IMG/VR virus record: IMGVR_UViG_3300046832_001910
Location: 53,612 to 117,611 of that record
Length of the DNA stretch: 64,000 bases
Strand: one strand, 5' to 3'
DNA from: a virus
This document shows, piece by piece, positions 1 through 64,000 of this stretch; position 1 is the first letter of the stretch, and each line of letters begins with the position of its first letter. The notes below the pieces were generated by a model. It worked only from the letters and a program-made list of their open reading frames with translations, did not search any database and had not been told where the DNA came from. The position numbers and the translations under genes are program-made.

Positions 1-52
1 AGATGTTTACATTAATGAACTCAGATCCAGATATCTCTAAAAATCAATAAAC

Positions 53-280
53 ATGTTAATAGAACAAACCTCGATGACAGACTCATCAATGATTAAAAAA
101 GCAGTTTACAATTTTTCTGCTAGTACCTTAAAAATTGAATTTAACTCAGGTGCTGTTTATGAATATTCAAATGTTGATTCTCAAACATATGAAGAGTTTT
201 GTAAAGCAGAATCTCAAGGTAAATTCTTTAATGAAAAAATCAAAAACAATTATCAAAACTTTAAACTTTTATTAGACTAA
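53..280 (+). CDS. KTSC domain protein
   Basis: SSMIKKAVY..LKIEFNSGAVYEY..AESQGKFFN matches the KTSC pattern. Confidence 0.85.
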   Translation: MLIEQTSMTDSSMIKKAVYNFSASTLKIEFNSGAVYEYSNVDSQTYEEFCKAESQGKFFNEKIKNNYQNFKLLLD

Positions 281-282
281 TT

Positions 283-537
283 ATGGGACCTAGTAATGTA
301 ATGTATGATGCCCTTAAGGCACAATTTGAAGCACAGAAGCAAAAGGCTCTTGCTACTCTTACAATCTATTTAACCAACCCGGTTGGTATTGGGGAGCACC
401 CTCAACATATTGATGAAATGGTTACTATGACCAGATCTTTGGCTGAGGCAATTGATTGTATTGAAACTTTAGAAAAAACATTTGAAGTAAAAGCTCCTAA
501 GGTAAATGAAAACGAGGAAAATGAAAACTCTAACTGA
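283..537 (+). CDS. conserved phage hypothetical protein
   Basis: Operon ORF; NPVGIGEHP motif recalled from T4-like phage small proteins. Confidence 0.65.
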   Translation: MGPSNVMYDALKAQFEAQKQKALATLTIYLTNPVGIGEHPQHIDEMVTMTRSLAEAIDCIETLEKTFEVKAPKVNENEENENSN

Positions 538-748
538 AATCGTACAGAGACTACTTGATGAAGGCCATATCTCTGCCGAGGAAGCTGTAATCATTTTACA
601 AACAGAGGTAAATAAATCTTACCCAGTTTATATTCCAGCACCTATGCCTTCATTACCTTATAGCCCACCATTTAAGCCTGGTGATATTTGGTATACTTCA
701 TCAACAAACTTTCCAATAGCAGGTTCAAAAGATAACACAAATGAATAA
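521..748 (+). CDS. hypothetical protein
   Basis: In-frame ATG 521; overlaps both neighbours. Confidence 0.6.
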   Translation: MKTLTEIVQRLLDEGHISAEEAVIILQTEVNKSYPVYIPAPMPSLPYSPPFKPGDIWYTSSTNFPIAGSKDNTNE

Positions 749-1220
749 AGTAATCCTAGTAGGAAAGGCTGCGGCTGGAAAAGATCATATGAGAAAAGTA
801 ATGGAAGGCCGTGGATTTATCTACGGCACTTCTTATACTACACGTCCTCCAAGAGAAGGTGAAATTGATGGCCAGGATTATTACTTTATGACCAAAGAGC
901 AATTTGAAGAAGGTATAGAGAATAACTTTTGGTATGAGTGGGTTGAATTTAATGGTTGGTATTATGGAACTAGTCATAAGCAGTTCAAAGAACAGTGTAA
1001 CCTATTCATAATGACTCCTATTGGAATCTCTCACATCAATCCAATTGATCGTAAAGAGTGTACTATCATTTATCTTAATATGCCAACTGAGGTAAGAAGA
1101 CAAAGACTACAGAATCGTAATATGCCAGGTGATACTTTAGAACGTAGAATCGAGGCTGATGAAAAAGACTTTGCAAACTTTACCGATTTTGATATTGAGA
1201 TAAACAATCATAATTTCTAA
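741..1220 (+). CDS. gmk: guanylate kinase-like NMP kinase
   Basis: P-loop GKAAAGKD; TTRPPREGEIDGQDYYF; YYGT. Confidence 0.85.
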   Translation: MNKVILVGKAAAGKDHMRKVMEGRGFIYGTSYTTRPPREGEIDGQDYYFMTKEQFEEGIENNFWYEWVEFNGWYYGTSHKQFKEQCNLFIMTPIGISHINPIDRKECTIIYLNMPTEVRRQRLQNRNMPGDTLERRIEADEKDFANFTDFDIEINNHNF

Positions 1221-1227
1221 CATATAA
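1202..1227 (+). promoter_or_regulatory. class II (AAAC-N17-TATAA) promoter
   Basis: AAAC 1202-1205, TATAA 1223-1227; same spacing at 7 other sites. Confidence 0.6.
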
Positions 1228-1234
1228 AAATAAA

Positions 1235-1834
1235 ATGAGTAAATTCATTATCATTGAAGGTACCGATAATACCGGTAAAGATACACAGCAAAATCTTATT
1301 ATAAAGAATCTTAAAGATACAGTATTTCATAAAGTACATTATTCATCTTTACCTTTTAAAGATGATACTGAAATGCATACTAAGTATTCACATAAGATGT
1401 ATAATGATATGTTTAAGATGATGGTTTTGGCAAAGGACCAAGACATTAACATTATCTTTAATCGTTCTCATTTAGGTGAAAGCATTTACTCTCCACTCTA
1501 TCGAGGTTACTCTGGCGATTATGTATTTGATATTGAAAAACAATATGTAAATACATTAAGAGAAAATCTCTATCTTATTACTCTTACAAATGATCCTCAT
1601 ACCATTTGGAGTAGAGATGATGGAAAATCATTTTACAAAAATGAAGAAGGTATTAAAGCCGAGGTTGATGGTTTTGTTCGTGCTCATCGCCTAAGTAAGA
1701 TTAAGAACAAACTTCTTCTTAATGTTGGTACAATGAGTGCCGATGAAGTATCTAAAATCATTATAGATTTTCTATCACATGAAAATACTATAACGGGAGA
1801 TCCAAAACAATTAGCAATGTTTGATCATGAGTAA
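1235..1834 (+). CDS. thymidylate kinase-like dNMP kinase
   Basis: IIEGTDNTGKDT P-loop; FNRSHLGESIY. Confidence 0.8.
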   Translation: MSKFIIIEGTDNTGKDTQQNLIIKNLKDTVFHKVHYSSLPFKDDTEMHTKYSHKMYNDMFKMMVLAKDQDINIIFNRSHLGESIYSPLYRGYSGDYVFDIEKQYVNTLRENLYLITLTNDPHTIWSRDDGKSFYKNEEGIKAEVDGFVRAHRLSKIKNKLLLNVGTMSADEVSKIIIDFLSHENTITGDPKQLAMFDHE

Positions 1835-2015
1835 ATGGAGGGAAGAACGTATGTATGAAATAATGCATCATCTATGGGATAATCCAAAGTTGATGGAATT
1901 GTATGAACTTGAAATGAAAAAGGCTCATGCAGAAAAATATGTAGAAGAGTTCTTTCCAAAAATGGAAAAATGTTACGAAAAAGCTTTAAAAGAATATGAG
2001 AATTTACAAGGGTGA
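1827..2015 (+). CDS. hypothetical protein
   Basis: Short ORF overlapping both neighbours. Confidence 0.55.
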   Translation: MSKWREERMYEIMHHLWDNPKLMELYELEMKKAHAEKYVEEFFPKMEKCYEKALKEYENLQG

Positions 2016-2877
2016 AACGTTTGCTGACGTTTATCAAACAGCACTTAATGATGTACTTAATTACCCAGAGTATGTAACCTCCCCAAGAGGTATGAAAATT
2101 TTTGAGGTAACTAATGCTGCACTTGTTATTGAAGATCCAACATTCCCTCTTTATGAAAATAAAAGAAGAAGTAGTCAATTCAAATACATAGGTGCAGAAT
2201 TAGTTTGGTATTTTACAGGCCGTAGAGATACTGCTTTCATTTCTAAATTTGCAAAATTCTGGGAACAGATTGATAACGGAAATGGTACCGTAAATTCTGC
2301 TTATGGCAGTCTTATCTTTGCTGATAAAAATATTCATAATATTAATCAATACCAATGGGCATTACAGTCCTTAATTGAAGATAAAGATTCTCGTCAAGCA
2401 ATTATACATTTTAATACTCCTAATCATCAATGGAAAGGTAATAAAGATTTTGTTTGTACTTTAACTGGTGTTTTTCAGATCCGTGATAATCAATTAAACT
2501 TTACCATTGATATGAGATCAAATGATCTTATACTTGGTACTCCAACTGATGTTGCATTCTTCTGTCTTTTACAACAGCAAATGTATCATCATCTTAAGAA
2601 ACACTATCCTGAATTGGAAATGGGTACATATACTCATATTGTACATTCACTTCATATTTATGAAAGACATTTCTCGCTAATTCATGAAATGCTTCAACAG
2701 TCTTTTGATCCAATCAGTTTTCCTGAAATTAGAGAGTTTCTGATTGATCCTAACGGTAATCCATTAGATGGCATTAAAGAAATTGAAAATGAAATTGAAT
2801 CAGGTGCCCAAGAAATTCGTGTAAAAGATGACCCTTTACATAATTGGATATCCGATGCGATTTTTATGGATATATAA
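1996..2877 (+). CDS. thymidylate-synthase-family protein, dCMP hydroxymethylase-like
   Basis: DSRQA, DFVCT, MRSND, GTPTD (Asp where ThyA has Asn), SLHIYERHF; resembles T4 gp42. Confidence 0.75.
   Translation: MRIYKGETFADVYQTALNDVLNYPEYVTSPRGMKIFEVTNAALVIEDPTFPLYENKRRSSQFKYIGAELVWYFTGRRDTAFISKFAKFWEQIDNGNGTVNSAYGSLIFADKNIHNINQYQWALQSLIEDKDSRQAIIHFNTPNHQWKGNKDFVCTLTGVFQIRDNQLNFTIDMRSNDLILGTPTDVAFFCLLQQQMYHHLKKHYPELEMGTYTHIVHSLHIYERHFSLIHEMLQQSFDPISFPEIREFLIDPNGNPLDGIKEIENEIESGAQEIRVKDDPLHNWISDAIFMDI
2869..2877 (+). promoter_or_regulatory. class III (late-type) ATA(A/T)ATA box
   Basis: GATATATAA before a leader-bearing gene; similar boxes at 6289, 11603, 21142, 37384, 43838, 49613, 57124, 58364; cf. 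T4 late TATAAATA. Confidence 0.45.
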
Positions 2878-2895
2878 AAAAATAGCCATAGCTCA

Positions 2896-3846
2896 ATGAA
2901 ACACATCAAACTCTTTGAAGAATTTATTAATGAAGCAGTAGAAGATAGCGGTCTAAAGAAAGTCTATCTCGCTACTCGTCGTGATAGCGGACAAAGATGG
3001 TGGTCATATAAAGGATTTGCTGGTGATAAATTCTTTATCCAAGTAACTGAAAATAATATTGATAAGTTGGATATTAATCCTGACTATCCTGTATTAAATT
3101 ATCATAGTACTATTGTTGATGAACTACTAAAGAAAGGAAAGATTAAAGAAGAAAATATCTATAATCATCCAAAGTACATTCCACTATCCGGTTCAAAGAA
3201 AGAGTTTCATAAACTTGTAGGTGAAGATGAAAATGTTCCTAAAACGGTTTACTCAAAGAATGAGGCATTAGAAAAGTTAAACTTTCCTATTATTGCAAAA
3301 CCTGCAAACGGTCACAGCGGAATAGGAATCCAGGTAATTAAGAAACCTGAATTGATGGAAGATATTGATGAGAAAGTATTTGATACTTTTTCTGAATATG
3401 TTGATAAGGTTGAGGAAATGAGATTCTTTAACTTTAAAGGTCAACCTATCTTTTGGATGGAAAGAACACCTGCAAACAGTAAAGCTAAGTCTGGTGATGG
3501 TAAGACTGATGAAGAGATGGAATTTAATTATGCAAAAAGAAACGTAGATAAAGTTCCTGCTGATTATAAGAAGGTCTTAGAAAAGTACTGTAAGATTTTT
3601 GAAAAGTTTCCTTACATCTGTTTTGATATGATGAAGGATAAAAATGGTAAGATCTTTGTAATTGAATCAAATGCCCAACCTGGCGTACCTTTTGATAGTA
3701 CGGTTCAAATTTACAAAAAGATATATGAAGATTTCTATGGCAAACCGCTAGACGAAAAATCTCTTCAAAAACTGGATGAATACTCCAAGGAAATGGTTGA
3801 AAGAACGCTAAAACGTGATAGTGGAAGATTTTCAATAAAAAATTGA
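2896..3846 (+). CDS. ATP-grasp (RimK-like) ligase with capsid-targeting-like leader
   Basis: VPKT, FPIIAKPANGHSGIGI, ICFD, VIESNAQPG; N-terminus MKHIKLFEEFINE. Confidence 0.75.
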   Translation: MKHIKLFEEFINEAVEDSGLKKVYLATRRDSGQRWWSYKGFAGDKFFIQVTENNIDKLDINPDYPVLNYHSTIVDELLKKGKIKEENIYNHPKYIPLSGSKKEFHKLVGEDENVPKTVYSKNEALEKLNFPIIAKPANGHSGIGIQVIKKPELMEDIDEKVFDTFSEYVDKVEEMRFFNFKGQPIFWMERTPANSKAKSGDGKTDEEMEFNYAKRNVDKVPADYKKVLEKYCKIFEKFPYICFDMMKDKNGKIFVIESNAQPGVPFDSTVQIYKKIYEDFYGKPLDEKSLQKLDEYSKEMVERTLKRDSGRFSIKN

Positions 3847-3897
3847 AAAAAGTCTACAAAAAATTTTCAATTCTCGTTTTTTTGTTTTATATTTGTA
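3845..3897 (+). promoter_or_regulatory. class I (host-RNAP type) promoter, partial copy of the early repeat
   Basis: GAAAAAAGT..AAAAATTTTCAA..TTTG..TATATTTG; TATATTTG fits the Bacteroidota -7 consensus TAnnTTTG. Confidence 0.6.
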
Positions 3898-3933
3898 CTG
3901 ATGGTATATTAATACTATCTTAAATCAAATAAT

Positions 3934-4476
3934 ATGTCTGAGGAACTGAACAAAATTTCTGACTTTTATATTACATCTGATACGTGGTTTGGTCGACCAC
4001 AAATACTTGAGATAGCAAAGAGAACACAGTTTGCAACGGTTGAAGAAATGAATGATCAACTCGTTAAGAACTGGAATAAGGTTGTTAAATCATCTGACTT
4101 GGTTTTTCATTTAGGTAATTTTGCATGGGATCCTCTTACTGCAAGAACTATACTTAAAAAACTAAAAGGAAAAATCTTTTTTCTTATTGGTAATGCTGAT
4201 GAAGCCTTATTGGAAGTAGCTGAGGAGTTTGAAAATGTAGTAATTCTTGATCATCAAATCGTTGAATTACCTCAATTTGATTCTGTTCTTTGTCATTACC
4301 CTTTAGAGGTATGGAACGGAAAATCTTCAGGAACAATTCATTTTCATGGACATACTGTTTTTTCTCATAAAACCGACTTAAGAGTTTCCAATCGTATTAA
4401 CACGTGCGTAGACTTTTGGTCATATTCACCAATTAAATTTTCGGCAATTAAAGAATTCGTAAATGGCAAAATCTAA
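3934..4476 (+). CDS. calcineurin-like metallophosphoesterase fold, degenerate active site
   Basis: SDTWFG / HLGNF / GNAD / HGHTV in place of SDTHFG / HLGDF / GNHD / HGHxH. Confidence 0.75.
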   Translation: MSEELNKISDFYITSDTWFGRPQILEIAKRTQFATVEEMNDQLVKNWNKVVKSSDLVFHLGNFAWDPLTARTILKKLKGKIFFLIGNADEALLEVAEEFENVVILDHQIVELPQFDSVLCHYPLEVWNGKSSGTIHFHGHTVFSHKTDLRVSNRINTCVDFWSYSPIKFSAIKEFVNGKI

Positions 4477-5089
4477 AACTTACAAAGAACTGGCAATTGA
4501 GTTTAAGAAAACTCGCTCTGAAAGAATCTATAATGAACTTTACAAAAAAATGAGACCAGGTTTATGGTCCTATGTAAATAACATTGTTAGAGATCCGGCC
4601 GTGGCTGATGACATTGTATCAACCACATTAACAAATGTTTATCTTAAGATTGATCAATATGATGAGTCTTACCAGATAACTACATGGGCATATCGTATTG
4701 CCTATAATGAATGTATCGGATGGATTAGATTCCGAAACAAAAAGATAAGCATCAATGTATTTACTGATGCTGGTGTTGAACCACCAACTAAAGATGGATT
4801 CCTTGATCCAGAAACCCATGTTAAAACAGATGAAGACTTCTGGGAGGAAGAGGATATTCTTACAGAGCAGGTAAGAGTAACTAAAGAGGCAATAAATGCA
4901 CTGCCTCCAATGTATAAGAGATACATGGTTGAAAGATTCTTAAATCATAAATCATATAATGATATCCTTGATATCATGGCAGAATATGAAAAGGATATCA
5001 ATCTGCAGACAGTAAAGAATCGTATTTTCCGTGGCAGAAAAATCGTCCAAAGGCAATTAGAGAAAATGAAACTCTTCTCTGAAGCATAA
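4463..5089 (+). CDS. ECF-type sigma-70 family sigma factor
   Basis: Region 2 (ADDIVS..TWAYRIAYNECI) and region 4 (LPPMYK..SYNDI..TVKNRIFRGR). Confidence 0.85.
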   Translation: MAKSKTYKELAIEFKKTRSERIYNELYKKMRPGLWSYVNNIVRDPAVADDIVSTTLTNVYLKIDQYDESYQITTWAYRIAYNECIGWIRFRNKKISINVFTDAGVEPPTKDGFLDPETHVKTDEDFWEEEDILTEQVRVTKEAINALPPMYKRYMVERFLNHKSYNDILDIMAEYEKDINLQTVKNRIFRGRKIVQRQLEKMKLFSEA

Positions 5090-5108
5090 ATAGATAAAAA
5101 AAAGAATT

Positions 5109-5549
5109 ATGTATATCTTTAAACTTTTTAATGAACTAAACATTTGGAGGAAGGTTAGAGCCATTGCGTTAGAGAATGAGCAGGCTTTAAATGAATCTGG
5201 GTTTAGAGTTGATTGGATTGGCAGAATTTACACTGTCATCAATCTACCTGAAGAAGTAATTAATCAGCCTATCTCACGTGAAGGATATGTATTAATGAAA
5301 CTTCGTGAATATGATAGCCTGTTTCTTAATATGGGTATTGCTGATGCAATTGCCCCAGAGCTTATGGAAATAGAAGGTGCTGAAGCATATCTTTTAGTCC
5401 TATCACCAGATAGAGACTATCTTAAGTTTTGGCCTTTCACAGTTTCCATGATAAAAACTGTAGGTCTATTCTTTGCATTAAGACTTGTCTATCTTTTAAT
5501 TACACACTATTGGTCATCTATCAGTTCTGCTTGGAACTGGATATTCTAA
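5109..5549 (+). CDS. hypothetical protein with C-terminal TM helix
   Basis: Hydrophobic C-terminus. Confidence 0.6.
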   Translation: MYIFKLFNELNIWRKVRAIALENEQALNESGFRVDWIGRIYTVINLPEEVINQPISREGYVLMKLREYDSLFLNMGIADAIAPELMEIEGAEAYLLVLSPDRDYLKFWPFTVSMIKTVGLFFALRLVYLLITHYWSSISSAWNWIF

Positions 5550-5553
5550 AGCA

Positions 5554-6297
5554 ATGTCAACACAACAATCACTATCACAAACGGAAACAATTAATGGCAA
5601 ACGATATTATGTTATAGGAGAACATAAGTATCCTTCTGTTACAACAGTTTTAGGTTCAATGACCGATTCTTCCGGTTTAGATAAGTGGAGAAAAAAGATT
5701 GGTGAAGAAGAGGCTGATCGCATTTCAAAATTTTCTGCAAATCGTGGTACCATCATGCATCAAATGATTGAGTACTTTTTAGGATCAACTAAAGAAACAC
5801 AAAAGGAAAGATTAAAAGAAGCCCAGGAAAGGATTATTGAATTTGTTAAAGCTGAGGGTTTTACTGCCGAGGAATTAGAAGTTGGCCGCAAACTTTTTTA
5901 TAGTTTTTATAATAATGATCTCTTTAGTAAGATAACTAAGGTTATAAGTATCGAGGAGACGCTCTACTCCCACCAGATGGGAGGGTATGCAGGTAGAGTA
6001 GATAATATTTATGAGAATATTTTATCCCATCTACTCATCTTAGATTTTAAGACTTCTAGAAAACAGAAAAAGAAAGAGTGGATTGAAAACTACTTTATGC
6101 AAATTTCTGCATACTTTCTAGCTTACTGGGAAATGACCGGTAAAAAACCACATGGTGGTGAAATCTGGATTGCTGTGGAAAACGATCTTCCACAGGTTTT
6201 TGAAGTTACATGGGAAGATATCCAAGATTATGGTAAGAAATTCTTATCCCTAGTGAAAGAGTACCATAAACTCAATCCATTACCTCAGAATATATAA
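5554..6297 (+). CDS. PD-(D/E)XK exonuclease (Cas4/RecB-like)
   Basis: YPSVTTVL, RGTIMH, AGRVD, LDFKTS, QISAY. Confidence 0.85.
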   Translation: MSTQQSLSQTETINGKRYYVIGEHKYPSVTTVLGSMTDSSGLDKWRKKIGEEEADRISKFSANRGTIMHQMIEYFLGSTKETQKERLKEAQERIIEFVKAEGFTAEELEVGRKLFYSFYNNDLFSKITKVISIEETLYSHQMGGYAGRVDNIYENILSHLLILDFKTSRKQKKKEWIENYFMQISAYFLAYWEMTGKKPHGGEIWIAVENDLPQVFEVTWEDIQDYGKKFLSLVKEYHKLNPLPQNI

Positions 6298-6313
6298 AAA
6301 AACAAAATAATGA

Positions 6314-6619
6314 ATGAAACACATTCAGACATTCGAGACTTTTTTTACTAGAACTCTATCTGAGGAATTAGACCAAACACGTCATAAAGCGGCTAAACAT
6401 ATCGAGGATATAGAAACCGAAAACGAATCAGATAAAAAGGCTGAAAAGGATGTAGAGGAATACTTAGACGATAAGTCAGAGTATTGTCCTAGATGTGGCG
6501 AGCATAATGATGATTGTAAATGCCAATCAGAAGATCCTTGGTCAACACAAAATTACCACAGAGTTCCTGTAGGTAAGAAGGAAAAGAGTAAAGCAAAACA
6601 AGACTTCAAAACAAAATAA
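6314..6619 (+). CDS. putative internal head protein with Cys cluster
   Basis: Leader MKHIQTFETF; CPRC..CKC. Confidence 0.6.
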   Translation: MKHIQTFETFFTRTLSEELDQTRHKAAKHIEDIETENESDKKAEKDVEEYLDDKSEYCPRCGEHNDDCKCQSEDPWSTQNYHRVPVGKKEKSKAKQDFKTK

Positions 6620-6623
6620 AGAT

Positions 6624-6911
6624 ATGGAAAAGATTAACTTATTTTTTGCAAAGCACGGATCAAAGGTTATCACTGTACTTTTGATTCTTTTATACTTTAA
6701 GTCATGTAGCGTTGATAGCGAATTAGAGAGACTTAAAAAAGAAGCTAAAGCAAATACTGAAACTATCAGTAAACTTCCTACTGCGGCCGATGTTAAAATT
6801 GAAGGCCTAAATGCAGAGAAGAGAATGATCCAAGCAACGGATCGTAAGATGTTGGATGTACAACGTCAAAATGAGATTGAAAAAGAGATCTCAAAATTAC
6901 AAGGTAAATAA
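6624..6911 (+). CDS. membrane-anchored coiled-coil protein
   Basis: N-terminal TM, then helical coiled coil. Confidence 0.6.
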   Translation: MEKINLFFAKHGSKVITVLLILLYFKSCSVDSELERLKKEAKANTETISKLPTAADVKIEGLNAEKRMIQATDRKMLDVQRQNEIEKEISKLQGK

Positions 6912-9130
6912 TGGCAAATATCATACCAGGTGTACCAACCCCAGGAGATCCCACATGTGCATTAACCGTTTGCGGTAGAATTATTGCACAAGTAGACTGC
7001 ATTAAGTATATAATGCAAGGTACATCTGCATGTATTGATATTCAACTTTTTGGTGCTGATGGAACTCCTCTTGACTTAGATCAATTTTGCGAAATGCAAA
7101 TCCAATTAACAAGTGAATTGGAATGTGTTATAGCAAATTTTTGGTATCCTAGTGTTCCTACTGGATCAAAGGGGTTTGATATTGAAATTCTTCAATACAC
7201 AACTACAAATGGTCATATAGTAAATAAAGGTCTTCTTAGAATATGTTTATCTACTAACTGTACTCTTACTACAACAGGTGCTGTTTTTGCAGAGATTATT
7301 CTTAAAGAATGTTTACTAACTGGACAACAGCAGATTTTAACAGGTGTTCCAACCCCAACAGGTTTACCTGAACCATCAGGGGATACTTTTGGCATTCCTT
7401 GTCTTCAAGTTGCAAGCATACTTAATTCAAAGATAGCAAAAAACGGTGGAGCCGGTGGATGCTTTCCAGGATATATTCCACCTCAACCTGGATCGAGTGG
7501 AATAGGATTTGCAATCGGATCAACAGGTTCAACAGGAGTGCATGGATCAACTGGACCACAGGGTGAACCTGGTCTGACAGGATCAACAGGTCTTGGTGCA
7601 ACCGGATCAACAGGTTCAACAGGAGTGCATGGATCAACTGGACCACAGGGTGAACCTGGTCTGACAGGATCAACAGGTCTTGGCGCAACCGGATCAACAG
7701 GTTCAACTGGTCCTCAAGGTGATCAAGGATTTATTGGTTCAACTGGTCCACAGGGTGCCGGTGGTTCATTAGGTTATTGGGGAAGTTTTTGGAGTACCCA
7801 GACCCAGATTGGCGGTGGTGTTGGTGTGGCTAATGTAATGACATTCAACAATACTGATCCTGATTCAAACGGTGTTTCTATTCAAAATAATACTGAACTT
7901 ACCTTTGCATATGACGGTGTTTATAACATACAATTTTCAGCACAACTTGACAGAATAGTTAGTCCTGCAACGGCAGATGAATTAGATATTTGGTTTGCTA
8001 AAAACGGTGTTGCCATACCAGATTCAAATACAACCGTAGTTGTTGCTGGTCTTACTGTTGCAGCAAAAGAAGTTGCAGCATGGAATTTCCAATTGAAAGT
8101 TAATGCTGGGGATTATATTGAACTCTATTGGTCATGTCCTAATGCTAGTGTTGAATTGGTTTATGTTCCTACTGATATAAATCCTATAAGACCTGCTGTG
8201 CCTTCGGTAATTCTTACTGCTCAACAGGTAATGTATACCCAAATGGGTGGAACTGGTGCAACCGGTCCACAAGGAGACATTGGAGCAACTGGTTCACAAG
8301 GTCCACAAGGATTTATTGGTTCAACTGGTCCACAAGGATTTGACGGTGCAACCGGTCCACAAGGTCCACAAGGAGACATTGGAGCAACTGGTCCACAAGG
8401 TTCACAAGGTCCACAAGGATTTATTGGTTCAACTGGTCCACAAGGTTCACAAGGTCCACAAGGATTTGACGGAGCAACTGGTCCACAAGGATTTGACGGT
8501 GCAACTGGTCCACAAGGATTTGACGGTGCAACCGGTCCGCAAGGATTTGACGGTGCAACCGGTCCGCAAGGTCCACAAGGATTTGACGGAGCAACTGGTC
8601 CACAAGGTTTTAATGGTTCAACTGGAAGTGTAGGGGCCACTGGAATTGGTGCAGTTGGTGCAACAGGTGCTCAAGGTAACATAGGTGCAACTGGATCAAC
8701 CGGGGCACAGGGTCCTATTGCTTCACTTTATTTACTTGAAGCGGTAACCGCGTCCATTTATTATACCTTACCGGGATCATTTACTGAAGATCCTTGTAGA
8801 TATAGCATCGTGAGTAATACAGTTAACGTATCAAGCGGATGGTTTAACACTTCAACTTATACATTTACTCCGCAGAAGGCAGGCTACTGGGAAATCACTG
8901 CAGCGTATGATGTGTATAGAAATTCTGAATCAAGTATGGCAATTAAGAAAAACGGTGGAATTATTGCATCAGCCGGATCATTTAATGCAGTAGCTCAGCA
9001 GATAACAAAGATCGTGTATCTAAACGGTTCAACTGATTCTATAAACATTATAAATGTTGGAGGATTAGCTGAATCAAGGCCGCAATATGCAGAAAGGTCT
9101 TGGTTCCAGGCAAGATGGATAGGAGAATAA
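6911..9130 (+). CDS. collagen-like fibre protein
   Basis: Two long Gly-X-Y tracts separated and ended by beta-rich C1q-like domains; Cys-rich N-domain. Confidence 0.85.
7517..7690 (+). repeat. 87-bp tandem duplication in collagen tract 1
   Basis: Copies at 7517 and 7604 encode [29 protein letters not shown]; one synonymous difference. Confidence 0.9.
8246..8712 (+). repeat. collagen tract 2 minisatellite (9/27-bp units)
   Basis: Repeated ggtccacaa/ggatttgac/ggtgcaac(c/t) = GPQ-GFD-GAT. Confidence 0.9.
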
Positions 9131-9158
9131 TATAATTACATAATAAATAAACTAAGTT

Positions 9159-9812
9159 ATGAAAAATAAATTAATTCATTATTTTATCATAGGTATCTTC
9201 TGTAGCCTCTATTTTCTAGTTGCTACAATTTCTATGATTAACTCTGTTGCATTTTTTGACCTTGCTCATAATGGTGTTATGAACTGGGCTTTAGCAATTG
9301 GATTTGAATTAGGAGCAGCCGCATCTCTTGCTGCGATTATTATCCTAGATAAAACTAATAAAACAATGGTATGGACATTGTTCATACTTCTTACTGCCTT
9401 TCAAATGATGGCAAACTCATTTCATGCATTTATAAATCTTGAAAACTATATGCCTTGGATAGAACTGTTTGGTCTTGAAGAGGAAGAACCGATATTTCAA
9501 AAGAGAGTACTCTCAATCGTAAGTGGAGCCGTATTACCTATCGTGGCTCTAGGATTCATTAAGTCATTGGTTGATTATATTAGACCGGAAAATGCTCAGG
9601 CAGAACCTCAAATAACAGAGGCACCTGAAATAAAGCCAGAAGAAACTCCCATAGTGACGGAGAATAAAGTGGAAACTTCATCTGCAATTGGCGAATCTAA
9701 AGTAGGACATGTTACAATAACACCTGATGTAACTGAACCTAAACAAACAGCAGAGCAGATTAAAGTTTCACAAGCTACCAGTCCTGGGAAGAGGTATGTT
9801 TACAAGCCCTAA
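9159..9812 (+). CDS. 4-TM membrane protein with acidic tail
   Basis: Four hydrophobic segments. Confidence 0.65.
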   Translation: MKNKLIHYFIIGIFCSLYFLVATISMINSVAFFDLAHNGVMNWALAIGFELGAAASLAAIIILDKTNKTMVWTLFILLTAFQMMANSFHAFINLENYMPWIELFGLEEEEPIFQKRVLSIVSGAVLPIVALGFIKSLVDYIRPENAQAEPQITEAPEIKPEETPIVTENKVETSSAIGESKVGHVTITPDVTEPKQTAEQIKVSQATSPGKRYVYKP

Positions 9813-9851
9813 TAGTAAACTTTGTCAACCAACTTAAATAACGATAAAAAT

Positions 9852-10568
9852 ATGCAAACAGCAAGAAAGCATGATGATGAAGTGTTTCGTGAGAAGCGCG
9901 TTATAAAAAATCCAATAAAATTTAAGATACCTCTTAACGAAGAACAAAAAATAGCAAAGGATAGAATCCTAGCAAATACAGTAACCCTTTTAGCCGGTAA
10001 AGCCGGTAGTGGTAAAACTCTTTTAGCATGTCAAATTGCATTAGATGGACTTTTCCGCAGACACTTTGAAAAGGTAATCATTACACGACCTACAGTATCA
10101 AAAGAAGAGATAGGTTTTTTGCCTGGAGATCTTCATCAAAAAATGGATCCTTGGGTACAACCAATTTACCAAAACATGTATCTACTTTACGGTAAAGATA
10201 AAATTGATCCCTACATTCAGAGTGGACAAATTGAAATTGTGCCAGTATCATTTATGAGAGGCCGAACATTTCTTGACTCTTGTGTCATTGTGGATGAAGC
10301 ACAAAACGTAACTAATGAACAAATGGAAATGATTGTTACTCGTGTTGGTCTTCGTTCAAAAATGATTATCTGTGGTGATGACGGCCAGGTTGACCTTAAG
10401 AATAAGAGTGACTCTGGTTTTAGATTCCTCTATAATTGTGCAAAGAGAATAAAAGGACTTGAAGCAATTACCCTTTTCCAAAATCATAGAGATCCAATTG
10501 TTGATATCTTAATTGATGTTTATGAAGAAGAGAATTTAAGGAGAAATGCAGGAAAGCCAAATAAATAG
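9852..10568 (+). CDS. phoH: PhoH-like ATPase
   Basis: GKAGSGKT, IGFLPGD, FMRGRTF, DEAQN, GDDGQVD; ATG 9852 preferred. Confidence 0.92.
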   Translation: MQTARKHDDEVFREKRVIKNPIKFKIPLNEEQKIAKDRILANTVTLLAGKAGSGKTLLACQIALDGLFRRHFEKVIITRPTVSKEEIGFLPGDLHQKMDPWVQPIYQNMYLLYGKDKIDPYIQSGQIEIVPVSFMRGRTFLDSCVIVDEAQNVTNEQMEMIVTRVGLRSKMIICGDDGQVDLKNKSDSGFRFLYNCAKRIKGLEAITLFQNHRDPIVDILIDVYEEENLRRNAGKPNK

Positions 10569-10621
10569 AAAAAATGAACTGATGGATATGTTAACATCCA
10601 TCTAAAAATAGAAACTATGAA

Positions 10622-10765
10622 ATGGCAAAAGCTAAAGCTGGTGTAACTGATTCTTTTAAGAAGAAGCCTAAAGTCTGCAGACCTGGTGTTCAGGCAAAGA
10701 CAAAGCAATCTAAGAATAAGAAATCAAAGAACTACGTTAAGCCATATAGAGGACAAGGTCGCTGA
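10622..10765 (+). CDS. 47-aa basic protein ending YRGQGR (not in ORF track)
   Basis: Hand translation MAKAKAG..KNYVKPYRGQGR. Confidence 0.7.
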   Translation: MAKAKAGVTDSFKKKPKVCRPGVQAKTKQSKNKKSKNYVKPYRGQGR

Positions 10766-10910
10766 CTCATTGACATGGTCCTATTCCTATTTTTCATGAT
10801 TCCATGACATAACTGGTAGTGTTTTCCTAAATTTATAGAATTGCACGGTTTTTATACTATATTAATTGGTTGGGAATATTCCCATCATAAAAAATAAAAA
10901 ACTAAATTCT

Positions 10911-11270
10911 ATGTTTACAACAAAAAGCACAAGTCTGTTTAACAGCATTTTTAATGATGATCTTTGGAAAGATCTAGAGACAAGTACAAGTTTATTTGCA
11001 GGTTATCATTCTGAAAAGACTGATGATGGCTATGTATTAGAATTGGCTGTACCTGGATTAACTAAAGAGGATCTAAGTATTAAGATCGTTAAAGGATATC
11101 TTAAGATTGAAAACAAAACAAAGAATATCTGGAATAATGAGTTTTCAAAGTCATTTATAATGCCTAACGATGTTAATGAAAAGAATGTTAAAGCCACTGT
11201 AGAAAATGGAGTTCTAAAAGTAACCATGTCTGTTAAGAAAGAATCTGAAAATGTTATCCAAATTCTGTAA
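10911..11270 (+). CDS. small heat shock protein (Hsp20)
   Basis: LELAVPGLTKEDL, FSKSF, ATVENGVLKV; ATG 10911. Confidence 0.9.
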   Translation: MFTTKSTSLFNSIFNDDLWKDLETSTSLFAGYHSEKTDDGYVLELAVPGLTKEDLSIKIVKGYLKIENKTKNIWNNEFSKSFIMPNDVNEKNVKATVENGVLKVTMSVKKESENVIQIL

Positions 11271-11294
11271 ACCTTTAAGGATTCTTGTATATAA
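11269..11294 (+). promoter_or_regulatory. class II promoter
   Basis: AAAC-N17-TATAA. Confidence 0.6.
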
Positions 11295-11312
11295 ATAAAA
11301 AACAAAATAGAT

Positions 11313-11540
11313 ATGGAAAATCAAAATCCTCAAGAATTAACCCAGGCACAGGCTGTAAATGTATTAATCCAGGCCGCTCGTATTGCACAGTCAAAAGGAG
11401 CATTCACGCTTGAAGATGCTGAATTAGTTTCAAAAGCAATTAAGGCGTTTGTACCGGTTAACCAAACTGAAAATGGCCAGGATCCTGTGATTAACGAGTC
11501 TCAAGATGAGACCGTTGAACCGGTAATAGAAAAAGCATAA
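11313..11540 (+). CDS. hypothetical protein
   Basis: AQSKGAFTLEDA; lies between promoter and terminator. Confidence 0.7.
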   Translation: MENQNPQELTQAQAVNVLIQAARIAQSKGAFTLEDAELVSKAIKAFVPVNQTENGQDPVINESQDETVEPVIEKA

Positions 11541-11563
11541 ATGGTTAAACTCTCGGTTTTGAT

Positions 11564-11595
11564 AGAGGATCTGAGAAATCGGATCCTCTTTTTTT
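11564..11595 (+). terminator. intrinsic terminator
   Basis: AGAGGATCTG-loop-CGGATCCTCT then T tract. Confidence 0.8.
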
Positions 11596-11630
11596 GCTTG
11601 CAGATAAATAATAAAATTAAGAAGACATTA

Positions 11631-13103
11631 ATGAGAAGGAGAATTCCTAAGATAATTGTTAATCCAACTAGGGTTCAGCCTAATAGACCAATTCAGGTTT
11701 CTAATCAGCCGCAAAGACAACAATCTCCAGTACAGCAGAGTAATGTACAAGCCGTACCTGTGAATAAGAAGACAAGTTTTTCTGCTAAGAAGTCTGACAG
11801 GGTTTTTATCTTAGGGGGTGGCCCATCTATTAAGGATACTAATTTATCTTTTTTAGCAGGTGAGGACACTATATGTGTTAATAAGGCAATAGACCTTGTA
11901 AGAAATCCTACCTTCTTTATTACAATGGACTATAGTTTCTTTACAAAGGTTGGAGCACCGATTCAAAATATCACGGCTAAAGCAAAGAGTAGCCATTTTA
12001 TTGTAAATAAGCAACATACATATATCCAAGAAATCAATGGTTGCTATACTGATGTTAGAAATAATCTTAGGTATTTAGGATTAGAACATTTTACATCTGT
12101 CATTGAATCAAATTCAACAATAAATGAAAGAAGCGGATTTGGTTTATCAGTGAATGATTTTTCCCATGGTGAAAACAGCGGATACTGTGCAATTCAGTTT
12201 GCTATCTTGGCAGGATATAAAGAAATCTATCTTATTGGTTTTGATTTAGGCTATACAACTAATTCTGAACAAACACATTTTCATGGTGCATATCCTAAGG
12301 TCCCTTCAGATGTATTTAGGAAAAGACTTGATAATTACACAGGAAATTTAATAACGTCTGTGACAAAATTATCATCAAAGAGTTCCATTAAGATTATGAC
12401 GGTAACACCTTCTTCATTAGAGTCGCTAATACCTAGAGTAAATCCTTTTAGATTAGATAAAGATAATCCGGCTGAAAATAAAATTGAACAACCTAAAACT
12501 AATAGGTCTCTTTCTGATTTGGTAATTGTTGCATACTATACTCTTAATACTCCCTATGAAGATGAAGCTAAAAAATTAATAAGATCTCTTAATAAGTTAG
12601 GCCTTAACCATGATGTAGTTGGTGTTAAAAATCTTGGTGATTGGCAGGCAAATACCAGATTTAAGGCTAAGTTTATGGAGGATATGCTCAATAAGCATCC
12701 AGGAAAAAATCTTCTGTATGTTGATAGTGATGCTATTGTACATAGCAGACCTACACTATTTGAAGACTATAATTATGATATCTCTGTGAGATGGCAAGAC
12801 TTTAGATGGAGAAAAGATGAGTGCCTAAGTGGTACAATCTTTATGGCAAATAATCAAAAGACTCGTGAACTCTGTCGTCGTTGGCAAAGAATTAACATAA
12901 GTGAAGGACCTAATGCAAAAACATTTGAACAGTGGAACTTAGGAACTGTAATTAAACAAATGGAAGCAGAAGGAAAAATTAAAACACATAATCTTCCTGC
13001 TGAATACACCTTTATATTTGATAGTATGAGGGCAATGTATCCTAATGCCGTACCGGTAATTGAACATTTTCAAGCAAGTAGAAAACTAAGAAATAAAGTA
13101 TAA
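11631..13103 (+). CDS. two-domain glycosyltransferase (DUF115/Maf-like + nucleotide-diphospho-sugar transferase)
   Basis: ILGGGPS, NSG..AIQFA..GYKEIYLIGFD; second domain LYVDSDA (DxD); start moved to ATG 11631 after the terminator. Confidence 0.75.
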   Translation: MRRRIPKIIVNPTRVQPNRPIQVSNQPQRQQSPVQQSNVQAVPVNKKTSFSAKKSDRVFILGGGPSIKDTNLSFLAGEDTICVNKAIDLVRNPTFFITMDYSFFTKVGAPIQNITAKAKSSHFIVNKQHTYIQEINGCYTDVRNNLRYLGLEHFTSVIESNSTINERSGFGLSVNDFSHGENSGYCAIQFAILAGYKEIYLIGFDLGYTTNSEQTHFHGAYPKVPSDVFRKRLDNYTGNLITSVTKLSSKSSIKIMTVTPSSLESLIPRVNPFRLDKDNPAENKIEQPKTNRSLSDLVIVAYYTLNTPYEDEAKKLIRSLNKLGLNHDVVGVKNLGDWQANTRFKAKFMEDMLNKHPGKNLLYVDSDAIVHSRPTLFEDYNYDISVRWQDFRWRKDECLSGTIFMANNQKTRELCRRWQRINISEGPNAKTFEQWNLGTVIKQMEAEGKIKTHNLPAEYTFIFDSMRAMYPNAVPVIEHFQASRKLRNKV

Positions 13104-13108
13104 TCATT

Positions 13109-13783
13109 ATGAAGATAAATGAATTCTTTGATAAAGTCATATGTATTAATCTTGCAAAACGTACCGATAGATGGTCGGAGATGACTGATCAATTTAATAA
13201 GCATAACATTAAAGCAACTAGATTTAATGCAGTTAATGGAAATCCAATGGGCTGGAAGTATAATAGTTATGCTGGGAGAGAATCTTCATTTGAAGGAGCA
13301 ATGGGCTGTTTAGCAAGTCATCTTGAAGTTTATAGTTTAGCAAAACAAAACGGTTGGAAAAATGTTTTAATCATCGAAGATGATTGCGATTTTATTGAAA
13401 ACTTAAATGAAATTTTTGAAAAATCAATAGACACTTTACCTAAAGATTGGGATCTTTTATACTTTGGTGGTGTTCATGAAACACGTGGTGGTAAATTTGT
13501 TCCTGAAAAATTCAATAAGTTTTTTGTTAGAGCAAAAAGAATTATAACAACTACATGCTATGCAGTTAATAGTACTGCATATGATTTTGTATTAGATACA
13601 ATATTAAAAGATAAGCCTTATTTTGATAATCCTATTGATGCTTATTTAGGAGCTTATATACAACCTCATCTTAATACTTATGCATATCATCCACCTATTG
13701 CATGGCAACGTGCTAGCCACAGTGATATCCAAAATGCTCATAGAGATTATTCAATTATGATGAAAAATAATAACATTTCATGA
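13109..13783 (+). CDS. GT25 glycosyltransferase
   Basis: CINLAKRTDR, GCLASH, IIEDD, WDLLYFG. Confidence 0.85.
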   Translation: MKINEFFDKVICINLAKRTDRWSEMTDQFNKHNIKATRFNAVNGNPMGWKYNSYAGRESSFEGAMGCLASHLEVYSLAKQNGWKNVLIIEDDCDFIENLNEIFEKSIDTLPKDWDLLYFGGVHETRGGKFVPEKFNKFFVRAKRIITTTCYAVNSTAYDFVLDTILKDKPYFDNPIDAYLGAYIQPHLNTYAYHPPIAWQRASHSDIQNAHRDYSIMMKNNNIS

Positions 13784-14592
13784 TAACTTGTAGACTAAAA
13801 GGAGGATTAGGAAACATAATGTTTCAGATTGCTGCTATTGAAGCAATGTCAATTGATAGCCGTATATCATCAGTGTATTATAATGTTGGTTCTCAACTTA
13901 AGTTAATTAATGATGATGTTAATCATAACCCATTAATAAAACATGCAAATGAGTATTTAACTATATTTAAGAATTTTGATTGGAATAAAAATTTTAAAGA
14001 TAGAGTGTCTTTTAAAACTATTAAGGTTCCTTTTCATTATACCAAAATAAGACCTGAAAAAAATACATGTTATGATGGTTTTTTTCAATCAGAGAAATTC
14101 TTTAAACACAGAGAACGCGAAATAAGAACTCTTTTTGAACCATCGGACAAAATTGTTAAATATATTCAAGAAAAGTATCCCTTTATATTTAATACAAACA
14201 TAACATCGATACATGTTAGACGTGGTGATTATCTAAAATTATCACACATTCATCCTCCGCCATCAATTGAATACTTTAATAAAGCAATAGAAATGATAGG
14301 AAAGAATTCCACCTTTATAGTATTTTCCGATGATATTCAGTGGTGTAAAGAAAACTTTAAGGGTAGTAATTTTATTTTTTCTAATGAAAAAGATTACATT
14401 GAATTATTTATGATGTCTTTTTGTAAAAATAACATTATGTCAAATTCCAGCTTCTCTTGGTGGGGTAGTTGGTTAAATAAAAATCCTAATAAAAAGGTTA
14501 TTGCGCCAATGCTGTGGTTTTCTCAGGAAGCTGCACAAAGAAAAGGAATTAACCCAATTGATATTATTCCAGAAACATTTATTAAAATATGA
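13780..14592 (+). CDS. GT11 alpha-1,2-fucosyltransferase-like
   Basis: GGLGNIMFQ, GFFQSE, HVRRGDY, FSDD, NSSFSWW. Confidence 0.9.
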   Translation: MITCRLKGGLGNIMFQIAAIEAMSIDSRISSVYYNVGSQLKLINDDVNHNPLIKHANEYLTIFKNFDWNKNFKDRVSFKTIKVPFHYTKIRPEKNTCYDGFFQSEKFFKHREREIRTLFEPSDKIVKYIQEKYPFIFNTNITSIHVRRGDYLKLSHIHPPPSIEYFNKAIEMIGKNSTFIVFSDDIQWCKENFKGSNFIFSNEKDYIELFMMSFCKNNIMSNSSFSWWGSWLNKNPNKKVIAPMLWFSQEAAQRKGINPIDIIPETFIKI

Positions 14593-15458
14593 AAATGTAT
14601 AAAGCAGAAAATGGTAGGTATTGGATTGATGTAATGCTACCTTTTCAGTCAATTTTAGTTAGAAGAAAATATGATAGAAATAGAATAAAAAGATTTAGAG
14701 ATCTTAATCCACATAAAAAAATCTTTCTTATTCATTTTGAAGAACCTTTGAGAAATAGTATGTCAGAGCAGGATGTATTACAGGATGCATCTTTATTTGA
14801 TCTTATCTTTACTTCAAACAGAAATATTGTAAATAAAGTGTCTCATGCTTATTGGAGTCCTTTAGCAGAATGTTGGACTAATGGAAGTATGCCTTCTATG
14901 GGAACTGATAGAACAGCAGAAGCCAGAGATAAAAAGTTTTGTATAAGCTTCTTAGGTACATCTAAGCAAATGGGATATGGTGGTTTTTATGATATTAGAA
15001 AATATGTATGGGAACATGAAAAAGAAATACATATACCTACCGAGTTTTTAGATAGCAGAGAGCATTCTATAAATGATGGCCATCCTTTTCTTCCTACGAG
15101 CAGTACATTTCAAACTAGTGATAAGATTCATTTATACAAGTCAATGTTTAACTTTTGTCCGGAAAATGCAGATGATGAAAACTTTAGTCAGAGACTAATA
15201 GATTGTTTTATTAATAAAACAATACCAATCTATAGAGGGTATAAGAATATACATGAACATTTTAACATTGACGGAATTATTTATGTTAACGATGGTCCTG
15301 ATGCAATTGAAAAAATTAATCAATTAACTCCTGATTATTATCATAGTAAACTAAGTGCAATTGAAGATAATTATAGAAGATGTATTCAAAATAATTATCA
15401 TCTATCACCAGGAGATCGTATATCTATACTTATTATGAAAATTTATGAAAATAAATAA
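14589..15458 (+). CDS. GT10-like glycosyltransferase
   Basis: FNFCPEN..FSQRLIDCF..TIPIYRG resembles the GT10 motif. Confidence 0.7.
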   Translation: MKMYKAENGRYWIDVMLPFQSILVRRKYDRNRIKRFRDLNPHKKIFLIHFEEPLRNSMSEQDVLQDASLFDLIFTSNRNIVNKVSHAYWSPLAECWTNGSMPSMGTDRTAEARDKKFCISFLGTSKQMGYGGFYDIRKYVWEHEKEIHIPTEFLDSREHSINDGHPFLPTSSTFQTSDKIHLYKSMFNFCPENADDENFSQRLIDCFINKTIPIYRGYKNIHEHFNIDGIIYVNDGPDAIEKINQLTPDYYHSKLSAIEDNYRRCIQNNYHLSPGDRISILIMKIYENK

Positions 15459-15467
15459 AATATCTAA

Positions 15468-15881
15468 ATGGAAAAAATATATTCAAAAAAGGAACCCGAA
15501 AAACTATTACATATAATAGTTAGAAAAGAGGATATGAAACCTGGTAGAGAGGATATTGTTTCAGAAGAAAATTTTATACAATGTTCCATACTAAATATGA
15601 GTAAGGGGAAAACTTTTAAACCACATAAACATATTTGGAAAGAAAGAACACGTAATGTAATTGCACAAGAGAGTTGGATTGTAATCAAAGGATCCGTAAA
15701 ATGTATATTTTATGATTTGGATGATAACATAATTGCAGAACCTATATTATATGCAGGCGATGCAAGCTTTACGTTAGAAGGTGGGCATAATTATTTGATA
15801 CTGGAAGATGATACTTTAGTATATGAGTATAAGACAGGCCCTTATGAAGGACAGCGGCTTGACAAAACATTTATTATATGA
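15468..15881 (+). CDS. WbuC-like cupin
   Basis: PHKH, QESW, GGH, EYKTGPY. Confidence 0.75.
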   Translation: MEKIYSKKEPEKLLHIIVRKEDMKPGREDIVSEENFIQCSILNMSKGKTFKPHKHIWKERTRNVIAQESWIVIKGSVKCIFYDLDDNIIAEPILYAGDASFTLEGGHNYLILEDDTLVYEYKTGPYEGQRLDKTFII

Positions 15882-16483
15882 AACTTAATTCAACATCATT
15901 AGCAAAATGGTTTGCTGATAAAGGTGATGCTACCCATATCTTAAACCATAATCTTAATAAAGATTCTATCGTAATGGACTTAGGTGGTTATACCGGTGTA
16001 TGGGCTCAACTAATAATTGATAGGTACAATCCAAATGTTTACATAATTGAGCCATTAGAACAGTTTTATAGAATTGCAAAATCTAAATTTGTTAATAATA
16101 ATAAAGTAAGACTGGCGTGCGTTGGTGTTTCTCAAGAAAAGAAAGAAGGAATTATATACTTAAGTAAAGATGGTTCATCTGCGAACCAGAAAAACGGTAA
16201 TCCTATAAAGGTTAAGCTTAAAAACATGGAAAATATACTTTATGAATTTAAGTTAGACCATGTTGATCTTTTGCAGATTAATATTGAAGGCGATGAATAT
16301 TCTCTTTTGGAAGATATGATTAAAACTGGGTTTATTAATAAGTTTAATACAATTCAAATTCAATTTCATTTAGGTATCCCTAATGATATAGAAAGGAGAG
16401 AAAATATACAAAAATGTTTAATTCAATATGGATATAAACAAAAGTATAATTATGATTTTGTATGGGAGGCGTGGACAAAATAA
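15878..16483 (+). CDS. FkbM-family methyltransferase
   Basis: DLGGYTG, INIEGDEY, QIQFH. Confidence 0.85.
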   Translation: MKLNSTSLAKWFADKGDATHILNHNLNKDSIVMDLGGYTGVWAQLIIDRYNPNVYIIEPLEQFYRIAKSKFVNNNKVRLACVGVSQEKKEGIIYLSKDGSSANQKNGNPIKVKLKNMENILYEFKLDHVDLLQINIEGDEYSLLEDMIKTGFINKFNTIQIQFHLGIPNDIERRENIQKCLIQYGYKQKYNYDFVWEAWTK

Positions 16484-16491
16484 AAGGTGAT

Positions 16492-17016
16492 ATGAGATAT
16501 AAAAAATTAGGTGAAGATGTTTATATTGGCGAATATGCAACAATAAAGAATCCTAACCTGTGTGAAATTGGAAGTCATAATGCTATTGATAACGGTGTTA
16601 TAATTTCAACAGAATTGGTCATGGGGGATTACATACACATTGCGCCGTATGTAGTTGTAATCGGTGGTAAAAAATCTAAACTTATTCTAAATGACTTTTC
16701 ATTCGTTGCATCAGGTACTAAAATTGTATGTGGTAGCGAGGATTATACTGGTGCAGGTTTAGTCGGTCCTACTATTCCTGAAGAATATAGATCTGTAACA
16801 TATAGCACGGTAACATTTGGTAAATATTCAGGCTGTGGTGTTAATTGTTCTGTTATGCCAGGTGTTACTTTTGGTGAAGGTTCTATACTTGGCGCAAATT
16901 CATTAGCGGTTAAAGATCTTGAGCCTTGGACTATTTATGTTGGTAGTCCTGCTAAACCTGTGAAGGTTAGAGATAAGGAAAAGATATTAGAATATGCAAA
17001 AAGGCTAAAACAATAA
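16492..17016 (+). CDS. hexapeptide-repeat acyltransferase
   Basis: LbH repeats, YVGSPAKP. Confidence 0.85.
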   Translation: MRYKKLGEDVYIGEYATIKNPNLCEIGSHNAIDNGVIISTELVMGDYIHIAPYVVVIGGKKSKLILNDFSFVASGTKIVCGSEDYTGAGLVGPTIPEEYRSVTYSTVTFGKYSGCGVNCSVMPGVTFGEGSILGANSLAVKDLEPWTIYVGSPAKPVKVRDKEKILEYAKRLKQ

Positions 17017-17661
17017 ATGATCAAGTTTCACACATACGGGGATAGTCATGCATCAAAACATGGATCGTGGGATCGGGTAAATTTAGATGAAGTTAATATA
17101 GTTATAAACTGGTTAGGGCCTAAGACTATGTATAGTTTTGGTAGAGATAAAGAAATAATAATTAAAAGAAATGAAATCGGTGATAATGATTTTATTTGTT
17201 TTTGTTTTGGTGAAATTGATTGTAGAGCTCATATTAATAAATATGAACCTAACTGGAAAGAAAATATAGACAATCTAGTTGATGAGTATTTTAAGGCAAT
17301 ATATAAAAATATAAGTGGGTTAAACATTAAAGTATGTGTGTATAATGCAGTGCCTCAATTGGAAAGAAACTTGGAAAGATATAAATGGATAATAGATTGG
17401 GAGAGTCTTGATCCGGTTAATAGAGCTTCTAAAGGTACTGATGAAGATAGAGTTAAATATACTCTTTATATGAATGAAAAACTTAAAGAGTATTGTAAAA
17501 ATTATAACTACATATTTTTTGATGTTTATGAAAATTATGTAGATGATAAGGGATATCTTAATCCAATGTATTCAGATAATAATTGTCATATAGATAATCC
17601 GGTTTTTATTATAGAAAAACTAAAAAGTATAATTAATGAGCATGGAATTAAAAGTAATTGA
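17017..17661 (+). CDS. SGNH hydrolase-like protein
   Basis: GDSH, GEIDCR, DNNCH. Confidence 0.75.
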   Translation: MIKFHTYGDSHASKHGSWDRVNLDEVNIVINWLGPKTMYSFGRDKEIIIKRNEIGDNDFICFCFGEIDCRAHINKYEPNWKENIDNLVDEYFKAIYKNISGLNIKVCVYNAVPQLERNLERYKWIIDWESLDPVNRASKGTDEDRVKYTLYMNEKLKEYCKNYNYIFFDVYENYVDDKGYLNPMYSDNNCHIDNPVFIIEKLKSIINEHGIKSN

Positions 17662-18274
17662 TTTTAGCGCAATAGAGGAATTTGAAAAAAAGATAGCAGA
17701 ATTCTTTGGTGCCCCTTATGCTATAGCAGTTGATAGCTGTACTCATGGAATTGAACTATGTTTAAGATTGACTCAAACAAAGTCTATAAATGTTCCAAAT
17801 AGAACATATGTATCTGTACCAATGTTATCCTATAAATTAGGAATAGACTTAACATGGAGAAATGAGTCATGGGAAGATTATTATACCCTTAATTATGATG
17901 ATAAAAGAATCATAGATGCTGCTGTACTTTGGAGAAAAGATAGTTATATACCAAACACATTTATGTCTTTAAGTTTTCAATATCAAAAACATTTAAGCTT
18001 AGGCAGAGGCGGAATGATTCTTTGCGATAATAAAATAGATGCAGAAAGACTTAAGAAAATGAGCTATGATGGCAGATTACCAGGTATACCTTGGCGAGAT
18101 CAAAATATAGACACTATAGGGTATCATTATTATATGACACCAGAAACTGCTCAACTTGGATTAACTAAATTACCGGAAGCAATAAAAGATCAACCAAAAA
18201 AGTGGAGATATCACGATTGGCCCGATTTAACAAAGATGTCCGTGTTTATAGATCCTTATTTACAAACCAAATAA
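17636..18274 (+). CDS. short DegT/DnrJ-family PLP enzyme
   Basis: FEKKIAEF..AVDSCT, SFQYQKHL..GGMI. Confidence 0.8.
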   Translation: MSMELKVIDFSAIEEFEKKIAEFFGAPYAIAVDSCTHGIELCLRLTQTKSINVPNRTYVSVPMLSYKLGIDLTWRNESWEDYYTLNYDDKRIIDAAVLWRKDSYIPNTFMSLSFQYQKHLSLGRGGMILCDNKIDAERLKKMSYDGRLPGIPWRDQNIDTIGYHYYMTPETAQLGLTKLPEAIKDQPKKWRYHDWPDLTKMSVFIDPYLQTK

Positions 18275-18291
18275 ATTAAACAAAAATAAAA

Positions 18292-19284
18292 ATGAAAAAA
18301 GCATTTATTACAGGAATATCGGGCCAAGATGGTTCTTACTTAGCAGAGTACTTATTATCATTAGGGTATGAAGTACACGGTATGGTTAGAAGACAGTCTA
18401 TTGCTGAAAACCAGTCTGCGCGATTGCAACCTTATTTTGAAACAGGTAGATTATTTACACATTATGGTGATCTTCTTGATCAAACTTCAATAGAGAAATT
18501 ATTAACAGAAATTAAACCTGAAGAAATTTATAACATTGCTGCGCAAAGTCACGTGAGAATATCTTTTGATATTCCGCAATTTACAGTCCAATCAAATTCT
18601 ATTGGTGTTGTAAATATGTTAGAATCTTATAAAAGAATATGTCCTAAATCTAAATTTTATCAAGCAAGTTCAAGTGAAATGTTTGGTTTAACGGTAGAAG
18701 AAGATGGTTTTCAACGCGAATCAACTGTAATGAATCCGGTATCACCTTATGGTTGTTCAAAGGTATTTGCATATAACATGGTTAGGCATTACCGTAGAGC
18801 CTATGGATTACATGCTGTAAATGGAATCTTATTTAATCATGAGTCTCCTAGAAGATCTTCTAATTTTGTTACAAGTAAAGTTGTTAAAGGTGCATGTAAA
18901 ATTAAGTTAGGTTTACAAGATAAACTTGAATTAGGAAACATGGATTCATATAGAGATTGGGGTCATTCCAAAGATTATGTTAAAGCAATGTATATGATTA
19001 TGAATCATACTGAACCTAATGATTACATTGTTTCTACAATGCAAACACATTCAGTTAGAGAAATGTGTGAGGTTGTATTTTCATATCTAGGTTTAGATTA
19101 TAGAGATTATGTAATACAGAATTCTAAGTATTTAAGACCAGAAGAATTACCTTATCTAAAAGGAGATTCAACCAAGATAAGAAAGGAATTGGGTTGGGAA
19201 CCTAAATATACCTTTGAATCAATGTTACATGAAATGTGTGATCATTGGTTAGATGTTTTACAAGGTAAAGAATCTTTCAGATAA
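18292..19284 (+). CDS. gmd: GDP-mannose 4,6-dehydratase
   Basis: ITGISGQDGSYLAE, AAQSHV, QASSSE, SPYGCSK, FNHESPRR. Confidence 0.95.
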   Translation: MKKAFITGISGQDGSYLAEYLLSLGYEVHGMVRRQSIAENQSARLQPYFETGRLFTHYGDLLDQTSIEKLLTEIKPEEIYNIAAQSHVRISFDIPQFTVQSNSIGVVNMLESYKRICPKSKFYQASSSEMFGLTVEEDGFQRESTVMNPVSPYGCSKVFAYNMVRHYRRAYGLHAVNGILFNHESPRRSSNFVTSKVVKGACKIKLGLQDKLELGNMDSYRDWGHSKDYVKAMYMIMNHTEPNDYIVSTMQTHSVREMCEVVFSYLGLDYRDYVIQNSKYLRPEELPYLKGDSTKIRKELGWEPKYTFESMLHEMCDHWLDVLQGKESFR

Positions 19285-19293
19285 TTTTTGATA

Positions 19294-20013
19294 ATGAAAA
19301 GAACAATCATCATAATACCAGCAAGATGGGGCTCAACTCGTTTACCCGCAAAACCTCTCGTAGACATTTTAGGAAAGCCTATGATCCAATGGGTTTATGA
19401 TGAATGTAAAAAATCCGTAGCAGATGAGGTTTATGTAGCCACTGATGATGAAAGAATTCATCGTAAAGTTATTGCATTCGGTGGTAAATCTATAATGACA
19501 AGTGATTGTAAAACTGGTACGGATCGTATTATTGAAGCTGCAAAGGATCTAACTTATGATATTTTAGTAAACATACAAGGTGATGAACCAGGATTAACCT
19601 TTAGAGATATTAATTCTCTTATTCATCTTGCCAATAAAAATCCTAATTCGGTTTCCACATTATCTGCTCTATTAGGACACGATGATCTAAAAAATAGGAA
19701 TGTGGTAAAATTGGTTAAGTCTGGAAAAAAAATTGTGATGTTTACCAGAAGCAGTTCATATCTTTATAGCCCAGATGTAGAAAAACATATAGGAGCATAT
19801 GCATTTCCTAAAGATGTTATAAAACAGATAAGTAAGTTAAGAACACAAACCGAAAATGAAATAGCAGAATCTCTTGAGCAATTAAGATGGGCTGATTCTG
19901 GAATATCATTTACGTGTAATACGATATTACATGCTGCAAAGGGTGTAGATACCCCAGAAGATGTAATTATGATTGAATCATATCTGAAACAAAGTAGAAA
20001 AATATCAATATAA
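19294..20013 (+). CDS. kdsB: CMP-KDO synthetase-like cytidylyltransferase
   Basis: IPARWGSTRLPAKPL, GTDR, NIQGDEP, ESLEQLR, GVDTPED. Confidence 0.88.
   Translation: MKRTIIIIPARWGSTRLPAKPLVDILGKPMIQWVYDECKKSVADEVYVATDDERIHRKVIAFGGKSIMTSDCKTGTDRIIEAAKDLTYDILVNIQGDEPGLTFRDINSLIHLANKNPNSVSTLSALLGHDDLKNRNVVKLVKSGKKIVMFTRSSSYLYSPDVEKHIGAYAFPKDVIKQISKLRTQTENEIAESLEQLRWADSGISFTCNTILHAAKGVDTPEDVIMIESYLKQSRKISI
19987..20013 (+). promoter_or_regulatory. class II promoter variant
   Basis: AAAC-N18-TATAA. Confidence 0.45.
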
Positions 20014-20029
20014 AACTAAATACCGTATT

Positions 20030-20263
20030 ATGCAACAACCAATGAACATGAATGTAGATCTTAATAGCACTACGGAGATTAAATGCGAGAACTGTGGTAA
20101 TGATACTTTTATTCCAATCTTTTATCTAAGAAAAGTTAGTAAACTTATTTCACCAGATGGTAATGATCGTATCCTTCCTATTGATACTCTTGCATGTCTT
20201 AAATGTAATCATGTAAATAAAGACTTTATCCCTGTACCAAAACAACCAAAACTAGAAAAATAA
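20030..20263 (+). CDS. zinc-ribbon protein
   Basis: CENC..CLKC. Confidence 0.7.
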   Translation: MQQPMNMNVDLNSTTEIKCENCGNDTFIPIFYLRKVSKLISPDGNDRILPIDTLACLKCNHVNKDFIPVPKQPKLEK

Positions 20264-20269
20264 ACAAAT

Positions 20270-20851
20270 ATGGAAAACGTTAAAGAAAACGAAGTAGTTC
20301 AAGAACCTCTTAAAAGGAGTGAGCTTATTGCTCAACAAAAGGAACTTTTAGAACTTAATGAAAAGCTTCTAAAAGAAATGCAAGAAAGAGAATATACGAT
20401 TGATCTTAACCACAAAAAGATTTTTGATCGTCTTATTAAATTCCTTGAAAAGGATGCCCCTTGGGGACATACCACTGCAACCGGTTTGGTTATGCTTTAT
20501 CATAATCTTCGCGAGCAGAAAGAAAAAGTTATTAAGGCAAAAGAATGGGATGGCAAAATTGATTTAAGAGCTGCCAATGTAACTATTCTTTGGTCAATGG
20601 TAACAAAAATGACAGGTAATGGATTCCATGAAGCCAAGGCATTTATTGAATTGATGGCAGTATGTGGAGAAAGTTTATCTAACGCTGTTCAGAAGGCTCA
20701 TTTAGATAATCAACAGCTTCGCGAAAATCATGCTCGCTTATCTCAAATCGATGATAAGTTATCAGATCCTACCACAATTAACGATATGGAAGATACTGCA
20801 GTTGAATCCGCATCAATTGCAGAAGAAGTAGATCCTATCATTGAAGCCTAA
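20270..20851 (+). CDS. hypothetical protein
   Basis: 193-aa ORF in operon. Confidence 0.65.
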   Translation: MENVKENEVVQEPLKRSELIAQQKELLELNEKLLKEMQEREYTIDLNHKKIFDRLIKFLEKDAPWGHTTATGLVMLYHNLREQKEKVIKAKEWDGKIDLRAANVTILWSMVTKMTGNGFHEAKAFIELMAVCGESLSNAVQKAHLDNQQLRENHARLSQIDDKLSDPTTINDMEDTAVESASIAEEVDPIIEA

Positions 20852-20854
20852 TCA

Positions 20855-21103
20855 ATGAGCTTCCACAAAAGGTACATTGATAATAACCAGGTTATATCTC
20901 TATTTAAAGCCGGCGGTGCTGAACGAGTTATAAAGTGGTATACTGGCAAGGTTGATGCTCTAATCCTAGAATCTGGTTTGGCATCTGACATTAATAAAAT
21001 TCTTAGTGATAGTGAATGGGCTATTCTAGGCGCTACCAAAATTTCCGAAGAAATTACAAATAGAATAAATCAGGAATTAGGAATTGAGGAAATAAAAAAA
21101 TAA
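20855..21103 (+). CDS. hypothetical protein
   Basis: ORF ending at the terminator. Confidence 0.6.
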   Translation: MSFHKRYIDNNQVISLFKAGGAERVIKWYTGKVDALILESGLASDINKILSDSEWAILGATKISEEITNRINQELGIEEIKK

Positions 21104-21125
21104 GGGACTTCGGTCCCTTTTTATT
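21102..21125 (+). terminator. intrinsic terminator
   Basis: AAGGGAC-TTCG-GTCCCTT then T tract. Confidence 0.9.
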
Positions 21126-21167
21126 TCTCTATGTCATGACGGATAAATAAAAAAAGATAATATCAAC

Positions 21168-21875
21168 GTGAAATTTATTAAGAACTTTGTTAATTTCTTA
21201 ACAGAAAAGAAAGAAGAAGATTTTGAGGACAAAATAAAGGGCCACGGATATTTTAAGGGAATATCTCAATCAACTGCTCGTAAAAAGCTATCTCAAATGA
21301 AAGACCAGGCAGATAAGCCTGATGATGATCCATCTGCATATAAAGAATTACCTGGTGATACAAAGGGAAAGAAACTTCTAAAAACATCCAAGCATACTAA
21401 AACATATCAGGATCTTTATGGTGATGAAGAAAAAGAAAAGAATGAATCAATCATTAATTGGGAACTTCATCAAAAGCTTAAAGGTAATGATATTAAGATA
21501 GAGAAAGAATTTTATCAATTTCCTTATCTTTTAAATGAAGATGATGCAGGTGGAGATCGTTCGCCTATTGATAATCCTGATATTGAAACCGCTCTTAAAA
21601 ATAAGAGTGAAGAAACTGGAGTACCGGTACCACTTCTTAGAATTGTAATGCGTCGTGGTATGGCTGCATGGAAAAGTGGTCATCGTCCGGGTGCAGGGCA
21701 AGAACAGTGGGGATATGCAAGAGTTAATTCATTCCTAACACAAGCTCCAGGTACATGGGGTAGACCTATTAAAGATCCACAAAAGAATGGTCCTAAAGGT
21801 GCTTATGGTGCAGATGCCGATGTTGCTCAAGAGGTAATTAAAGGTGGCCATGATAAAAACCTAAAAAAGAAATAA
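21168..21875 (+). CDS. putative internal head protein
   Basis: Leader MKFIKNFVNFLTE; RRGMAAWKSGHRPG..WGYARVNSF domain recalled from other phages. Confidence 0.7.
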   Translation: MKFIKNFVNFLTEKKEEDFEDKIKGHGYFKGISQSTARKKLSQMKDQADKPDDDPSAYKELPGDTKGKKLLKTSKHTKTYQDLYGDEEKEKNESIINWELHQKLKGNDIKIEKEFYQFPYLLNEDDAGGDRSPIDNPDIETALKNKSEETGVPVPLLRIVMRRGMAAWKSGHRPGAGQEQWGYARVNSFLTQAPGTWGRPIKDPQKNGPKGAYGADADVAQEVIKGGHDKNLKKK

Positions 21876-21876
21876 G

Positions 21877-22323
21877 ATGAAATCAATAAAACTTTTTGAA
21901 GAATTTAAGGAGGCAACATCTTGCCCAGTTCCTACTAAAGATTTAGAAGTAAATACAAAAAATCGTGATCGTGCAATAAAGGCTGAGTATATTGAATATG
22001 GCCCTCTTAATGTTGATGAGCCTGCAGGATTTTGGGAACATATAGCAGATCATTGGAACACCAGTGTTGAAGCTGCTAAAAAATCTACCTGTGGTAATTG
22101 CGTTGCATTTGATATATCACCAAGAATGTTGGATTGTATGCCAGGTGAAATTAGTGATAAAGATGGTAAGTTAGGTTATTGCTGGATGCATCACTTTAAA
22201 TGCCACTCTGCTCGTACATGTTACACATGGGCAAAAGGTGGTCCTATAACAGAAGATAAGGTATCTTATAATTGGCAAGAAAAGAACCTTGACGCTGCAA
22301 ACAATCCAGATCCTATTAAGTAA
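21877..22323 (+). CDS. putative internal head protein, Cys-rich metal-binding
   Basis: Leader MKSIKLFEEFKE; CGNC..YCWMHHFKCHSARTC. Confidence 0.7.
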   Translation: MKSIKLFEEFKEATSCPVPTKDLEVNTKNRDRAIKAEYIEYGPLNVDEPAGFWEHIADHWNTSVEAAKKSTCGNCVAFDISPRMLDCMPGEISDKDGKLGYCWMHHFKCHSARTCYTWAKGGPITEDKVSYNWQEKNLDAANNPDPIK

Positions 22324-22327
22324 GCCT

Positions 22328-22870
22328 ATGAAATTTGTAAAAAACTTTAATGATTATCATAAGGTCTCTGAAGGCCTTAAGTATCATGTTGAAAATGGAT
22401 TGGACTTAACCAACTCGGTTTATCGTTTAGGTTCAGATTCTTATGCTGATCTCTTTGAAGAGGTTAAGCAATATTGGGATAAAGGAAATATCATTCTAAA
22501 CGGAAAGAGTGGTTGGATGGCAAAGAATCTTGAGGTTGGAAAACCTGCTGTCTATAATGATAGAAAAACCGGAAGAACTACCAAAGTAAAACTGGATTCA
22601 CCAGAGCGTGGTGGAAATAAAAAGTTTATTGTTTATCGTAATAGTGGCCGTACTGATGAAAATGGCAATGTTATTGCAAAAAAGATTGAATGGGGCGATC
22701 CTAATCTTAGTGTAAAGAATGATGATCCAGGCAGGGCTGCATCTTTTTGGGCTCGTCATGGTTGCGATAAAGCTGAAAAAATGGATCCTAATAAGGCCGG
22801 TTTTTGGGCATGTTATGGCCCAAGCCTATTTGGAAAACAGTTAGGTTTAAGTAGTACTGAACCTTGGTAA
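22328..22870 (+). CDS. putative internal head protein
   Basis: ATG 22328, MKFVKNFNDY..VSE; SFWARHGC..AGFWAC. Confidence 0.7.
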   Translation: MKFVKNFNDYHKVSEGLKYHVENGLDLTNSVYRLGSDSYADLFEEVKQYWDKGNIILNGKSGWMAKNLEVGKPAVYNDRKTGRTTKVKLDSPERGGNKKFIVYRNSGRTDENGNVIAKKIEWGDPNLSVKNDDPGRAASFWARHGCDKAEKMDPNKAGFWACYGPSLFGKQLGLSSTEPW

Positions 22871-22900
22871 ATAAATAAAACAAATAAATTAAAGAATATT

Positions 22901-24256
22901 ATGAGACACATTCCAAGTTACTCGGAATTTAAGAAAATTAATGAAGCATTTGCAACTTCAATGACTACAGTTCAGACTGAAAGTAAACTTAATCAAGCTG
23001 CAGATATTATTACAAATTTCCTAAATAAGAAAACAGGTAAGGCATTCAAAAAGTTTCCTTTTCTGGTTTATTCAAACGGTACTCCAGGTATTATGCTTTA
23101 TAGCGATAAAGATAATTCTGCTGTAAGAATTAGTGGTGGTTCTGGCCATTTCCCTGGTGTGGTTGGTCAATTGGACTATTTTTCTGATGGAGCTTCTTAC
23201 AATGCAGATTTCTCTGTAAGTAGCCAAACATTTCCAATTGTAGCATTACTTAATGAATTTGTTAAATTAATCAATGAGCCTTCATATGCAGGCGAAGTTG
23301 AAAGTTTAACTGAATCAATGGTTAATGAAGCAACTAAATCTTTTTCACCTGCTGAACAGAAAACAATTTTAGCACGTTTGGACAAAGGAGAAAGTGGTGC
23401 TGCTATTGCAAGAGACATGGGGGTATCATACGGAATGATTTTACAGCTTAAGAGAAATGTAAGTGTTCCTGAAGATGTTAATCCTGCTGTAAAGGCAAAT
23501 GAAATGACCTTAGAGGATAAAGTTAAATTACTTGATGAAACATTAGATGACCTTTATGAAATCACAAGAAGACTTGCCGCAGGTGCATTTACCTCTTTAA
23601 TGGTTTCAGGTAGAGCAGGTACTGGTAAAACATTCTCTGTTACTAAAGCTTTAAAGGATGAAGGATTAGTTGAGGATGATGACTTTATCGTTGTATCTGG
23701 TGCGGTATCAGTTATTATGATGTATAAGAAAATGTATCAGTACAGAAACCAAGTTCTTGTATTTGATGACTGTGATGCTGTATTCCGTGATGAGAACGGT
23801 CGTAACATTCTAAAGGCTGCTCTTGATACCAAAAAGGTTAGAAGAATTAGTTATCTTAAGAAGAGCGGATTAGTATTTGACCCTAAAGATTTTGAAAATA
23901 ATCCAGAAGGCGAATTTAATGCAATTGAAAATGGATTAGTTCCAGCATATTTTGATTTTGGTGGTCGTGTGGTATTCATTTCAAACCTACCAAAAGATAA
24001 AGCTGATCCTGATGGAGCAATTCGTTCAAGATCAATTTTATTAGATGTTAACCCAGATGATATGACTCTGATGGAAAGAATTAAGATTCTTTTGCCAGAT
24101 CTTGAACCAAGAGATATGCCTTTAAAGGATAAAGAAGAAATATTTGAATTTATGAAGCGTGCAAAGGATGTATCAATGAGAACTTTTGTTAAAGCTGCAG
24201 GATTCAAACAAGCCGGTCTTAGAAACTGGGAAAGAATGGCACAAAGATACCTGTAA
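22901..24256 (+). CDS. HTH-AAA+ ATPase with capsid-targeting-like leader
   Basis: GRAGTGKT, VFDDCD, AIRSRS; HTH SGAAIARDMGVSYGMI; leader MRHIPSYSEFKKINE. Confidence 0.75.
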   Translation: MRHIPSYSEFKKINEAFATSMTTVQTESKLNQAADIITNFLNKKTGKAFKKFPFLVYSNGTPGIMLYSDKDNSAVRISGGSGHFPGVVGQLDYFSDGASYNADFSVSSQTFPIVALLNEFVKLINEPSYAGEVESLTESMVNEATKSFSPAEQKTILARLDKGESGAAIARDMGVSYGMILQLKRNVSVPEDVNPAVKANEMTLEDKVKLLDETLDDLYEITRRLAAGAFTSLMVSGRAGTGKTFSVTKALKDEGLVEDDDFIVVSGAVSVIMMYKKMYQYRNQVLVFDDCDAVFRDENGRNILKAALDTKKVRRISYLKKSGLVFDPKDFENNPEGEFNAIENGLVPAYFDFGGRVVFISNLPKDKADPDGAIRSRSILLDVNPDDMTLMERIKILLPDLEPRDMPLKDKEEIFEFMKRAKDVSMRTFVKAAGFKQAGLRNWERMAQRYL

Positions 24257-24258
24257 TT

Positions 24259-25941
24259 ATGAAACATATTAATAACTACGACAATTACAAAAATTTAATT
24301 AAAGAAGCGGTTAGCGTTAGAACTGACCGTTATAAGAGATCTCATGGTAAAGAACCTCGTGGTAATGGTCTATGGGCCTTTTACTTTGATGATAAAGAAG
24401 GTGATCCTATATTTACGCCAGGTGCAATGAATTATTCTGATGCTATTAAATGGGCAAAAGAAGAAGCTAAAAAAGCAGGTAAATCTGTTATTTATGTTGG
24501 GGAATCGGTAAATGAAGCTGCACGAGTAGGTAAATCTTCATGGAAATCTGTATTATCTGATCTTGAAGATGAAGGATGGGACGTAAGCGGTAATACAGCA
24601 ACACAAGAAGTTGATTCGGAAAAAGATCCTGAAGGATACGTTACTGTTGAACTTACAAGTAAAGGTGGTGATTATGTAAAGTATACCCTTAAAAGTTCAA
24701 AAGGCAAAGTAATTGATACCGATGAGATTGACGCCGAAGGTTTAAGTGCAGGTGAACTTAATAATGAAATTTGGCATTATATTAAGGAATCAGTAAATGA
24801 AGCCTCTACCGTGAAGGATGAAGTTATCTCAAGACTATCTGATTTTTTTAGAGTATCCCCTAATGCCTTAAAGAAATTTAACTTTGATGGTAAAGATAAC
24901 ATTAAAGAATTAACTAAAGCATTAAACTCAACATCTGACCAAGGTACTGAAATGTACTATAAAGTTGCAATTGATTTAGCCAAAAAGGATTTAGGAGAAT
25001 CTGTTAGTGAAGGACAAGAACTTATCTTTGATATTGTAGAACCTGAATTTAACGATCTTAAAGGTAAACTAGATAATCTTAATAAGAAGACAGTTGATCT
25101 AAAGTGGAGAAAGGCTCTGGACCAAATTCAACGAGAAGTTGAAAAACTTGAATTCTTTATTTCAAAATATGATCGCCAATTAGGTGCAATTGAAACTAAT
25201 GAATCAGTTAATGAAGCATGGTTTGGTCCATTTCAATTTAATGATAAAATGTCAGATGAAGAACTAAAAACAATGTATAATGATGCTGTAAACGGATATG
25301 CATATTGGAAAAAGGGATTGCAGTATCCTAAATCAGATTATAAGAAAGCATACCAGGAAATTGAAAAGATCCTAAAGAAAAGAGGGGTAAAGGTAGATGA
25401 ATCTGCTATTAATGAAAAGGAATACTCTGATGAAGAAAGAAAGGCTCTTGCTGATAAAGGTCTTGCTCTCCCTGATGGTAGTTTTCCTATAAAGAACCTA
25501 GATGATCTTAAAAATGCTATTCAAGCATATGGCCGTTCAAAGGATCAATCTGCTACTGCAAAATTTATTGTTAAGAGAGCCAAGGCTTTAAGCGCTGAGG
25601 ATCTTATACCGGATACGGCTGACTTTCAAAAGGCTCTTAAAGAAACTCTTACTGAAGGAAATGCTTTTCTTGCCGCAAGAGCTAAGGCAATTGAAGAAGA
25701 CCTTGAAGAGTTTGAATTTAATGGTAAGAAATATCCTGTTCTAAATAGGCCTAAGATGGTTAAAGAAGAATTAGATCATAAGGATGCAATGGCAATCATT
25801 AATGCTGCAGGGCAATTCACATCAACTGCCGATGAGGCTGCTGACCAAATGTGGAAGGATAAAGAAGACCTAGTTGATTATCTTTTATCGGATCATATCC
25901 CTAAAAAGTATCATTCACAATTCTTAAAATCAATTAAATAG
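24259..25941 (+). CDS. modular internal head polyprotein
   Basis: Leader MKHINNYDNY..IKE; six ESVNE-type linkers. Confidence 0.7.
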   Translation: MKHINNYDNYKNLIKEAVSVRTDRYKRSHGKEPRGNGLWAFYFDDKEGDPIFTPGAMNYSDAIKWAKEEAKKAGKSVIYVGESVNEAARVGKSSWKSVLSDLEDEGWDVSGNTATQEVDSEKDPEGYVTVELTSKGGDYVKYTLKSSKGKVIDTDEIDAEGLSAGELNNEIWHYIKESVNEASTVKDEVISRLSDFFRVSPNALKKFNFDGKDNIKELTKALNSTSDQGTEMYYKVAIDLAKKDLGESVSEGQELIFDIVEPEFNDLKGKLDNLNKKTVDLKWRKALDQIQREVEKLEFFISKYDRQLGAIETNESVNEAWFGPFQFNDKMSDEELKTMYNDAVNGYAYWKKGLQYPKSDYKKAYQEIEKILKKRGVKVDESAINEKEYSDEERKALADKGLALPDGSFPIKNLDDLKNAIQAYGRSKDQSATAKFIVKRAKALSAEDLIPDTADFQKALKETLTEGNAFLAARAKAIEEDLEEFEFNGKKYPVLNRPKMVKEELDHKDAMAIINAAGQFTSTADEAADQMWKDKEDLVDYLLSDHIPKKYHSQFLKSIK

Positions 25942-25942
25942 A

Positions 25943-26908
25943 ATGAAGTATTTTAATACATACCAAGAATTCCTAAATGAAAAGTATATTTATCCTGATA
26001 ATGTAAAAGTAACTGGTGATAAGATACTTGATAAATTTGCAAAATTAATTCATACTCCCTCTGGTACTGTAAAGATTATGTCTTGGGCAGTACAAGGTCT
26101 TTCTGTTCCTTTTATGAATGGTCCTCAGACTTTTTCTGTTACAGGAAACCCATCAGAAGATACTTATGCAATTCGTACCTCTAACGGTTTATTTAGACTA
26201 AAGAAGGATCAAATTAAAAAGGCTGAAGAACTGTATGACGAAGTTGAATCACTGGTACAGGCAGGTAAACCTAAAAGAAGTGTTGAAGAATCTTTAAGCG
26301 AATCTATTAATATTAAAGATATTAAAGTAGGTACGATTCTAAACTTTAAAGATGGCGAAGTGTGGAAGGTTACAAAGATTGCTGGTCCTTCATCAAATCC
26401 TAGAGGGTTTTTTGCCAAACCACACGATGAAAAGACAAAGAAGGCTAATACATCTGTTGAGATTGAGCTAAAGCCCGACTTTTTACAAAAAGAATTAGAA
26501 TCTTTAAATGAATCGTCTCAGATTAAAGTAGGCACTTTCGTTAGATATAAAAAAGATAAAGATTTTACAGGAGGAAAGGTAATATCTATTAACGGTGGCA
26601 ATGTAGAAATCCACAACTGGGACGGATCTACAATTGAATTACCTATCAAGGATTTAGAATATGTAAAATCTTGGAATGAATCTATTGATTCTGCTATAAA
26701 AATTCTTAAAAAAGAAAACATTATGGCATATCCTAATCCCGAAGATTTGGCAAAAGCAATTCATAAGCATTATAAAGAAATTACTGGTAATAAATACGAA
26801 GATGCCGTTGAAATGTCAATGAATGATAAAGTGGCTGATATCGTATCATACTTTAAAATTGACGGTTCTGATTTTATGTCCGCTTGGGATAAAACAATAA
26901 AAGATTAA
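25943..26908 (+). CDS. modular internal head protein
   Basis: Leader MKYFNTYQEFLNE; linkers ESLSE, ESLNE, NES; two SH3/KOW-like modules (IKVGT..). Confidence 0.7.
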   Translation: MKYFNTYQEFLNEKYIYPDNVKVTGDKILDKFAKLIHTPSGTVKIMSWAVQGLSVPFMNGPQTFSVTGNPSEDTYAIRTSNGLFRLKKDQIKKAEELYDEVESLVQAGKPKRSVEESLSESINIKDIKVGTILNFKDGEVWKVTKIAGPSSNPRGFFAKPHDEKTKKANTSVEIELKPDFLQKELESLNESSQIKVGTFVRYKKDKDFTGGKVISINGGNVEIHNWDGSTIELPIKDLEYVKSWNESIDSAIKILKKENIMAYPNPEDLAKAIHKHYKEITGNKYEDAVEMSMNDKVADIVSYFKIDGSDFMSAWDKTIKD

Positions 26909-26910
26909 TT

Positions 26911-27327
26911 ATGATAACTACATTTAACAATTTCGTAAACGAAAATTTTGGAGAAGCACAAGATCTTTATGGATCATTTTTTGTGGCTATGTTAGGACTT
27001 AGAGATCAAGCTCATGTCTTCCATTGGCAAACAGAATCATTTGCACAACATAGTGCATTTGGCGGATTTTATGATACCTACCTAGACCTAGTTGATAAAC
27101 TAGCAGAATCCCTAATCGGTGTTCATGGAAGACCTTCTTTTATGGAAGCTGAAATTGAATTATCTGGTTATAGCGACCAAAACATTATGATCTTTATAGA
27201 AAAAGCATATGAACTATTCTTAGGCCAAGGTACTGAATTGGCTGGAGGTAACTCCGAGATTAAGAATATCATTGATGAGATTATTGCTGAACTTGATAAA
27301 CTAAAGTATCTTCTTACACTAAAATAA
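26911..27327 (+). CDS. Dps/ferritin-like four-helix protein
   Basis: HVFHWQT..H..Y..DKLAE..KLKYLLTL; leader MITTFNNFVNE. Confidence 0.75.
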   Translation: MITTFNNFVNENFGEAQDLYGSFFVAMLGLRDQAHVFHWQTESFAQHSAFGGFYDTYLDLVDKLAESLIGVHGRPSFMEAEIELSGYSDQNIMIFIEKAYELFLGQGTELAGGNSEIKNIIDEIIAELDKLKYLLTLK

Positions 27328-27623
27328 TGAAACACGTAAAACTGTTTGAGGCATGGTTAAATGAAGGAAAGCCTAAAGGTGCTCCTGACTGGCATGATTC
27401 AGATGCCCCTGATGCAGAAGGCCGTTTTCGTGATCTTAATCCAAAAGAACTTGCTGCATGGCTAATTAAAACCAGAAAAGGTGATCTTAAAAGGATAAGT
27501 GGATCATTAACTCAACAGGTTGTATTTAACCGCAATGATGATCCTGCATATGCAGATAAAATGGAAAGAACCAGAAAAGAAGTTTATAAACAATTAGGTA
27601 GAGAAGATCTCTTAAAGAAATAG
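27327..27623 (+). CDS. putative internal head protein
   Basis: Leader MKHVKLFEAWLNE. Confidence 0.65.
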   Translation: MKHVKLFEAWLNEGKPKGAPDWHDSDAPDAEGRFRDLNPKELAAWLIKTRKGDLKRISGSLTQQVVFNRNDDPAYADKMERTRKEVYKQLGREDLLKK

Positions 27624-27625
27624 TT

Positions 27626-27973
27626 ATGGGTTGTAAATGTAAAGATTGTAAATGCAATGAAATGACAAATGAACAGATCATTTCGCAAATGGATGATCAG
27701 ACCAAACCTTACGTAGAAACCATCATAGATAGAAATATAAGAATAAGACATTTTGATACTCGTTATGGGGATCATTTGTTTAAATGGCACTGGGATGAAG
27801 AAGATCGTTGGATTGAACCAACTGGTGAAACTGATTGGACTTTTCAATTTGATGATGAACTACCTCAATCCCTAGAACCTAATAAAATCATTATGATACC
27901 TAAAGGAGTTTATCATAGACTTATTAAAGGTACTCATATTTTATCTCTTAAAATATCAACAATTCCTTACTAA
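27626..27973 (+). CDS. cupin-like protein
   Basis: WHWDEEDR..IPKGVYHRLIKG. Confidence 0.7.
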   Translation: MGCKCKDCKCNEMTNEQIISQMDDQTKPYVETIIDRNIRIRHFDTRYGDHLFKWHWDEEDRWIEPTGETDWTFQFDDELPQSLEPNKIIMIPKGVYHRLIKGTHILSLKISTIPY

Positions 27974-27982
27974 TCTGTTCTT

Positions 27983-28008
27983 AAACCATTTTCAATATAT
28001 GAGTATAA
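27983..28008 (+). promoter_or_regulatory. class II promoter
   Basis: AAAC-N17-TATAA upstream of the Clp ATPase. Confidence 0.6.
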
Positions 28009-28025
28009 TTAATATACTTTGAAAT

Positions 28026-30050
28026 ATGGGAGAAATATATCCAGACGATAATAGAGAACAGGAATCTCAAAAGCAATTTAAGCCAAAAAGGTCAACTCTA
28101 CAGATCTTAGAAACATACGGAACAAACATCAGTAAGTTGGCAACAGAAGGTAAACTTGACCCTGTTGTTGGTAGAGAAGAGGAGATTCTTAGAACAATAC
28201 AGATCCTTGGTAGACGCAGAAAAAATAACCCAGTTCTTGTTGGAGAACCTGGTGTTGGTAAAACCGCTATCGTTGAAGGATTAGCAATGAGAATGATTGA
28301 AGGTAATGTACCTGCTTCATTACAAGGAAAAATCATTTATACTCTTGAGCTAGGTACGATTGTAGCCGGTACTAAATATCGTGGCCAATTTGAGGAGAGA
28401 ATGAAAGCCATCGTTGATGAGTTAATTGCTAATCCTCATGTAATTATTTTCATTGATGAATTACATACCCTTGTAGGCGCAGGCGGAACATCAGGTTCTT
28501 TGGATGCCTCAAACATTATTAAGCCTGCCTTGGCACGTGGAGATATCCGCTGTATTGGAGCAACTACTTTTGATGAGTTTAGAGAAAATATTGAACAAGA
28601 TGGCGCCTTAGACCGAAGATTCCAAAAAGTAGTGGTGGATCCTGCTACAACCGAAGAAACCCAAATCATTTTAACAAACATTAAACATAAGTATGAATCG
28701 TTTCACAATGTTTCATACTCTGAAGAAATCATTTCTCTTATTGTTAAATTGGCGGATCAATACATAATGGAAAGGTTCTTACCAGATAAAGCCGTAGATA
28801 TATTGGATGAGGTAGGTTCTTTTAAACATTTAAGTAATATGAAGGTTCCAAAGAAGATAAAAACTTTAGAGGAAAAGCTTCATAATAAAGAAGCAGATAA
28901 AAATGCGGCTGTGGCCAGACAAAATTATGAAGCGGCTGCAAAAGAACGAGATATTTGTATACAATTAAAAGATCAAATTCAAAGAGAATATTCTATTTGG
29001 AAAAGAGACATATCCGAAAACAAACTTGAAATTACAACAGATGATGTTCTTACTGTAGTGTCAAAAGGAACCGGCATTCCTTTAGAAAAAATTAGTGATA
29101 AGGAAAACAAAAACCTAATAGGTCTTAATGATCATTTATCATCTCGTGTGATTGGTCAAAAGGAAGCCATTGATAAAATTTCAATAACAATCCAAAGAAA
29201 CCGAGTAGGTATTAGAAAGAGAGACCGTACAGTTGGAAACTTTATTTTCTTAGGTCCTACTGGTGTTGGTAAAACCCAGTTGGCTAAAGAGATCGCAAGT
29301 TATATGTATAGCTCTGAAGATAGTCTTATTAGAATAGACATGTCAGAGTATATGGAACCTCATTCTGTCTCTAAGTTAATTGGATCCCCTCCTGGATATG
29401 TTGGACACGAATCTGGTGGGTTTCTAACGGAGCAGGTAAAGAGAAAACCACATTCTGTTATATTATTTGATGAAGTAGAAAAAGCTCATCCAGAAGTGTT
29501 TAATGTGCTCTTACAAATGTTAGATGATGGGCGGCTTACTGATTCTCTTGGTAGGACTATTGATTTTAGAAACTGTTTGGTTATCTTAACCTCTAATACA
29601 GGAAGTAGAAAACTTGAAGAGTTTGGAGAAGGGATTGGATTTAGACCATCTTCAACAATTGCTGAAAAGACCCATGCTGAAAAGGAGGTTCTAAAGAAAG
29701 CTCTAAATCATAAATTTTCTCCAGAGTTCTTAAATCGTATTGATGAAATTATTATCTTTAATAAGTTATCTAAAGAGGATGTATTTTACATTTTGGATAA
29801 TGAATGTAATGAACTTAAAGATAACCTATTTGAGGTTGGTGAATATGATTTTAGAATTAGTAAGGCTGCAAAAGAAATTATCATAAATGAAGGTTATGAT
29901 CCTAAGTTTGGTGCTCGTCCGCTAAAAAGAACTCTTGAAAGACTGATTGAAAATCCTATAGCTGAAATGATACTTAAAGGCCAATTACAACCAGGCGATA
30001 AGATTAAAGTTGGGGTAGTCAAGGAATCAATAAAAATTGAAAAAGGTTAA
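28026..30050 (+). CDS. clpC: ClpC-like double AAA+ ATPase lacking the N-domain
   Basis: [16 protein letters not shown]-like [30 protein letters not shown] loop, GARPL. Confidence 0.88.
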
Positions 30051-30074
30051 ACCTTTTAGGTATCTTACATATAA
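30049..30074 (+). promoter_or_regulatory. class II promoter
   Basis: AAAC-N17-TATAA. Confidence 0.6.
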
Positions 30075-30102
30075 AAATAAACCAGAATCTTATTTGTCAA
30101 AA

Positions 30103-31155
30103 ATGAATAACACCTATCTAACCTACGATGATATTCAGTTAGTTCCACGTTTTTCTAATGTTAAATCACGTCAAGATATTTCTTTAAGAACAAAACTATC
30201 CAGGAGATATGATCTTTTATTGCCTATCGTGGCATCTCCTATGGATACCGTCTGTGATTCAACAATGGCCATCAAAATGTTTCGTTTAGGTGGCGTTGGA
30301 TGTATTCATAGATTTAATACACCAGAAGAACAGGCCCAATTGGTAAGAGAAACCTGCTATGAAATGTTTGGAGAAAATGGAGAAGGTCATTTATGGTTTG
30401 ATTGGAGTAATGAAGATAACATTCCTATTATGGCTGCAATCGGTGTTAGTGAAGATGATAAGGTAAGAGCAACGTTATTGGATGAAGCAGGTGTAAATGT
30501 TATTCTTATTGATGTTGCTCACGGCGACCACCAAAATGTAATTGATATGATTCATTGGTGCAAACAAAACCTAAGTGAAAGAATTGATATTATTGCAGGA
30601 AATATTGCAACAGCCGAGGCTGCTCAAAGATTACAAGATGCAGGAGCAGATGGTTTAAGAGTAGGTATTGGCGGTGGGTCTTTATGTACTACAAGAATTA
30701 AAACTGGGTTTGGTGTTCCTAATGTAACATGTATTGAAAATATTTCAAAGGTTGCTGAAGTGCCTATTATGGCAGACGGTGGAATCCGAACCAGTGGTGA
30801 TATGGCAAAGGCACTTGCTGTTGGTGCATCTAATGTAATGATAGGTTCACTTATTGCAGGTACTGATGAAGCACCTGGTCAAATAATTGAAAAACCAAAC
30901 GGTCTTTATAAAAGATACCGAGGATCTGCATCATTGGAAACAAAAACTGTTCACGGACAAGCACAAAGAAATGTTGAAGGTGAGTCAACGGTAATCCCAT
31001 ATAAAGGTGGAGTAAAGTTTATCATAAACGGATTAACTGATGGCATCCGTTCTGCTCTATCTTATGCAGGTGCAGATTCACTTAGTCATTATCACCCTGA
31101 TTATGTTATCGTAACTAACTCAGGAATTAACGAAGCAAAACCACATCTATTATGA
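30103..31155 (+). CDS. IMP dehydrogenase / GMP reductase family (no CBS domains)
   Basis: SPMDTV, IDVAHG, GIGGGSLCTTR, ADGGI; ATG 30103. Confidence 0.9.
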   Translation: MNNTYLTYDDIQLVPRFSNVKSRQDISLRTKLSRRYDLLLPIVASPMDTVCDSTMAIKMFRLGGVGCIHRFNTPEEQAQLVRETCYEMFGENGEGHLWFDWSNEDNIPIMAAIGVSEDDKVRATLLDEAGVNVILIDVAHGDHQNVIDMIHWCKQNLSERIDIIAGNIATAEAAQRLQDAGADGLRVGIGGGSLCTTRIKTGFGVPNVTCIENISKVAEVPIMADGGIRTSGDMAKALAVGASNVMIGSLIAGTDEAPGQIIEKPNGLYKRYRGSASLETKTVHGQAQRNVEGESTVIPYKGGVKFIINGLTDGIRSALSYAGADSLSHYHPDYVIVTNSGINEAKPHLL

Positions 31156-31442
31156 ATTTAATTCACAAGATTACATCAACAAAAGAAAAGACATTAAACA
31201 TTTATCTAGATGATTCTTTTATAACGGTACATCACTTAGGGATATATGAAGATATTAAGTGGTATACATGGTCTTCATGGGGTCCAACTGAAGGTCTTTT
31301 TCCTGATTATGATAGTCATTTAGTAACAGAGGAAAAGATTATAGAGCGTCTTTCTTTACTGTCTGACTTAAAAGATAATCAGAAATTCAACCCTGAAGAA
31401 ATTCATGCAATTAATCTCTTTTTTGGTAAAGTAATACTATGA
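31152..31442 (+). CDS. hypothetical protein
   Basis: Overlapping operon ORF. Confidence 0.55.
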   Translation: MNLIHKITSTKEKTLNIYLDDSFITVHHLGIYEDIKWYTWSSWGPTEGLFPDYDSHLVTEEKIIERLSLLSDLKDNQKFNPEEIHAINLFFGKVIL

Positions 31443-31651
31443 GTAATCCTAAAGATTTTCTAGATGAATTTCATTATCATGAGGCATTAGATAGAGTTCA
31501 TCTAATTGCAACAATTATAGATGATCATCTTATACAACATCCGGTGTGTAAGATAGATAAAGAAGTTGCAAAACCTATTGAAGAAGCTTTAGTACTTCTT
31601 GCCGAGGCATATCAGATAATAGGAGGCAAACATTTTAATAAAGAAAAGTAA
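31439..31651 (+). CDS. hypothetical protein
   Basis: HYHEALDR motif; operon ORF. Confidence 0.6.
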   Translation: MSNPKDFLDEFHYHEALDRVHLIATIIDDHLIQHPVCKIDKEVAKPIEEALVLLAEAYQIIGGKHFNKEK

Positions 31652-31653
31652 AT

Positions 31654-33510
31654 ATGACAAATTCAAGATCAAATGTGGTTAAGATGACTGAACATGAGTT
31701 TATGTCCCAGTTATCGCAAACACCTTTTGCAAAACCTAAAATTGCTTTAGGATTTTCGGTAGGACACGATAAAGGGGCAGTTCTTATCATCAATGGTAAA
31801 ATTGCAGTTGGAATATCAGAAGAAAGACTATCAAGAATCAAACATGATAGACCGTGGAACTATAATCTTCCTCTTGCATCAATTAATTATTGTTTAGATT
31901 ATGCAGGTATAGGTTATGATGATGTTGATATTTATGCATATAATACGGCTGAGGTTGGCTCTCAACCTATTGAAGACATTAAAAATGAATTTCATATATT
32001 TTTAAGACAACCTTTAGATAAATTGAAATTCTTAAATCATCATGAGGCACATGCATATTCAACATTCTTTAGTTCAGGTTTAACTGAAGCCGCAGTAGTT
32101 GTTGCCGATGCAAACGGTAATGGAATCATTCCAGGAACACCTGCATATGAAAAACTTGCAAAGAATCATCCTAAGTATTTAGAAGAATTACCTAAAGGTC
32201 GATTCTGGGCGGAAGGTACTTCAATATATCATTTTACTCTTGATGGGTTTACAGAATTAGAAAAGGATTTTGTTTTACAACCACATCCATCGGTTGATGA
32301 TTATAAGGTTAATGAAAGATATAACATTGGCCACGTTTATGCTTTTGCTACAATGAAACTTGTGTATAAGTATAATGAAAAAGATCCTAATAAAAATTGG
32401 CCAGCATCAAGTGCAGGAAAGCTTATGGGATTGGCATCTTTTGGAAATAAAGGATGGGTAGAAACTCAACCTTACTTATGTGAATACGATGATGTAAATC
32501 ATACCTTTACAAATAAGGCTGGTTACATTCACTCTGTTTATCCTGGGGTAAATATAGATTCAAATTTTGCTGAACGAGCAAATGTAGCTGCAGTGTTTCA
32601 ACGTGAACAAGAGAGAATGTCGCTATCGCTTGCCAAGAGAGCCAAAAAATTATCAAGATCAAAAAACATCTGTTTATCAGGTGGATCTTTCCTAAACTGT
32701 AATTCTAATGAAATCATAATTAATAGCGGTGAATTTGATAATTGTTATTTTGTACCACCTGCTGATGATAGTGGTATTCCATTAGGCTGTGCATGGTTTG
32801 CATATCAACAAATATCAAAAATTACTGAGAATGTATTTCTTTCACCCTATTTAGGAAAGAGTTACACTTCACTTGAAACGGAAAAGGATTTTCAGAAGTT
32901 TCTTAGAGAATACCCTGATGCAATAAATTACATTACAATCTTTGATCATGATGATCAAGAAGTCTTGGTTACCCATATTACCGATTTACTTAATAGTAAT
33001 AAAGTTGTAGGAATGCATAGAGAAGGATCTGAAATTGGTCCTAGGGCTTTAGGTAATCGTTCAATCTTAGCATCTCCTATTATGCCGTGGATGCAGAATT
33101 ATGTAAATATGCATGTTAAGAATAGAGAATGGTTTAGACCGTTTGCACCTTCGGTGTTATCAGAAAGAGTATCTGATATCTTTGATATTAGTGCATTCTC
33201 ACCTTATATGTTGGTTACATGTAATGTTAAAGAAAAATGGCGTTCAAAGATTCCTGCTGTAGTTCATATTGATAACACATCAAGAATACAGGCAGTAAGA
33301 AAAGATATTAATCCATTCTATCATAGGCTTATAACAAAATTTGAAGAGTGGACTGGAGTCCCAGTAATTCTTAATACATCATTTAACGGAGCTCACGAAC
33401 CTATGGTTGAAACACCATACGATGCAATGAAAACATTTTGGACCTGTAACCTGGATGCAGTATGTATAGGAAGTAAATTAATTGTTAGAAATTCTTATTT
33501 TAATCAATGA
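31654..33510 (+). CDS. NodU/CmcH-family carbamoyltransferase
   Basis: HD, EERLSRIKH, HHEAHA, GKLMGLA, GPRALGNRSIL, KNREWFRPFAP, LNTSFN. Confidence 0.9.
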   Translation: MTNSRSNVVKMTEHEFMSQLSQTPFAKPKIALGFSVGHDKGAVLIINGKIAVGISEERLSRIKHDRPWNYNLPLASINYCLDYAGIGYDDVDIYAYNTAEVGSQPIEDIKNEFHIFLRQPLDKLKFLNHHEAHAYSTFFSSGLTEAAVVVADANGNGIIPGTPAYEKLAKNHPKYLEELPKGRFWAEGTSIYHFTLDGFTELEKDFVLQPHPSVDDYKVNERYNIGHVYAFATMKLVYKYNEKDPNKNWPASSAGKLMGLASFGNKGWVETQPYLCEYDDVNHTFTNKAGYIHSVYPGVNIDSNFAERANVAAVFQREQERMSLSLAKRAKKLSRSKNICLSGGSFLNCNSNEIIINSGEFDNCYFVPPADDSGIPLGCAWFAYQQISKITENVFLSPYLGKSYTSLETEKDFQKFLREYPDAINYITIFDHDDQEVLVTHITDLLNSNKVVGMHREGSEIGPRALGNRSILASPIMPWMQNYVNMHVKNREWFRPFAPSVLSERVSDIFDISAFSPYMLVTCNVKEKWRSKIPAVVHIDNTSRIQAVRKDINPFYHRLITKFEEWTGVPVILNTSFNGAHEPMVETPYDAMKTFWTCNLDAVCIGSKLIVRNSYFNQ

Positions 33511-33695
33511 GAAAGTTTATAGAATTTACTCTTATTTGGATAAGTCAAAATATGGCTATTCCTTTTTGGATGGTAGGACATATACATTTAATGACTTCCG
33601 TATATGAAGACATCCATGAAGTAATAATGAGTTTAGGAATGAATATTATTGTAGGAGTAGGGTTCTATTTAGATTGGAGAAAAACAAAAAAATGA
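33507..33695 (+). CDS. small membrane protein
   Basis: Hydrophobic 62-aa ORF. Confidence 0.6.
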   Translation: MRKFIEFTLIWISQNMAIPFWMVGHIHLMTSVYEDIHEVIMSLGMNIIVGVGFYLDWRKTKK

Positions 33696-34900
33696 ATAAC
33701 TTAGATAAGCAATATCAAGATCTACTTAAGACCATTTTAGAACATGGTGTAGAGAAAGGGGATCGTACTGGAGTTGGAACAAAGAGTATCTTTGGTTACA
33801 CTATCAGACATAATATGCAAGATGGGTTTCCTCTTCTTACAACTAAAAAGATGGCATGGAAACAAATCGTAACCGAATTAGTTTGGTTCTTGCGTGGAGA
33901 CACAAACATTAAATTCCTTATTGACAATAATTGTCATATTTGGGATGGTGATGCTTACCAAGCCTATATTAAAAGATATAATAAAGGTGAATATGTTGGT
34001 AAAACCAAATTATTAGAGAATTCTAAGAAAAATAGAACATTAACTGAACCATTTACAATAGAAGAATTCATTGACAAAATCAAAACCGATGATGAGTTTG
34101 CTAAGAAGTGGGGTGAATTAGGTCCAATTTACGGTGCACAGTGGAGAGATTGGGGAAGCGAGGTAGAGTTTGGCCAAGGTGAAAGCGTGTTATATGGTGG
34201 AATTGACCAAATTCAAAACCTAATTAATGATCTTAAAACAAACCCAGACTCAAGAAGATTAATGGTTAATGCTTGGAATGTTAAAGAATTAGACCAAATG
34301 GTTCTTCCACCCTGTCATTATGGGTTTCAAGTTTATACTAGAAAAACTACCAGAGAAGAAAAAATAGTTAATCCTGGAAAATATAGAGCAATCTCATTAA
34401 TGTGGAATCAACGTTCAGTGGATACATTCTTAGGTTTACCGTTTAACATTGCTTCTTATGGTCTTTTATTAGAGATTATTGCCAAAGCAGTCAATATGGT
34501 TCCAGATCAATTAATTGGTAACTTAGGTGATACTCACATTTACTTAAATCATATAGATGCAGTTAAAGAACAGATAGGTAGAGAAATGACCTGGGAAGAA
34601 CAAGTTCAATGGGTCATGAAAAATACTGATGTTGAATTAGAAAATCTCTACATAGTAGAAGAAATTGCTAAAGACTCTACCCCAAAGCATACAAGACAAC
34701 CTTATCCTCTACCAAAGTTAAATATTAATACTGAATGGTGGCCAACTGAAAGTGGCGAATGTGGTGAAGGTCCTATTGATGCATTAGGTGTTTTTAGAAG
34801 CTTTTCAGATATTAATTTCTGTAAGTGCCTAATAGAGGAAGATATTCAATTAGGTAAGTATAAATGCCATCCTACAATTAAAGCACCGTTAAATAATTAA
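33692..34900 (+). CDS. thyA: thymidylate synthase
   Basis: DRTGVGT, FPLLTTKK, SRRL, LPPCH, QRSVD, GLPFN, HIYLNH. Confidence 0.93.
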   Translation: MNNLDKQYQDLLKTILEHGVEKGDRTGVGTKSIFGYTIRHNMQDGFPLLTTKKMAWKQIVTELVWFLRGDTNIKFLIDNNCHIWDGDAYQAYIKRYNKGEYVGKTKLLENSKKNRTLTEPFTIEEFIDKIKTDDEFAKKWGELGPIYGAQWRDWGSEVEFGQGESVLYGGIDQIQNLINDLKTNPDSRRLMVNAWNVKELDQMVLPPCHYGFQVYTRKTTREEKIVNPGKYRAISLMWNQRSVDTFLGLPFNIASYGLLLEIIAKAVNMVPDQLIGNLGDTHIYLNHIDAVKEQIGREMTWEEQVQWVMKNTDVELENLYIVEEIAKDSTPKHTRQPYPLPKLNINTEWWPTESGECGEGPIDALGVFRSFSDINFCKCLIEEDIQLGKYKCHPTIKAPLNN

Positions 34901-34901
34901 T

Positions 34902-35879
34902 ATGAGACCAGAACTTTTAGGAATACATACAGCATATACCCCAACAAATAGAAGAGGTACCGCAAAGATCCATCACATGATGAGATTTGAATCATTAACC
35001 ATGATACTTTCTTGTTTATTTTGGAAAAAGCTACAAGGACCTATAAAGTTATATTGTGATAAAGATTTTTATCATTACATAAAAGTATTAGGTATTGATA
35101 GTTTATGGGATGAAATTGATACAACTACAATATCAAAAGGTTTTGCAAATAATGTTAATCATGATACATTTTGGGCATATGCAAAAATGTATGTTAACTC
35201 ATTACAGAAGACACCGTTTGTAAGTGTTGATTTAGATCTTTATCAGGATCAATATTATGATTATAGTACTCATGATATTATATGTTCTCATATAGAACTT
35301 TCCGATGCTGACCAGGATATGATAGGAAATAAAACTCGTTCTGTTTACTATCCAAATTATTTTGAATGGGATATGTTTAAGGAAAGATTTTCAAAATTTC
35401 CAGATCTTAAGTTTACAAACTACTCTTTAAATGTTGCTATGTTAGCAGTTAATAAACCTGAGTTCTCTAAAGAAGTTTTTGAGGTAGCAAAATCTTTTGC
35501 CAAAAATAACAATTTTGATCCTCAAGATATTACTACACATGGCTATGAAAGACTGATGTACACAATTCATTCGTCTTCCTTAATAACATTTATTGAACAA
35601 AGAATAGCTGCAGCTGTTGCAAATACAAAAGGTTATAGTGTAAAGACCTTAATGAATTTAGAATATGATGCAGGTAAACAAGGGTGGGTAGGCGATGTTA
35701 ATAAAATGAATAATCCAGGCATTACACATCTATGGGGTTGGAAAGCAACAATGAGAATGCCACAAAATAATCAGGCAAGAATTGATCTAACTCGTGAATT
35801 AGATAGGCAGTTTATTGAGAACTTTCCCGCTGAATATGAAAAGCATATGCCTAGTATCTGGAGATACTGTAACGAATAA
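34902..35879 (+). CDS. putative glycosyltransferase-fold protein
   Basis: FWAYAK..PFVSVDLD (DxD), EQ, THLWG. Confidence 0.55.
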   Translation: MRPELLGIHTAYTPTNRRGTAKIHHMMRFESLTMILSCLFWKKLQGPIKLYCDKDFYHYIKVLGIDSLWDEIDTTTISKGFANNVNHDTFWAYAKMYVNSLQKTPFVSVDLDLYQDQYYDYSTHDIICSHIELSDADQDMIGNKTRSVYYPNYFEWDMFKERFSKFPDLKFTNYSLNVAMLAVNKPEFSKEVFEVAKSFAKNNNFDPQDITTHGYERLMYTIHSSSLITFIEQRIAAAVANTKGYSVKTLMNLEYDAGKQGWVGDVNKMNNPGITHLWGWKATMRMPQNNQARIDLTRELDRQFIENFPAEYEKHMPSIWRYCNE

Positions 35880-35903
35880 ACAATTAGGAAAAACTACATA
35901 TAA
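35878..35903 (+). promoter_or_regulatory. class II promoter
   Basis: AAAC-N17-TATAA. Confidence 0.6.
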
Positions 35904-35917
35904 AAATAAAATAAACT

Positions 35918-36898
35918 ATGCATTCGTGTTCAATTGAAAATGTTAAGTTTTACTTAGATGAAAATGAATATATTTCATACGAGTCTTACTTATTACGTGG
36001 ATGGGTATTTGGTGAAGAGATCAAAATAGAAGACTTACGATTAGTTTCTTCTGATAGAAAAACTGTTTATGATGCTAACATCAAGTATCCTATTTTAAGA
36101 TCTGATGTTGGTACCTTTTATCCAGACTTTACTCCAAATTCAAGTAATTCTGGCTTTCAAATAACCTTTAAGTCAGGAGTTGGTGACCAAGTTATTCTTG
36201 AAGCAAAGATAAAAAATAAATGGGTTTTATGTGAAACGATTAATATCATGCCTAATCGTATTATTACACCTGAAACTTTAACTCGTGTAAACCCAGAATC
36301 ATATCCTGCTGTGGTTGCTGTTGATAACTTTTATGAAAATCCTGATATCATCAGGGAATTGGCATTAGGCTTAGAATTTAATCCTAGTGGATATCATAAA
36401 GGTAAAAGAACAGAATTAAAGTACATCATTGATGGCACACGTGAAAAGATAGAACAGATCTTAGGAAAGAAGATTCGTAATTGGAGTAGTCAGCCGCATA
36501 ATGGAGTATTTCAATATTGTACACCAGCCGATCCTATTGTGTATCATGCAGATTCGCAAAGATATGCAGCCGTCGTATTTTTAACACCTGATGCACCACC
36601 TGAGGCAGGAACTTCTTTTTATAGACATAGAAAGGAAAGATGGTTAGATAAAGATCCTGCAAGATATACCATGTGGAAGAATGAAGAGCATATGAGGATC
36701 GTTAGAGAAGCCCTTATGGGTAAAGAACACGATGACTTCCTAGATCCTTCTAGATGGGAAGAAGTAGATAGAATAGGAAATAAGTATAATCGTTTTGCTA
36801 TGTGGGATGCTACATTAATTCACTCTGCAACATCATATTTCGGAAAGTCTAAAGAAAACGGTAGATTATTTCATATGTTTTTCTTTGACGCATATTAA
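35918..36898 (+). CDS. 2OG-Fe(II) oxygenase with N-terminal beta domain
   Basis: [16 protein letters not shown], distal HSA, RL..FF. Confidence 0.75.
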
Positions 36899-36903
36899 TA
36901 AAC

Positions 36904-37377
36904 ATGGACATTTTTAATCATCCTCAATTACAAATTGACAGCTGCGGCAATCACTATGTTTCAAACACTAGGCTTGATGGTCTTATACCTAATGCAATAG
37001 AGGTTGGTGAAAACCTGATATCAGCTACAGGTTCCTGGATACTATCACATGACTCTTCATTAACTAATCATATAGGTAAGGTTGCAGTTAAAAAAACGGT
37101 AATTGGAAATAATGTTTTCATTGGTTTAAATGCAATTATTATGCCTGGTGTAATTGTAGGAGATGGCTCTATCATTGGAGCAGGTTCAGTTGTAACAAAA
37201 AATGTTGAACCATACACTGTCGTTGCAGGAAATCCTGCAAAATTTATTTGCATGGTAAAAGATTACATAGAAAAAGTATCTTCTAGGTCAATTATTGTAG
37301 ATGCTGTAGAGTTTCCAATCACTGAAGATTCTGTGAATAGCTTTAGACAAAAATGGTTAGACTTATCAAACAAATAA
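36904..37377 (+). CDS. hexapeptide acyltransferase
   Basis: [21 protein letters not shown]. Confidence 0.85.
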
Positions 37378-37406
37378 AACTAATATAAATATTTTAACAT
37401 AACACT

Positions 37407-38666
37407 ATGAAATTTAGCATAATAACACCCACCCACCGCCCAACATATATCGGTGAATTATATCAATCCATAAAAGAACAAACATATAAAGATTGGGAAT
37501 GGATTCTACATCTTAACGGTAATGTTACTAAAAACGATTTACCTAATGAAATCTTATCTGATAAAAAAGTAAAGATCTTTATTGATAGTAAATGTGAGTT
37601 AAGTCCTAATGTAGGTTATCAGAAGAATAAAGCATTCCATTTAGGAAAGGGTGATGTTTTAGTAGAAGTTGATCACGATGATATTCTTTTACCTAATTGT
37701 TTAGAAGAATTGGCAATAGCATATAAAGAAAACCCCGATGTTGGTTTTGTTTATAGTGATGATGCAATTTTAGGCGATAATGTTTTACCCTTTAATGCTG
37801 CAATGGGTTGGACTTATAATGAGTTTGATTGGAAAGGTAAAAAACTGATTGCACATGAAGGCTTCCCTGCAGATGGTGGTGCCGTATCAATGATTTATTA
37901 TGCACCTGACCATGTCCGAAGTTGGAGAGCAGATGTATATCGCCAGGTAGGTGGCCATGATGTAAATCTTTCTATTCTTGATGATCAGGATCTAATGATA
38001 AGAACCTATCTTGTAACAAAGTTTTATCATATCAAAAAGGTACTTTACATTTACAGAGTACATGGAGATAATACATGGCTTGAAAGAAATAAAGCAATCC
38101 AAGATGGAACTTGGCAAATGTTCAATCAATGGCAACAGAGATTAGCTGAAAGGGATGCCGATTTACGTGGACTTAGAAAAATTGATATTGGTGGTGGACT
38201 CTATCCTAGAGAAGGATACGAATCTGTTGATATTGCAAATGGAGACATTACAGCTGACTTAAATAAAAAATGGCCTTTTAAAGATGGGGAGATTGGTGTT
38301 ATTAATGCATCACATGTTATTGAACACTTAGTTGATAAACACCATACAATGTCCGAATTACATCGTGTTCTTGCTGATGGTGCATGGGCATTTATTGAAG
38401 TTCCATCAACTGATGGTAGAGGAGCATGGCAAGATCCAACTCACGTAAGTTTTTGGAATCAAAATAGTTTTTGGTATTATACTAGACAACAGCAAATGGA
38501 CTACATTTATAATAAAGATGTTAAGTTTCAGGCAAGAGACTTGCAAACTGCATATCCTAATCAGTTCTTTGCTGATAATAACATTTATGTAACCCGTGCC
38601 TGGTTAAGAGCAGTTAAGAGTTCAAACAGAAAGAACTATCCAGGCGAACTATTATGTGACTTATGA
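37407..38666 (+). CDS. GT2 glycosyltransferase fused to SAM methyltransferase
   Basis: FSIITPT, VDHDD, DDQDL; then IDIGGG, SHVIEH, DPTH. Confidence 0.85.
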   Translation: MKFSIITPTHRPTYIGELYQSIKEQTYKDWEWILHLNGNVTKNDLPNEILSDKKVKIFIDSKCELSPNVGYQKNKAFHLGKGDVLVEVDHDDILLPNCLEELAIAYKENPDVGFVYSDDAILGDNVLPFNAAMGWTYNEFDWKGKKLIAHEGFPADGGAVSMIYYAPDHVRSWRADVYRQVGGHDVNLSILDDQDLMIRTYLVTKFYHIKKVLYIYRVHGDNTWLERNKAIQDGTWQMFNQWQQRLAERDADLRGLRKIDIGGGLYPREGYESVDIANGDITADLNKKWPFKDGEIGVINASHVIEHLVDKHHTMSELHRVLADGAWAFIEVPSTDGRGAWQDPTHVSFWNQNSFWYYTRQQQMDYIYNKDVKFQARDLQTAYPNQFFADNNIYVTRAWLRAVKSSNRKNYPGELLCDL

Positions 38667-38938
38667 AAAAAGTAGCAGGTATGTTAGTACTGTCGATTCT
38701 ATTCCTTTCTTGTAAAAATAAGGGTATAAAATATAAGTACAAAATTAAAGGTCAAGTTCCAGTTATGATCAAAAGACAAGTTGATTGGAATGAAGTAAAT
38801 GTAACACAAGAACTTCGACCAGCAATCGCATATACCGATACAATATACGGCATGAATAAAGATTCAATCTGGTATTATAATACCGACGGATCTAAGTTAA
38901 CCCTATTTAAGCCGTATACTGTAAGTTCATTGAAATAA
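38663..38938 (+). CDS. lipoprotein
   Basis: Lipobox LFLS-C followed by KNK. Confidence 0.65.
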   Translation: MKKVAGMLVLSILFLSCKNKGIKYKYKIKGQVPVMIKRQVDWNEVNVTQELRPAIAYTDTIYGMNKDSIWYYNTDGSKLTLFKPYTVSSLK

Positions 38939-39098
38939 TTATGAAAAGACGTGGCTTCTTAGGAATATCTGCAATCGGTTGGTTTTGGCTGATTGGGACT
39001 TGCCTCAGTATATCATTCTGGGTTTGGTTAATAAGATTGTTTCTCTAAAACTTTCAGAAATGCCATTCCTTGTTTATATTTTATTAAACATAGAATAA

Positions 39099-40037
39099 AT
39101 GGCTACTAATTTAGGATATTGCTGTATCAACCTAAATCTTCGTCCAAAGAGGATTTCAGTAAACAACAGCTGCATACGTCGTACGTATGACGAGAAAGGT
39201 TTAGAACATGTAAGTCAATTGGCTTTACTTAATGCTCGTAACCTTGTAGAGATTATCAAATGGAATGAGCAGAATGGCTTCAAGGTTTACCGGATGTCAT
39301 CTGATATGTTTCCTTGGATGTCCGAATACGAAATCAAAGATCTACCAGATTATCGTAAAATTTCAATTATGCTTCGCGGAGCAGGCAATCTTGCCCTTAA
39401 GTACGGACAGAGGTTATCATTTCATCCAGGACCATTCAATGTTCTAGGATCTCCTAATCCTACTCTGGTCCGCAAAACAATCAAAGAACTTAATCAACAT
39501 GCCGAGATCATGGATCTAATGGGTCTCCCCCAATCTCACCTGTATCCTATTAACATCCACTGTAACGGTGTATATAACAGTAAGATAGATACACTGTCTA
39601 GATGGGCGAGTAACTATCAGCTACTCTCGGATTCTGCAAGGTCTCGCCTAGTGGTCGAAAATGATGACAAGGGGAGTATGTATTCTGTCCAGGATTTATA
39701 TGACGGAATCTTTTCAAAAGTAAAAGTTCCTATTACCTTTGACTACCATCACCACCGCTTCAATGATGGTGGTCTTTCCGAACAAGAAGCATTTGAGTTG
39801 GCAATGTCTACTTGGCATTATCACGGCCAAAAACCATTATTTCATTATTCATCATGTCGTCGTACCTTTGAAAACAATGAAGCCAAGGCACAAGCACATG
39901 CTGACTTTATATACGAAAGAATAGATGACTATGGCCATGATGTTGATATTGAGGTTGAAGCAAAAGCCAAAGAAGTTGCTGTACTTAAGTACATTGAAAC
40001 ACAGGAAACCCTTTTAACTGAATACTTACCTTTTTAA
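39099..40037 (+). CDS. uvsE: UV damage endonuclease
   Basis: LGYCCIN, YRMSSD, RLSFHPG, ENDD, FDYHHH, EAKAKE. Confidence 0.92.
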   Translation: MATNLGYCCINLNLRPKRISVNNSCIRRTYDEKGLEHVSQLALLNARNLVEIIKWNEQNGFKVYRMSSDMFPWMSEYEIKDLPDYRKISIMLRGAGNLALKYGQRLSFHPGPFNVLGSPNPTLVRKTIKELNQHAEIMDLMGLPQSHLYPINIHCNGVYNSKIDTLSRWASNYQLLSDSARSRLVVENDDKGSMYSVQDLYDGIFSKVKVPITFDYHHHRFNDGGLSEQEAFELAMSTWHYHGQKPLFHYSSCRRTFENNEAKAQAHADFIYERIDDYGHDVDIEVEAKAKEVAVLKYIETQETLLTEYLPF

Positions 40038-40040
40038 TTT

Positions 40041-40490
40041 ATGTTTATGAAAAAACTTTTAAGTAATCGTCAATTTCATCCAGTCAAAAGACTGTTACAG
40101 AAAATTGCAATTAAAGCCATTAAGATAACAGACCCTAACCGGTTGGATAAAACTCATGGAGATTACGAACATGAAGCAATTTCAATCTGTAAAAAATTGA
40201 TAGCAAAACCAGAGACTCTTTTGCTAATATCACCTATTTCAGGTAAGAGATACATTAGAAGTGAAGATAAACAACTTTCAATCATTATTCAAAATTATGA
40301 GGTTACCATTGTTAATCATTCATACAGCTATGATATTAAAATTGAACCTAAGGCATATTCAAAGATATCAAATATTTTTGATCATGAAGTTGAAAAGCGT
40401 AGGATGGAAATGGAAAATGAAATTCGTTCAAATGTGAAACATTCATTAAGTAACATATATAAAAATATAACCAAGTATGAAAATGCTTAA
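40041..40490 (+). CDS. hypothetical protein
   Basis: Operon ORF. Confidence 0.65.
   Translation: MFMKKLLSNRQFHPVKRLLQKIAIKAIKITDPNRLDKTHGDYEHEAISICKKLIAKPETLLLISPISGKRYIRSEDKQLSIIIQNYEVTIVNHSYSYDIKIEPKAYSKISNIFDHEVEKRRMEMENEIRSNVKHSLSNIYKNITKYENA
40437..40462 (+). promoter_or_regulatory. class II promoter
   Basis: AAAC-N17-TATAA. Confidence 0.5.
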
Positions 40491-40502
40491 TACTTACTAA
40501 AA

Positions 40503-40751
40503 ATGAATACATTTAGGACTTTATTTTACGTAGGAGCTTCTATTGCAGGAGTTATGGTTTTCTTATTAATAGTTCCTATTGTTTGGACTATGAGAGATAA
40601 TACTCCTATAATTAAGAAGAGTAAGGAAAGTCACATTGTTTATGATACGGTTAAGGTTAATAAGACTGTGTATGATACTGTTGTGATAAAGATCTATGAA
40701 AAAATTCCTAACACCGACAGCGGTACACAAAGAAACACTGATACATTATGA
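40503..40751 (+). CDS. membrane-anchored protein
   Basis: TM then VYDTV repeats. Confidence 0.6.
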   Translation: MNTFRTLFYVGASIAGVMVFLLIVPIVWTMRDNTPIIKKSKESHIVYDTVKVNKTVYDTVVIKIYEKIPNTDSGTQRNTDTL

Positions 40752-41245
40752 AAGCAATTTGGAAAGAAATAAGATGGTTTTACAGACAATGTAAAAGATC
40801 TTTTGGATATGCTAAAAAGGCATGGGGCGGATACGATTGGGATTATCGTTATTCTATTGATATGTTCTCTTATAGCCTAGAGCGTCTTGCTAAAAGTCTT
40901 GATTCTCCTGATGCATTTTCAGAAAGAGGTACCGCTGATGCACAAAGAATTCGTACCATCATTAAGCTCATGAATAAAGTGTATGATGAAGAGTATGCAC
41001 TTGAGTACCAAGATAAAATGAAAGAGCTTTATGGTGAAGATATTTTAGATATTGAATTTGTACCGTATGAAGACAATCCTAAAGAGTATTACTCAATAAA
41101 GCATAAATATTCAGGCTGGGATAACGAAAAAGAGATTGAAGAAATGCAAAGTAAACTATTCCTAGAATCTCATGAAAAACAGGAAAAAGCTCATCGCATT
41201 CTATGGGCAATGATTGAGCATAGAATCCGCTATTGGTGGGACTAA
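40748..41245 (+). CDS. hypothetical protein (DWDY..WWD family)
   Basis: Ends in WWD, as recalled for other phage proteins. Confidence 0.65.
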   Translation: MKAIWKEIRWFYRQCKRSFGYAKKAWGGYDWDYRYSIDMFSYSLERLAKSLDSPDAFSERGTADAQRIRTIIKLMNKVYDEEYALEYQDKMKELYGEDILDIEFVPYEDNPKEYYSIKHKYSGWDNEKEIEEMQSKLFLESHEKQEKAHRILWAMIEHRIRYWWD

Positions 41246-41259
41246 AATAAATATCATAT

Positions 41260-41844
41260 ATGATCAAATTTAATAAAGTAATTTCTGACAATCCAGCACA
41301 TTGGTATTGGTTTGATGAAGGATTTTCTAATGATGAGATTGCCAGAATAGAAAGAATGTCAACTGCATTTAATTTAGGCAAGGCTCAGATTAGTGATGAT
41401 GAATTAATTAATGAAGACATTAGAAAGAGTGAAACTGGGTGGATCCCATTTACCGATGAGTACCGTTGGATATATGAAAAATTAGCCGGAATGATACAGG
41501 AAGCCAATGATGTTCTTTGGCACTTTGATTTAGGCGAAATGGAGGAAATGATCCAGTATACCATCTATTATGAAGATGGCGGCCATTATGATTATCACCT
41601 CGATGTTGGCCCAGGTTATCCTCTTAATCAGAGAAAAATTAGCATTACGGTTCAATTAACAGGACCTGACGATTATGAAGGCGGAGACTTTGAAATCTTA
41701 AGAGGAGGCAGTCCAGAATCTCTACCAAAGAAAAAAGGCTGTGTTTTGGTATTTCCTTCATACATTTTGCATAGAGTAAAGCCAGTTACTAAAGGAACAA
41801 GAAAATCTCTTGTTTTGTGGGTAGGTGGTGGGAGTTATAAGTGA
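41260..41844 (+). CDS. PKHD/prolyl-4-hydroxylase-like 2OG-Fe(II) oxygenase
   Basis: HLD, YEGG, FPS..HRVKPVTKGTRKSLVLW. Confidence 0.88.
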   Translation: MIKFNKVISDNPAHWYWFDEGFSNDEIARIERMSTAFNLGKAQISDDELINEDIRKSETGWIPFTDEYRWIYEKLAGMIQEANDVLWHFDLGEMEEMIQYTIYYEDGGHYDYHLDVGPGYPLNQRKISITVQLTGPDDYEGGDFEILRGGSPESLPKKKGCVLVFPSYILHRVKPVTKGTRKSLVLWVGGGSYK

Positions 41845-41874
41845 TTTGTGTACCCGGTGTGGGTGAATTGCAAA

Positions 41875-41983
41875 TTGTTAATAACTTTTTTCAGTTTTTT
41901 TCACTCTAGAGAGAAAAAAGTTAGAGAAAAATTTTTTTATCCCAAATATTTGTATTATATTTATATAAAATAAAACGGATATG
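41875..41983 (+). repeat. early stem-loop promoter repeat, copy A
   Basis: TTGTTAATAACTTTT..AAAAAGT..AAAATTTT..TCCCAA..TTTGTATTATATTTATA..AAACGGATATG. Confidence 0.85.
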
Positions 41984-42184
41984 GAAATCAAATTCAAACT
42001 CAACCTGAAACCTTTAATTCTGACCATCGTATCATTTACTGTGGCTGCAATGACCGCAAACGGTACAATTCAAAACTACATCCATTTTGCTGATGCGATC
42101 AATGAAATTGGATTCTTTGTAATCTCTATCGTTGCCGGTACAATAGGTCTGTTTTCATCCTTTGAAAAATCTCAATCTAAGTAA
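41981..42184 (+). CDS. small 2-TM early protein
   Basis: Starts at the repeat ATG. Confidence 0.65.
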   Translation: MEIKFKLNLKPLILTIVSFTVAAMTANGTIQNYIHFADAINEIGFFVISIVAGTIGLFSSFEKSQSK

Positions 42185-42435
42185 TGAAAAATCTTAAGTA
42201 CATATCAAAAGATTCACTTGACGCATTTCTCATAGGAATGAGCAAATACGAAACATCTGAACTCTTAAATGATCTTAATGTCCTTGAACTTTTGGACGGT
42301 AAAACACCTAAAGATCATAAAGCAGATATTCCTCCTTATGAAGCTGCTGAGGCATTTCTCTATCTGTTCCAAGAAAGAGAAGATTATGAACTATGTCAAA
42401 TGCTACTTGAAAAATGGCCGCAACTAAGAAAGTAA
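42184..42435 (+). CDS. hypothetical protein
   Basis: Coupled ORF; EDYELC motif. Confidence 0.6.
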   Translation: MKNLKYISKDSLDAFLIGMSKYETSELLNDLNVLELLDGKTPKDHKADIPPYEAAEAFLYLFQEREDYELCQMLLEKWPQLRK

Positions 42436-42680
42436 TGGAAGTGTATCATTCAACTCAGGCCTCTGCCTTAATGGAAGCCGAAAGATATGCAAAGCAAAAA
42501 GGCTACACGGTTATGTATGAAGACCGTCTTTGGACCGAACATGTTGCATATGGGCACACGGTGAAATACTCGTTCCCACTTAGGTTAGATCGCACTGGTA
42601 ATGAAGCCAAGTTTTGGTTACATATCCAACTATATCGTATGGGAAGCGGCGGTTACGAACTAAATTGTTACTTATCATGA
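42435..42680 (+). CDS. hypothetical protein
   Basis: ATG 42435; LHIQLYRM..YELNCY. Confidence 0.65.
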   Translation: MEVYHSTQASALMEAERYAKQKGYTVMYEDRLWTEHVAYGHTVKYSFPLRLDRTGNEAKFWLHIQLYRMGSGGYELNCYLS

Positions 42681-42859
42681 ATATATCACAACTAAAATCA
42701 GAAGTAAGCAAATTCATTAATGAGAACCCTGATCTTAAAGATGAAATCCTAGATTTTTATTATTTAGCATGTTCGGAGATTGAAGAAGGTGGTTCAGAAA
42801 TGCATGAATGCGAATTGGCGTATAATGACATTGTAGAATTAATCAAAGAAAGCAAATGA
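42677..42859 (+). CDS. hypothetical protein
   Basis: ATG 42677; acidic helical. Confidence 0.6.
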   Translation: MNISQLKSEVSKFINENPDLKDEILDFYYLACSEIEEGGSEMHECELAYNDIVELIKESK

Positions 42860-43476
42860 TTGATAACCTAGAACTTATTAAGCCTCTCCTTAACTTTGAA
42901 AAGAAGGGAGACTTTTATATGCTTTATGTTTTTAAGCGTAAGAAGGATCAACCTGAAGGAGAAAGAGATAATCATCAATCAGTAAGAACCATTAAGACTT
43001 ATTGCATTGAGAGTGTTGAACACTTAGAACGAAGATATGATGAGATTAAACAACTATGTGAAATGTTTAATGCACGGGCATACATCCATGTCCAAAAACA
43101 AAATCACTTTGACGTTTCTCTAAATATGATGGTTGCGTTGGCTCAACGTATCCAAGATGGTAACACCAATCAAAAGGGTTTATTTGACTCTGTTGTTGGG
43201 CAGATTAAAACCCAAGAGAAACGGTGGATTGTAGATATTGACACCAAGGATGAGATCGTGGTTCATCGAGTTGCTCATATTGTTAATCAAATGAAACCTG
43301 AAGGTGATAAGATTATTACATGCATCCCAACCAAAAATGGCTATCATTTAATTACTCATAGATTTGATGTATTAACTTTTAATAAGATGATGTCACTTCA
43401 GGGAGATGTTCCTGACATTCAAAAGAAAAATCCTACATTGTTATATTTACCTAATACTCTTTCAAATGATATATGA
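42856..43476 (+). CDS. protein with primase/AEP-like motifs
   Basis: WIVDID and PTKNGYHL. Confidence 0.5.
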   Translation: MIDNLELIKPLLNFEKKGDFYMLYVFKRKKDQPEGERDNHQSVRTIKTYCIESVEHLERRYDEIKQLCEMFNARAYIHVQKQNHFDVSLNMMVALAQRIQDGNTNQKGLFDSVVGQIKTQEKRWIVDIDTKDEIVVHRVAHIVNQMKPEGDKIITCIPTKNGYHLITHRFDVLTFNKMMSLQGDVPDIQKKNPTLLYLPNTLSNDI

Positions 43477-43669
43477 TTTTGTTGATACTGCTTTTGCTAA
43501 CGAGCTAGGCATAGATGTGAGTGAGTATATAGTGAGAGTAGAATCTCTTCTTGAAAAACATCCGCATAGAGGAGAAGTCCTGATAGGAGGTATCTGGTCA
43601 GAAGATGATCATACCAGAGAAAGAGCAAAGAAGATGTTCATGGAAGCTACCGCAGAATTCATCTCTTAG
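43466..43669 (+). CDS. hypothetical protein
   Basis: In-frame ATG 43466. Confidence 0.55.
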   Translation: MIYDFVDTAFANELGIDVSEYIVRVESLLEKHPHRGEVLIGGIWSEDDHTRERAKKMFMEATAEFIS

Positions 43670-43670
43670 A

Positions 43671-43735
43671 TTGTTAATAACTTTTTTCATTCAATAGAGA
43701 AAAAAGTCCTAGAAAAATTTTCAAATCCCAATTAT
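43671..43735 (+). repeat. early repeat, truncated copy B
   Basis: Matches up to TCCCAATTAT, then lacks the TTTG/TAAATTTA box and AAACGGA. Confidence 0.8.
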
Positions 43736-43863
43736 GTGCTCTATATGACAGATAAGACATCTTATGGAATATCACAATGCCAATCAATAGAAGAAACGTT
43801 TCGTCAAAAATTGATATAAAAAATAAGTCTTTTAGAAATAAATATTCTAAATAAGACTGTAAC

Positions 43864-44676
43864 ATGCTATTAAAACAAGGTTCGACCGGTGCAGACGTAA
43901 TAAAATTACAACAAGCACTAGGTCTTAAAGCAGATGGAATCTTTGGTCCAGGCACAGATAAAGCCGTTAAAGTTTTTCAATCAAAGAACGGTTTAACTCC
44001 AGATGGAGTTGTTGGCGATGGTACTTGGTCTAAGCTATTTCCTTCTACAAGTGCACCAGTTCAGAATACTGGTTCTCTTAATCTATCAAAACTTTCTGGT
44101 GTCATTCCAGCATCTGTACTCGCTCAGATCCCTGATACTGCTGCTAAATTCGGAATCACTACTAATCTCCGTTTAGCTCATTTCCTAGCACAATGTGGCC
44201 ATGAATCTGGTGGATTTAAAGCCGTTTCGGAAAATCTAAATTATTCTGTTCAAGGATTAGGATCAATTTTCAAAAAGTATTTTCCTACTGTAGAGTTAGC
44301 TAACGCTTATGCTCGAAATCCAGAGAAAATTGCTTCTCGTGTTTATGCAAGTCGTATGGGTAATGGTGATGAAGCTTCAAAAGAAGGATTCAAATTCCGT
44401 GGAAGAGGTTACATTCAATTAACAGGAAAATCAAACTATACGAATTTCACGAAGTTCATCGGTGAAGATTGTGTAGCAAATCCAGATTTGGTTGCAACTA
44501 AATATCCACTTGCTTCTGCAGCTTTCTTCTTCAATTCAAATAACCTTTGGGCTATCTGTGATAGAGGTGCTGATGATGCAACTGTTACTGCTGTAACTAA
44601 AAGAGTGAACGGTGGAACTATCGGTCTTGCTGATAGAATTAAACACTTTAAAGAGTATATTGCTCTGCTAAAATAA
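43864..44676 (+). CDS. endolysin: PG-binding domain + GH19 lysozyme-fold domain
   Basis: DGIFGPGT..FQ..DGVVG; HFLAQCGHES, FRGRGYIQLTG, VNGG..GLADR. Confidence 0.92.
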   Translation: MLLKQGSTGADVIKLQQALGLKADGIFGPGTDKAVKVFQSKNGLTPDGVVGDGTWSKLFPSTSAPVQNTGSLNLSKLSGVIPASVLAQIPDTAAKFGITTNLRLAHFLAQCGHESGGFKAVSENLNYSVQGLGSIFKKYFPTVELANAYARNPEKIASRVYASRMGNGDEASKEGFKFRGRGYIQLTGKSNYTNFTKFIGEDCVANPDLVATKYPLASAAFFFNSNNLWAICDRGADDATVTAVTKRVNGGTIGLADRIKHFKEYIALLK

Positions 44677-44686
44677 TTTATTCAAA

Positions 44687-45796
44687 TTGAAGAATTTACC
44701 TAAAGAAGAATTAGTAAGTAGACTCGAAGCAATAAACAGAAGTAATGCTATCATTTACTTTGATCTTAATGGAACTATACTAGGAGTTAATGATATTTTC
44801 TTAGAAGCGATGGGATATGGGAAAGGTAACCATGACGATCTTATCGGTAAACATCACCGCATTTTCGTATGTGAAGACTATGCAAGAACTCTTGAATATG
44901 AGAAGTTTTGGGATATCCTGAGAAGTGGTAAGTATTACACTGGAGAATTTGAGAGAAGAAAAAAAGACGGAAGTCTTATTAATCTTCAAGCAACTTACAA
45001 TCCTATTTTCGATGATGAAGGTAAAATTACCAAGATAATGAAAATTGCTACTGATATTACATTAATCGTCGAAAGTAAAAAACAGATAGATGCTATTAAT
45101 AGAAGCACTGCTCTTATCAATTTCAATATTGATGGATTCATAACTGATGTTAATTCGATATTCTTAGAAGTTATGGGCTATAAACCTAGTGAAAAAAATA
45201 AAGTCGTAGGTAAACATCATAGTGTCTTTGTAAGTTATGAGTATTCTAAATCTGATGAGTATGTCAAGTTTTGGGATAATCTAAGAAAAGGAAAGTATTT
45301 CGATGGTATATTTGAAAGGAAAAAAGTAGATGGCTCTACTGTCTACTTACAAGCATCTTACAATCCAGTATTAGACAGTAAAGGGAATATTACGGATGTG
45401 GTTAAAATTGCAACTGATGTTACTGAAGCTGTAAATAATAAGACAAAAATAGAAGCTCTTACTAAAGATTTACAAATAGAGCTGACAAATTCTCAAAAAC
45501 TAAAAGCAGCAATAGAGATAGAAAAAGATGCTGCTTTAAATGACTTGGATGTAATGATGAAGAAGAGTCAATCTGAATTAATTAAAGTAATTGTGAAGGT
45601 TGCACTTTCCGTTATTATTGGAGTAGGTGCCGTGACTACAATATTGTACTGGATGGCTATGGTCACAGGAAAAGACACACAAATCATTGGATCTACTTGG
45701 TCGAATATGTTTAGTGTTCTTCTCACTAACGCATTTTCTATAGTAGGTACGATTATGGGTATCAAATATGCTACTCAAGACGGAAAACCTCAATAA
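44687..45796 (+). CDS. tandem PAS/PAC protein with coiled coil and two C-terminal TMs
   Basis: Two copies of AINRS..F..G.I..VN..FL..MGY..GKHH..FW..LR.GKY..FER..DGS..QA.YNP..KIATD; TTG start. Confidence 0.88.
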   Translation: MKNLPKEELVSRLEAINRSNAIIYFDLNGTILGVNDIFLEAMGYGKGNHDDLIGKHHRIFVCEDYARTLEYEKFWDILRSGKYYTGEFERRKKDGSLINLQATYNPIFDDEGKITKIMKIATDITLIVESKKQIDAINRSTALINFNIDGFITDVNSIFLEVMGYKPSEKNKVVGKHHSVFVSYEYSKSDEYVKFWDNLRKGKYFDGIFERKKVDGSTVYLQASYNPVLDSKGNITDVVKIATDVTEAVNNKTKIEALTKDLQIELTNSQKLKAAIEIEKDAALNDLDVMMKKSQSELIKVIVKVALSVIIGVGAVTTILYWMAMVTGKDTQIIGSTWSNMFSVLLTNAFSIVGTIMGIKYATQDGKPQ

Positions 45797-45812
45797 AAAT
45801 AACAAATAAAAA

Positions 45813-46103
45813 ATGAAAAACACAGAAAAGAAAACAGTATCTTTCATCAGAAGAATGTTTATGGATGATAACGACATAAATGAAAAATCCGTAGTTGGAT
45901 TTGCTTCATTTATTATGATGGTTATTTGTTTAGCCGTAGATATCTGGACCGGTTTCCACGGACAACAAATGCCAATCAATGAATTTATATTCGACGGATT
46001 TATGGTTATCACACTAGGTTCGTTTGGTATTGCTTCCGTAGATAAGTACATAACTACGAGAAAAGGATCTAATAACGATAGCGAAAATACAACTATCGAA
46101 TAA
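45813..46103 (+). CDS. holin-like 2-TM protein
   Basis: 96 aa, two TMs, charged tail, lysis context. Confidence 0.55.
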   Translation: MKNTEKKTVSFIRRMFMDDNDINEKSVVGFASFIMMVICLAVDIWTGFHGQQMPINEFIFDGFMVITLGSFGIASVDKYITTRKGSNNDSENTTIE

Positions 46104-46117
46104 AATAAAGTTACATT

Positions 46118-46711
46118 ATGAGTTGTTATACTAGAGAACAAATAGAAGCCGCTGTAAAAGCTAAAGGATATGCTTGGTTTGAAGGCGCAAAAGATTTCGA
46201 TGTTAATATCGTAGGAGTTAGAAACTCTGCAACTGGACAAAAAGTTACAAACGCCTTTGATGATTGTCTTACCATATCTTATAAAGAAGGTGGTGTTTGG
46301 AAGTCTCATTGCTGGATGGCTACTACAGACCCTGGTAAAAAGGGAATGTTAGAAGGTAAAGCCGCTGGTGGAGTTGCAAGACTTGTAGAAGGTCAATACA
46401 GAGGATCTCATACACTAGGTTTACATCAAGGAAAATATGAAGCTCTTAAACAAGCTAAACCAGTTAAAGTTTATAGAGATGGTGACAGAGACCTAGAATA
46501 TGACGAAAATAAAATAGCAGAAGGAGTATTTGGAATTAACATTCATAAGGCTGGAGTAGATTCTACTTTTGTAGAAAACTGGTCAGAAGGATGTCAGGTA
46601 TTTAAGAGAGCTAAAGATTTCGAAGAATTCATGGCAATCTGTAGAAAAGCTGCTGCAATACATGGTAATTTTTTCACATATACTCTAATCGAATCATCTG
46701 ATATTAAATAA
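46118..46711 (+). CDS. putative peptidoglycan peptidase (YkuD-like)
   Basis: GINIH..WSEGCQV resembles the L,D-transpeptidase His..SxGC motif. Confidence 0.55.
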   Translation: MSCYTREQIEAAVKAKGYAWFEGAKDFDVNIVGVRNSATGQKVTNAFDDCLTISYKEGGVWKSHCWMATTDPGKKGMLEGKAAGGVARLVEGQYRGSHTLGLHQGKYEALKQAKPVKVYRDGDRDLEYDENKIAEGVFGINIHKAGVDSTFVENWSEGCQVFKRAKDFEEFMAICRKAAAIHGNFFTYTLIESSDIK

Positions 46712-46767
46712 ACCGGAGGAGTGCTAGTAACTCTTCACCATTAGGACCGGTTATAGTTGCGACTATA
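46711..46767 (+). ncRNA. candidate structured RNA element
   Basis: AACCGG/CCGGTT encloses an AGGAGT/ACTCTT hairpin; followed by ATAGT-TGCG-ACTAT. Confidence 0.4.
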
Positions 46768-46769
46768 TA

Positions 46770-46800
46770 AAGCCAGGAATTCGCTACTCCTGGCTTTTGT
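46770..46800 (+). terminator. intrinsic terminator
   Basis: AAGCCAGGA-ATTCGCTAC-TCCTGGCTT then TTGT. Confidence 0.75.
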
Positions 46801-46811
46801 GCGTAGAAAAA

Positions 46812-46899
46812 TTGTTAATAACTTTTCTAAAAAAAGTCTCTTAAAAATTTTTTTATCCCAAAAATTTGTTTTATATTTATATAAAATTAAACGGATATG
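46812..46899 (+). repeat. early repeat, copy C
   Basis: Full motif ending AAACGGATATG. Confidence 0.85.
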
Positions 46900-47064
46900 G
46901 AATTTAACAATCGTCAAGAAATCATCAAAGCCCTAGTTAAAGAATTTGGGGAAACTGAATCGTCATTCAGCAATACTGCCACTAATAAGCAACGAGAAAA
47001 ATTTTGGACTTTCAACCGCTTATCTAACTATTTAAGAAACCTAAGAATTGCTAACGAAAAATAA
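46897..47064 (+). CDS. 55-aa early protein (not in ORF track)
   Basis: Hand translation MEFNNRQEII..RIANEK. Confidence 0.65.
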   Translation: MEFNNRQEIIKALVKEFGETESSFSNTATNKQREKFWTFNRLSNYLRNLRIANEK

Positions 47065-47068
47065 TCAT

Positions 47069-47245
47069 ATGAAACTTATCAAAAAAATAGAGATCTATTT
47101 AACTGAAGCAGGATTAACTCAACAGGACTATGTAATATCTCTTCAAGGTCCTACTTTAATTTTTACGCAAGGCGGTAAGGAAAAATTTGACAATGATCCT
47201 ATTCTTAGAGCGGAACTCTTTGATCTAGGAATCTCTATCCTGTAA
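47069..47245 (+). CDS. hypothetical protein
   Basis: ATG 47069. Confidence 0.6.
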   Translation: MKLIKKIEIYLTEAGLTQQDYVISLQGPTLIFTQGGKEKFDNDPILRAELFDLGISIL

Positions 47246-47246
47246 A

Positions 47247-47341
47247 TTGTTAATAACTTTTCTAAAAAAAGTCCTAGAAAAATTTTCAAATCCCAATTAT
47301 TTGTATTAAATTTATACTATAATTAAATAAACGGAAACATG
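47247..47341 (+). repeat. early repeat, copy D
   Basis: Full motif ending AAACGGAAACATG. Confidence 0.85.
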
Positions 47342-47626
47342 GAAACAACAATTCGCATCACAACCCAGTACTACGAAAACTACGGTGACTCTATCAAACC
47401 CTATTGGAAGCCAAAGGGTGGATTTGAATTTATCATTAAGGCTGATGCCGATCTGATCATGTATGTACCGGATCTAAAGACGGTTCTTTCCCAAATGGTA
47501 GCTGAGGAATCAAACACTCATGAAAAGTTTGAATACATCGACCATGACGTAATATTCACAGAGCCTTTTCAATTATCAACTGAGAAGTTTGAAAGCCTTG
47601 TAAAAGAACAATTTCAAAATGCATAA
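47339..47626 (+). CDS. early hypothetical protein
   Basis: TQYYENY..YWKPKGG. Confidence 0.7.
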   Translation: METTIRITTQYYENYGDSIKPYWKPKGGFEFIIKADADLIMYVPDLKTVLSQMVAEESNTHEKFEYIDHDVIFTEPFQLSTEKFESLVKEQFQNA

Positions 47627-48002
47627 TATGAATACATACACTCCTCAATTCCGCGCAGCGGTAGAATCTGTGGCCGAAGAGATTGGCCTACTTAATGCAA
47701 CCAACTCTCGCCATGAGAAGAATGGAACCATTGCATACATTGATCCAGTAACAACCGCCGTGTACACACTACACACAAATGGGTACATTCGTCGAACTCA
47801 CCGCCAGGCAATGTGGTACAATGGAAGTATGCAAAATGTAACATACCAACTTAACCGTACTCGTAAGGTTAGTAAACCGTTTGCGTATGGTGATAAAACC
47901 GGTTTTGTCAAATGTACTGAACGTATTATGGCTACACCGTTAGAACAACTTGCATTGTTAACCACTTCTGTTATTTCTTATCGTAAGTACAATGGGAACT
48001 AA
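47619..48002 (+). CDS. hypothetical protein
   Basis: Overlapping ORF; GYIRR..YQLN. Confidence 0.65.
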   Translation: MHNMNTYTPQFRAAVESVAEEIGLLNATNSRHEKNGTIAYIDPVTTAVYTLHTNGYIRRTHRQAMWYNGSMQNVTYQLNRTRKVSKPFAYGDKTGFVKCTERIMATPLEQLALLTTSVISYRKYNGN

Positions 48003-48477
48003 TTACTATCGCATACCTACTGTATCTGAAATGGAAGAGCGTAAAGCTCGTCTCCAAAAAAGAATTGCAGAAATGGAAATGGAGCCAAGCGATATTGAAC
48101 GTAACTTCAATACAATTCCAATTGATGAAAACTCATGGGATTATGACTCACCTTGGACAGAATTCATTAGCGGTGCAAACATTCACTTAGGTAAGCGAAG
48201 CGGTGGATGGAAGTTTCTTTGGAACTTTCATAGTGATAAGTACTTTACCGATAAAGAAAGTCTTTTTGCCTTCATTCGTTCTGGGAGAATCGTTAATGAG
48301 TACGGAGAGGAAATAAACCAAGATGAGTTTATTCAAATGGCTTTAGATTGGGGTCAGCCTGATGGCTGGGACCTAACCGCATATTACCGAGACAATCCAT
48401 CCAATTGGTCTCAGTATAGTAAACCTGAAAGATATGTAGATGGACTTCGTATCTCTGACTCAACTGAATTTTCTTAA
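47992..48477 (+). CDS. hypothetical protein
   Basis: MGTNYY..HLGKRSGGWKF..NEYG. Confidence 0.7.
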   Translation: MGTNYYRIPTVSEMEERKARLQKRIAEMEMEPSDIERNFNTIPIDENSWDYDSPWTEFISGANIHLGKRSGGWKFLWNFHSDKYFTDKESLFAFIRSGRIVNEYGEEINQDEFIQMALDWGQPDGWDLTAYYRDNPSNWSQYSKPERYVDGLRISDSTEFS

Positions 48478-48499
48478 ACTTAAAACTAAATTATAAATT

Positions 48500-48973
48500 A
48501 TGGGACTAGACATGTACCTTACCAAAAAGCATTATGTTCAGAAATGGGATCATCATGCTGAAGACAAACGATTTGATGTAACCGTTACCAAAGGTGGGAA
48601 AGAATACCCACACATTAACAAAGACAAAGTTACTTATGTTCTTGAAGAAGCTGCATATTGGCGAAAGGCTAATGCAATTCATGGATGGTTTGTTAACAAT
48701 GTTCAAAAAGGCATTGATGAGTGCCAAGAAAGCTGGGTAGGTCTTGATAAGATTAAGGAGCTTACTGAAATATGCAAAAAGGTTATTAATGATAACTCAT
48801 TAGCCGAGGAGCTTTTACCAGCAACGCCAGGTTTCTTCTTTGGAGGTTATGATTATGATGAATGGTACTTTGGAGATTTACAACGTACCGTTGAAATGTT
48901 AGAGCTACTTCTTGCTGATGCCGATGAAGATGGTCACTTACCTTATGATCTCTATTACCAATCTTCATGGTAA
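48500..48973 (+). CDS. conserved phage protein
   Basis: MGLDMYL..YWRKANAIHGWF..GFFFG..YYQSSW. Confidence 0.75.
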   Translation: MGLDMYLTKKHYVQKWDHHAEDKRFDVTVTKGGKEYPHINKDKVTYVLEEAAYWRKANAIHGWFVNNVQKGIDECQESWVGLDKIKELTEICKKVINDNSLAEELLPATPGFFFGGYDYDEWYFGDLQRTVEMLELLLADADEDGHLPYDLYYQSSW

Positions 48974-48975
48974 TC

Positions 48976-49010
48976 TTTCAGAATAGCAAAAAACTTGTTA
49001 TATTTTTATA
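48976..49010 (+). promoter_or_regulatory. short class I promoter variant
   Basis: CTTTCAG..CTTGTTATATTT; similar at 39051 and 62660. Confidence 0.45.
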
Positions 49011-49022
49011 AATTAATCAAAA

Positions 49023-49316
49023 ATGAAATTTTCAGATATCATCTTTAAACCACATCCGTACTCTGGATGGAAGTCTAGGACTTTTTTCCCTAATGGTTTT
49101 GAACTCTCCGTTGTTGCTGGAGAATCAATGTACTGCTCACCTAGAACTAATCTACCTTCGCCTCATGATTACGAATCATACGAAATTGCTGTCTTTAATC
49201 CCGACGGAGAATTCTGTACTCAAGAATTCTGTGATGACGCATCCGATGATGTTATTGGATGGCAAACCGTTGAAGAAATTGAATCTGTAATGAAAAGAAT
49301 CTCTGAACATGCCTAA
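49023..49316 (+). CDS. hypothetical protein
   Basis: FPNGFELSVV..YEIAV..DVIGW. Confidence 0.7.
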   Translation: MKFSDIIFKPHPYSGWKSRTFFPNGFELSVVAGESMYCSPRTNLPSPHDYESYEIAVFNPDGEFCTQEFCDDASDDVIGWQTVEEIESVMKRISEHA

Positions 49317-49614
49317 GAAATATAGATACCGCATTGAACATATCTATCCACCTGCATTTGCTGTAGTAGGAGGTCAACGGTATCTATTTCCTGGTTGGAT
49401 TCCCGTAGAGGATGATGTTACATTTGAAGATGTTGAACATATTAATCCTTATGCAAATATTAGAAAGGAAACCTACCAAGTTCAGGGATCATCTGGAAAT
49501 TCATACACGGTCACACGGCGAGAAAACACACTCACCTGTGACTGTCCTGCAGGTAAATTCCGTGGCCAATGTAAACATATAGCAAAGATTAAGGCAGAAC
49601 TTAATCTGGCTTAA
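49309..49614 (+). CDS. SWIM zinc-finger protein
   Basis: GNSYTV..CDCP..CKH. Confidence 0.75.
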   Translation: MPKKYRYRIEHIYPPAFAVVGGQRYLFPGWIPVEDDVTFEDVEHINPYANIRKETYQVQGSSGNSYTVTRRENTLTCDCPAGKFRGQCKHIAKIKAELNLA

Positions 49615-49636
49615 TATATAAAATAAATTAAGTATT

Positions 49637-49915
49637 ATGAGTACATTACTTACCATTTTAGTGATTGCTACCATTGTAGGAATTGCTTTTAGTGCATACG
49701 GTGAAAAGAAAAAGCCGTTATCACCAGGATACACTGCACCTAAACCAAGTGGTACATCTGGTATCAGTGGTTCTAAACCTAGTGGTACATCTGGAGTTAA
49801 AGGAACTAAACCAGGAAGACCGAAGAAACCAAGCGGTACATCTGGTATTAAAGGAACCAAACCAACAAAACCAAAAAAGCCTAGCGGAATATCAGGTATT
49901 AGAGGAATTAAGTAA
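49637..49915 (+). CDS. TM-anchored basic repeat protein
   Basis: N-terminal TM; four KPSG(T/I)SG repeats. Confidence 0.6.
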   Translation: MSTLLTILVIATIVGIAFSAYGEKKKPLSPGYTAPKPSGTSGISGSKPSGTSGVKGTKPGRPKKPSGTSGIKGTKPTKPKKPSGISGIRGIK

Positions 49916-50301
49916 TGAAGAGTTATAAAGATTTTATACACGAAGGGTTTGTTCAAAATGTAATTCAGAATCAAAAGGATCCGGCCTTTAATGGTGCGGA
50001 TCCTTCTTCTATTGAAATACATAATCAAGGAGTTGGTGGAGTTCGTTCTCTTCAAGGTCATCGTGACTACATTGTAAAGCTTTTAGAACAAATGCTTGCT
50101 GATGCCAAAATGGCTCAAAAGAATCATAAGCTTGCACACTATAGCATAGGTAAGATTATATCACTAGCTGACCCGGATTCAATGACAGGTGTTTTATTGA
50201 CCTATCTTAAGAATCATCAAAAGGCTGTTGAAGAATTAGAAGATCTACGTAAAAAGGGTGGAAAAGGACCGGGGTTATCTGTTCCTAAAGGTCTCATATA
50301 A
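49915..50301 (+). CDS. putative internal head protein
   Basis: Leader MKSYKDFIHE. Confidence 0.65.
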   Translation: MKSYKDFIHEGFVQNVIQNQKDPAFNGADPSSIEIHNQGVGGVRSLQGHRDYIVKLLEQMLADAKMAQKNHKLAHYSIGKIISLADPDSMTGVLLTYLKNHQKAVEELEDLRKKGGKGPGLSVPKGLI

Positions 50302-50320
50302 ATATAAAAAAAATAAGGAA

Positions 50321-51139
50321 ATGAAACATATACGAACATTTGAAGGTTTTTTATATGAAGCAGAAAAAAATGGGCCATATTACCTCCAGGTCAACTTAAG
50401 ACAGAGCATGATTGGTGGTCATTCAATAGATGCTGAAGTTGCTTCTTCTAGTACTCAGGATTACGCCGATATCCGTGATAAGAGTGAATTCTTAAAAACA
50501 CCTGCCGTGGATCAAGCATTGGCTGAATTAAAGCAATGGAAAACCAAAGATAAAAGCGGAAAGATTGATGCTTCTTTTATTAAAGAGTTTGAAAAAAGTA
50601 TGCAGGGTATTGGGTTTAAACTTGCTAAGTTTAGGTATTCTTCACCTCTTGTGAAACAAGTTGCGGACGAAGCAGAAGCAGTCTCGGCTATCAAAGAAAC
50701 TATTAAAACGCTGGATAGCATTTACAATTCGTACACACCAGAACTAGTTCCAGTACAACCTGGGCCTGCTTCTTCTGTAAGAGCGTCTGTTGATAACTTA
50801 GTAAATAAATATGTAAGCGGAAGAGGAGATGTTGTTAGTGAACTCACAAGTTTCCTTGAATCTGCAGTAGGTTCCAAAGTTACTAGGTATCTTAAACACG
50901 GCCTTGATGACAATACTGCAATTGAAAAGGTTAAAGAACAATACAGCAAAGAGAAGCCTACAAAAGAAGAAACTTGGGGTGTATTAAAAGCATGCATATA
51001 TAAAGATGGAACAGCAATCGTATGGATTGAAGATCCTGCCAAAACCTCCACACCAGAATACACTACAGAGTATTCAGCTAAAAATCTTAGATCTGGTGGC
51101 ATAAACCCCGGAGACGCGGCGCTGGTAGTCAAAAAATAA
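50321..51139 (+). CDS. putative internal head protein
   Basis: ATG 50321, MKHIRTFEGFLYE. Confidence 0.7.
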   Translation: MKHIRTFEGFLYEAEKNGPYYLQVNLRQSMIGGHSIDAEVASSSTQDYADIRDKSEFLKTPAVDQALAELKQWKTKDKSGKIDASFIKEFEKSMQGIGFKLAKFRYSSPLVKQVADEAEAVSAIKETIKTLDSIYNSYTPELVPVQPGPASSVRASVDNLVNKYVSGRGDVVSELTSFLESAVGSKVTRYLKHGLDDNTAIEKVKEQYSKEKPTKEETWGVLKACIYKDGTAIVWIEDPAKTSTPEYTTEYSAKNLRSGGINPGDAALVVKK

Positions 51140-51151
51140 TAAACTATAACT

Positions 51152-51778
51152 ATGAAACATATACAAACATTTGAAAGTTTCTTAAATGAAGGCAATGATC
51201 TTTCATATTGGAAAGATTACGCAGATGGTAGCTCTCAATCTCCAAAGTGGTACAGCAACGATGCAAAAAATCCTTCTGCTGTTAATAAGTTGGTAAATGA
51301 TGTAGTTAATCATGAATTAGATGAATTGAATGATAAAGATGCCGACATAGATCCAAGTGATATGAAGACTCTAACTGATTTGGCAATGAAATACTTTAAA
51401 AAGTTTGGTTCAATTAATGGTCACATTGTAAGTGCAATGTTATTCCAAGAGGCAAAGGAAAGCTTTATGAATGAAGCTAAGAATCTTCAACTTGGTCCTA
51501 AGACAACAAAATTTGAAAAGATAGTTGAAGGAATGATTATTTCATTTCTAGAAGCAGTTAAGAATGAAAATCAAAATGGTGAAGATCTTTCATCTGAGTA
51601 TTATGCAGCGATTAAATCGCTAGGTATTAAAGAAGACTCTGCCATGATTTGCTCTCCTGGAACTGTTGGTAGTTGGAACAAAATACTTGATTCTGCAAAG
51701 AAAGTCGGATTGAAATATGCTGAAGTTAAAGACAGCAAAACCGGAGATAATGCAATTGTTTTTTCTGCTCAACAATAA
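51152..51778 (+). CDS. putative internal head protein, two modules
   Basis: Leader MKHIQTFESFLNE; linker ESFMNE. Confidence 0.7.
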   Translation: MKHIQTFESFLNEGNDLSYWKDYADGSSQSPKWYSNDAKNPSAVNKLVNDVVNHELDELNDKDADIDPSDMKTLTDLAMKYFKKFGSINGHIVSAMLFQEAKESFMNEAKNLQLGPKTTKFEKIVEGMIISFLEAVKNENQNGEDLSSEYYAAIKSLGIKEDSAMICSPGTVGSWNKILDSAKKVGLKYAEVKDSKTGDNAIVFSAQQ

Positions 51779-51786
51779 ATTAAGAT

Positions 51787-52440
51787 ATGAAATACATTAA
51801 ACTTTTTGAAGACTTTATGAATGAAGGTCGTTCAATTGAAAAAATTGAAAAGGATCGTACTCGTGTAATTAATGATATGGCTGAGATTGTTACCAATTGG
51901 AAAGCTGCAAAGGCAAGCGGTGATAAAGAAGCTGAAGCATCATTCTTACAGAAACTTAAAGATCTTACCGATGAAAAGAAAAGATACGAAAAGGAACTTA
52001 ATCAGGCAATTGCTGGTAAAGATCGTTATGTTGAATTGGTAATATCCGAAGGTAATACTATTTTTGAAGGTGTTATGTCAGAAATTGATATTCTTGCAAA
52101 AGAGGCAAAAACCTTTAAAGATTTTGTAAAAGAATTCAAAAAAGAATATTCTGATCTAACCGATGCTGGTGATATTAAAGAATTAGAAGCATGGTTAAAA
52201 ACCGTGTATGATAGTGCAAAGAATGAATCTTTATCAGAAGGTGAAGAGGTTAAGAAAGGTATTCATGATCATTGGAAAGAAATTTACGGAGAGGATTTTA
52301 TCGCATCATATCCTAAAGTTGCAAAGATCCTTAAGAATCGTAAAAATGTAGATCGCCGAGAATTGGCTCGCATCTGGGATGAAACCTACGGAGAAGACTT
52401 TAAAGAAAAGTACTCCAAAATCTGGGATATGTTAGACTAA
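51787..52440 (+). CDS. putative internal head protein, three modules
   Basis: Leader MKYIKLFEDFMNE; linkers ISE..IFE and ESLSE. Confidence 0.7.
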   Translation: MKYIKLFEDFMNEGRSIEKIEKDRTRVINDMAEIVTNWKAAKASGDKEAEASFLQKLKDLTDEKKRYEKELNQAIAGKDRYVELVISEGNTIFEGVMSEIDILAKEAKTFKDFVKEFKKEYSDLTDAGDIKELEAWLKTVYDSAKNESLSEGEEVKKGIHDHWKEIYGEDFIASYPKVAKILKNRKNVDRRELARIWDETYGEDFKEKYSKIWDMLD

Positions 52441-52445
52441 TCATT

Positions 52446-52471
52446 AAACTTTTTAAGATTTTTTCATATAA
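52446..52471 (+). promoter_or_regulatory. class II promoter
   Basis: AAAC-N17-TATAA. Confidence 0.55.
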
Positions 52472-52477
52472 TAATTG

Positions 52478-52515
52478 AGGGACCGTTTCAAAAACCCGGT
52501 CCCTTTGTTATTTTT
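52478..52515 (+). terminator. terminator-like hairpin
   Basis: AGGGACCG..CGGTCCCT then TTGTTATTTTT. Confidence 0.6.
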
Positions 52516-52520
52516 ATAAT

Positions 52521-52928
52521 ATGAAAACCTTATTATGGCTCGATGATATCCGTGATCCAAATGATAACATTTGGTGGAACTGGATTGCTAAAGAAGGAGT
52601 TAACCCAACTCACTTTAACCTTGTGTGGGTGAAGAGCTATGATGAGTTTACTAAGTGGATTAAATTTAATGGTCTTCCTGAGGTAATCTGCTTTGATCAT
52701 GACCTTGGTGAAGATGTTGCACAAGACCGGGTATCTCGCGGTATGAGCAAAAGAGGTGCACGGAAACTAAAAAGAGAAACTTTAAGTGGATTTGATTGTA
52801 CTAAGTGGTTAGTAGAGTACTGCTTAGATAAACAAATGCCATTTCCAGAGTATAGGATACAATCGGCTAATCCGGTTGGTGCAGAGAACATAAGAGGATT
52901 AATTGAAAACTTTAGAAAAAATGTTTAA
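52521..52928 (+). CDS. stand-alone receiver-like domain (cyclic-phosphate-processing type)
   Basis: LWLDDIR, CFDHDLG, SGFDC, QSANPVG. Confidence 0.75.
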   Translation: MKTLLWLDDIRDPNDNIWWNWIAKEGVNPTHFNLVWVKSYDEFTKWIKFNGLPEVICFDHDLGEDVAQDRVSRGMSKRGARKLKRETLSGFDCTKWLVEYCLDKQMPFPEYRIQSANPVGAENIRGLIENFRKNV

Positions 52929-53559
52929 AAGAAAAGAAAAGAGTAAATTTGCAATTAAGGATAACCGCACTTTTAGAGAAAAGGCGAAATCCTTTGCACA
53001 GAGTATGTTATTTTGGAGAGGTCGTTCAAAGGGTATAATACACACTCGTAATCTCAAGTGGGATGACCTAAGATATATCTTCTTTCCTAAAGACTTTGCT
53101 GAAAAGTATGGTTATCTAGGCACTTCTGTTTGGAATGAAGAAGGTGATTATTTCAAAGCACTTTACCCTCTGGTACTTGCTTTAGATTATGAAGCTAAAC
53201 CTAAATGGTGTCCAAGATGGTTCTTACGTTTCTTACATGTATTTGGATCTGATAAATCTATCGTTAGAGTTCGTAACTGGGCTTTACATAACCTATTCAG
53301 AAAATTGACCAAAGGTATTTCTTTTGTTGATTGGAAAACCAAATGGACTGCTTATGATTTACGAATTAGTATTTATGGTCCTGAACATCTGCAAAATCTG
53401 GCTTATGACATTGAACATGGATTTTATAGCAGAGGTAAACAAGAAGAATTGGTAGAACAGATAAAAGCTATTGATCCTGATGCCAGAGTCATTTGGGGAA
53501 GTATTGATAGATTGGCAGAACAATTAGAAGAATTACAAAATAAGCAAAATGACAAGTAA
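52921..53559 (+). CDS. hypothetical protein
   Basis: ATG 52921. Confidence 0.65.
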   Translation: MFKRKEKSKFAIKDNRTFREKAKSFAQSMLFWRGRSKGIIHTRNLKWDDLRYIFFPKDFAEKYGYLGTSVWNEEGDYFKALYPLVLALDYEAKPKWCPRWFLRFLHVFGSDKSIVRVRNWALHNLFRKLTKGISFVDWKTKWTAYDLRISIYGPEHLQNLAYDIEHGFYSRGKQEELVEQIKAIDPDARVIWGSIDRLAEQLEELQNKQNDK

Positions 53560-53788
53560 CGAATTTAATATTAAGTGGAAAGACTATCTAGAAGAAGGAC
53601 ACTATGGTTTAGCCATTAATGATCCTTCATTTACTGAATGGTTAGATGGTAAGTTTCAGGAATTTACTAAAAGACCAGGATTTTCTTATAGCCAAATTAA
53701 ATCAAAATTTGGTATGGGAAGATTTTATTGTGAAGGTCTTAGCACAGAAGAACAATTAGAAGTTGAAGACAAAATATCAAAAATATGA
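53549..53788 (+). CDS. hypothetical protein
   Basis: QIKSKFG..RFY. Confidence 0.65.
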   Translation: MTSNEFNIKWKDYLEEGHYGLAINDPSFTEWLDGKFQEFTKRPGFSYSQIKSKFGMGRFYCEGLSTEEQLEVEDKISKI

Positions 53789-54480
53789 AAAGAGTAACCT
53801 TTATTAGTGATACACATACCAAACATCGAATGTTAAATCTACCCGGTGGAGACATTCTTATTCATAGTGGAGATCTTATGAATAGTGGTTGGAACATAAA
53901 TGATGTATATGATTTTCTAACATGGTTTGAAAAACAACCATACGAAGAACTAATCTTTATTGCAGGAAATCATGATCGCTTATTTGAAAACCAGCCAATA
54001 AAGATGGATGAAATCTTAGAAGGATTTCCAACCATCACTTATCTTGAAGATGACTGGGTTGATGTAGATGGTATTAAGATTTATGGTAGTCCTTGGCAAC
54101 CTGAATTTTATAACTGGGCATTTAATCTTCCAAGAGGTGGAGAAGACCTTGAAGAAAAATGGTCAATGATACCACCTGATACTGATATCTTAATTACACA
54201 CGGTCCGCCACAAGGACATCTTGACGCAAGTGGTGAACCTTATAATGAGCCTGACTTAGGGTGTGAGTTATTACGTATCTATGTAGATAATGTTAAACCT
54301 AAGATCCATGTATTTGGACATATTCATGGTGGTGCCGGGTATAAGAAAGATAATGGAATACATTTTGTTAATGCTGCAATTCTTAATGAAAGATATGAAC
54401 AGGTTTCAAATGGTATTACTGTTGACTGGGATCCTGAAACAAATTCATTTGATATAATTAAACAAATTCATTTGATATAA
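53785..54480 (+). CDS. metallophosphoesterase
   Basis: Intact SDTH, GD, GNHD, THGPP, GHIH. Confidence 0.9.
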   Translation: MKRVTFISDTHTKHRMLNLPGGDILIHSGDLMNSGWNINDVYDFLTWFEKQPYEELIFIAGNHDRLFENQPIKMDEILEGFPTITYLEDDWVDVDGIKIYGSPWQPEFYNWAFNLPRGGEDLEEKWSMIPPDTDILITHGPPQGHLDASGEPYNEPDLGCELLRIYVDNVKPKIHVFGHIHGGAGYKKDNGIHFVNAAILNERYEQVSNGITVDWDPETNSFDIIKQIHLI

Positions 54481-54482
54481 TT
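54437..54482 (+). repeat. exact 23-bp tandem duplication
   Basis: AAACAAATTCATTTGATATAATT x2. Confidence 0.85.
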
Positions 54483-54489
54483 TAAAGAT

Positions 54490-54639
54490 ATGAAAATAGA
54501 ATATGTAGGTCATTGGGATAAGTTCTATATCACGCCTTCAATTTCAATCGTGGTTGATCCAATGTTTGTTGGATATAAGTACTTAAGCATTTCATGGTTT
54601 AAGGGATCAATTGAGATAAGTTGGGGGAGAGTAGATTAA
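54490..54639 (+). CDS. 49-aa hypothetical protein (not in ORF track)
   Basis: MKIEYVGHWDKFYITP..; fills the gap. Confidence 0.5.
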   Translation: MKIEYVGHWDKFYITPSISIVVDPMFVGYKYLSISWFKGSIEISWGRVD

Positions 54640-54701
54640 ATTTAGATTAAATATTACAAAAAAGAGAAATGGTGCAAATAAATAAAACAAAAAACCGTAT
54701 C

Positions 54702-54935
54702 ATGAGATTTTTGAGATCGCTTTTTGTTAAGAAACCAAAAGCACCATTTCCTTATTCTGTGAAAGGCTTTAGAGACGCGCGTAAATGGGCAATGACTCAA
54801 CCTCACCCATATGCGCCTGAGTTATGCTTATGGGATTATGCCCGTAGCCAAGCCGGAACAGAATCAGAGATTAAGTTACATATCGTCAACAAATTCGTTA
54901 AAGGAATTTTAGATGATGAAACAATGTTTTTATGA
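54702..54935 (+). CDS. hypothetical protein
   Basis: ATG 54702 after an A-rich leader. Confidence 0.55.
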   Translation: MRFLRSLFVKKPKAPFPYSVKGFRDARKWAMTQPHPYAPELCLWDYARSQAGTESEIKLHIVNKFVKGILDDETMFL

Positions 54936-55354
54936 AATTAAAAAAGATAGGAATTACTTGTTCTTCGTTTGATCTATTTCATGCTGGGCATGTTAAAATG
55001 TTAGAAGAAGCAAGACAACATTGCGATTATCTTATTGTGGCTCTTCAAACAGATCCTACGATTGATCGCCCAGAAAAGAATAAGCCTATTCAATCTGTCG
55101 TTGAACGATACATTCAACTCGCTGCTTGTAAGTGGGTTGATCAAATAGTGCCATACCAAACCGAAAAAGATCTTGAAGATATCTTCCTAGCATTTGATAT
55201 TCATGTTAGGATTATAGGATCTGAATATCAAAGTAAACAATTTACCGCAAAAGAAATATGTGAATCTCGTAACATAGAGATCGTGTACAACAAACGAGAT
55301 CATAGTTTCTCTAGCACTGAACTCAGAAATCGTATTAAAAATGAAAAACGCTAA
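54932..55354 (+). CDS. tagD: glycerol-3-phosphate cytidylyltransferase-like
   Basis: FDLFHAGH, R..SST. Confidence 0.85.
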   Translation: MKLKKIGITCSSFDLFHAGHVKMLEEARQHCDYLIVALQTDPTIDRPEKNKPIQSVVERYIQLAACKWVDQIVPYQTEKDLEDIFLAFDIHVRIIGSEYQSKQFTAKEICESRNIEIVYNKRDHSFSSTELRNRIKNEKR

Positions 55355-55446
55355 AGAAAAAGCAAAATACCTTCTTAATGTTGAAGGTAAAAAGATTAGA
55401 GCAAATAATCTTATTGAACTAATTTGGAAAGTATTGACCAAAAACC

Positions 55447-56181
55447 ATGACTAAACTCAAACTGGATTTTCTTGAGATTGGTAGTAGTGATTTTAACACT
55501 ATCATGGAATCATGTAAAGAGTCTGAGGTAGGTATGGTTATAGAACCAATTAAAGCCTACCTAGACAATTTACCTGATAAGAAGAATGTTATAAAGGTTA
55601 ATGCAGCCCTCTTATTTGGAGATAATGAACCGGTTCCGGTGTATTACATAAAACCTGAGGTAATAAAGGAACATGGTTTATTTGAATGGATGAGAGGGTG
55701 CAACACTGTAGGTGCTCCTCATGACTTTCATTTAAACTACTTTGAAACTATCCAAGAATTTGATAAATGGCACGCAGCTTGGAAAGGCGAAAATGCTCCA
55801 AAAGGTAGGAATCTTTTAGAAGAAGGCCTAGTAACAATTGAAGATGTGACAAGCATATCATTCCATAAACTCGTAACTGATTTTAACATTGGTTATGTTA
55901 AGTACATTAAGCTTGATACAGAAGGATTAGATGCTGACTTATTAGAATCAATACTAGATGATCTTTGGATACTAAACTCTGTTAGGTTACCTGAAAAAAT
56001 TCAATTTGAAACTAACTGTCATAATAACACAGCCAAGTCATTCGGTATAATTGAAAGACTTAGAAGAATAGGATATGAAATAATGGTTGGCGAAGCAAAT
56101 TCAAATCATTGGGTTCCCTTTGAAGGAACAATATATAGAGACTGTGTAGCAACCATAACACCTAAATGGAATGAGCATTAA
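55447..56181 (+). CDS. FkbM-like methyltransferase
   Basis: LEIGS, VIEP, KLDTEGLD, IQFE. Confidence 0.7.
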   Translation: MTKLKLDFLEIGSSDFNTIMESCKESEVGMVIEPIKAYLDNLPDKKNVIKVNAALLFGDNEPVPVYYIKPEVIKEHGLFEWMRGCNTVGAPHDFHLNYFETIQEFDKWHAAWKGENAPKGRNLLEEGLVTIEDVTSISFHKLVTDFNIGYVKYIKLDTEGLDADLLESILDDLWILNSVRLPEKIQFETNCHNNTAKSFGIIERLRRIGYEIMVGEANSNHWVPFEGTIYRDCVATITPKWNEH

Positions 56182-56470
56182 AAAGATACAAAAAGAGTAT
56201 AGAGAAACACCTAAAGAAGAGATCAGGCAAGCGATTATAGAAAACTTTACATATGGGTTCATAGGATCTGTGATTGTGGTTTTCATAGCCAATAGAGTTG
56301 ACATTGCCGTTCTAATTAGTTACCTAATCTATTACTTCTTCGTTGGCCGGGTTGTTAACAGGCCAAAGTACATAACATCATTAGGTAAGTTTATTGTATT
56401 TCCTGTATCAGCCGCATTAGGAGCATTCACAGGATATAAGCTTGCCCAATTAGTATCACCTTATTTATAG
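56171..56470 (+). CDS. small membrane protein
   Basis: Three hydrophobic segments. Confidence 0.65.
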   Translation: MSIKKIQKEYRETPKEEIRQAIIENFTYGFIGSVIVVFIANRVDIAVLISYLIYYFFVGRVVNRPKYITSLGKFIVFPVSAALGAFTGYKLAQLVSPYL

Positions 56471-56472
56471 AA

Positions 56473-57132
56473 ATGAACATGAAAATACCACAAATAGTAC
56501 ATATGATATGGATAGGTCCTAAACCGCCTGCCCAATACTTTTGGAATAACTTGGAAAAGTGGAAAGTCTTAATGCCTCATTGGACATTTATGGTATGGAC
56601 AAATGAAATGTTAACCACCGAGTATATAAGTAAGTCTTACCTAGAACTTTTAGATAAATGTAGAAACGGTGCACAAGCTGCTGATTTACTAAGTTACTAT
56701 GTAGTTGAAAAGTGGGGAGGTTATCTGTTGGATGCAGATATTACACCGTTCAGATCGCTTGATGAATTAGATACCGAAAATAGTGATGTGGTGCTATGCC
56801 ACGATCTACCTAATACTTGGGAATACATTGCAACAGGTTTCTTTGGTGCTGTACCCCATCACCAGCTGTTTAAGAACCTTGTAGATAGAGCATATTATAC
56901 CAATTTCCAAAATCCTGATCAACATCTAACGACAGGACCTGGTATTATGGGAAGAGAGGTTTATAAGCTAAACTGGGAAGATCATGGAAAATATCTAATG
57001 TTACCTTACTGGGCATTTTATCGTAATCGTATAGGTGATCCTGGACCACATATGCCTGATCGTGTAATGCAAGATAATTATGAAGCATTTGGCAATCATT
57101 TCTATGCGGCTGAATGGACTAAGAATATATAA
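56473..57132 (+). CDS. GT32 DxD glycosyltransferase
   Basis: IPQIVHMIW, GGYLLDAD, TTGPG. Confidence 0.85.
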   Translation: MNMKIPQIVHMIWIGPKPPAQYFWNNLEKWKVLMPHWTFMVWTNEMLTTEYISKSYLELLDKCRNGAQAADLLSYYVVEKWGGYLLDADITPFRSLDELDTENSDVVLCHDLPNTWEYIATGFFGAVPHHQLFKNLVDRAYYTNFQNPDQHLTTGPGIMGREVYKLNWEDHGKYLMLPYWAFYRNRIGDPGPHMPDRVMQDNYEAFGNHFYAAEWTKNI

Positions 57133-57236
57133 AAAAAGAATTATGATAGGCACTATTGCAGCTTTACTTTTTACTATTCAAGGAATGATAATGATATCAC
57201 CTTTAATGGCAATAGGATATATCGTCAGAAAGATAA

Positions 57237-57800
57237 ATGAAACACGTAAAGTCTTACGATAAGCATCAGTTGATTGAAGAAACCTACCAGATATTGGAAG
57301 GTCAGGTCTCTCGTGATGATTTAGATGGAATCATTAGTGAAGGCTTCTTTAGCTTTATTCGTAATCTCTTTATAGACGGAAAGACTAAACGATCTCTTGA
57401 TAAACTTGCTGATGAACTATTTAAGACAAAGGTTGAGTTAATGAAACTTGAAATCCAAGAAGACCAGGTAGATGCATTTAAAGATGAACTTAAGGCAGCT
57501 GAGACTGGAGATGGATATTCAACCGATCATGAACTTGATACAACTAACCTAGATAAAATCAAGCAGTCTAAGATCACTGCCTTGCAAAATCGTGAAACTG
57601 CCATATCTGATGAAATGGATAATCTTGGACAGATATCCGATAAACTACAAAGGTATGTAGATAAGGTTAAACTGGAGGTTAGAATGAAGGCAACCGATGC
57701 TACAATCAGGATTGCCGATGATGAAATTGCCCGTATTCTACAGAAACTTAAGCGCGAGGACCAGAAACAGTCCCAGCAAATTGACCGCGAATTGAAGTAA
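57237..57800 (+). CDS. putative internal head coiled-coil protein
   Basis: Leader MKHVKSY..LIEE; ILE and ISE sites. Confidence 0.6.
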   Translation: MKHVKSYDKHQLIEETYQILEGQVSRDDLDGIISEGFFSFIRNLFIDGKTKRSLDKLADELFKTKVELMKLEIQEDQVDAFKDELKAAETGDGYSTDHELDTTNLDKIKQSKITALQNRETAISDEMDNLGQISDKLQRYVDKVKLEVRMKATDATIRIADDEIARILQKLKREDQKQSQQIDRELK

Positions 57801-57824
57801 ACCTTTTCAGGTTTCTTCATATAA
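57799..57824 (+). promoter_or_regulatory. class II promoter
   Basis: AAAC-N17-TATAA. Confidence 0.6.
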
Positions 57825-57846
57825 TACTTAATAGAACAGAATAGTT

Positions 57847-57960
57847 ATGAAAGCAAAGATAATCCTATTAATCGTGTTTATGTTAGTAGTAGGTTGCAAG
57901 TCGCAGAAGAACTGCGATGCATATAGTTCAACAAATACCGTAGTTACCAAGTCTAAATAA
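57847..57960 (+). CDS. 37-aa lipoprotein (not in ORF track)
   Basis: MKAKIILLIVFMLVVG-CKSQKNCDAY.. Confidence 0.6.
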   Translation: MKAKIILLIVFMLVVGCKSQKNCDAYSSTNTVVTKSK

Positions 57961-57966
57961 GCTGGT

Positions 57967-58368
57967 ATGTATGCATCAACTAGAATTGATGAATTAGAAC
58001 GTAAACAGATTAGGTCTCTGGCCAAGAAAGCTCTACAATACTGCGAATGCCAACTAGGCAAAAGATCTCGTCGCCCTATCCCTAAACTGGTACTAAATTG
58101 GAAGAATCCTGAAAAGGATTGGGGGGAGTACTATGATCATTCAAACGAGATACACATATATCCACATCGCATGAAGAAGCTAGGACATGTGGCTTCAACA
58201 GTGATACATGAGTATACCCATTACCTACAACCACGCGGTAATGTTTATGAAAACCTGTTAAGGCGTTGGGGATATGCTGACCATCCACATGAAATTGAGG
58301 CAAGTCTAAACGAAATCTATTGGACTCGTAAATTCTTCCATTGGCTCCGCTCTGGCGCCAAGCGATAA
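57967..58368 (+). CDS. zinc metallopeptidase-like protein
   Basis: HEYTH..HPHEIEA. Confidence 0.75.
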   Translation: MYASTRIDELERKQIRSLAKKALQYCECQLGKRSRRPIPKLVLNWKNPEKDWGEYYDHSNEIHIYPHRMKKLGHVASTVIHEYTHYLQPRGNVYENLLRRWGYADHPHEIEASLNEIYWTRKFFHWLRSGAKR

Positions 58369-58382
58369 ATAAAAACAAAACT

Positions 58383-59153
58383 ATGGCAGTAAGATTCAAC
58401 AGCATTGAAGAATATGGACAGTATGTCTATAACGAATGCATTAAACAAAACAAACAAAGAGATGTCTGTAACAGCGGTAAAGGTGGAACTAAGACAAAGG
58501 TAACTGACTCTGATCCTGATGGATTTAGTCTTAATTTTTCTTCAAGTAACCTAAGCGCTAAATCTCAAGAGTACCTTAATACTCATACCACAATCAGTAA
58601 GGCACCACCGCAAAACGCGCCTGCTCATATTGAAATAGTGGAAGGCGAAACATGGAAAGAGCTAATCCACAAATACGAAAAGAACGTCTATGCAAACAAA
58701 ACGGTTGTAGACAATTCTACATCATTCTCGGTTTCAGGCGATGCTTCCTATAAGGAGGCTAATGTTAGTGCAAGCTACGAACAGGTGTATTCCGAAGAAG
58801 ATACTAATGTTAGCGAAGAGGTTTCAAAAGAGGCTTCCGAATATGAACTAACATTCCAAGGTATCCCAGGTAAACACTACGCAGTAGACTTCTATACAAA
58901 TAAGTACACTTGCGCAGATCGCCCAACCCTCGAGATCACGTATACATTCTCATCAATTGTATTCCATGCTGTTTGTGACTTCTCAGATGGAGCCGCTCTA
59001 CACTGGAACAATGAACACTACCATAAGACCTATGATATTGCGTCATTAGGACTCGACCCTGTAGTAACAGTACCACAGACGGTAGTATTTGATGTAAACT
59101 ACGATAACCCGTGGCCAAGTTACACAATCACAAATATTCCTGATAATATCTAA
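58383..59153 (+). CDS. aerolysin/ETX-MTX2-like beta-rich protein
   Basis: Alternating polar/apolar hairpin flanked by Ser/Thr-rich strands, then IPGK; ATG 58383. Confidence 0.5.
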   Translation: MAVRFNSIEEYGQYVYNECIKQNKQRDVCNSGKGGTKTKVTDSDPDGFSLNFSSSNLSAKSQEYLNTHTTISKAPPQNAPAHIEIVEGETWKELIHKYEKNVYANKTVVDNSTSFSVSGDASYKEANVSASYEQVYSEEDTNVSEEVSKEASEYELTFQGIPGKHYAVDFYTNKYTCADRPTLEITYTFSSIVFHAVCDFSDGAALHWNNEHYHKTYDIASLGLDPVVTVPQTVVFDVNYDNPWPSYTITNIPDNI

Positions 59154-59172
59154 GTAACCTCTTAGACTAAGT

Positions 59173-59205
59173 AAAGGTAGGGTCAGTGGCTCTACCTTTC
59201 TTTTT
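59173..59205 (+). terminator. intrinsic terminator
   Basis: AAAGGTAGGGTC..GGCTCTACCTTT then CTTTTT. Confidence 0.75.
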
Positions 59206-59310
59206 GCACTCTGGCCGGACAATAGGAATATCGCAATTATCGCTAGCTAATCAAAACTTCAAAGGTCAGCACATAGGAGCACTATTTCCGGACAAGCAAG
59301 CACATCTTCC

Positions 59311-59415
59311 CTAAACCACCTCTAAACCCTATGAAGAGCTCAAATGCTCAAAACACCCTAAATCCACTAAATACTCTAAATCCTCTAAAGGATCCCCATC
59401 CACAATACCTAAACT
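59311..59415. repeat. degenerate CTAAA repeats (about 9-bp period) in a long noncoding gap
   Basis: ccctaaatc-cactaaata-ctctaaatc-ctctaaagg plus flanking ctaaac. Confidence 0.55.
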
Positions 59416-59787
59416 ATCTGTACCACCTATATAGTAGTACTAAGCTCAACATGGTGGTCTACCTGGTTCTACCAGTAATCGCGCTTGCGAATCCGGTAGT
59501 CTCAGAATTGGCTCTCTGGTTACCTATCCAGACAACCAGGATATATAGGTACCTCAAACCACTCTAGGGCTATTAGTATCACTATTTCCACCACCTGCCA
59601 CTCAAAGTACTCAACTGACAGAGATCACGAGAGCCCATGTCTCTTGAGAGAATCCAAATCCGGCCGTGTAACAAGACCCAACTCTGCCACCGCCAGATAC
59701 CGGGAGTAACCAGTGATACCCCCAGTCCAACCCCCGAGGGACACATCCCACACGGAATCCGCTGTAGTGGCGAAGCAAGCCACTAGA

Positions 59788-59894
59788 TTGTTAATAACTT
59801 TTTTCTCTCTAGAGTGAAAATAATCACCCAAAAATTTTTTTATCCCAAAAATTTGTATTAAATTTATACTATACAAATAAAATAAACGGATATG
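59788..59894 (+). repeat. early repeat, copy E
   Basis: Full motif. Confidence 0.85.
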
Positions 59895-60356
59895 GTAAAC
59901 TACACTGATCAACCCCAACTGGCAAAAGACCTAAAAGAAACTAACGACTGCTTCGTACGTGCCCTCGCAATCGCCGCAGGGATCACCTATAATGAAGCCC
60001 ACCAGATCGCCGCACAGGAATTTGGCCGTAAGGAACGCAAAGGTACCAAAGGAGTACAGGGAACCATCCACCAGTTAAACCAGAGAAACGCCTTAGTACA
60101 TATGGGATTGGATATCCAGGGAGTTAACCATACCTATGTAAACAGGAAAGGTCAGGTCCGTGGCCTTAATATCCGTGGATTCTATAACCGCTACGGTAAA
60201 GGGAACTACCTGGTACTGGTAAGCGGACATGCCCTCGCAATCATTGACGGTCAAATCAAGGATTGGACCGGTAAAGTAAAACATATTGGCCGTACTGTCC
60301 AGGCTGCCTACCGCGTGGCTAACCTCCGCCAATTGGAACTATTCGCAAATTGTTAA
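59892..60356 (+). CDS. early protein, possible Cys-His-Asp peptidase fold
   Basis: NDCFVRALA..GHALAIIDG..D. Confidence 0.6.
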   Translation: MVNYTDQPQLAKDLKETNDCFVRALAIAAGITYNEAHQIAAQEFGRKERKGTKGVQGTIHQLNQRNALVHMGLDIQGVNHTYVNRKGQVRGLNIRGFYNRYGKGNYLVLVSGHALAIIDGQIKDWTGKVKHIGRTVQAAYRVANLRQLELFANC

Positions 60357-60377
60357 TAACTCTAAAAACAGGATATG
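60350..60377 (+). repeat. early repeat, collapsed copy F
   Basis: TTGTTAATAACT joined to AAACAGGATATG. Confidence 0.6.
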
Positions 60378-60617
60378 ATAAACAACGCAGACTACCTAAT
60401 TCAGAAATACGCAGAAGCCAGAGAAAAGTACCAATCAGCATCAGGTGTTGAAGGTGAAATGTATTGGAAGGGATCAATGGATACTTACCACTCGCTACTG
60501 GTTTTAGGCTTCATTGGTTGGGCTGAAAGAGGTACTACTGGTTGGTACGTGTTTCATAAAGGACTTACCTATGATCAGGCACTCAACCACGTAACCGGTA
60601 CCCTAGTGGATTGTTAA
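60375..60617 (+). CDS. early hypothetical protein
   Basis: Between repeat copies F and G. Confidence 0.65.
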   Translation: MINNADYLIQKYAEAREKYQSASGVEGEMYWKGSMDTYHSLLVLGFIGWAERGTTGWYVFHKGLTYDQALNHVTGTLVDC

Positions 60618-60714
60618 TAACTTTTTTCATCTGGAGAGAAAAAAGTCACCCAAAAATTTTCAAATCCCAATAATTTGTATTAAATTTATACTATAATTAA
60701 ATAAACGGAATATG
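60611..60714 (+). repeat. early repeat, copy G
   Basis: Full motif. Confidence 0.85.
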
Positions 60715-60885
60715 ATTCAAACTACTAACAACTACCAGATCGAACTGAAAAATGATCTACTAATGGTTAAAGACTCAAAAGGTCAATTACTGAAAGCCTT
60801 CACTGTACCTGTATGGAACGCTGTTGAAAAGTTCCACGAGATGGTAAAACGCTGTAAGGAAATGGAAACTAAAGCCCGTAAGTAA
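60712..60885 (+). CDS. 57-aa early protein (not in ORF track)
   Basis: MIQTTNNYQIELK..; starts at the repeat ATG. Confidence 0.65.
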   Translation: MIQTTNNYQIELKNDLLMVKDSKGQLLKAFTVPVWNAVEKFHEMVKRCKEMETKARK

Positions 60886-60886
60886 T

Positions 60887-61108
60887 ATGAATCCATTCGA
60901 CAAATATCCACAAGGCTATCTGCCTAAGATCCAATACTGGGCAGGACAACTCCAGGAAGCCGCCTACCTCAATGAACCAGAACGGTTACCTTATATCTGG
61001 GTAAAGCTACAATACTTCATGGATCGCCAAGCGGCAATAAGCCGTAAGGATATCCCAGGATTTGAAGGTACCTCATCGCAATTAGATAACTTAACAATAT
61101 ACAAGTAA
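60887..61108 (+). CDS. hypothetical protein
   Basis: Operon ORF. Confidence 0.6.
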   Translation: MNPFDKYPQGYLPKIQYWAGQLQEAAYLNEPERLPYIWVKLQYFMDRQAAISRKDIPGFEGTSSQLDNLTIYK

Positions 61109-61110
61109 AC

Positions 61111-61980
61111 ATGGCAAAAACGGAAACTTTGCAATCGCGCTTAACACAGATCAAAAACGTCAAATACGCTGATGGCCTATTCGACGCTCACAAAACAGGA
61201 ACACCCCTAGATGGACTATTCAGTATCGATGGTGGAGTACCAAAGGCTACTAACTGGATGGTCGTTGGAGATCCTGGAGTAGGTAAGAGTACAGTTACTC
61301 TGGATATCATCGCAAATGCTCAGAAGCATGGCAGTAAGGTTCTGTTTATCTCGGCAGAGATGAACCAGGTGGATCTGTACCTCTATGTACAACGATATCC
61401 AAAATTTGGAAGCCTGGATATCTTCTTCCCTCAAGAATTGGAGGACTCTGCTGATCCTCGCCGTGTACTACGAGAAATCCTTGATGAAGGATATGACCTG
61501 GTACTGATTGACTCATTCATTGAACTACAACAAACCATCCGTGAACACGCACATATGACGAGTAATGGTTCAGAGAAGTGGTTATTGGATTTAATGTATG
61601 GCCACAACCTTGGCAATAACAAACCAGGCAAGTTTACTTCATTCCTTAATATACAACAGGTGAACAAAGGCGGTACCTTTGTAGGAAGTAACAAACTAAA
61701 GCATATGACCACCGGTATGATGGAGATCCGATTCGTCGATGAACGTACCCAAGATGAAAGGTATGTAGTATTCTCTAAGAATCGCCGAGGTCATGTAGGA
61801 AAACAAATGTTCTTTGATCTATCTGCCGCCGGAGATGTGGTATACGATACTGAACGATTCAAAAAATCTGAAAGCCTTAAGGAACTCAAACGTAAGGAAA
61901 AGGAATTGGTTAAATCGCAAGGCCTTGAATTTGATAAACTATTTGGACTAGGACAAGATAATCAACAAAACGAAGACTAA
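61111..61980 (+). CDS. RecA-superfamily ATPase (RadA/Sms-like, no Lon domain)
   Basis: GDPGVGKST, FISAE, LIDS, QVNKGG..GSN.LKH, KNRRG. Confidence 0.8.
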   Translation: MAKTETLQSRLTQIKNVKYADGLFDAHKTGTPLDGLFSIDGGVPKATNWMVVGDPGVGKSTVTLDIIANAQKHGSKVLFISAEMNQVDLYLYVQRYPKFGSLDIFFPQELEDSADPRRVLREILDEGYDLVLIDSFIELQQTIREHAHMTSNGSEKWLLDLMYGHNLGNNKPGKFTSFLNIQQVNKGGTFVGSNKLKHMTTGMMEIRFVDERTQDERYVVFSKNRRGHVGKQMFFDLSAAGDVVYDTERFKKSESLKELKRKEKELVKSQGLEFDKLFGLGQDNQQNED

Positions 61981-61981
61981 T

Positions 61982-62230
61982 ATGGGAAGAGGTATTATTG
62001 GCGAAAGCGGTGCAGACCGCGCCACCGACAAAATGGATAAGTTTATCCAACGCAGTAAAGGTACACCATCTAAGATGCGTACCCTGTTACAACAATTTCA
62101 GGATCTCTATCCGGATACATGGAAGGAGGAATTGGAAAAGACAAGGAATGAGGTTAAGCCATGGGACCCGGATTGGAAGGCACCCGGTTGGGGAGAACCG
62201 CGTCAGGTAAGGCAAACGCGAGATAAGTAG
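61982..62230 (+). CDS. hypothetical protein
   Basis: Operon ORF. Confidence 0.5.
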   Translation: MGRGIIGESGADRATDKMDKFIQRSKGTPSKMRTLLQQFQDLYPDTWKEELEKTRNEVKPWDPDWKAPGWGEPRQVRQTRDK

Positions 62231-62241
62231 TTAACACGAGA

Positions 62242-62334
62242 TTGTTAATAACTTTCTGAAAAAAAGTTGGTGAAATATTTTTTTATCCCAATTATTTGTA
62301 TTAAATTTATACTATAATTAAATAAACGGATATG
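62242..62334 (+). repeat. early repeat, copy H
   Basis: Full motif. Confidence 0.85.
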
Positions 62335-62619
62335 GAAATTAAACAATTCATCGAACAAATCTCAACAATGACAACCGAGGACCTTCGTATGGTTAACTCT
62401 GCAATCGTAAGTCAAATCAACTACCGCCGTAGTATCGAACTGAACCGCGCCAAGAGTCAATTATATGTAGGTGCCAACTGCAAGGTTAACCACCCACGTG
62501 CATACGGTAAAACATTCATCGTACAGAAAATCAATCCTAAGAATGTTATCTGTGTTGAAAATGGTAACCCTCGTTCTAAATGGACAATTACCGCTTCAAT
62601 GTTGGAGGTAATCGGATAA
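62332..62619 (+). CDS. early protein with SH3-like C-terminus
   Basis: Helix then VG..V..KINPKN..W. Confidence 0.65.
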   Translation: MEIKQFIEQISTMTTEDLRMVNSAIVSQINYRRSIELNRAKSQLYVGANCKVNHPRAYGKTFIVQKINPKNVICVENGNPRSKWTITASMLEVIG

Positions 62620-62713
62620 ATATAGTAGGTGAGAAAAACATCACCTAGTGAGAAAAACTCTTTCAGAAACTGAAACAACTTGTTATAATTAAAGTATAAA
62701 AATAAATCGCAAT

Positions 62714-63871
62714 ATGGCACAACTTACAACTCTCTCAACCGAAATGTTTAACCAGGCTAAAATGGAAGCTATCGGTTCTGAACTCCTTCGTAAGGAAATC
62801 TCCCTTTCTGAGTTCAACGTGGTGGATAACAACCACATTCAAATCGACGGTATTACCATTGAGGTAACCGATAAGGCATTCGCCAAACTACTTGGCCGCC
62901 TTCGTATTCCAAAGGCCTTCGCTAAACGCTTCTCTGAAGGGTTCGGTAATGATGGTCTTCGTCAATTGGTAACAATGATGAAAACCGCTAAATCAACTGC
63001 CAACGACCAAACGGTCACTCTAATGGTAGATCCTAAAAGCCGTAAGATTACTGATATCTTACCTGCAGGGTATGCCTCTATTTCGCAAGAATCATTCTTT
63101 GATTTTGCTACCCGTTACATTGACCAATATAATCTAGGAGTAACCCACGTTGGATCCTCCGCCTATGGTGGATCGCAAATCAACTGTATTGCACCTAATT
63201 CAATGTTCCGCGTACCTGGTATGGATAAGGAAGTATTCCAAACGGGAGTTACCTTCCGCAATACTCCTACTCGTGGTCTCGAGGTAAGCCCTTACCTTAA
63301 TCGTCTGATCTGTACCAATGGTATGACCTCTACTGCATTCGCAGAGAACTATGGTCTACACTCACTCACGGATAAGAATATCCACGAGTTTAATGAACAT
63401 ATGATCCAAATGGCATCTACCGGGTTCCAACCAATTGGATTGGCTGATAATATTCGTAAAGCCGTTAATACTGATGCCTCCCTGGCCGAAATGCAAAAAG
63501 CCGTATCGGCAATCCTTTCTACAGGCCAACAGGTAGACTACGACTATATCCAAAGGTACATTCCTATCGACCGCGCAATGAAAGCCTATGAAATGGCAGG
63601 GGTAGAACCTAATACCTTTACTCAGGCTCAATTGAAAAATGCTAAATCTGGTATGAGTGTCTGGGACGTGGTAAATGGTATGACCAATTTTGCATCTAAC
63701 GATACACGATACCAATTGGAAGGTAATAGCCGAGGTAATCTAATGGTAACCGCCGGTAATATCTTAACCAAAAAGCAATACGATACTGAAGGTCTTCTCA
63801 GGGTGGATCCTTTCGCTACTCGCGAACTCCTTACTGAGGCTGAAGCCGCTCGCATCCGCGGAGACCGTTAA
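62714..63871 (+). CDS. DUF932-like protein
   Basis: RLICTNGM; SVWDVVNGMT. Confidence 0.65.
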   Translation: MAQLTTLSTEMFNQAKMEAIGSELLRKEISLSEFNVVDNNHIQIDGITIEVTDKAFAKLLGRLRIPKAFAKRFSEGFGNDGLRQLVTMMKTAKSTANDQTVTLMVDPKSRKITDILPAGYASISQESFFDFATRYIDQYNLGVTHVGSSAYGGSQINCIAPNSMFRVPGMDKEVFQTGVTFRNTPTRGLEVSPYLNRLICTNGMTSTAFAENYGLHSLTDKNIHEFNEHMIQMASTGFQPIGLADNIRKAVNTDASLAEMQKAVSAILSTGQQVDYDYIQRYIPIDRAMKAYEMAGVEPNTFTQAQLKNAKSGMSVWDVVNGMTNFASNDTRYQLEGNSRGNLMVTAGNILTKKQYDTEGLLRVDPFATRELLTEAEAARIRGDR

Positions 63872-63906
63872 TATACTAAGTCCAGGTTTATCCGTTTACC
63901 CCTGGC

Positions 63907-63933
63907 AGGGACCACTCCGGTGGTCCCTTTTTT
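63907..63933 (+). terminator. intrinsic terminator
   Basis: AGGGACCAC-TCCG-GTGGTCCCT then T tract. Confidence 0.88.
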
Positions 63934-64000
63934 ATGCTCTATCATCCCTTGATAGGATTTGGGCTGTATTGGCGAAGCAAGGGTGCCCAAAATACACACA

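What the first reader, a model, noticed from the sequence alone, without database searches (positions are those of the whole stretch)
24259..26908. Cargo polyproteins: 65-95 aa modules joined by ESVNE protease-site linkers
Seen: the 560-aa protein has ESVNE (24502), ESVNE (24787), ESVSE (24997), ESVNE (25201), ESAINE (25399) and ETLTE (25642), spaced 95, 70, 68, 66 and 81 aa apart and separating dissimilar segments. The 321-aa protein has ESLSE, ESLNE and NES. Similar linkers occur in 22901 (ESMVNE), 51152 (ESFMNE) and 51787 (ESLSE). The linkers mimic the leader end (L/I/V-x-E). Inference: one tag packages a string of mini-proteins released by the prohead protease, and the linker DNA (gaatcNgtNaatgaa) may serve as a module-shuffling joint.
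Basis: partly seen in the sequence, partly recalled or inferred. Interest (0 to 1): 0.8.

Follow-up and report, generated by a model that had tools for sequence, protein, structure and literature searches.

The report
Phage head-cargo polyproteins with protease-site joints
An uncultured lake-water relative of phage T4 strings small, freely swapped protein modules behind one "load me into the head" tag, joined by a short peptide that matches the predicted cutting site of its own head protease, so one gene probably delivers many small proteins into the virion, although no cut has been measured.

Summary
The 560-aa protein has six E-[ST]-Phi-x-[NTS]-E linkers, against a mean of 0.055 in 20,000 shuffles, none of which reached six. 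They are its only Phi-[NTS]-E sites.

Shown here:
- The linkers match the end of a T4-CTS-like leader carried by about 16 proteins of this phage.
- The same Phi-N-E|[ASG] motif is about ten times denser in leader proteins and in portal, protease-scaffold and capsid proteins than in other proteins.
- AlphaFold gives separate small folds with confidence dips at the linkers.
- 129 homologues have 90 distinct module orders, with 46 family pairs found in both orders.
- Single modules occur alone behind a leader.
- DNA breakpoints in near-identical contigs and in lake metagenome contigs fall in the linkers.

Inferred, not shown: packaging, cutting by the S77 prohead protease, and injection.

This is a new variant of the T4 internal-protein system. 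Six full-text searches found no description of it. The scan has noted the same kind of system on at least eight other genomes.

The parts
24259..24306 (+). Leader of the 560-aa protein (16 residues, ends I-K-E)
   Evidence: One of about 16 proteins with the MKHIxxFxxFxNE-type N-terminus. In homologues the same leader ends in ESVNE or ESLNE itself (P0003, P0021, P0034).
24307..24516 (+). Module A1 (70 aa) with linker ESVNE at 24502-24516
   Evidence: Replaced by a 65-75% identical allele in near-isogenic L082, with the 3' breakpoint inside the linker. Duplicated in tandem in P0069.
24517..24801 (+). Module A2 (95 aa, beta-rich) with linker ESVNE at 24787-24801
   Evidence: Present in only 2 distinct architectures. 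AF2 predicts strands 108-158 followed by a helix.
24802..25011 (+). Module A3 (70 aa, helical) with linker ESVSE at 24997-25011
   Evidence: Absent from P0002, which is 95% identical elsewhere. It has 9 left and 11 right neighbour families. The block A3+A4 sits in another protein in L083, bounded by two linkers.
25012..25215 (+). Module A4 (68 aa, helical hairpin) with linker ESVNE at 25201-25215
   Evidence: 12 left and 9 right neighbour families. pLDDT below 50 at 246-253 and 311-324 brackets it.
25216..25416 (+). Module A5 (67 aa) with linker ESAINE at 25399-25416
   Evidence: It comes first after the leader in P0058 and P0065, and after A6 in P0026. Metagenome contigs diverge at 25398 and 25403, inside or at the edge of the linker.
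25417..25656 (+). Module A6 (80 aa, DGSFPI / DLKNAIQ motifs) with linker ETLTE at 25642-25656
   Evidence: Occurs alone behind a leader (P0240, 89 aa; P0233). At least 535 viral loci carry it. It forms the C-terminal domain of an S78 protease next to the capsid gene in a Gordonia phage. No Pfam or PHROG family matches it.
25657..25767 (+). Module A7a (37 aa), ending in the degenerate joint V-K-E
   Evidence: pLDDT below 50 at 496-503. Homologues have K-L-N-E at this place.
25768..25941 (+). Module A7b (57 aa, helical) and stop codon
   Evidence: Follows A6 directly in P0134, P0019 and P0017. It gains a linker when it is internal (P0004, P0010).
25943..25981 (+). Leader of the 321-aa protein (13 residues, ends L-N-E)
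   Evidence: In metagenome contigs it is joined directly to B2.
25982..26302 (+). Module B1 (107 aa) with linker ESLSE at 26288-26302
   Evidence: Skipped exactly (321 nt, joint 25978->26300) in a contig of run X23, and a contig of run X22 runs from 25981 into the start of B2. Mostly replaced by another module in L082.
26303..26512 (+). Module B2 (70 aa, small beta-barrel-like) with linker ESLNE at 26498-26512
   Evidence: Found inside relatives of the 560-aa protein (P0008, P0010, P0015, P0021).
26513..26680 (+). Module B3 (56 aa, beta) ending in W-N-E
   Evidence: Absent from L084 and L082. In the window it is flanked by the direct repeat AATGAATC. A contig of X23 skips 165 nt, 26514->26680. 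Present in P0003, P0004, P0010, P0013 and P0064.
26681..26908 (+). Module B4 (75 aa, helical) and stop codon
   Evidence: Forms the C-terminal module of P0016 and P0169, which otherwise resemble the 560-aa protein.
22901..24256 (+). Neighbouring leader protein: N-terminal module, double linker ESLTE-SMVNE, then an AAA-type ATPase
   Evidence: (phrog_1250, E 1.9e-41). The linker is conserved in L082, L084 and L002.
27327..27623 (+). Stand-alone leader plus one module (C1, 85 aa)
   Evidence: The same module is the C-terminal module of the long polyproteins P0056, P0059, P0071, P0072 and P0091.

Best explanation
The two genes encode capsid-targeted cargo polyproteins of a T4-like phage.

Proposed mechanism:
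1. A 13-16 residue N-terminal leader of the T4 capsid-targeting type takes the precursor into the assembling prohead core.
2. The phage's gp21-family (Peptidase_S77) prohead protease cuts after the Glu of Phi-(N/T/S)-E at the end of the leader and at every linker.
3. This frees eight (560-aa protein) and four (321-aa protein) separately folded proteins of 4-12 kDa.
4. These stay in the head with the DNA and are probably delivered to the host.

Every module ends in the same short peptide, so every module also ends in 8-17 nt of nearly the same DNA. Recombination at these joints, at leader ends and at gene starts inserts, deletes, swaps and reorders whole modules.

What is shown: the motif and its specificity, its identity with leader ends, its enrichment in head proteins, separate folds, module shuffling, and breakpoints in the linkers.

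What is inferred: targeting, cutting, retention in the head, injection, and what the modules do.
For: Leader:
- About 16 proteins share it.
- The leaders end in F-L-N-E, F-I-N-E, F-M-N-E and the like.
- In homologues they end in ESVNE or ESLNE itself.

Protease:
- Peptidase_S77 hit at 54.3 bits against a cut-off of 27, in a 577-aa protease-scaffold fusion.
- Its four Phi-N-E|S sites are conserved in 3 of 3 orthologues, although their surroundings vary.
- The capsid protein has L-N-E|S near residue 59.

Motif density of Phi-N-E[ASG] per 1000 aa: 3.02 in leader proteins, 3.51 in portal, protease-scaffold and capsid proteins, 0.32 in the other proteins.

Specificity: 6 of 6 and 4 of 4 Phi-[NTS]-E sites in the two proteins are joints.

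Folds:
- 560-aa model: pLDDT 76.7 but pTM 0.28. pLDDT falls below 50 at four of the six linkers and at the hidden joint, and dips to 55 at the sixth linker.
- 321-aa model: dips at all three linkers.

Shuffling:
- 129 homologues give 90 distinct architectures, 91 module families and 46 family pairs in both orders.
- Stand-alone leader plus module: P0240, P0233, P0170, P0202.

Motif-blind test: interior ends of gapped alignments with at least 90% identity lie within -3..+5 residues of Phi-[NTS]-E in 118 of 162 cases, against 10% for random positions.

DNA breakpoints:
- Window against L082.
- The B3 insertion/deletion flanked by AATGAATC.
- L083 block 24789-25218, bounded by two linkers.
- Metagenome contigs that skip B1 and B3 exactly.

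Timing: a late-type box ATATATAAA lies upstream of head and tail genes and of the cargo clusters.

T4 precedent (passages read in PMC9026906 and PMC5694885): a 10-residue CTS is enough for packaging, residues 8 and 10 govern processing, and gp21 cuts after Glu.
Against: - There are no virion proteomics, no isolate and no RNA data. Cutting, packaging and injection are untested.
- Linker 2 (res 177-181) is modelled inside a long helix with pLDDT 62-67, not as a loop.
- The 321-aa model is poor overall (pLDDT 61.6) and also dips at places that are not linkers (1-62, 164-169, 286-293).
- The junction logo is partly circular, because library modules were cut at the motif.
- In the motif-blind test 44 of 162 high-identity breakpoints do not lie near a motif.
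- One replacement in L082 breaks inside the tail of B1, not at a linker.
- None of the 11 modules of these two proteins has a recognisable function.
- The modules are not basic like T4 internal proteins (pI 4.4-8.2).
- S77 was found in only 2 of 5 related contigs. The other three are fragments, 19-37% complete.
Confidence: 0.6

Rival explanations
1. Uncut multidomain head proteins. The leader targets the protein and is removed, but the internal linkers are only flexible spacers. Their shared sequence persists because it is the recombination joint or helps the domains fold independently. The protein works as beads on a string.
For: Shuffling at the linkers is shown and does not by itself require cutting. 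Linker 2 is modelled as helix. There is a slight GAA excess at linker Glu codons (61 of 64 against 837 of 986, p=0.017).
Against: A spacer does not need an invariant Glu with a hydrophobic residue two places before it. The same P3-P1 pattern ends the leaders and marks conserved sites in the protease-scaffold and capsid proteins. Ser and Val codons in the linkers vary freely, so the peptide is what is kept, not the DNA. Modules shed the linker when they are C-terminal and gain one when internal.
Confidence: 0.2
2. Disposable core or scaffold components. Like T4 gp22, gp67 and gp68, the polyproteins help build the prohead core, are chopped by the protease and leave the head. They would not be cargo.
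For: Module A6 is the C-terminal domain of an S78 protease with a long acidic spacer, directly upstream of the capsid gene, in a Gordonia phage. That is where scaffold-type shell-binding domains usually sit, which is my own general knowledge. In the papers read, propeptides with several cut sites are cleared from giant-phage heads (PMC10052503, PMC5694885, passages).
Against: Module content differs between near-identical phages (L082, L084, metagenome variants), which is unlike an essential scaffold. The phage already has a conserved 577-aa protease-scaffold with a long repeat region. The pieces are folded domains of 4-12 kDa, larger than the short fragments said to exit T4 heads (PMC5694885, passage).
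Confidence: 0.12
3. The shared N-terminus is not a capsid address. It could be a shared translation-initiation or regulatory cassette, or a signal for another destination. The Phi-N-E motif would then serve another protease or none.
For: No experiment links this leader to the head. Leader DNA is similar between genes.
Against: Synonymous positions in the leaders differ while the residue pattern is kept. The leader ends in the motif that is enriched in head proteins. The genome encodes a gp21-family protease. The clusters carry the same late-type box as structural genes.
Confidence: 0.04

Closest known systems
Phage T4 internal proteins (IPI, IPII, IPIII, Alt) with the capsid targeting sequence, processed by gp21
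   Same: A short N-terminal tag is shared by otherwise unrelated proteins. The tag ends in hydrophobic-x-Glu. The phage has a gp21-family (S77) prohead protease. The gene sets are variable. Basis: and passages of PMC9026906, PMC3012670 and PMC5694885.
   Different: As described in the passages read, T4 internal proteins are single proteins with one N-terminal cut (Alt also has a C-terminal one). Here one tag precedes 4-8 unrelated folded modules, each followed by its own copy of the site, and the modules are exchanged as cassettes. The leader is 13-16 residues, not 10. The modules are not basic. No T4 sequence was compared here.
Multiply cleaved head and ejection proteins of giant phages (phiKZ, 201phi2-1, SPN3US)
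   Same: A gp21-like protease cuts after Glu at a three-residue motif, with several motif copies per protein (PMC10052503, PMC5694885, PMC9026906, passages).
   Different: There, the extra sites lie in long N-terminal propeptides that are degraded and cleared, leaving one mature protein. Here, the sites separate distinct folded modules of similar size, and the motif is Phi-N/T/S-E rather than A/S/G-x-E.
Polyvalent proteins of phages and conjugative elements (Iyer et al. 2017, PMC5512222)
   Same: Many unrelated domains sit in one polypeptide, encoded among late or structural phage genes. They are thought to be packaged and processed into units, and the authors compare them with RNA-virus polyproteins (passages).
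   Different: Polyvalent proteins carry recognisable enzyme or effector domains and an embedded metallopeptidase for self-processing. Here no peptidase or known domain is present. Processing would be by the separate prohead protease at a repeated linker, and there is an N-terminal capsid tag.
Polyproteins of RNA viruses
   Same: One translation product with protease sites between functional units (general knowledge).
   Different: The resemblance is by analogy only. The protease is different, the substrate would be cut inside a capsid, the units are non-essential and interchangeable, and this is a DNA phage.

Membership tests
T4-type CTS-tagged internal head proteins | Short N-terminal propeptide shared by otherwise unrelated proteins of one phage | tested here: met
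   About 16 ORFs carry the MKHIxxFxxFxNE-type start: 15 in the window and one beside the capsid genes.
T4-type CTS-tagged internal head proteins | Propeptide ends in the prohead-protease site (hydrophobic at P3, Glu at P1) | tested here: met
   The leader ends are F-L-N-E, F-I-N-E, F-M-N-E, F-V-N-E, W-L-N-E, F-L-T-E, L-I-K-E and similar. For T4, residues 8 and 10 of the 10-residue CTS govern processing (PMC9026906, passage).
T4-type CTS-tagged internal head proteins | Phage encodes a gp21-family (Peptidase_S77) prohead protease | tested here: met
   PF03420 at 54.3 bits against a cut-off of 27, at G000:C1:18575-18922. Also found in 2 of 5 related contigs.
T4-type CTS-tagged internal head proteins | Late expression together with head genes | tested here: inconclusive
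   The box ATATATAAA / ATAAATAAA lies about 20 nt upstream of portal, protease, sheath and other structural genes, and of 2896, 6314, 21168 and 50321. This is a sequence resemblance only, with no transcript data.
T4-type CTS-tagged internal head proteins | Protein present in virions with the leader removed | not testable with these tools
   There is no isolate and no proteome.
T4-type CTS-tagged internal head proteins | Sequence homology to T4 IP proteins or their CTS | not tested
   No T4 sequence was fetched. The resemblance of the leader to the T4 CTS rests on the pattern described in PMC9026906 and on recall.
Polyvalent proteins (Iyer et al. 2017) | Several unrelated domains in one polypeptide in a phage late or structural context | tested here: met
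   8 and 4 modules; 91 module families among 129 homologues.
Polyvalent proteins (Iyer et al. 2017) | Embedded peptidase (MPTase) and recognisable effector or enzyme domains | tested here: not met
   No Pfam family was found at E<=0.01 for either whole protein. No module hit reaches its curated cut-off at E<=1.
Giant-phage multiply cleaved head proteins | Repeated short motif ending in Glu, matched to the phage's own gp21-like protease | tested here: met
Giant-phage multiply cleaved head proteins | Extra sites lie in a propeptide that is removed, leaving one mature protein | tested here: not met
   The sites separate 56-107 aa folded modules along the whole length. Each module also occurs on its own or in another order.

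The most novel reading that the evidence does not exclude
The protease-site linker is a dual-use element. As a peptide, it lets one capsid tag load an arbitrary string of mini-proteins that the head protease separates. As DNA, it is shared with leader ends and overlaps gene starts in another frame, and it serves as a universal splice point. Lake phage populations would then keep a combinatorial, fast-turning arsenal of injected small proteins, probably counter-defence or takeover factors. This would be a cassette system for virion cargo comparable in logic to polymorphic-toxin cassettes.
Probability: 0.35. Interest if true: 0.85.

Novelty: new variant of a known kind. Interest (0 to 1): 0.7.

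Why it matters
If the cuts are real, tailed phages have a polyprotein strategy for loading their heads. One address tag and one protease would deliver many different small proteins in fixed proportion, and new ones could be added by a single recombination at a short joint.

That would explain how the internal-protein repertoire of T4-like phages can change so fast. It would define a large pool of uncharacterised candidate injected proteins: 91 module families in this sample alone. The widespread A6 domain would be a candidate capsid-interior binding module.

It would also give a natural design rule (tag, module, Phi-N-E linker) for packaging several foreign proteins in T4-type heads.

It is directly testable with virion proteomics of a culturable relative, or with recombinant protease and substrate.

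Tried and rejected
Searches and tests that gave nothing or little:
- DNA search of 22901-26908 against GenBank phages found no match.
- The first scan of viral contigs, with the single protein as query, found no relative. The alignment query then worked.
- Pfam and PHROGs on whole proteins and on single modules gave nothing above a cut-off.
- Foldseek of the 560-aa model against PDB gave no match at E<=0.001.
- The protein atlas for A6 returned only unnamed viral clusters and a weak lead to DUF6582, carried by 13% of the members of one cluster. I did not pursue it.
- The first breakpoint histogram from gapped blastp of the two window proteins was too blurred to use.
- The ungapped version was noisy: 863 of 2398 ends near a motif, against 7.9% for random positions. 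I replaced it with the identity-stratified gapped test.
- The junction logo is partly circular and is used only as a description.
- Extra DNA-level conservation of the linker was tested and is weak.
- Two joints (24081->24164, side 29; 24480->25357, side 21) and several loose ends away from linkers were set aside as probably coming from other organisms. Parts of the stretch without contig cover in single runs are not used.
- Cluster names gave no annotation.

Literature and supplements:
- Six searches found no description of head-cargo polyproteins. Papers in subscription journals are outside that library.
- Supplementary files were not opened. Supplementary Figure 1 of PMC5694885 (T4 IP propeptides) and the site tables of PMC10052503 could refine the comparison of motifs.
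Full report
CONTEXT

The window is the last 64 kb of a 117.6-kb IMG/VR virus record, estimated 38% complete. Upstream of the window the record carries T4-type head and tail genes. One of them is a 577-aa protein whose N-terminus matches Peptidase_S77, the gp21 prohead-protease family, at 54.3 bits against a cut-off of 27. Its remainder is a long repeat-rich scaffold-like region. The stretch occurs almost word for word in 24 lake-water metagenome runs, 8 of which may be the source of the record. No GenBank phage matches it at the DNA level.

OBSERVATION

The six linkers of the 560-aa protein, their coordinates and their spacings are exactly as reported. So are the linkers of the 321-aa protein and of the genes at 22901, 51152 and 51787. 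Chance does not explain them. Six motifs compare with a mean of 0.055 in 20,000 shuffles, and no shuffle reaches six. Every [LIVMF][NTS]E in the 560-aa protein (6 of 6) is a linker. All four [LIVMFW][NTS]E in the 321-aa protein are the leader end or a linker. I add a seventh, degenerate joint (V-K-E, residues 501-503), so the protein has eight modules.

LEADER AND PROTEASE MOTIF

About 16 ORFs of the record begin with the same 13-16 residue pattern and then diverge. Most leaders end in Phi-N-E, which is the P3-P1 of the linkers. In several homologues the leader ends in ESVNE or ESLNE outright.

The motif Phi-N-E followed by A, S or G has these densities per 1000 residues:
- 3.02 in leader proteins
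- 3.51 in the portal, protease-scaffold and capsid proteins
- 0.32 in the remaining 30,838 residues

The protease-scaffold has four such sites. One lies just after the protease domain, one after the repeat region, and two near the C-terminus. All four are conserved in 3 of 3 orthologues while their flanks vary. The capsid protein has L-N-E|S near residue 59.

From the passages I read, T4's capsid targeting sequence is 10 residues, with residues 4 and 7 mattering for targeting and 8 and 10 for processing. gp21 and its giant-phage relatives cut after Glu at a three-residue motif (PMC9026906, PMC5694885, PMC10052503). Head and tail genes and four of the cargo gene starts share an ATATATAAA-type box about 20 nt upstream. 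This fits late co-expression but does not prove it.

MODULES FOLD SEPARATELY

AlphaFold2 on the 560-aa protein with 51 aligned sequences gives mean pLDDT 76.7 but pTM 0.28. pLDDT falls below 50 at 85-92, 246-253, 311-324, 382-385 and 496-503, and the 461-470 block averages 55. That covers five of the six linkers and the hidden joint. Linker 2 lies in a helix with pLDDT 62-67.

The 321-aa model is weaker (pLDDT 61.6, pTM 0.31). It dips at all three linkers, and also at 1-62, 164-169 and 286-293.

Foldseek against PDB gave nothing. Against viral models, the hits were single small proteins of 67-102 residues matching one module.

HOMOLOGUES ARE MOSAICS

- The near-length search listed 369 proteins at E<=0.001 among 8000 scored candidates.
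- The shorter-length search listed 226 at E<=1e-5 among 4730 candidates.
- I examined 129 of them in detail: the 119 listed hits other than the window's own protein (a further 249 hits were not listed), plus ten members.
- Mapping a module library onto the 129 gave 90 distinct architectures, 91 module families and 46 family pairs found in both orders. Module A6 has 25 different left and 17 different right neighbour families.

Examples:
- P0002 is 95% identical to the window protein but lacks A3 and A5 precisely.
- A5 comes first after the leader in P0058 and P0065.
- A6 precedes A5 in P0026.
- B2, B3 and B4 of the 321-aa protein lie inside relatives of the 560-aa protein.
- The window's stand-alone 98-aa leader protein (27327) is the last module of long polyproteins (P0059, P0071, P0091).
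- P0069 has A1 twice in tandem.

Leader plus a single module also exists: P0240 (89 aa), P0233, P0170 and P0202. Modules lose the linker when they are C-terminal and gain one when internal.

A motif-blind test agrees. Interior ends of gapped alignments lie within -3..+5 residues of Phi-[NTS]-E as follows:
- at 90% identity or more: 118 of 162, against 10% for random positions
- at 80% or more: 295 of 511, against 10.9%
- at 60% or more: 796 of 1740, against 10.7%

BREAKPOINTS IN DNA

Four independent comparisons:
1. L082 is nearly identical to the window on both sides. It is only 65-75% identical from just after the start codon to the first linker. The last mismatches lie inside the linker codons.
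2. L084 lacks B3. In the window, B3 is flanked by the direct repeat AATGAATC.
3. L083 carries a block matching window 24789-25218 (95.8% nt, 100% aa). This is A3+A4 bounded by two linkers, in a different protein.
4. In lake metagenome contigs, one joint skips 321 nt (25978->26300), exactly B1. A contig of another run goes from 25981 straight into the start of B2. One joint skips 165 nt (26514->26680), which is B3. Two contigs diverge at 25398 and 25403, at the ESAINE linker. One of them continues into a module seen after A5 in P0035 and P0065.

Against the pattern, the replacement of B1 in L082 breaks inside the tail of B1.

Codon use shows the constraint is mostly on the peptide:
- Ser and Val codons vary.
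- GAA is only slightly enriched: 61 of 64 against 837 of 986, p=0.017.
- AAT is not significantly enriched: 19 of 21 against 529 of 707, p=0.13.

MECHANISM

Module independence, shuffling and linker breakpoints are shown. The linkers have the same form as the leader ends and as the conserved sites in the head proteins.

Three things are inferred: that the S77 protease cuts the linkers, that the leader takes the precursor into the prohead, and that the pieces stay in the head and are injected. I put the full chain at about 0.6.

The rivals are:
- an uncut beads-on-a-string protein (0.2)
- a disposable core component (0.12)
- a leader that has nothing to do with the head (0.04)

COMPARISON AND NOVELTY

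The system works like T4's CTS-tagged internal proteins and meets the family features I could test. It differs in placing many interchangeable modules, each with its own site, behind one tag.

It differs from the multiply cut propeptides of giant phages, where one mature protein remains. It also differs from polyvalent proteins, which carry their own peptidase and known effector domains (PMC5512222). None of those is present here.

Six full-text searches found no description of such polyproteins. This scan has reported the same kind of system on at least eight other genomes, and first-reader notes on this genome list the leader family. I did not test those reports.

I class this as a new variant of a known kind.

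LIMITS

- No proteome, transcript or isolate was available.
- Module functions are unknown.
- Supplementary files of the papers were not opened.

Noticed in passing
window 25417-25656; L086 4001-4198: Module A6 (DGSFPI / DLKNAIQ motifs) is found in at least 535 viral-contig loci and in actinophage, Bacteroides-phage and other records. It has no Pfam or PHROG family. In Gordonia phage ChisanaKitsune it is the C-terminal domain of an S78 prohead protease with a long acidic spacer, just upstream of the capsid gene. It may be a general prohead-interior binding domain.
   Followed up: partly
L083 983-1030: The last linker of a polyprotein is followed by two codons and a stop. The start codon and first residues of the next leader-bearing gene lie inside that linker in the +1 frame, so the N-E-A codons read as M-K-H. 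Linker ends and gene starts thus share ATGAA in different frames, which could allow fusion and fission of polyprotein genes.
   Followed up: partly
G000:C1:18509-20242 (upstream of the window): The prohead protease is fused to a scaffold-like region made of about a dozen copies of an 11-residue Y-x-E-Y/H-Phi-A-E-type repeat. Four conserved Phi-N-E|S sites bracket the protease domain, the repeat region and a C-terminal tail.
   Followed up: partly
window 22901-24256: A leader-bearing protein has a 104-aa N-terminal module and a double linker (ESLTE then SMVNE), followed by a helix-turn-helix-like stretch and an AAA-type ATPase (phrog_1250, E 1.9e-41). An enzyme appears to travel as cargo.
   Followed up: no
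window 26911-27327: A Dps/ferritin-like protein (DUF5856, phrog_858) carries a short leader-like N-terminus. In L084 the same position holds a different, longer ferritin-like ORF.
   Followed up: no
window 2870-2895, 6290-6313, 21140-21167, 50295-50320; genome 16790, 18485, 22117, 35045: A late-promoter-like box (ATATATAAA or ATAAATAAA, often followed by a run of A) lies about 20 nt upstream of structural genes and of the first gene of each cargo cluster. A terminator-like hairpin precedes the one at 21168.
   Followed up: partly
P0069 (homologue, 560 aa): Module A1 occurs twice in tandem, each copy with its own ESLDE or ESLNE linker. Modules can therefore also be duplicated in place.
   Followed up: no
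window 24000-27700 in runs X20, X22-X24: Variants of this gene pair that differ by whole modules occur in lake-water metagenome contigs; both the B1 skip and the B3 skip were seen in run X23. Module content appears to be polymorphic within natural populations.
   Followed up: partly

Follow-up and report, generated by a model that had tools for sequence, protein, structure and literature searches.

A tandem-PAS protein with a phage-restricted membrane module, a candidate signal-gated effector in the lysis region of an uncultured aquatic phage

The gene at positions 44687 to 45796 (+ strand) of the window, that is, of the whole 64,000-nucleotide stretch that was analyzed, starts with TTG and encodes a 369-amino-acid protein, here called PAS-MOD, in which two PAS domains (PAS-A and PAS-B) are followed by a long helix and a two-helix membrane hairpin. 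Judging from the sequences of its relatives and from the genes that surround them, PAS-MOD is probably a one-component, signal-gated membrane effector of the phage lysis region that modulates lysis timing, a reading that we hold with moderate confidence.

Layout of the lysis cassette

PAS-MOD is the second of four co-oriented + strand open reading frames (ORFs) separated by gaps of 10, 16, and 14 nt. The preliminary description had recognized four tightly spaced genes here, namely a GH19 endolysin, a PAS-PAS-coiled coil-two-transmembrane (2-TM) protein, a 2-TM gene, and a YkuD-like gene, and all four were recovered with unchanged coordinates. The first (43864 to 44676, + strand) encodes a 270-amino-acid endolysin with peptidoglycan-binding and GH19 domains (Pfam PG_binding_1, 2.8e-13; Glyco_hydro_19, 9.3e-10, 39.1 bits against a cut-off of 25.5), which matched the endolysin family phrog_181 at 2.3e-71. 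Downstream of PAS-MOD lies tm96 (45813 to 46103, + strand), a holin-like protein of 96 amino acids with two hydropathy peaks (residues 22 to 40 and 58 to 76), whose family is recurrent in these lysis regions. Homologs of tm96 were found at 43 places within two genes of PAS-MOD, and tm96 matched 29 of 29 members of an 82-amino-acid family from a second locus set (best, 5.2e-23). No match to tm96 was obtained in Pfam, PHROG, or NCBIfam, including PF05105 (Phage_holin_4_1), and the latter profile had no match at an E value of ≤1 anywhere in the window's record, which comprises 117.6 kb and is about 38% complete, so that a holin, kinase, or regulator could sit in the missing part. The source phage is uncultured and came from lake water.

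The last gene of the cassette (46118 to 46711, + strand) encodes a 197-amino-acid enzyme for which a structural model and invariant residues indicate a YkuD fold. No Pfam family, the YkuD profile included, was matched at an E value of ≤0.1, and a Foldseek search with the model gave no match at ≤0.001. The product did match phrog_3000 (1.7e-38) and the C-terminal part of phrog_33083, annotated as endolysin (9.2e-12). When aligned with VIA-align, the model (pLDDT 86.9) superposed on YkuD-fold L,D-carboxypeptidases/transpeptidases with Z scores from 9.2 to 5.7, among them Pgp2 (9.2; rmsd 3.9, 128 residues), Bd1075 (8.9), Csd6 (8.8), DpaA (8.3), and YkuD (7.8 to 7.9). His143 and Cys159 are invariant among 18 relatives, 10 of which carry an N-terminal peptidoglycan-binding extension, and the family takes the endolysin slot in other loci. 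The product is probably a second endolysin that acts on the peptide stems of peptidoglycan.

The 5′ edge of the unit is marked by an exact, intergenic copy of a 12-nt box (43671 to 43682, + strand), 193 nt 5′ of the endolysin start, and the next copy (46812 to 46823, + strand) stands at the start of the following unit. Eight exact copies, all on the + strand, are present in the window against 1.37 expected, and the sequence around the box is also repeated at 46812 and 47247; we infer that the box is a candidate promoter or operator element. A terminator had also been reported to close the cassette. Although a simple terminator scan found nothing, a hairpin whose 3′ side is U rich lies at about 46769 to 46801 (+ strand; 10-bp stem, 9-nt loop, −16.2 kcal/mol, z −3.27, with 2 of 200 shuffles folding equally well), a likely intrinsic terminator that agrees with the earlier report. 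Contigs of four RNA-library runs from lake or fresh water, which are no proof of transcription, include portions of the cassette and extend across the two junctions of the PAS-MOD gene.

The PAS pair and its phage-restricted membrane module

Profile searches with PAS-MOD returned PAS_3 at 4.3e-25 with two stretches (Pfam) and TIGR00229 at 4.9e-28 (NCBIfam). In the AlphaFold2 model (mean pLDDT 78.2), PAS-A (residues 21 to 123) and PAS-B (residues 142 to 244) are both five-stranded PAS folds, followed by a helix (246 to 327), a turn, and a second helix (332 to 362). PAS-A (44747 to 45055, + strand) includes the Pfam PAS_3 stretch at residues 33 to 120 and ends in a D-I-T motif at residue 123, while PAS-B (45110 to 45418, + strand), with a PAS_4 stretch at residues 142 to 249, ends in a D-V-T motif at residue 244. 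The predicted cytoplasmic coiled-coil/signaling helix (residues 246 to 297; 45422 to 45577, + strand) runs unbroken into the first membrane helix of the hairpin (residues 298 to 362; 45578 to 45772, + strand). The hairpin consists of TM1, a short conserved loop, and a near-invariant TM2, with hydropathy peaks at residues 298 to 316 and 341 to 359, and is followed by a short charged tail, the chain ending 7 to 10 residues past TM2. About 297 cytoplasmic residues precede it, and the predicted topology places all large domains in the cytoplasm.

The PAS pair had been proposed to sense oxygen or redox state through heme or FAD. Foldseek returned whole-fold matches to tandem-PAS structures, led by MmoS (5.9e-16) and followed by DosP, NifL, and FixL, and the nearest solved relatives of the window's PAS domains are flavin PAS domains. 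Against it, two of the three flavin-pocket residues are changed. As given in PMC9668731, His53, Asn85, and Arg115 of Aer correspond to H132, N164, and R195 of MmoS; in PAS-A (compared with MmoS) and PAS-B (compared with Aer), the His is kept, but Asn is replaced by Arg and Arg by Ala. In contrast, P0134, a single-PAS member of the family described below, retains all three residues (MmoS match, 1.4e-23). We treat oxygen or redox sensing through FAD or heme as hypothetical.

No kinase, MCP, or GGDEF output was recognized in PAS-MOD, and no MCPsignal domain was matched in Pfam or NCBIfam despite the JGI name "methyl-accepting chemotaxis protein." To this extent, and in that the chain ends in the hairpin, the earlier view that a holin-sized 2-TM segment is the only output stands; what has to be amended is the nature of that segment, a specific conserved module confined to phages. 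Residues 250 to 369 matched 94 representative proteins (70 at E values of ≤1e-10), 92 of which are shorter than 360 amino acids and carry the module at the C terminus, and no known holin or antiholin family was matched by these residues in Pfam, PHROG, or NCBIfam. Rather than a generic holin-sized segment, the 2-TM tail represents the module (MOD) that a phage-restricted family carries at its C terminus; the window's protein shares with the family the C-terminal coiled coil and the two-helix hairpin with near-invariant TM2 columns (alignments A1, A3, and A5). The usual, or standard, form has about 200 amino acids and its own family-specific N-domain. Standard forms had no Pfam match and only weakly matched phrog_1544, a family of unknown function (best, 3e-5), while Pfam recognized GAF in P0132 (2.5e-17) and PAS in P0134 (1.5e-10).

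A MOD pattern search gave at least 599 matches in IMG/VR versus 8 in 185,579 species genomes. All 8 lie on metagenome-assembled genome (MAG) contigs, and 6 of 6 MAG contigs checked carry phage-family genes. The census of 311 ORFs yielded 205 unique genes: 136 standard, 59 PAS-PAS, 6 single or partial PAS, 3 GAF-type, and 1 other short form. In a midpoint-rooted module tree from a quick search over 102 columns, three separate positions among the standard forms are occupied by the PAS-PAS group, which includes four rows with single or partial PAS, by the GAF forms, and by P0134, the single-PAS protein, with support of 98 for the PAS clade and 98 for the GAF clade. No description of a MOD or PAS-MOD lysis-region system was found in the literature that we searched.

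Purifying selection on PAS-MOD is strong. Over 295 of 300 sampled pairs, with dS near 0.87, dN/dS is 0.071 when the entire gene is considered, and the PAS part, the coil, and the hairpin taken separately give 0.070, 0.113, and 0.053. Identity figures, which are biased because the locus sets were picked by similarity to the query, rank the coil as the least conserved part (0.76 to 0.78) and the hairpin as the most constrained (0.90 to 0.91). Comparison within the same locus pairs removes part of this bias and gave a median identity of 0.88 for PAS-MOD versus 0.40 for tm96, with PAS-MOD higher in 325 of 333 pairs. Holins are typically small and fast evolving; PAS-MOD, at 369 amino acids and much better conserved than its neighbors, is unlike them. 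The selection data also bear on the notion that PAS-MOD is the degenerating remnant of a chemoreceptor or kinase captured from a host, functionless on its own. Such an origin would fit a PAS pair of the soluble PAS-PAS chemoreceptor type and a protein with no Pfam output domain, but the 120 relatives listed are all 362 to 375 amino acids long and 84 to 100% identical, frequent frameshifts or truncations are absent from relatives, and the module exists without PAS in a large phage family. Given this and the low dN/dS, we regard the notion as extremely improbable.

Sensor inputs, linker spacing, and linkage to lysis genes

Standard MOD genes are accompanied, within three genes upstream, by a receiver-only regulator in 126 of 136 cases and by a PAS or GAF histidine kinase in 123 of 136, as called by Pfam (HATPase_c, 4.4e-15; PAS_3, 7.1e-10; Response_reg, 2e-8). 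The fused forms (59 PAS-PAS, 6 single or partial PAS, and 3 GAF-type) have neither (kinase, 0 of 68; regulator, 0 of 68). Likewise, no receiver domain was found in the window's 117.6-kb record, and its sole HATPase_c lies in a GyrB-like ORF. In PAS-PAS forms, the fused sensor apparently takes the place of kinase and regulator. Of the 136 unique standard forms, 134 have a linker of 15, 22, 29, 36, 43, 50, or 57 residues between N-domain and module, and the remaining two have one of 68; the steps of 7 residues point to a fixed rotational relation between sensor and hairpin. Comparative evidence shows the MOD hairpin to be the predicted signaling output of these proteins.

A plainer role for the hairpin would be that of a mere membrane anchor, with the PAS pair and coiled coil acting on another protein, for example on the cytoplasmic face of the holin as T4 RIII does. 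The cytoplasmic location predicted for all large domains suits this role, and the hairpin of Aer serves mainly as an anchor. However, the hairpin is the part of PAS-MOD on which selection is strongest, TM2 is near-invariant over forms with unrelated N-domains, and a heptad-locked linker implies a fixed rotation between sensor and hairpin that a mere anchor would not need. An anchoring role alone therefore seems quite unlikely to us, and we favor the hairpin as effector.

A lysis gene (wall hydrolase, tm96 family, or Phage_holin_4_1 type) was present in the fetched flank of 159 of the 205 unique MOD genes: 57 of 59 PAS-PAS, 6 of 6 single or partial PAS, 3 of 3 GAF, 92 of 136 standard, and 1 of 1 other short forms. 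Gene order around MOD genes, with neighbors named by Pfam and PHROGs, is shuffled, yet the expected linkage of homologs to lysis genes holds across the 59 unique PAS-PAS relatives. The 46 of 205 genes with no recognized lysis gene in the fetched flank are an upper bound on real exceptions because the HMM set was small and the flanks spanned 4 to 5 kb. Linkage could also mirror a general clustering of membrane genes. Among 80 loci picked solely by an endolysin 69 to 78% identical to that of the window, a MOD gene lies within 6 kb in only 6 (four standard forms with kinase and regulator and two PAS-MOD), which makes the MOD gene accessory. For this reason, and because a Phage_holin_4_1 gene is also present in many relatives, it is likelier that PAS-MOD acts as a regulator than that it serves as the only holin.

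The signaling logic, i.e., the mutual exclusion of sensors and the heptad-spaced linker, is silent on the target, and a signal-gated membrane effector might instead serve superinfection exclusion, host energy metabolism or ion balance, or host motility. Such a target would accommodate the 46 genes with no recognized lysis gene in the flank, the low frequency of MOD genes at endolysin-picked loci, and a rhodopsin gene that lies within the cluster in 2 of 80 loci. Motility in particular comes to mind because the receiver-only regulator is similar to CheY-type proteins and the PAS pair is of the chemoreceptor type. The JGI name also fits a target other than lysis, as does the best match outside the family, a 675-amino-acid PAS-PAS protein (43.7% identity) whose tail, judged by eye, is a putative chemoreceptor signaling domain. 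Set against this, adjacency to lysis genes persists in PAS-PAS forms and overall while the order and type of those genes vary, whereas a gene placed at random would be expected no more than 5 kb from a wall hydrolase in roughly a tenth of cases, by a rough, uncomputed estimate for a phage of 100 to 300 kb with one to three hydrolases. The window's gene, furthermore, sits between the endolysin and tm96 in a single box-to-terminator unit with gaps of 10 and 16 nt. A target other than lysis is thus a minority possibility, unlikely on present evidence but the most serious competitor to a role in lysis timing.

Proposed function and relation to known systems

For PAS-MOD as a lysis-timing effector, we envisage a protein that assembles through its coiled coil into a dimer or a larger oligomer. 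A change at the sensor, be it in ligand or cofactor state or, in standard forms, the docking of a phosphorylated regulator on the N-domain, would travel along the helix and alter the packing of the hairpins. The hairpins might then open a small depolarizing lesion that triggers the true holin, in the manner of a pinholin, or they might act like an antiholin by binding and restraining a holin, for example the neighboring 96-amino-acid protein. Either way, the gene would supply an accessory timer input rather than an essential hole-former.

Lysis inhibition in T-even phages, as summarized in PMC11413866 and PMC8385771, involves the holin T and the antiholins RI (periplasmic) and RIII (cytoplasmic), and it is also described for vibriophage ICP1 (PMC7182436). 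What these accounts share with the role proposed for PAS-MOD is an accessory phage protein, in or near the lysis genes, that links a signal to the time of holin firing. RI and RIII are small, are without PAS or GAF domains, and respond to superinfection sensed in the periplasm, whereas the MOD inputs are cytoplasmic PAS or GAF domains or a kinase and regulator, and a conserved hairpin borne by a heptad-locked coiled coil would be the output. No relationship in sequence was found.

Class II holins and pinholins, such as S68 of phage 21, resemble PAS-MOD in having two TM helices, with both ends predicted inside and a short, charged tail at the C terminus, and in being encoded within a lysis cassette. 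Read by eye, MOD TM2 also presents a pinholin-like continuous face of small and hydroxylated residues, in which Ser/Gly, Thr, Ser, and Thr recur at i, i+4 intervals, and contains a G-x-x-x-G motif. PAS-MOD differs from class II holins in its length of 369 amino acids, far better conservation than is usual for holins, lack of a holin-family match, and accessory status, and its relatives also have Phage_holin_4_1.

Among sensors, a parallel in layout is Aer, the energy-taxis receptor of Escherichia coli, described in PMC9668731 and PMC13232288 as an FAD-PAS domain, a membrane hairpin, a HAMP domain, and a chemoreceptor signaling domain. Both proteins have a cytoplasmic PAS sensor and insert into the membrane as a two-helix hairpin whose outer loop is very short, and the PAS domains are distantly related (8dik, 3e-6). 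However, the Aer hairpin leads into HAMP and a kinase-control domain, where PAS-MOD stops, and the flavin contacts N85 and R115 of Aer are Arg and Ala in PAS-MOD. The soluble chemoreceptors BdlA and McpS of Pseudomonas aeruginosa, for which FAD is predicted in both PAS domains of each from sequence motifs (PMC8694187), have a tandem PAS pair, the type named in the preliminary description, a likeness that does not imply membership of the window's pair in their clade. They differ from PAS-MOD in having a chemoreceptor output and no membrane segment.

Sensing is tied to lysis or to holin-like proteins elsewhere as well. The host system LytSR of staphylococci controls the holin-like and antiholin-like Cid/Lrg proteins, and VqmA of phage VP882 is a PAS-domain receptor that launches lysis. 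These share with the MOD systems a two-component or PAS sensor connected to holin-like proteins or to a phage lysis decision. Both work through transcription, whereas the MOD sensor is fused to or directly beside a membrane protein in the phage lysis region, which suggests direct control at the protein level. A broader proposal, which we offer tentatively as possible rather than probable, is that large aquatic phages carry their own signal transduction wired at the protein level to the hairpin, a sensor-gated pinhole or holin clamp on a heptad-locked coil. Its inputs would be exchangeable (PAS-PAS, Aer/MmoS-type flavin PAS, GAF, or a kinase with a receiver-only regulator, with rhodopsin in two loci), and the burst would be timed to the redox, energy, or light state of the host.

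Lysis timing determines phage fitness and burst size, and to our knowledge, the sole well-studied case of signal-dependent timing is superinfection lysis inhibition in T-even phages and ICP1. The cassette also yields two further families absent from Pfam, one an endolysin domain with a YkuD fold and the other a conserved lysis-region protein with two TM helices. Overall, intracellular signals appear to be fed, through PAS, GAF, or a kinase and regulator, into the lysis machinery of a group of aquatic phages that is large, abundant, and still uncultured. If so, PAS-MOD would offer a directly testable system for a cytoplasmic sensor controlling a membrane lesion, a natural modular sensor-to-lysis switch of possible use in synthetic biology, and a means for host physiology or the cycle of day and night to influence viral lysis in lakes and seas. 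Should the hairpin indeed be wired to such sensors, lysis control of this kind would form a class of its own, new to phages, and these would be the first one- and two-component systems with a known action on the phage lysis apparatus.

Lysis cassette and PAS-MOD architecture

The source record comprises 117,611 bases at an estimated completeness of 38% (CheckV), and the window, with a G+C content of about 34%, is its final 64 kb. Four ORFs in the same orientation, separated by gaps of 10, 16, and 14 nt, encode a 270-aa endolysin with peptidoglycan-binding and GH19 domains (43864-44676); a 369-aa protein with a TTG start and two PAS domains (44687-45796; PAS_3, 4.3e-25), termed PAS-MOD, for which no PHROG match was found; a 96-aa protein with two hydrophobic helices (45813-46103); and a 197-aa YkuD-fold enzyme without a Pfam family (46118-46711). 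The unit is bounded by two exact copies of a 12-nt box, at 43671 and 46812, and at its 3' end lies a hairpin, U-rich on the 3' side, that folds at -16.2 kcal/mol (z -3.27). This hairpin was missed by a simple promoter/terminator scan, which returned 0 terminators and fewer promoter-like sites than in shuffled sequences. The ORFs, their domain matches and fold, the bounding boxes, and the hairpin therefore confirm the four-gene, terminator-closed cassette of the preliminary description. The cassette had no megablast match among cultured-phage records.

The 12-nt box is present in 8 exact copies in the window (41875, 43671, 46812, 47247, 59788, 60350, 60611, and 62242), against 1.37 expected, all of them intergenic and on the + strand. 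The surrounding 50 to 60 nt are likewise repeated, and the box probably marks a class of phage promoters. As the lysis unit has such a box, its timing class would be readable from transcript data. A 2OG-Fe(II) oxygenase gene (41260-41844; PF13640, 7.2e-14) is located two units upstream of the cassette.

At least 95% of sampled cassette words were detected in 17 lake-water DNA runs, 15 of which were flagged as possible sources; word shares in sequencing runs X19 to X23 were small and are given no weight on habitat. Contigs from four 2017 RNA-library runs, which bear four study codes and possibly stem from one campaign, aligned to the cassette at 95-100% identity. The endolysin/PAS-MOD junction was bridged by two of these contigs (X18 record 2 and X20 record 14) and the PAS-MOD/96-aa junction by two (X18 record 5 and X19 record 12), a weak hint of cassette transcription, as such contigs are no proof of it. 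None covered 43000-43450 or 46775-47076, and uncovered parts prove nothing. One base of the PAS-MOD/96-aa spacer, at 45808, was missing from X18 and X19 contigs, which is probably a strain variant.

An AlphaFold2 model of PAS-MOD (34-row alignment, mean pLDDT 78.2) consists of PAS-A (residues 21-123), PAS-B (142-244), a single unbroken helix (246-327), and, following a four-residue turn, another helix (332-362), with hydropathy peaks at 298-316 and 341-359. Each PAS domain is closed by a D-(I/V)-T motif (residues 123 and 244), the usual junction to the signaling helix in PAS kinases. Because no signal peptide was found and lysines lie before TM1 and after TM2, both ends are predicted to lie in the cytoplasm, with only about 8 to 12 residues facing outward. 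A spanin reading was rejected, since large domains placed N-terminal to the helices without a signal peptide would be cytoplasmic.

The MOD family and its putative signaling partners

When residues 250-369 alone, comprising the coiled coil and two-TM hairpin (the MOD module), were searched against 1.84 billion representatives, 94 proteins matched at E <= 0.001 and 70 at E <= 1e-10. The match was C-terminal and the protein shorter than 360 aa in 92 of the 94. ESM Atlas returned no usable match for these residues. Most MOD proteins have a different N-domain of about 70 residues followed by the coiled coil (alignment A1); this standard form has no Pfam family, and its match to phrog_1544 was weak. 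The module was also found fused to a GAF domain (protein P0132; Pfam, 2.5e-17) and to a single PAS domain (P0134; Pfam, 1.5e-10). Its TM2 is nearly invariant in all forms, with a continuous small/hydroxylated face and a G-x-x-x-G motif. A reading of PAS-MOD as a truncated Aer was rejected, as the module also occurs without PAS.

A degenerate A1 pattern matched at least 599 stretches in IMG/VR, of which at least 595 were confirmed. In one genome each of 185,579 species, the same pattern gave 8 confirmed loci, all on metagenome-assembled genome (MAG) contigs assigned to scattered phyla. Phage-family genes were present on all 6 of the MAG contigs tested, among them genes for T4-type topoisomerase II subunits, a virion protein, a baseplate protein, and an endolysin. 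The MOD family is restricted to phages. Among cultured-phage records (tblastn; August 2025 release), a standard MOD protein had no match, and PAS-MOD matched 3 records through its PAS part only; the family is thus absent from this collection. The best of these, MT836939.1 (8.2 kb, "Bacteriophage sp.," UNVERIFIED), is G+C-rich and looks bacterial rather than phage; judged by eye, its ORFs encode a PAS-PAS protein of 675 aa whose tail resembles a chemoreceptor, a fragment of resolvase type, and a long membrane protein with GGDEF/EAL-like sequence.

Genomic context was assessed in 80 loci fetched by PAS-MOD (82-89% identical), 80 fetched by the standard form (the second set), and 153 fetched by the GAF and single-PAS forms; ORFs were called and clustered, and cluster representatives were named by Pfam and PHROGs. 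In the second set, three genes recur in a set order: first a histidine kinase of 2TM-PAS type (HATPase_c, 4.4e-15; PAS_3, 7.1e-10), next a regulator of about 145 aa with a receiver domain only (Response_reg, 2e-8, above cut-off), and then the MOD gene; they are present in 73, 73, and 79 of the 80 loci, respectively. Before or after this trio lies a second one, composed of an 82-aa homologue of the 96-aa gene (29 of 29 members matched, best 5.2e-23), an endolysin of varying type (peptidoglycan-binding plus Amidase_2, Peptidase_M15_3, or the 197-aa YkuD-fold family), and a Phage_holin_4_1-like gene just under the Pfam cut-off. In the window's lineage, gene order around PAS-MOD is shuffled; neighbors include the 96-aa family, Phage_lysozyme (3.6e-43), Peptidase_M15_3 (2.4e-21), GH19, peptidoglycan-binding/YkuD-fold fusions, a lipoprotein-like gene, and Phage_holin_4_1 genes scoring above cut-off (27.9 and 35 bits).

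Local HMMs built from the named clusters were then used to score all loci, yielding 311 MOD ORFs with 205 unique sequences. Of 136 standard forms, 126 had the regulator no more than three genes upstream and 123 the kinase, with a wall hydrolase in the flank of 80 and any lysis-type gene in 92. Neither regulator nor kinase was detected with the 59 PAS-PAS forms (wall hydrolase, 53; any lysis-type gene, 57), the 6 single or partial PAS forms (6 and 6), or the 3 GAF-type forms (2 and 3), while the single other short form had regulator, kinase, wall hydrolase, and lysis-type gene. With a regulator at 0 of 68 fused forms versus 126 of 136 standard ones, the fused sensor and the kinase/regulator pair are therefore mutually exclusive, as expected if both signal to the same output. 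Across these 59 PAS-PAS forms, the gene is linked to lysis genes. The window's own record had no receiver domain, Phage_holin_4_1, or kinase, absences that are not firm because the record is incomplete (38%); its sole HATPase_c match lies in a GyrB/topoisomerase II-like gene of 625 aa directly before the window (G000:C1:50233-52110).

In some loci (L165, L185, L212, L214, and L388), the regulator and MOD genes are preceded by a pair of histidine kinases; one such kinase starts with a signal-peptide-like stretch and has a long outer segment. The kinase sensor domains in these loci vary (GAF, flavin-type PAS, or the PAS type of the window), so that a single output may receive several inputs. In 2 of the 80 second-set loci, a microbial rhodopsin gene of 192-193 aa (L119:3423-4004 and L134:3415-3993; Bac_rhodopsin, 1.2e-13 and 3.8e-12, above the Pfam cut-off) lies between the receiver-only regulator, accompanied by a 2-TM gene, and the MOD gene; inspection by eye showed the retinal-lysine region. 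Its position in a sensor/lysis cluster hints at a possible light or energy input. No clear report of phage rhodopsins was found in the literature searched.

For the 136 unique standard forms, linker length was taken as the number of residues between where the N-domain profile ends and where the module profile begins. Linkers of 15, 22, 29, 36, 43, 50, and 57 residues (n = 3, 30, 39, 5, 5, 15, and 37) place 134 of the 136 on a seven-residue ladder; the other 2 have 68 residues, and this length of 57 + 11 is also accommodated by a coiled coil. Seven classes sharing one remainder modulo 7 are the mark of a coiled coil with kept register, which may be likened to the signaling helices of kinases and chemoreceptors. 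The argument is drawn from linker lengths, as a heptad count of hydrophobic residues in PAS-MOD (residues 246-299) gave no clear single register.

A quick maximum-likelihood tree was built from the last 100 residues (109 representative rows, 102 columns, SH-aLRT, midpoint root). All PAS-PAS rows and four single or partial PAS rows grouped in a clade (support 98) that lies within the standard forms, the two GAF rows formed another (98), and the single-PAS protein P0134 fell beside a standard form (83). This topology suggests that sensors were fused to MOD on two or three separate occasions.

Candidate holin, YkuD-fold enzyme, and possible PAS cofactor

The 96-aa gene of the window has 60 related genes (alignment A2), a two-TM family absent from Pfam, PHROGs, and NCBIfam. 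In and before TM1, certain Asn, Glu, Asp, Thr, and Gly residues hardly vary, and the family adjoins endolysins in loci with and without MOD, making it a candidate new holin family. Complex prediction of the 96-aa protein with the PAS-MOD hairpin (residues 279-369, alignment A3) scored 0.00 against a mark of 0.32, an outcome that carries no weight either way.

The 197-aa protein was modeled with a pLDDT of 86.9. Foldseek alone gave no match at E <= 0.001, and clear Z-scores came from VIA-align only: Pgp2, 9.2; Bd1075, 8.9; Csd6, 8.8; DpaA, 8.3; and YkuD, 7.8-7.9. His143 and Cys159 are invariant across 18 relatives, 10 of which have an N-terminal peptidoglycan-binding extension; the domain also occurs in L004:4279-5094. 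The YkuD-fold domain, for which no Pfam or NCBIfam family was found, occurs alone, fused to peptidoglycan-binding domains, and as the C-terminal part of an "endolysin" PHROG that contains a lysozyme (phrog_33083). The domain has the look of an undescribed catalytic domain of endolysins, with probable L,D-carboxypeptidase or L,D-endopeptidase activity.

By sequence, the nearest solved structures to the PAS pair are all flavin PAS domains: MmoS (3ewk, 2e-10), Aer (8dik, 3e-6), NifL, and a LOV domain. The available text of PMC9668731 equates the Aer flavin-pocket residues H53, N85, and R115 with MmoS H132, N164, and R195. In alignments, both PAS-A and PAS-B of the window keep the pocket His, and the Asn and Arg are replaced by Arg and Ala, respectively. 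All three residues are kept in P0134 (MmoS match, 1.4e-23), so that a redox-type flavin PAS is well supported, on sequence grounds, for this one other family member. For the PAS pairs of BdlA and McpS, FAD was predicted from motifs (PMC8694187, in the text available). Foldseek with the PAS-MOD model returned flavin, haem, and ligand-free tandem PAS alike, and the fold therefore does not decide the cofactor.

Constraint, accessory status, and a probable role in lysis timing

Constraint was estimated by the Nei-Gojobori method from 295 usable of 300 sampled pairs (dS of about 0.87), giving a dN/dS of 0.071 over the whole of PAS-MOD, with values of 0.070 in its PAS part, 0.113 in the coil, and 0.053 in the hairpin. 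Compared across identical locus pairs, median identity was 0.88 for PAS-MOD versus 0.40 for the 96-aa gene (PAS-MOD higher in 325 of 333), and it was 0.83 for the YkuD-fold domain (PAS-MOD higher in 140 of 156); since loci were picked by PAS-MOD similarity, its absolute identity is inflated, which the same-pair design corrects partly. With the PAS part and hairpin at these values, that PAS-MOD is a dead chemoreceptor fragment is scarcely credible. That the hairpin is a mere anchor for a cytoplasmic regulator, a role in keeping with the cytoplasmic placement of the PAS domains, is quite improbable next to its low dN/dS and nearly invariant TM2.

Among 80 loci sampled by endolysin alone (69-78% identical to that of the window), MOD lay within 6 kb in 6, of which 2 have PAS-MOD and 4 a standard form accompanied by kinase and regulator. 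The other 74 were without MOD, and in many of them the endolysin still sits with the 96-aa and YkuD-fold genes. This makes MOD an optional insertion into a conserved lysis core, which argues for a regulator and against an essential hole-former.

The full-text literature searched, which includes the available portions of PMC7824862 and PMC7029224 and covers few subscription journals, yielded no account of a lysis protein fused to PAS or GAF, or of a kinase/regulator pair in a phage lysis region. Closest in function among known systems is the lysis inhibition of T-even phages and ICP1. Any lysis-type gene flanked 92 of the 136 standard and 57 of the 59 PAS-PAS forms, and action of the MOD protein on a non-lysis membrane target seems unlikely. 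PAS-MOD is rather likely to be an accessory, signal-gated effector of lysis timing, whose hairpin would act as a pinholin-like trigger or an antiholin-like clamp. Overall, these comparisons show MOD to be a signaling output module retained by phages within lysis regions.
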